This document shows positions 1-15,133 of a stretch of 15,133 bases of DNA, piece after piece. This stretch comes from Promethearchaeota archaeon (GTDB taxonomy: Archaea > Asgardarchaeota > Lokiarchaeia > Sigyniarchaeales > SOKP01). The notes below the pieces were generated by a model. The model had not been told where the DNA came from and searched no databases. It saw only the letters and a list, made by a program, of their open reading frames with translations. Each line of letters starts with the position of its first letter. The first letter of the stretch is position 1. Where the stretch lies: positions 1 to 15,133 of the forward strand of contig JAFGOA010000169.1 in assembly GCA_016926735.1 (NCBI GenBank), read 5' to 3'. A program made the position numbers and the translations under genes.

Positions 1-34
1 ATATTATTGTAATCTAAAAACAAAAGGATCTTTA

Positions 35-238
35 ATGGATAAAGAAATAGAAAAGCTAAAAAAATTATTATTACATTGGATAGAGCATAATAATTCTCAT
101 ATTAAATCGTATATAAAATGGAAAAATTATGCACAAGGACGAGAACTCAAAGAAATTGTTGAAAATATGAATAAAGCAATTAAATTATTTGATGAAGGTA
201 ATACATATTTAGCAAAGGCTCATCAGTTGTTAAAATAA
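35..238 (+). CDS. Small helical His-rich protein, putative metal (Ni/Co/Zn) binding
   Basis: 67 aa, ATG start, amphipathic helices with an L-L-H-W-I-E-H-N-N-S-H-x3-Y-x2-W motif. I recall this HWxEHNxxH pattern from small uncharacterised proteins of anaerobes; function is inferred. Confidence 0.65.
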   Translation: MDKEIEKLKKLLLHWIEHNNSHIKSYIKWKNYAQGRELKEIVENMNKAIKLFDEGNTYLAKAHQLLK

Positions 239-279
239 ATATATAATTAAAAATAGGAAATAGTTGTTTTCAACGATTT

Positions 280-1485
280 TTATATAAATAAATTGATCAA
301 TGGTAGTAGTTGTTGACGGAAGTATCCTATTTTTTCATCAATTAATGTTGGATCTTCTAATAAAACCCAGAAATATACAGGAATATTAAGATCAGAATAT
401 TCAAATAATTTCTCACCTTGTATTATAAATCCATTTAGTGGAAGGTCTAATTTTATTGATTTTTCTCGAATTAATCCAATAGAATTATGAAAATTAGAAA
501 GTGTTTGTAAAAGTAAAGCTGTATTATTTATTAACATTTCATCAGTATTAGATGTGAAAAAACTCCCAAAAATTAATCCATCCATTGATATTAGACTGGC
601 TGCTTTTCCACTCACTAATTGAGTAAATTCTTGAAGAATATGTTCTATAATTTCTGATGTATCAGATATTCTCTTTAAAGCTAAACTAAACATTTGCATT
701 ATTGTTTCTTTTTGAAAAATTGTTGTATCATAATAATCAATTTCAAATGTATCAAATTTATTTAAAACAGGATTAAAAGCTTCTTTTATTGCATTTATAT
801 TATTTTGCCATTCGATAGTTTTTCTAAAATCTTGATCACTCTTGTTGAGTACAATTATTATGGGTGCCTTTTCTCCAATTTCTGTTAAAATTTCAAGAAC
901 TTGAGAGAAATACTCTGCTGATTCTTTGAATCTATTTTGATCTTGAACATCAATTACATATAAGATCAAATCAACGTCCGTGAAAAAGATTTCTGGTTTA
1001 TTAAAATAATATTTTTCTCTATATTGAACTTGACCACCCAGATCCCAAGATACAATAGGATAACCAAAAAACTCTAATTTTTCTCTTTTTACACCTTTAG
1101 TTGGTAGTAATGATTTTATAATTGAGAACTTATCCTGCAATACAGATAATATTGAAGTCTTACCTCCATTATCTAAACCAATAAGTAATAGTTTTTTTTG
1201 AGTTTTTAGTTGTTCAGTTACTTTTTTCTCTATTAGTCTTGCAATTTTTATCCATTTTATTATTACAGTTGGTATTGAATCCTTAATCTCAGGAGGATTA
1301 TCTTCATTTAAATGTGCAAGATCTTTAATCGAATTAACACCATGTTTTTTTAAATCCTCTGATGAGACCTGATCAATACCAATTAAAGTATCTGGTTTAA
1401 ATCGTAATATTTCTTCCAAATCAGAAATAATAATATTACTTTTAAATAATTCCTTTATTTTTGCTAAATCATCTTCTAATAACAT
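280..1485 (-). CDS. Rag/Arf-like small GTPase with N-terminal helix-hairpin-helix-like domain and C-terminal Roadblock/longin-like domain
   Basis: G1 GLDNGGKTS (aa103-111), G2 PTKG, G3 WDLGGQ, G4 NKSD, G5 DTTIF (Rag-type TSI[W/Y]). The C-terminus (IEHILQEF...ASLISMDGLIFGSF...TALLLQ) fits a Roadblock fold. The N-terminal LIGIDQVSSEDLKKHGVNSIKDLAHL fits HhH/RadA-N/DUF4332-like motifs. Confidence 0.9.
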   Translation of the reverse strand: MLLEDDLAKIKELFKSNIIISDLEEILRFKPDTLIGIDQVSSEDLKKHGVNSIKDLAHLNEDNPPEIKDSIPTVIIKWIKIARLIEKKVTEQLKTQKKLLLIGLDNGGKTSILSVLQDKFSIIKSLLPTKGVKREKLEFFGYPIVSWDLGGQVQYREKYYFNKPEIFFTDVDLILYVIDVQDQNRFKESAEYFSQVLEILTEIGEKAPIIIVLNKSDQDFRKTIEWQNNINAIKEAFNPVLNKFDTFEIDYYDTTIFQKETIMQMFSLALKRISDTSEIIEHILQEFTQLVSGKAASLISMDGLIFGSFFTSNTDEMLINNTALLLQTLSNFHNSIGLIREKSIKLDLPLNGFIIQGEKLFEYSDLNIPVYFWVLLEDPTLIDEKIGYFRQQLLPLINLFI

Positions 1486-1745
1486 TATTAATCAAAATAA
1501 TAATTATACAATTATATAAATAATATTTAGTATTAAAGATATAATATTTTCTATTTATAGATATATGCCTTTTTAAATTATAAAATATAAAAAAACATTT
1601 TCTAAGGAAGTAAGAGTGAACTTGAATGAAAATTAGAAATTAATAATTCATTAAGAATTTAATAATAATTAAGTAAATAAATAAGAAATATATTAATTTA
1701 TTAAGATTAAAATCTAAGATATCACAAAGACTTAGGTATATTAGT

Positions 1746-2942
1746 GTGTCCAACCGGTATGCAGAAAATATAGTCATTTGTATTGATACTTCACGTTCAA
1801 TGTTTAGAAGTGATTATTCACCTTCTAGATTGGTATCATGTATTTCAGCGATAAAAAAGCTAATTTCAGAAAGATTACGTATTGATCCATCAAGTCAATT
1901 TGCAATTGTTAAATTTTCAAGTAATGCTGAAAAATTACTAGATTTCACTAATATTGAAGAAGATATATTTAAGGTATTTGAATCCTTAGAAATTAAAGGA
2001 ACATCAGCTATAGGTGAAGCTTTAGCTCTTTCGATAAAAATAATTATAGAAGAACTTAGGAAAATAGATGCAAGAATTCATAAAATTCTTTTAATATCTG
2101 ATGGTAATTATAATAAAACTGCAGTAGATCCTTTAAAAATGGCTAGACTTGCACAAGGTCTTAACATAAAAATTGATACTTTTAGAATTTCTAGCGGAGG
2201 AAAAATGAATATTCTGAAACGACTAAGTGATGTTTCGGGTGGGAAATATTATTATAATAATGATGAAATCACACTGATGGATTCAGCTGTTGGTTTTGCT
2301 AATTCAAATATTGGTTCAAATATTGATCTTACAGATAGAGTTCGTAATCCTGCATTTTTGAGAAAAATAGCTGCAAACCTTTTAAGAGTTCAAGATTTAA
2401 CAAAAGATCAAGAACAGAGAATTAAACAAATAAAGGGTATTGCCGATTATAAAAAATGTTCTATTTGCTTTTCAGATAAAGATTTAGTAACAAAAGGATC
2501 TTTTTATTTAACAGGAAGATATTGTCCAAATTGTCAAACCCCTTTTCATATTCATTGTCTTTCTAAGTGGGCAGATTCTTCTGGTGATGCAAAATTAAGA
2601 AGTTCAGGGACTTGCAGATGTCCACATTGTTTTTATCTTTTAAAAATTCCAACTGAAGTTTCACAAGCTCAAAGACTAAAAATATTAACTGAGATGAATA
2701 CCAATCCTGATATCGGTCCAAAACCTATAGAAGTTGTTTCTGCAATAAAAATTAAAGCTTCATTCTTAGGAGATGAAGCATTATATAATTCTTGTCCAGT
2801 TTGTAATATGATATTTGAAGAAAACCAGGAAATTATAAAATGTGGAAAATATAATTGTGGTATATTATATCATATTGATTGTTTTTCAAAATTACATGAT
2901 CATATTTGTAAAAATTGTGGTTCTAAATTAGAGATTAGATAG
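1746..2942 (+). CDS. vWA domain protein with two C4HC3 RING-like zinc fingers (TFIIH p44/Ssl1- and Rpn10-like vWA); putative E3 ligase or scaffold
   Basis: GTG start. MIDAS DTSRS (aa14-18), GTS, ISDG. Finger 1: C238,C241,C260,C263,H268,C271,(W275),C292,C295. Finger 2: C350,C353,C366,C371,H376,C379,C388,C391. Confidence 0.88.
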   Translation: MSNRYAENIVICIDTSRSMFRSDYSPSRLVSCISAIKKLISERLRIDPSSQFAIVKFSSNAEKLLDFTNIEEDIFKVFESLEIKGTSAIGEALALSIKIIIEELRKIDARIHKILLISDGNYNKTAVDPLKMARLAQGLNIKIDTFRISSGGKMNILKRLSDVSGGKYYYNNDEITLMDSAVGFANSNIGSNIDLTDRVRNPAFLRKIAANLLRVQDLTKDQEQRIKQIKGIADYKKCSICFSDKDLVTKGSFYLTGRYCPNCQTPFHIHCLSKWADSSGDAKLRSSGTCRCPHCFYLLKIPTEVSQAQRLKILTEMNTNPDIGPKPIEVVSAIKIKASFLGDEALYNSCPVCNMIFEENQEIIKCGKYNCGILYHIDCFSKLHDHICKNCGSKLEIR

Positions 2943-2949
2943 AGCTTCA

Positions 2950-3873
2950 ATGTTTTTTGAATTTAATATAAGTACACAGCAAGTCAAAATCATGAATGAT
3001 AATTGTTATACTTATGGAGATATTACTTTAGGGAAAGGCAATTTTAATTTACCTCCCGTACTTATAGGAACAATTTTCTATATGGGACAGACAATTATTG
3101 AAAGACAAAATCCCTCCATCTTTAATAAAGAAAAAGCAAAAAAAAGAATAGATTTTCATAAAGAATTAGCATCTAAGTATAACATCCCTGAAATGATTGA
3201 AATATCAGCTGATGATTCAAAATCTATTGTGAAATATCTTGAATTTTATTTGGATAATTATGATCCCCCATTTGTCTTGGGAGGAACATTTGATGCTAGA
3301 GTAAGTGGTATTGAATATTTAAATGAAAGAGGGATTAAACCAGTAGAATATATCTATAATTCTATATCAAATTTAAAAAATTCAAAAGAAATTGAATTAA
3401 TAAGGAAGAATAAAATTGATTCAACTATAATTCTTATTCTAGGAACTAATGAAATGACTTCAAATCAGAAATATAACTATCTTATTAAAAAAGATCCTCT
3501 AAATAAGAATAAAAATTTAATTGAAAACATAAAAGAGTTAGGAGTTAAAAGAATTTGGATTGATGGAGGTGTAATAGATTTAGAAAGTCTAGCTAATACA
3601 TTTGAAAATCATCATTTAGTAAAGAAATCTCTTAATTTGCCTGTAGGTACAGCTCCAAATTTATTTCTTTATAGATATTCATCACCAAGGTTAAATAAAA
3701 AATTCCATACTCGATATAGAAGAGCTAGTATAATGTTCATCTCTACGTGGATTTCAAATTTTATTTTTTATGGAGCTATAGAAGATGCAGTAGAATCTTT
3801 TGCGTCTACATATCAAGCTATTGAGCTCAAAAAAGTTACTCAAAATAAGAATATAAAACTATTTGATTTATAA
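2950..3873 (+). CDS. mtrH: Tetrahydromethanopterin S-methyltransferase subunit H (MtrH/MtgA) family protein, divergent
   Basis: MtrH-family signatures PPVLIGTIFY, FNKEKA, KYLEF, IYNSI, LPVG, FYGAIE. The true start may be the in-frame ATG at 2992. No other mtr genes are in the window. Confidence 0.8.
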   Translation: MFFEFNISTQQVKIMNDNCYTYGDITLGKGNFNLPPVLIGTIFYMGQTIIERQNPSIFNKEKAKKRIDFHKELASKYNIPEMIEISADDSKSIVKYLEFYLDNYDPPFVLGGTFDARVSGIEYLNERGIKPVEYIYNSISNLKNSKEIELIRKNKIDSTIILILGTNEMTSNQKYNYLIKKDPLNKNKNLIENIKELGVKRIWIDGGVIDLESLANTFENHHLVKKSLNLPVGTAPNLFLYRYSSPRLNKKFHTRYRRASIMFISTWISNFIFYGAIEDAVESFASTYQAIELKKVTQNKNIKLFDL

Positions 3874-3975
3874 TAATATCGGTCAATAATTTTAAATATC
3901 AAATTCTTTTTTAGATATACAAGAATATAACACATTAAGATAGATTTATAAAACACCTAAATATTACGACTAAAT

Positions 3976-5100
3976 ATGATAGAAGATCAAGAAGAAAAAA
4001 AAATAGAAGCAGTAAGATTAATTGATCTGGCAGAAGACGCTTTAAATAATGAAAAAGCAAAAGAATCAATAGATCTATATGAGAAAGCTGCCCAGATTTA
4101 CTTAGATATAGGTAGTTATTTTAAAATTGATGAAATATATATAAGAATTGCTTCGATTATTTCACAATTTAAGAATCATATTCAATCAGTTTATCGGTTA
4201 AAATCAATTATTAGAAAAACTGAAAAACTAAAATTAGACGAAATTTCAGCAAAATTATTATTGCAGCTTGGAAATATCTCTTTTAAAATGAAAGATTATG
4301 AAACTGCAGGTGAAGCATGGGAATCAGCATCAAATTATTTTTATAATTTAAATCCAAAAGAATATCATGGATTAGCTTCAGAACTATTATTAAAAGCAGG
4401 TCAAGTTTTAGAAAAGACACATTCTAATAAAAATAAAGGAGAGCAACTCATTTTGAAATCAGTAATGAAAATGAATAGAATTGAAGAATTACTCGAATTA
4501 GAGGAAAAAAGAGGTATTCAATTATTAGAAATGGAAAAATACGAAGGTGCTGCAAATAAATATTTAGAACTTGCAAATTATTTTAAAAAGAGCATTATTG
4601 AATTAGATAAATTAATTAATTTATCTGAAGAAAAGGAGATTATGAAAAATGCTAAAACTCGTTTAATGCATATAACAGCGGAATATGAAACAATTGCTAT
4701 CTTATCTTTAAGAGCTTTAAAAGATAACAATAAAGAAAAAGAAATAAACACTTTAGCAAAAGAAATTATTGATCTTCTGAAAGAGACTGTCTATATTATA
4801 AAAGAAATCTTTAATTCTAAACGGATAGAAATAGATAATGAAGATATAATGAGAATCACTTTTGATGTTTTTTTAATCAGTTTAATACAAAATTTAATAC
4901 TAGAAACAGAAGAAATAAGACCAATTGATTATTTACTTCAAGATTTAGAAAAATCATCTAATATTAAAAAGATTAAAAATACTGCTTTTTATTCTCTAAT
5001 AGAGAGAATTGATAAAGTAGGATTTAAAGAATCTTTAAAAACAATAGAAGAAACCAATTTAGGGCGTATTGATAAAATAAAAAAAATATTAATAATCTAA
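3976..5100 (+). CDS. Alpha-SNAP/TPR-like helical repeat protein
   Basis: All-helical composition with repeated TPR/SNAP-type units: ESIDLYEKAAQIY, KDYETAGEAWESASNYF, LLLKAGQVL, EKYEGAANKYLELANYF. Confidence 0.7.
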   Translation: MIEDQEEKKIEAVRLIDLAEDALNNEKAKESIDLYEKAAQIYLDIGSYFKIDEIYIRIASIISQFKNHIQSVYRLKSIIRKTEKLKLDEISAKLLLQLGNISFKMKDYETAGEAWESASNYFYNLNPKEYHGLASELLLKAGQVLEKTHSNKNKGEQLILKSVMKMNRIEELLELEEKRGIQLLEMEKYEGAANKYLELANYFKKSIIELDKLINLSEEKEIMKNAKTRLMHITAEYETIAILSLRALKDNNKEKEINTLAKEIIDLLKETVYIIKEIFNSKRIEIDNEDIMRITFDVFLISLIQNLILETEEIRPIDYLLQDLEKSSNIKKIKNTAFYSLIERIDKVGFKESLKTIEETNLGRIDKIKKILII

Positions 5101-5101
5101 C

Positions 5102-5281
5102 TTAAATTCTATCCAGTTCTATTATTAAAATCTTTTTTAATTTTTGTATAATTTTTGAAGAGATTAATGATTTTTTTTTTTTTGTCTGATTAATGCTTGA
5201 AAATGGAATTATTATTCGGTTTATATCATTAAAGATATTTATTGGATTTTCTTTCATAATATTCATTTTTATTTCTAGCAT
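5102..5281 (-). CDS. Possible small basic protein (59 aa, not in ORF track)
   Basis: Hand translation MLEIKMNIMKENPINIFNDINRIIIPFSSINQTKKKKSLISSKIIQKLKKILIIELDRI*. No recognisable motif; may be the antisense shadow of the T-rich terminator. Confidence 0.2.
   Translation of the reverse strand: MLEIKMNIMKENPINIFNDINRIIIPFSSINQTKKKKSLISSKIIQKLKKILIIELDRI
5131..5183 (+). terminator. Putative archaeal oligo-T terminator of the vWA-RING/mtrH/TPR run
   Basis: Successive T tracts (T6, T5, T5, then T13 at 5171-5183) 30-80 nt after the stop at 5100. Confidence 0.45.
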
Positions 5282-5415
5282 ATCATAATAAGTTTAGATT
5301 TTCAATAAAAATCTGATTAGACTTAGAGTTTAGTGATTTTTAGAAAAAAAAGTTCTTATATCTATCTAATAAGAAATTAAAAAATGGATAATTGAAAGGA
5401 AAGTTTTTAAATCTA

Positions 5416-5754
5416 TTACATAAACTTCAATAAGAGTTGGTTATATTTTATGCAACTAATTTTTCTAACCCCATGTTTTCCAGAACTATAATCACATTTT
5501 ATTAATTCTGCTTCCTCAAGAATCTTAATTTGAGCCGATATATTAGCCTCAGTCATGGTTAAATTCGATGCAATTTTAGAAACATCCATAGGTTCAGATT
5601 GAATATGTCTTAGTATATTACGCCTTGTTTTTGAAGATAAGGCTTTTAAAATCAGTTCAATTTTTTCATCAGTTTCAATAACTTTTAAATTTGAATAATT
5701 TTCTAATAAATTAACTTCTAAAATTTCGCTTTCAGTCATTTCGCTAAACTCCAA
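5416..5754 (-). CDS. ArsR/SmtB-family winged helix-turn-helix transcriptional regulator
   Basis: LKALSSKTRRNIL...MDVSKIASNLTMTEANISAQIKILEEAELI wHTH pattern, with wing GKHGVRKIS. The track start is TTG; there is an alternative ATG at 5739. Confidence 0.88.
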   Translation of the reverse strand: MEFSEMTESEILEVNLLENYSNLKVIETDEKIELILKALSSKTRRNILRHIQSEPMDVSKIASNLTMTEANISAQIKILEEAELIKCDYSSGKHGVRKISCIKYNQLLLKFM

Positions 5755-5885
5755 TACATATTCAATAATTACTTAAATTATTTTTATAATACTTACAAGA
5801 TAACTAAGTCATTTTATCCTTTTATATCTTAGGTATAAGTTTTAACGTAATCAAATGTTAGTTTAGTAGTCATATTCATAAATTG

Positions 5886-5899
5886 GTTACATATGTGAC
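5886..5899. promoter_or_regulatory. Candidate operator palindrome GTTACATATGTGAC
   Basis: 14-bp dyad with 6 of 7 pairs matching, relatively GC-rich, about 130 bp upstream of the ArsR-like gene. Confidence 0.3.
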
Positions 5900-6589
5900 A
5901 TTTTAATACAAAAATTTTATTAGTTTTACATATATTGAAAAATATAAATATATGTTTAACAAAAGAATCTAAAATCTATAGTTAAATATAAGAATTATAT
6001 TGAATAATTTTACAATTTCCACTAATGATCCGAGCATAATAGAGGTTTTAGATTCTTTTATTAGAGATTTAGTGTTTTAAGAGGATTTAAAGATAAAAAT
6101 TTAAAGTTAATTAAACAAAAGAAACTATCATTTTTAGTAAAATCTCTTTTTTTAAGAATAGAATAAGTTAGACTATAAAATATTTTTTATATCAAAATTA
6201 ATTATAATGAAATCTCTTGAAACACTTAATAACGTATTAAATCAGTAATATTTGATTTATAACGAATAAAATTTAAATGTACTTTTTTAATTCAATAGTT
6301 TAATTAGTTTGCACTGAAGAGAATTGAATATAATAATCTAAAAGATAAATCAAGATTATTTTATTAATCCATATAAGTTAATAATTAGAAAGAATGAATT
6401 TCTGTTCCTTATCTATAAAAATGAAGTCTAAAAACGAAAATAAAAAGTAATTATTTTTATTCATTGGTTACTTAAATTACAATTAATGAAAATGATTATA
6501 TTAACAACAATTAATATTATAAGATTCTTTAAATAATTTGTTAAATATTAGAATGAAAATATAAGAGAAATAAACGAGAATTAGAAAAA

Positions 6590-7177
6590 ATGAAGAAATC
6601 CTCAAGTATATTAACAGTCCGTATCCATGAAGACCTTGATGAGAATTTAGATAATATTTGTAAAAAAAGGGGGCTTAAAAAAGCGACTGTAGTGAGAGAA
6701 TATTTGGATAAAGCTAAATTCTTTTTAATAGACCATAATTCAATTAAATCGAAGAATGAAAATAATCTAATATTATTAAAAAGAACATATTTTAGAAATA
6801 TTTTAGAAAAAATTGATGAACTTTCTCAAATAGAACTAGGAAGTGAATTGGCCCGTTTCATAAATGATCTTGCTCGATTAGAAGGAAAAATAGATGATAT
6901 ACAATATAAAATTGCTATTTGTGAAGAATATGGATTATTTTCAAAATTTATTGATAAGGAAAATTATATTTTATTCTCTAAAAAATTTGGCCCTCGAAAA
7001 TTTGTTGAAGCTTTTGTATGGATTTTAATATCTAAAGGAGATAAAGGAGATTTTGATAAACAATTTACTCAAGAAGAACTATCAAATAGTAGTAAGTTAA
7101 ATAAAAAATATGAAGAATTAATTCAACCAATTAAAAGAGATTCATCTTATTATGCTTTTGAGTTTGCAAAACTATAA
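6590..7177 (+). CDS. Ribbon-helix-helix (CopG/MetJ/Arc-type) regulator with uncharacterised C-terminal domain
   Basis: N-terminal ILTVRIHEDLDENLDNICKKRGLKKATVVREYLD gives the alternating beta-strand, helix, G-turn, helix pattern; about 150 aa of extra domain follows. Confidence 0.78.
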   Translation: MKKSSSILTVRIHEDLDENLDNICKKRGLKKATVVREYLDKAKFFLIDHNSIKSKNENNLILLKRTYFRNILEKIDELSQIELGSELARFINDLARLEGKIDDIQYKIAICEEYGLFSKFIDKENYILFSKKFGPRKFVEAFVWILISKGDKGDFDKQFTQEELSNSSKLNKKYEELIQPIKRDSSYYAFEFAKL

Positions 7178-7368
7178 TTAACTAATAGTTTTTCAAACTT
7201 AAAATGTTGCCTAAGAAAACATCCTTATTTATGAAGATGGTGAATTGAGTTTTAAAAAAAAAATATTCAGAAGAGACATCTTTTTTTACCTATTTATCCG
7301 GTATTATCGTATTAATTAATTTTGATATTGTTTTAACAGTGATAGGTTGATTGATTCTATAACCAATT

Positions 7369-7408
7369 CTATACTCATAAGAGGGAACGGTCTTTAGAAT
7401 GGGTATAG
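7369..7408. terminator. Stem-loop between convergent genes
   Basis: CTATACTCAT (7369-7378) pairs with ATGGGTATAG (7399-7408), with one G-U on the + strand. Inner AAGA/TCTT helix. It lies next to the maltokinase stop at 7410. Confidence 0.4.
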
Positions 7409-7409
7409 T

Positions 7410-9065
7410 TTATATAGCTAAATATTCTTTAAGACCTAAAAAGGGAATAATTACTTTAGAGGGCCTATATTTAATTTCATAGTTTATTTCATGTAAAATC
7501 CTATCTATGATAAAAAAGTTTATTAATTTATGATCATATTCTGGTGTTTTGATGATTCTGTCAATAAATGAAGACTCCCATAAATTTAGCAATATTAATA
7601 TATTTTTTAATTCTGAATTGATTTTTTTATTATCTACTCCAAAAAAAATATCATGAAGATAATCCTCTGAATTTATAAAATTATCAGTTCTATATCGATT
7701 TTTAATTAGTTCTAATAGAGTATTATATTTAATATAGCTAAAGGATCGTAAAAAAGATGCAATATCTCTCTCTTTTGGGAATTTCTGTTGTTTTTCTTTA
7801 AAATTATAATCAGGATCTCCTTCAAAATCAGTAATATGATAAAGAAATGCCTTATCTTTTTTATAATATAAAATTTGCTCCATATGTAAATCTTGATGAA
7901 TCGCTTGGATTTTAATTTCTATTTTTTCCAAATTAGTACATAATGTTTTGATGGTATATGATATTTCATCTAAAAGATTTTGAATTTCAAGTGGATTTAT
8001 AAAAGGTATTTTATCTTTATTTAAATTGATTTCTGGAATAATTAAAATTAATTTTTGTGAAAAATTTCTCAAGAAATACTCTTTTTCAATAATATCTGAA
8101 GAATATATTCTATTATTATCTGAGATCATTGCTTTATGAAATTGGAGAAATAATTCACAAATTTCATTACTAATATTAATTGAATTAGAACATTTCTTTT
8201 TAATCAATTCCTCAAGAAATAATTTATCATGAAAATCTATAGTGAAACTATCTTTTTTGTCTACAATTGAATAAACTAAATTATTTACCTCATTCCAAAA
8301 GATTTCTCCAATATTTCCTTCATTTTGAATAAAATTCATAAGACTTATAATTGTTTTCCCTTTAAAATTAACTACTGCGTTTATTTTAGGAATATTTAAA
8401 AATTTATTATTAGTTAAAATTTCCAATGTTATTGGTTCTAAATTTTCAGAAAAACCTCTATATGATTTAAAAACATACGAATCAAAAGGAATTGTATTAG
8501 AAGTTAATGTTATTTTAAAGATTAGATTAGTAGTATTACCTTTTCCTAATTGTTGTAGTTCTAATTTAAATTTAGTTTTATCTAATGTTAACAATTGATC
8601 TATTTTTTTTTCTAATTCTTTGTTTTTGTATTCTAAAGATAAATCTTGAAGCTCTTTATAACTATTTTTACAGAAAAATAAATTTTCCCAAAAATTAATT
8701 AAAAATTCTGCTTCTATAATTATGAATTTAAATTCTTCCAGATTTTCATTTTCTGGAAAATTATATTTCATTTCCAGAATATCATCATAATTAACATTGA
8801 TTTCATGTTTATCTTTAAAAAAAGCTAATGGTAAAAAATATTGTTTTTCATAATCAATATTTATAACATTAATTACAGTTAGACATATATTTTCAGTTAA
8901 AAATTCAGAAAAAACCAATGAAATATTAAATTTTAAATTTAATAATTGAGATTTATCTCCAAACCATCTCTTTGAATATAACCAATACTTAAATAATTTA
9001 TTTTGAATTAATTTTTCAATAGTATTCTTGTTAATATATCTAAGAAATGACATAAAAGTTAGCAC
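7410..9065 (-). CDS. mak: Maltokinase (Mak/Pep2 family, APH/kinase-like fold)
   Basis: N-cap WLYSKRWFGDK (canonical WL..QRWF..K), FKSYR, IHQDLHMEQIL (HGDLHLGQVL), TDFEGDP (DFEGEP), RDIASFLRSFSY (RDVAGMLRSF.Y), HEINYEIKYRP...IPFLGL (YE..YE...RP.W..IPL.G). GTG start, alternative ATG at 9053. Confidence 0.88.
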   Translation of the reverse strand: MLTFMSFLRYINKNTIEKLIQNKLFKYWLYSKRWFGDKSQLLNLKFNISLVFSEFLTENICLTVINVINIDYEKQYFLPLAFFKDKHEINVNYDDILEMKYNFPENENLEEFKFIIIEAEFLINFWENLFFCKNSYKELQDLSLEYKNKELEKKIDQLLTLDKTKFKLELQQLGKGNTTNLIFKITLTSNTIPFDSYVFKSYRGFSENLEPITLEILTNNKFLNIPKINAVVNFKGKTIISLMNFIQNEGNIGEIFWNEVNNLVYSIVDKKDSFTIDFHDKLFLEELIKKKCSNSINISNEICELFLQFHKAMISDNNRIYSSDIIEKEYFLRNFSQKLILIIPEINLNKDKIPFINPLEIQNLLDEISYTIKTLCTNLEKIEIKIQAIHQDLHMEQILYYKKDKAFLYHITDFEGDPDYNFKEKQQKFPKERDIASFLRSFSYIKYNTLLELIKNRYRTDNFINSEDYLHDIFFGVDNKKINSELKNILILLNLWESSFIDRIIKTPEYDHKLINFFIIDRILHEINYEIKYRPSKVIIPFLGLKEYLAI

Positions 9066-9121
9066 TTAATGAAAGAATTTTATAAAGATCTTAAGATTTT
9101 GTCGGTTTATTTATTGAGAGA

Positions 9122-10093
9122 TTATTCTTTCCTAAAAAATTTTTTGGATATCATACAAATTTTTAAACTTATCCAATAAATTAGATCCTTATCTTTACTT
9201 TTTAATAATTTAAAATCCCATAAACCACTTTCAATTTGTCTGTTTTTCAATATCTCGATTGCTTTTTGTATATTTGGATATGATATATCAAAATCTAATT
9301 TTACAAGACTATCAAGACTCGAAATGATATCAGTAAACCAAAAAGGAAATGATACTTTAAACCAATAATCTTTTGAACGACGGTCGGGGTATTTATCTGC
9401 AATGAAGAATCTAGAAGCTAATAATTCTCCAGCTTTTTTAGCTTCTTGAGATGTTTTATAATATGGATGAGCTGCAAATGTTCTCAATATAATACCTGTT
9501 ACTAAATGAGAAGAAGGTTTCGTTTTAATTGGTTTGAGAATATTATCGCTATTTTCTGCAGAGAGCCAATCTGCATTATTTGTGCGAATAGGTATAGCCC
9601 AACCACCATCATCATGCCTCAATGAAAGCAACCAGTTAAAAGATTTTTCAATACGAGGATCAGATTCATAACCTGCTTTTATGAGTATTTCTGTAATTCC
9701 AGCTGAATAATTAGGAGAATATTGTTTGCCATAAATTCCTCGAAAATCTCCCTCAGCAGTCTGAAAATTAAATAAAAAATCTGCTGCTTTTTGAATAGCA
9801 ACATTTTTATTATTAAAACCATACTTTTCGACAAGAATTCCCATCTGTCGATATGTTTCTAATTGATTATAGTTTTGCTGTACTTTTTTATTAATATTTT
9901 TTGGAGGATACTCCCAAGAACCATCATTTCTTTGAATTTTAAGAATTGATAGAGCTTCTGGTATATTCCATAATTTTTCTATTGATCCTGCTTCTTTTTC
10001 CAAAATATCTCTATTTAAAAAGTATTTTATAGCGGAATTATTTACAATTTTTAAAGGTTCAATAGGATCGTAATTAAAAATATCTAATAGCAT
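9122..10093 (-). CDS. Prenyltransferase/squalene oxidase (QW) repeat protein, single alpha/alpha barrel
   Basis: Four QW-type repeats: LKIQRNDGSW, FNFQTAEGDF, LSLRHDDGGW, KNRQIESGLW. No DxDD cyclase motif. Confidence 0.8.
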   Translation of the reverse strand: MLLDIFNYDPIEPLKIVNNSAIKYFLNRDILEKEAGSIEKLWNIPEALSILKIQRNDGSWEYPPKNINKKVQQNYNQLETYRQMGILVEKYGFNNKNVAIQKAADFLFNFQTAEGDFRGIYGKQYSPNYSAGITEILIKAGYESDPRIEKSFNWLLSLRHDDGGWAIPIRTNNADWLSAENSDNILKPIKTKPSSHLVTGIILRTFAAHPYYKTSQEAKKAGELLASRFFIADKYPDRRSKDYWFKVSFPFWFTDIISSLDSLVKLDFDISYPNIQKAIEILKNRQIESGLWDFKLLKSKDKDLIYWISLKICMISKKFFRKE

Positions 10094-10223
10094 AATAAAA
10101 TCTTGTTCTTTTCTTATTATAATTTTATTTCGAATAAAATATGTATTTTATTTAAAAATATTTTAAAATATAATGATTTTTTTTAAAATAAATGGATTTT
10201 TTAAATCTGATTAGTTCATTGTA

Positions 10224-10231
10224 TTTATATT
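10224..10231 (+). promoter_or_regulatory. Candidate TATA box for the GH57 gene
   Basis: TTTATATT about 40 nt upstream of the ATG at 10271; weak evidence in such AT-rich DNA. Confidence 0.3.
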
Positions 10232-10270
10232 CTATATTATTTTAGTATATCTTAAAAAGAGATTTTAAAA

Positions 10271-12445
10271 ATGGAACAAGAAAAAAGTATAAATCTGCCA
10301 ATTGTTTTTCATTTTCATCAACCGGTTGGGAATTTTCCATGGGTTATAGAAGACTGTTATAATAAATCATATAAACCATTAATTGAGAATATTTATAACT
10401 ATCCAGATGTTAAAATTACTCTTCATTTTTCAGGAAATTTATTAGAATGGTTTATAAAGGAAAAACCGGATTTAATTGTTAAAATTAAGGAAATGGCTAA
10501 AAGAGGACAAATAGAAATTATAGGGGGAGGTTTTTATGAACCTATTTATGCAATTATTCCAGATAGAGATAAAATTTCTCAAATGAAAAAATTATCAAAG
10601 TTGATAAAACAAGAATTTGGATTAGAAGTAAAGGGTGCATGGCTTTCAGAAAGGGTTTGGGAACCTAATTATCCTTCATTTTTAAGTGAAGTTGGTTTAA
10701 AATATGTTATCGTAGATGATAATCATTTTAGATCAAGTGGTATCACAGAAGAGGATACATTCTATTCTTATATTACCGAAGATAATGGAAAGACAGTAAG
10801 AGTATTTCCTATTAATGAAGAATTACGATATCTTACTCCTTGGAAACCTACATATAAATCTATTGATTATTTAAAGTCTATTGCGGATAATAAAGGTGAT
10901 AGGATGGCTCTTCTAATTTCTGATGCTGAAAAAATGGGAGTTTGGGGATCTACACATGAATTTTGTTATATTGAAGGTAAAGGCCATTATGAAGGGGACA
11001 ATGGAAAGCCTTTTGTTAAAGCTTTTTTTGAACAAATTACTAATAACAAATTCATTAAATCACTAACATTATCAGAATATATGGATAAATATTATGCAAA
11101 AAGTTTAGTATATTTACCCACTGCAACATATGATAAAATGGAAGAATGGGTTTTACCAACAGAGATAAGAAAACGATTCGAGAAAGAAAGAGAATTATTA
11201 AGAGAAGATAAAGAAAAACAAGATTTATATTTATTTTTAAAAGGAGGTTTTTGGAGATATTTTCTTGTAAAATATCCAGAATCAAATAATATGCATAAAA
11301 AAATGTTGTATGTAAGAGATAAACTCATAAATATCGAAAATAAGATTAAAAAAGTTAAAGATAAGAATTTACTTAAGAAAATTGAAAGTAAATTAGATCA
11401 AACATGGGAAGAAATATATAAAAGTCAATGCAATGATGTTTATTGGCATGGACTATTTGGTGGTGTATATATTCAATTTCTAAGATTTTTTATATATTCT
11501 TCATTAATAAATGCTGAAAATATCATTGATGAGATTAGCTCACTATTATTTCCTACCTTAAATTCTTATATAAGTGTTATTCCAATCGATTTTGATAAAA
11601 ATAGTAAAATGAATTTAATTATTGAATCAAATATGCTTAATGTTTACATTGATCCTAATGATGGAGGTACTATTTTTGAATTAGATTATAAACCTAAATC
11701 GTACAATCTTTTAAATACTCTCACAAGATGGAAAGAAGCATATCATGATAAAAAAAAAATTGAAGAAAATATAATATCGATAGATAGATTCAGACGAAGT
11801 TTACTTCGATTAAGATTTATGCATAATGAGGTTTCATTAGAAGACATAGCTTCTGATAATTATTATGAATTTTCTGATTTTATTAATCAGGAATATGTTA
11901 TCACTAAGAATGAAAAGTCTGATAATAGAGCAATAATTTTATTATCAAAAGAAGGAAATCTTAAAGATTCAAAATCTAATAAAGATATAAAATGTAAAAT
12001 AATAAAAGAAATCATTGTACAAAATAACATTATTTCCATAAATATAATGGGAACACTCCTTAATGGATCAGATAAAAAAGATTTAATTCAACAAGTGTGT
12101 AAATATCTTAATATTGGTATTGACATTCCATTTTTCTTTAATGGAAATCCTAAAGAATTTAAATGGGAAAGCAACCAAGTAGATGACAATGAGATTGCCT
12201 CAAATCGTTTTATAGATAATTTTCAATATAAAGGAAATCATTTCAAAGCTTATGATAAGACTTATGATTTTTCGTTAGAAATTAATGTTGATTCTGATTT
12301 AGAACCACGTATCGCTAAATTTCCAATTGTTACAAATACCTATACCGATGAAGGATTTCAATATATTTTTCAAGGTATTAATACAATTCTGATTTTCAAA
12401 TTGAGAGAAAATTTCACAATAAACTTGGAATTGAAAATAAATTGA
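10271..12445 (+). CDS. GH57 4-alpha-glucanotransferase / alpha-amylase (with DUF1925/DUF1926-type C-terminal domains)
   Basis: GH57 regions HFHQPVGNF, GGGFYEPI, WLSERVWEP (nucleophile E127), ISDAEKMGVW (acid/base D218), SQCNDVYWHGLFGGVY. The 91-residue catalytic spacing equals that of the Thermococcus litoralis enzyme (E123/D214). Confidence 0.95.
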   Translation: MEQEKSINLPIVFHFHQPVGNFPWVIEDCYNKSYKPLIENIYNYPDVKITLHFSGNLLEWFIKEKPDLIVKIKEMAKRGQIEIIGGGFYEPIYAIIPDRDKISQMKKLSKLIKQEFGLEVKGAWLSERVWEPNYPSFLSEVGLKYVIVDDNHFRSSGITEEDTFYSYITEDNGKTVRVFPINEELRYLTPWKPTYKSIDYLKSIADNKGDRMALLISDAEKMGVWGSTHEFCYIEGKGHYEGDNGKPFVKAFFEQITNNKFIKSLTLSEYMDKYYAKSLVYLPTATYDKMEEWVLPTEIRKRFEKERELLREDKEKQDLYLFLKGGFWRYFLVKYPESNNMHKKMLYVRDKLINIENKIKKVKDKNLLKKIESKLDQTWEEIYKSQCNDVYWHGLFGGVYIQFLRFFIYSSLINAENIIDEISSLLFPTLNSYISVIPIDFDKNSKMNLIIESNMLNVYIDPNDGGTIFELDYKPKSYNLLNTLTRWKEAYHDKKKIEENIISIDRFRRSLLRLRFMHNEVSLEDIASDNYYEFSDFINQEYVITKNEKSDNRAIILLSKEGNLKDSKSNKDIKCKIIKEIIVQNNIISINIMGTLLNGSDKKDLIQQVCKYLNIGIDIPFFFNGNPKEFKWESNQVDDNEIASNRFIDNFQYKGNHFKAYDKTYDFSLEINVDSDLEPRIAKFPIVTNTYTDEGFQYIFQGINTILIFKLRENFTINLELKIN

Positions 12446-12461
12446 TATAATTGCTGGAATG

Positions 12462-12498
12462 TTCTTTTTTATTTCTTTTATTATTTATGTTAGTTTTT
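12462..12498 (+). terminator. Putative oligo-T terminator of the GH57 gene
   Basis: TTCTTTTTTATTTCTTTTATTATTT...TTTTT starting about 17 nt after the stop. Confidence 0.45.
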
Positions 12499-12585
12499 AT
12501 GATTAATGTCGAATTCAATAAGCTTTATATAGTATTAAAACGAATGTAAAAATAAGTAGTAAAAATTTCGAGTATATAAATAAAA

Positions 12586-12729
12586 ATGAGAGAAAATAGA
12601 TATTTTGCAGAAAGAAATTCTTGGTCTTTTAATAATAATAAGTCTTTTAGAGAAACGCTAAGTCGAAATAAAATTCTTTCAAAAATAAGAAATCAACTTA
12701 TTGAAAAAAAATTTAAAAATAATTTATAA
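12586..12729 (+). CDS. Possible small basic protein (47 aa, not in ORF track)
   Basis: ATG..TAA, MRENRYFAERNSWSFNNNKSFRETLSRNKILSKIRNQLIEKKFKNNL*. TTTATATA box at 12524-12531 upstream; it fills an otherwise empty 336-bp gap. Confidence 0.35.
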   Translation: MRENRYFAERNSWSFNNNKSFRETLSRNKILSKIRNQLIEKKFKNNL

Positions 12730-12781
12730 GAATTATGATTATAAAATATCTTATACTCATTTAATGAAATTATCAAAATAT

Positions 12782-13462
12782 TTAATCAATATCTGAAAAT
12801 CCATATTGTCCAATTAAAGGTACGAATCTAACACTAGTTATTTCTTTTATTTTAAATTCAGCTTCTAATTTCTGAATTTTATACAATCGTTGGATATAAT
12901 TTTTTGTACCCGCAGGAATACATAAAATCCCTCCAACTTTTAATTGTGTTTTAAAGGGAACGGGTATTTTTTCAGGTGAAGCTGCAGTTACTAATATTTT
13001 ATCATATGGCGCTTTCTCAGGATATCCTAAAGTTCCATCACCTTCAATTACAGTTACCCGGTTATCATAACCTGTTTTTTTTAAATTTTCTTTTGCTTTT
13101 TCTGCTAGTTCTTTATATCTTTCAATTGTATATACATGTCCTTTAAAGTCTTTATGTTTAAAGGATATTAGTTCAGCACATAAAGCTGCATGATATCCTG
13201 AACCAGTTCCTATTTCCAATATTTTATCATCTTGTTCAATATTCAGAATTTCACACATTATAGCATTCATGTGAGGAGCGCTAATTGTTTGATCACAACC
13301 TATTGAAATAGGAGAATCAATATATGCAGAGGATTTGGCATTTTCTGGAAGAAATTCCTCTCTTGGTACAACTAACATCGCATGAATTACATTTTTTGTT
13401 TTTAATATCTTTCTTTCCACTAGATTTTTTACTAGTCTTTCTCTTTTTTCAATATAATCCAT
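12782..13462 (-). CDS. pcm: Protein-L-isoaspartate(D-aspartate) O-methyltransferase
   Basis: VPREEF, AYIDSP, QTISAPHM, ILEIGTGSGYHAA, GDGTLGYPEKAPYDKILVTAA, QLKVGG, VRFVPL. Confidence 0.97.
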   Translation of the reverse strand: MDYIEKRERLVKNLVERKILKTKNVIHAMLVVPREEFLPENAKSSAYIDSPISIGCDQTISAPHMNAIMCEILNIEQDDKILEIGTGSGYHAALCAELISFKHKDFKGHVYTIERYKELAEKAKENLKKTGYDNRVTVIEGDGTLGYPEKAPYDKILVTAASPEKIPVPFKTQLKVGGILCIPAGTKNYIQRLYKIQKLEAEFKIKEITSVRFVPLIGQYGFSDID

Positions 13463-13810
13463 ACTTTTATACCATTTATCGAATTTTTATCAAATAATAT
13501 ATCTCTAAAACTACTTTAATCTATACTACATTTAATAGTGTTAATTAAATTGTCAAATGTTTATAAAACACCATATATAAAATAAATATTAACTATAATA
13601 AGGATTATTATCTTTTTTTTTGGTAAAATATAGACTATTTAAATTTAATAGTGAGTTTAAAATCTTAATTTATAGTTTATATAAAATTAAGTTTTTCGAA
13701 TAAATTTCAGATATTTTAAATTAAATCTGATTAAAATTTAATACGTATAGTTTAATAAAAATAATATTAAAGAGATGTATTATACTTCTAAACAAATTAA
13801 TGGTAATAAT

Positions 13811-15058
13811 CTAAAGATTTGAAAGAATATATACTCTATCATCTATATTTACACTGTTTTTAAAAATTATTTCAATTTTCGGAGAATCCTCTTTATTTTC
13901 ACGTTTTATAGTTTCGATTTCAATATCATTTACTTTCATTTTTTTGATAATTTCCGTTGAGAACGTATGATCACCAATAATTATCAGTTCATCTCCCACA
14001 TTTAATGAGATGTTCATATTTTCTAAAAGAACATGAAAAATCTTATTTTCTTTATCGCAATTTACTACTTTACCTATATAATGTTTTTTAAAAGGAGAAA
14101 TATTACCTCTGTTTTTTAATTGAATATCTTCAATTGTAGGTTTATTAAAATAAAAACCAGTATGAAATCCTCTATTATAAACTCTTGATAACTTTTGAAG
14201 CAAATAATTAATTTTATTTCTATCATATGTTCCATTAAAATAGGATGTTATAGCTTCTTTATAACATTGAGTGATCGTTTTAACATATAAAGGATCTTTC
14301 ATTCTACCTTCGATCTTAAAAGCATCTATTCCAGAAGTTATTAGAGCGGGAATATATTCAACCATACAAAGATCTTTAGCATTTAGAAATAATTCACCGT
14401 TGTAAATAATTTCATGATTTTCATCGTCAATCATTTTCCATTCTCTGCGACAAGGTTGAATACATAACCCTCGGTTAGCTGAATATTCTTCTGATTCACA
14501 TATTGTTGCTGATAAATAGCATCTTCCACTAATTGCAGTACACATTGATCCATGAATAAAACATTCAATCTCCGTAGTGCTTAATTGAGATTTTATTTCT
14601 TTAATTTGAATTAATGAAAGTTCTCGAGCTAGAACTATTCTTTTTGCTCCTAGATTTTCATAGAATAAAGCACTCTGAATATTAGAGATATTAGCTTGTG
14701 TAGAAACATGGAAGGGTATATTATACTTTTTGGCTAATGATATAGCAGCAATATCATGAGCTATAATAGCATCAATATTTGCATCTTTTGCTTCTCCAAT
14801 TAATTTTTCCAAGTCATCCAATTCAGAATTATAGATTATTATATTCGTACATAAATATGCTTTTATTTTAGGTTCTTGAACATGGCAATATTCAGTTATA
14901 TTATAAATGTCTGATCTTTTGAAATTTTTAGCTTTTAATCTCATATTATATTTGTCTATCCCAAAATAGATAGCATCTGGAAGGTTCTCAATATAATTTA
15001 AGGTTTTCCAATTTTGTATTGGTACTAATAATTCTGGTCTATTCATTTCTAATAACAT
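13811..15058 (-). CDS. Peptidase U32-family protein (TrhP/RlhA-like, probable Fe-S RNA hydroxylation protein)
   Basis: PELL.P, DAIYFG, HVSTQANISN, RIVLARELS, ECFIHGSMCTAISGRCYLS, ANRGLCIQPCR (CX6CX18CX3C), KDLC, FKIEGR, plus a C-terminal beta-barrel-like region. Confidence 0.93.
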   Translation of the reverse strand: MLLEMNRPELLVPIQNWKTLNYIENLPDAIYFGIDKYNMRLKAKNFKRSDIYNITEYCHVQEPKIKAYLCTNIIIYNSELDDLEKLIGEAKDANIDAIIAHDIAAISLAKKYNIPFHVSTQANISNIQSALFYENLGAKRIVLARELSLIQIKEIKSQLSTTEIECFIHGSMCTAISGRCYLSATICESEEYSANRGLCIQPCRREWKMIDDENHEIIYNGELFLNAKDLCMVEYIPALITSGIDAFKIEGRMKDPLYVKTITQCYKEAITSYFNGTYDRNKINYLLQKLSRVYNRGFHTGFYFNKPTIEDIQLKNRGNISPFKKHYIGKVVNCDKENKIFHVLLENMNISLNVGDELIIIGDHTFSTEIIKKMKVNDIEIETIKRENKEDSPKIEIIFKNSVNIDDRVYILSNL

Positions 15059-15133
15059 TCTATACTAAAGAAAAATTATTTAATATATTTAAATTTAAAA
15101 AAATAAATTTATTTTTTTTTTTATTTTTTTTAA

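Follow-up and report, generated by a model that had tools for sequence, protein, structure and literature searches.

Three genes near one end of a 15,133-nucleotide contig (the window, that is, the whole stretch of DNA that was analysed) encode a Rag-like GTPase, a vWA-RING-RING protein and a TPR-like solenoid, and these three form a linked core in three families of one order of Loki-type Asgard archaea. A sequence-only reading of the window had proposed a conserved module of four genes, the fourth encoding an MtrH-like protein. Of this proposal, the linkage of the GTPase, vWA-RING and TPR genes in three families stands; the MtrH-like gene does not belong to the core, being found in the neighbourhood in one family only (f1, that of the window) and missing even from one genus of that family. 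The reading that we prefer, with a probability of about 40%, is that this order-specific three-gene core would couple a Rag-like switch to a RING ligase and a proteasome-linked adaptor.

The GTPase gene (280-1485, minus strand, 401 aa) and the vWA-RING-RING gene (1746-2942, plus strand, GTG start, 398 aa) are divergent and separated by 260 bp (1486-1745), exactly as had been claimed. This intergenic region contains two blocks conserved across three genomes of the genus, a comparison that is too close to show function. On the plus strand follow the MtrH-like gene, which encodes a TIM barrel (2950-3873), and the gene of the all-alpha TPR protein (3976-5100, 374 aa). The MtrH-like ORF probably starts at Met15 (position 2992, giving 293 aa), where database gene calls place the start and where orthologue alignments also begin. 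The distance from the vWA-RING stop codon is 7 bp, or 49 bp with the Met15 start, and the MtrH-like and TPR genes are 102 bp apart, so that the co-orientation and gaps first described are correct by coordinates. The domain content given for all four genes is likewise borne out by Pfam matches, with those for SNAP and RING lying below the cut-offs.

The vWA-RING family is specific to the order: a profile search (E <= 1e-15) found it in all 49 genomes sampled from the order and in none of 151 sampled genomes from other Asgard families. The synteny across Loki, Hel, Thor and Heimdall genomes that the sequence-only reading had looked to is therefore ruled out. Within the order, in the sister families f2 and f3, the orthologues of the GTPase gene (32-37% identity) and of the vWA-RING gene (34-42% identity) are no more than 2.5 kb apart in 9 of 11 examined genomes (G025, G026, G028, G030, G032, G035, G038, G040 and G178). 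A TPR orthologue within 5 kb is found in G025, G026, G028, G030, G032, G037, G038 and G040, and no GTPase is found in the 2.4 kb of flank available for G036 and G037. Eight other genes of the window were searched for in the 16 loci outside f1 and none was matched. The linkage of the core genes thus persists at 25-42% orthologue identity with all other neighbours changed, and the arrangement is, in part, more than chance, in that the pairing of GTPase and vWA-RING, with TPR close by, is seen again and again. A further neighbour appears in f2, where psmA, encoding the proteasome alpha-subunit, takes the place of the MtrH-like gene and adjoins the TPR gene in all eight of the TPR-holding loci, drawn from five genera. 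Within f2 the order of psmA, TPR, vWA-RING and GTPase genes varies, yet they remain close to each other.

It is somewhat unlikely, though a serious contender, that the four genes are neighbours by descent only, with their proteins acting in unrelated processes and the MtrH-like protein being a metabolic enzyme of altered chemistry or substrate. In f1 all four genes occur in the same order in 62 of 80 loci, the remaining 18 being cut by the end of the locus. Collinearity in f1, however, extends over an entire block of nine genes or more, running from up67 to GH57, so that the order of these four genes carries little weight. The position of the MtrH-like gene in f1 is no better kept than those of its ArsR, RHH, maltokinase-like and GH57 neighbours. 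Descent alone is also favoured by G178, where the TPR gene lies 16 kb from the vWA-RING gene (with psmA still beside it), and by a fourth family of the order, f4, where the link is absent. There, the 6 kb around the GTPase orthologues (34-37% identity; G027, G029, G033) contain neither a vWA-RING nor a TPR nor a psmA gene, and the vWA-RING-like genes have neither a GTPase nor a TPR neighbour. The available text of two reports points the same way and places most Asgard ESP and GTPase genes outside conserved neighbourhoods (10.1101/2020.10.19.343400; PMC10933270). What speaks against descent alone is that in f2 and f3 the three core genes stay together at such low identity after the eight others have gone, and that in f2 they and psmA remain close despite their changing order. 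Among the few conserved Asgard small-GTPase neighbourhoods reported, the available part of one source likewise describes an operon, conserved in most Asgard, of a LAMTOR1-like roadblock protein, a Rab-like GTPase and a DENN protein (10.1101/2020.10.19.343400). As described there, that operon has a different GTPase family and different partners, whereas the present neighbourhood occurs in only a part of one order, and its proteins are of ubiquitin and proteasome type.

The GTPase had been called Rag-like, and both its sequence and its predicted fold agree. A helical domain at the N-terminus (aa 1-90) is followed by a G domain (aa 96-271) and, at the C-terminus, by a domain of the roadblock type (aa 275-400); no roadblock-only gene is present among the ORFs of the window. 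In Pfam the Gtr1_RagA model scores 87 bits (1.7e-24, cut-off 22), with Arf nearly equal at 80 bits (1.7e-22). The motifs GLDNGGKTS, DLGGQ and NKSD, together with T129, are invariant among 37 orthologues, and G1 to G4 are intact (G103, G108, K109, S111, T129, D148, G150, G151, Q152, K215 and D217 are all invariant in the 37 sequences). The AF2 model has a mean pLDDT of 83.5, with a C-terminal domain predicted as alpha-beta-beta-alpha-beta-beta-beta-alpha. The best Foldseek match of this model is the Asgard protein LokiRagO (8yl2, E 4e-20), followed by RagA/RagC and Gtr1/Gtr2 (1e-14 to 1e-16 for RagA/C and Gtr1), and the alignments to RagA/C, Gtr1 and LokiRagO each cover about 300 columns spanning the G and roadblock domains. 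The same succession of a G domain and a roadblock C-terminal domain is found in LokiRagO and LokiRagM (PDB 8yl2; 8zla, 9m28), RagA/C and Gtr1/2. In sequence, the match to 8yl2 has an E value of 1.9e-35, but the identity is only 28%. The present GTPase differs from LokiRag, RagA/C and Gtr proteins in having no Ragulator or TORC1 context and in its additional helical domain at the N-terminus, which is conserved, measures about 90 aa and gave nothing significant in the Pfam search.

The second core protein, named vWA-RING in the sequence-only reading, carries a vWA domain with a MIDAS (aa 8-176, nt 1767-2273, plus strand, VWA_2) and two C4HC3 fingers recognised from their zinc-ligand patterns (aa 238-295, nt 2457-2630, and aa 350-391, nt 2793-2918, both plus strand). 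VWA_2 scores 58 bits (1.7e-15, cut-off 27), and the MIDAS residues D14, S16 and S18 (DxSxS) are invariant in 17 vWA-RING sequences. In the same 17 sequences the first finger has C238, C241, C260, C263, H268, C271, C292 and C295 invariant, in the pattern C-x2-C-x18-C-x2-C-x4-H-x2-C-x20-C-x2-C, and W275 is nearly invariant, giving an H-x2-C-x3-W signature. In the second finger (C-x2-C-x12-C-x4-C-x4-H-x2-C-x8-C-x2-C) the residues C350, C353, C366, C371, H376, C388 and C391 are invariant and the sixth ligand varies. Eight cross-brace zinc ligands with RING/PHD spacing are thus present in both fingers. Among the curated models tried (RING, PHD and Prok-RING), none matches either finger above its cut-off: zf-RING_2 reaches 18-20 bits (cut-off 27.3), Prok-RING_1 18.6-20 (29.1) and PHD_NSD 23.7 (23.9). 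When the family profile was compared with the PDB, the matches included Rpn10 (1.8e-16), TFIIH p44 (3e-13) and the Arkadia RING (0.008).

Rpn10 and TFIIH p44/Ssl1 share the vWA subtype of this protein and are its best solved relatives, and the likeness to p44 gives rise to a different explanation, in which the vWA-RING-RING protein is a p44/Ssl1-type factor, the N-terminal domain of the GTPase binds DNA, and the role is one in transcription or repair instead of protein turnover. We consider this improbable. The Ssl1 Pfam match (1.8e-7), the p44 chains found with the profile and the succession of a vWA domain and two zinc fingers, as in p44, are consistent with it. On the other hand, Rpn10 outscores p44, the match to p44 in the PDB profile search is limited to the vWA part (query 9-175), and both fingers are of the C4HC3 type here, the first with its H-x2-C-x3-W signature, which sets them apart from p44. 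XPB, XPD and other repair genes are missing from the window, the neighbouring gene in f2 encodes a subunit of the proteasome, and the GTPase N-terminal domain, as noted above, brings no significant Pfam match. Rpn10 in turn has UIMs and no RING, whereas the present protein carries two fingers.

Of 81 genomes of the order, 72 carry the gene of the third core protein once only. Its Pfam matches are SNAP, at 22.8 bits (7.4e-5, cut-off 25), and TPR_12, and the clusters closest to it in the Atlas consist of SNAP/TPR proteins from archaea. The AF2 model, with a mean pLDDT of 88.4, contains helices only. In Foldseek it gives generic TPR matches only (TM ~0.3), and in VIA-align the TPR of LGN/Pins has a Z of 17 over aa 1-170, the N-terminal half, and gamma-SNAP a Z of 13.1, level with many other TPR proteins.

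Taken as a switch coupled to a ligase and an adaptor, the core might work as follows. Through its nucleotide state, the GTPase would set the place or time at which the RING protein ubiquitylates its targets; the RING protein would act with the genome's own E2 enzymes, for which two UQ_con genes above the Pfam cut-off are candidates (C108, C237); and the TPR protein would serve as an adaptor towards substrates or the proteasome. In f1 the MtrH-like product, a putative member of the module, would be a probable non-catalytic subunit that travels with the TPR gene. In eukaryotes, Rag proteins are tied to RING proteins through the RING subunits of GATOR2 and through RNF152, which acts on RagA. There, too, a Rag-family switch is connected to RING-type ubiquitin ligases, and the likeness may be seen as one of logic only: apart from the RING class itself, the vWA-RING-RING protein shares no homology with GATOR2 subunits or with RNF152, and the pairing here is one of gene neighbourhood. 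With these conserved neighbours, a Rag-like GTPase of archaea gains a candidate partner that can be put to the test. It is worth noting that the GTPase and RING genes are divergent and not co-transcribed, which counts against the coupling of switch and ligase, as do the RING matches below the Pfam gathering scores and the absence of the link in f4.

The MtrH-like protein had been described as a repurposed methyltransferase, and it does look repurposed. It belongs to the same family as MtgA of Desulfitobacterium hafniense (E 2.3e-27) and MtrH of the methanogen Mtr complex; the Pfam MtrH model scores 120 bits (1.5e-34, cut-off 22.8), and the NCBIfam scores are below their cut-offs (NF002142, 176 bits against 287; the equivalog TIGR01114, 98.9 against 271.4). 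In the available part of the MtgA report, the D102A mutation abolishes activity (PMC7154762). At this position all 17 MtrH-like orthologues have Gly (here Gly111, nt 3280-3282), in a VLGG motif found in 17 of 17, whereas the second MtrH gene of the genome, with LVDG, retains the Asp, as do the three solved relatives, MtgA (6sj8, 6sjp), 8z9u_B and 9qtp_o. Ser226-Asn227 of MtgA aligns to Asn-Leu, so that Asn227, the N5 contact of MtgA, is replaced by Leu; the residue before it is Asn in most orthologues and Thr or Gly in 4 of 17. At four other positions that contact the pterin, the residues are the same or conservative replacements (Thr for Ser32, Glu for Asp75, Asn129, Asp194), and these four are retained in all or nearly all orthologues. 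The fetched loci contain 74 distinct stop-free copies at a coverage of at least 85%, with 57-78% identity, equal to the level of the neighbouring genes. With the catalytic Asp absent, the protein is therefore probably a non-catalytic subunit that is maintained under selection, and one for which ligand binding may persist. The 15-kb contig has 12 ORFs, and none of them shows a corrinoid-protein (B12-binding) or MT1-type domain, so that the gene, unlike those of MtgA and MtrH, has no corrinoid protein gene nearby. Both this and the loss of the Asp also speak against the enzyme that descent alone would leave here.

A SAMTOR-like role, with the MtrH-like protein sensing pterin or one-carbon status and passing this on, by way of the RING and TPR proteins, to the Rag-like GTPase, is a shade harder to credit than the transcription or repair role. 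The loss of the Asp102 and Asn227 equivalents with retention of the four pterin contacts would suit a sensor, as would the conservation of the gene at the level of its neighbours and its invariable adjacency to the TPR gene in f1; the residue mapping, however, comes from purely sequence-based alignments in which identity is about 25%. The distribution of the gene argues against such a role. In f2 and f3 this neighbourhood lacks it, and the three single-contig genomes of f2 (G032, G038, G178) yield no MtrH homologue at all. In genus g8 of f1 (G010, G020, G170, G185) both the MtrH-like and TPR genes are missing, which may reflect a single deletion of two adjacent genes, and the GTPase and vWA-RING genes are kept. 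In one further genome, G021, no TPR match lies within 4.9 kb of the MtrH-like gene. MtrH loci of other families have a Rag-like GTPase within 4 kb in only 1 of 20 cases (12 genomes). The MtrH-like gene is a later, family-specific insertion between the RING and TPR genes, confined to f1. A combined version, in which the GTPase controls the vWA-RING ligase, the TPR adaptor leads to the proteasome, and in f1 a dead MtrH was recruited to the adaptor as a pterin/one-carbon-status sensor, would be a longer shot again; if true, the logic by which TORC1 signalling in eukaryotes joins a nutrient sensor, a RING complex and Rag GTPases would have its counterpart in a prokaryote.

That the locus serves defence against viruses or biological conflict, with a GTPase and a vWA protein as its basis, is very improbable: such proteins do co-occur in published conflict systems, and there is a weak DO-GTPase2 Pfam match (E 0.0059, below the cut-off), but PADLOC gives no matches for the four proteins, and the presence of the vWA-RING family in every sampled genome of the order, at a positionally stable locus, is unlike variable defence islands. 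At the far end of the co-oriented genes, 72 bp past the TPR stop codon, there is a run of 13 T (5172-5184, plus strand), which is possibly their archaeal terminator signal.

The conserved unit at this locus is a Rag-like GTPase gene together with genes for a vWA-RING-RING protein (vWA-RING) and a TPR protein; it has a link to the proteasome in family f2 and a probably dead MtrH in family f1, to which the window belongs (f2 and f3 are sister families and f4 a further family, all in the order Sigyniarchaeales). The window contig has 15,133 bp and comes from a genome of 3.88 Mb, with an estimated completeness of 99% and a G+C content of about 24%. Here, the GTPase gene (280-1485, reverse strand) is separated by a divergent spacer of 260 bp from the vWA-RING gene (1746-2942, forward strand). 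The MtrH-like gene (2950-3873, forward) follows after 7 bp, or after 49 bp when counted from Met15, the start favoured by gene calls and orthologue alignments. After another 102 bp comes the TPR gene (3976-5100, forward), with a run of 13 T downstream of it. For these four genes a sequence-only reading had proposed a signalling module, and on re-reading, its positions and gaps are exactly borne out. Conservation of the divergent spacer is restricted to the genus, as seen in an intergenic alignment. In most f1 loci the GTPase gene also has a conserved tail-to-tail neighbour, a 67 amino acid ORF without a family match (35-238, forward, in the window; 37-59% identity among loci). Downstream of the TPR gene, positions 5416-12445 form a block conserved in f1, which is probably an alpha-glucan metabolism cluster. 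Its members are an ArsR-type regulator, a 195 amino acid RHH protein with a weakly aCcr1-like N-terminus, a 551 amino acid protein with a maltokinase-like C-terminus, a 323 amino acid squalene-cyclase-repeat protein and an enzyme resembling GH57 4-alpha-glucanotransferases.

Around relatives of vWA-RING, 80 loci were fetched, all 55-98% identical. The order GTPase (-), vWA-RING (+), MtrH-like (+), TPR (+) is found in 62 of them, and the remaining 18 are truncated by the locus end. In the same f1 loci the ArsR, RHH, maltokinase-like and GH57 genes, and upstream the 67 amino acid ORF, likewise keep their order, so the four-gene order is part of a general collinearity that does not single out these four genes. 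A neighbourhood held together by descent only would fit such collinearity, and this is a serious, if rather doubtful, explanation once the sister families are considered. Within f1, a 2.7-kb insertion separates the GTPase and vWA-RING genes in locus L098, and a 5.5-kb insertion separates the vWA-RING and MtrH-like genes in locus L126; MtrH-like and TPR are adjacent without exception in f1 loci carrying both. In genus g8 of this family (genomes G010, G020, G170 and G185) GTPase and vWA-RING are kept, and neither an MtrH-like orthologue nor TPR was found. All four genes are missing in G193 and G158, and no TPR match was found nearby in G021.

In f2 and f3, orthologues of the three core genes are just 25-42% identical, and none of eight other window genes was matched in the 16 loci outside f1. 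In nine of the eleven f2 and f3 genomes examined, no more than 2.5 kb separates the GTPase gene from vWA-RING; the short flanks of G036 and G037 yielded no GTPase gene. Eight genomes of these families have TPR at most 5 kb from vWA-RING, immediately adjoining it in G026, G030 and G037. By coordinates, G034 and G039 have TPR and a vWA-RING fragment on one contig, and in G178 the distance is 16 kb. Where f1 carries the MtrH-like gene, f2 carries the gene for the proteasome alpha subunit, which adjoins TPR in all eight TPR-holding f2 loci; these span five genera and differ in orientation (pairs at L056:3959-5996, L043:9029-11040, L048:4142-6022, L055:104-1990 and L149:934-2840). This adjacency persists even where TPR is far from vWA-RING, and the TPR protein may act in association with the proteasome. 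A search of three f2 genomes, each a single contig, gave no MtrH homologue. In f4 there is no linkage between the GTPase, vWA-RING-like and TPR genes. Using thresholds of E <= 1e-15 and at least 80% genome completeness, the vWA-RING family profile matched all 49 genomes sampled from the order and none of 151 genomes from 23 other families of the phylum, which refutes the Asgard-wide synteny that had been proposed. A single-sequence search with vWA-RING gave the same distribution. Within the order, TPR was found in 72 of 81 genomes; the MtrH family is widespread (138 of 201 genomes).

The GTPase matches Pfam Gtr1_RagA (87 bits) and Arf (80 bits), and its closest solved relatives are the Lokiarchaeota Rag-like GTPases 8yl2 (E 1.9e-35) and 8zla. 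A structure model based on 37 orthologues, among which the G1-G4 residues are invariant, has a mean pLDDT of 83.5. It consists of an N-terminal helical domain without a significant Pfam match, the G domain, and a C-terminal alpha-beta-beta-alpha-beta-beta-beta-alpha domain. Foldseek aligned about 300 columns of it to 8yl2, RagA/RagC and Gtr1/Gtr2. A literature search for 8YL2, 8ZLA, 9M28 or LokiRag names found no relevant paper. In the f3 genome G026, tandem Rag-like GTPase genes adjoin the vWA-RING gene (L044:7424-9622); they encode a 393 amino acid orthologue and a 304 amino acid paralogue that lacks the N-terminal domain, an arrangement that recalls a heterodimer pair.

In the vWA-RING protein the DxSxS MIDAS motif is invariant, and so are the ligands of both C4HC3 fingers except the sixth of the second; the first finger contains H-x2-C-x3-W. 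RING and PHD models score under their cut-offs. Against solved structures, its family profile matches Rpn10 (1.8e-16), TFIIH p44 (3e-13) and, weakly, the Arkadia RING (0.008). The p44 match would fit a p44-like nucleic-acid role, in transcription or repair, which is improbable beside the Rpn10 match. The host genome has two E2 genes, on contigs C108 and C237. No gene for a GTPase, TPR or MtrH protein lies within 6 kb of a paralogue on contig C32 of the same genome (about 30% identity). Some f1 genomes have an extra, distant vWA-type gene beyond the GTPase gene, about 25% identical to vWA-RING (L026:8946-9914 in G006, L031:17-457 in G012, and L079:5299-6267). The TPR protein is modelled as an all-helical solenoid (pLDDT 88.4), and fold and cluster searches returned generic TPR and SNAP matches only. 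The most economical mechanism would be a RING ligase gated by the GTPase, with the TPR protein as adaptor, where we infer interaction from neighbourhood and ligase activity from the zinc fingers. That the genes form a defence system is hardly credible, with zero matches in PADLOC.

The MtrH-like protein matches Pfam MtrH with 120 bits, yet falls under the NCBIfam cut-offs. In MtgA, the solved MtrH relative from Desulfitobacterium hafniense (6sj8, 6sjp), the pterin is, according to PMC7154762, held by Ser32, Asp75, Asp102, Asn129 and Asp194; Asn227 touches N5, and the D102A exchange abolishes activity. In a HMMER alignment, Asn129 and Asp194 are retained in the MtrH-like protein, Ser32 is replaced by Thr, Asp75 by Glu, Asp102 by Gly, and Ser226-Asn227 by Asn-Leu. 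MAFFT agrees, with VLGG in 17 of 17 orthologues versus LVDG in the second MtrH of the genome. MtgA, 8z9u_B and MtrH of the Mtr complex (9qtp_o) keep the Asp, unlike the MtrH-like protein. There are 74 distinct, intact copies of the gene, and identity across f1 (57-78%) is comparable to that of neighbouring genes; all the matches listed in a homologue search were orthologues with 61% identity or more, which left no outgroup. From this, we infer a conserved protein that would have lost canonical methyl transfer and may still bind a pterin-like ligand. This conserved MtrH relative without the catalytic Asp is of interest by itself as a candidate pseudoenzyme. The one-carbon or pterin sensor envisaged earlier remains only as an f1-specific add-on of low probability. 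A complex prediction for TPR and MtrH-like (alignments A3 and A4; score 0.01, mark 0.32) counts neither way.

Asgard archaea have many Rag-like GTPases, with genes mostly outside conserved neighbourhoods, according to PMC10933270 and 10.1101/2020.10.19.343400. The former describes the role of Asgard Rab and Rag proteins as unknown and places GTPase genes mostly outside operons with regulators. The few conserved Asgard ESP neighbourhoods described in passages of the latter do not include the GTPase/vWA-RING/TPR one. Among the papers searched, none brought together Asgard or Lokiarchae, vWA or von Willebrand, RING, and ubiquitin or GTPase; supplementary tables of the Asgard gene-cluster papers may list the families. 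RING, vWA, Rag, GATOR and TFIIH are not discussed in the main text of PMC12962969. The neighbours of the Rag-like GTPase (vWA-RING, TPR and, in f2, a proteasome subunit) are concrete, testable candidate partners. If the link is real, a Rag-type switch coupled to ubiquitin ligases would predate eukaryotes.

It is worth noting that the same genome has a canonical MtrH paralogue, with the catalytic Asp kept, on contig C197 (7128-8126, forward). A 500 amino acid Rag-like GTPase (8134-9636, reverse) lies tail to tail with it, with 7 bp between the genes. The pairing recurs within f1 but not beyond it: G170 and G193 show it too, as do G158 and G010 judging by coordinates. Outside f1, a Rag-like GTPase lies within 4 kb in only one of 20 MtrH loci (12 genomes); a general tie between MtrH and Rag-like GTPases was therefore rejected, and the C197-type pairing is not counted as support. 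Immediately upstream of the paralogue is a 482 amino acid protein without a Pfam match (L147:5522-6970). Since its position is kept in the f2 genome G030 (L155:5004-5627), it may be the true functional partner of the canonical MtrH. Positions 1-20000 of C197 (locus L147) are rich in small GTPases, with a Ras-family member (1587-2633) and further Rag-like GTPases at 15514-16461 and 18760-19998, the latter with a folliculin-like N-terminus. ACT-domain, homoserine dehydrogenase and threonine synthase genes are interspersed among them.
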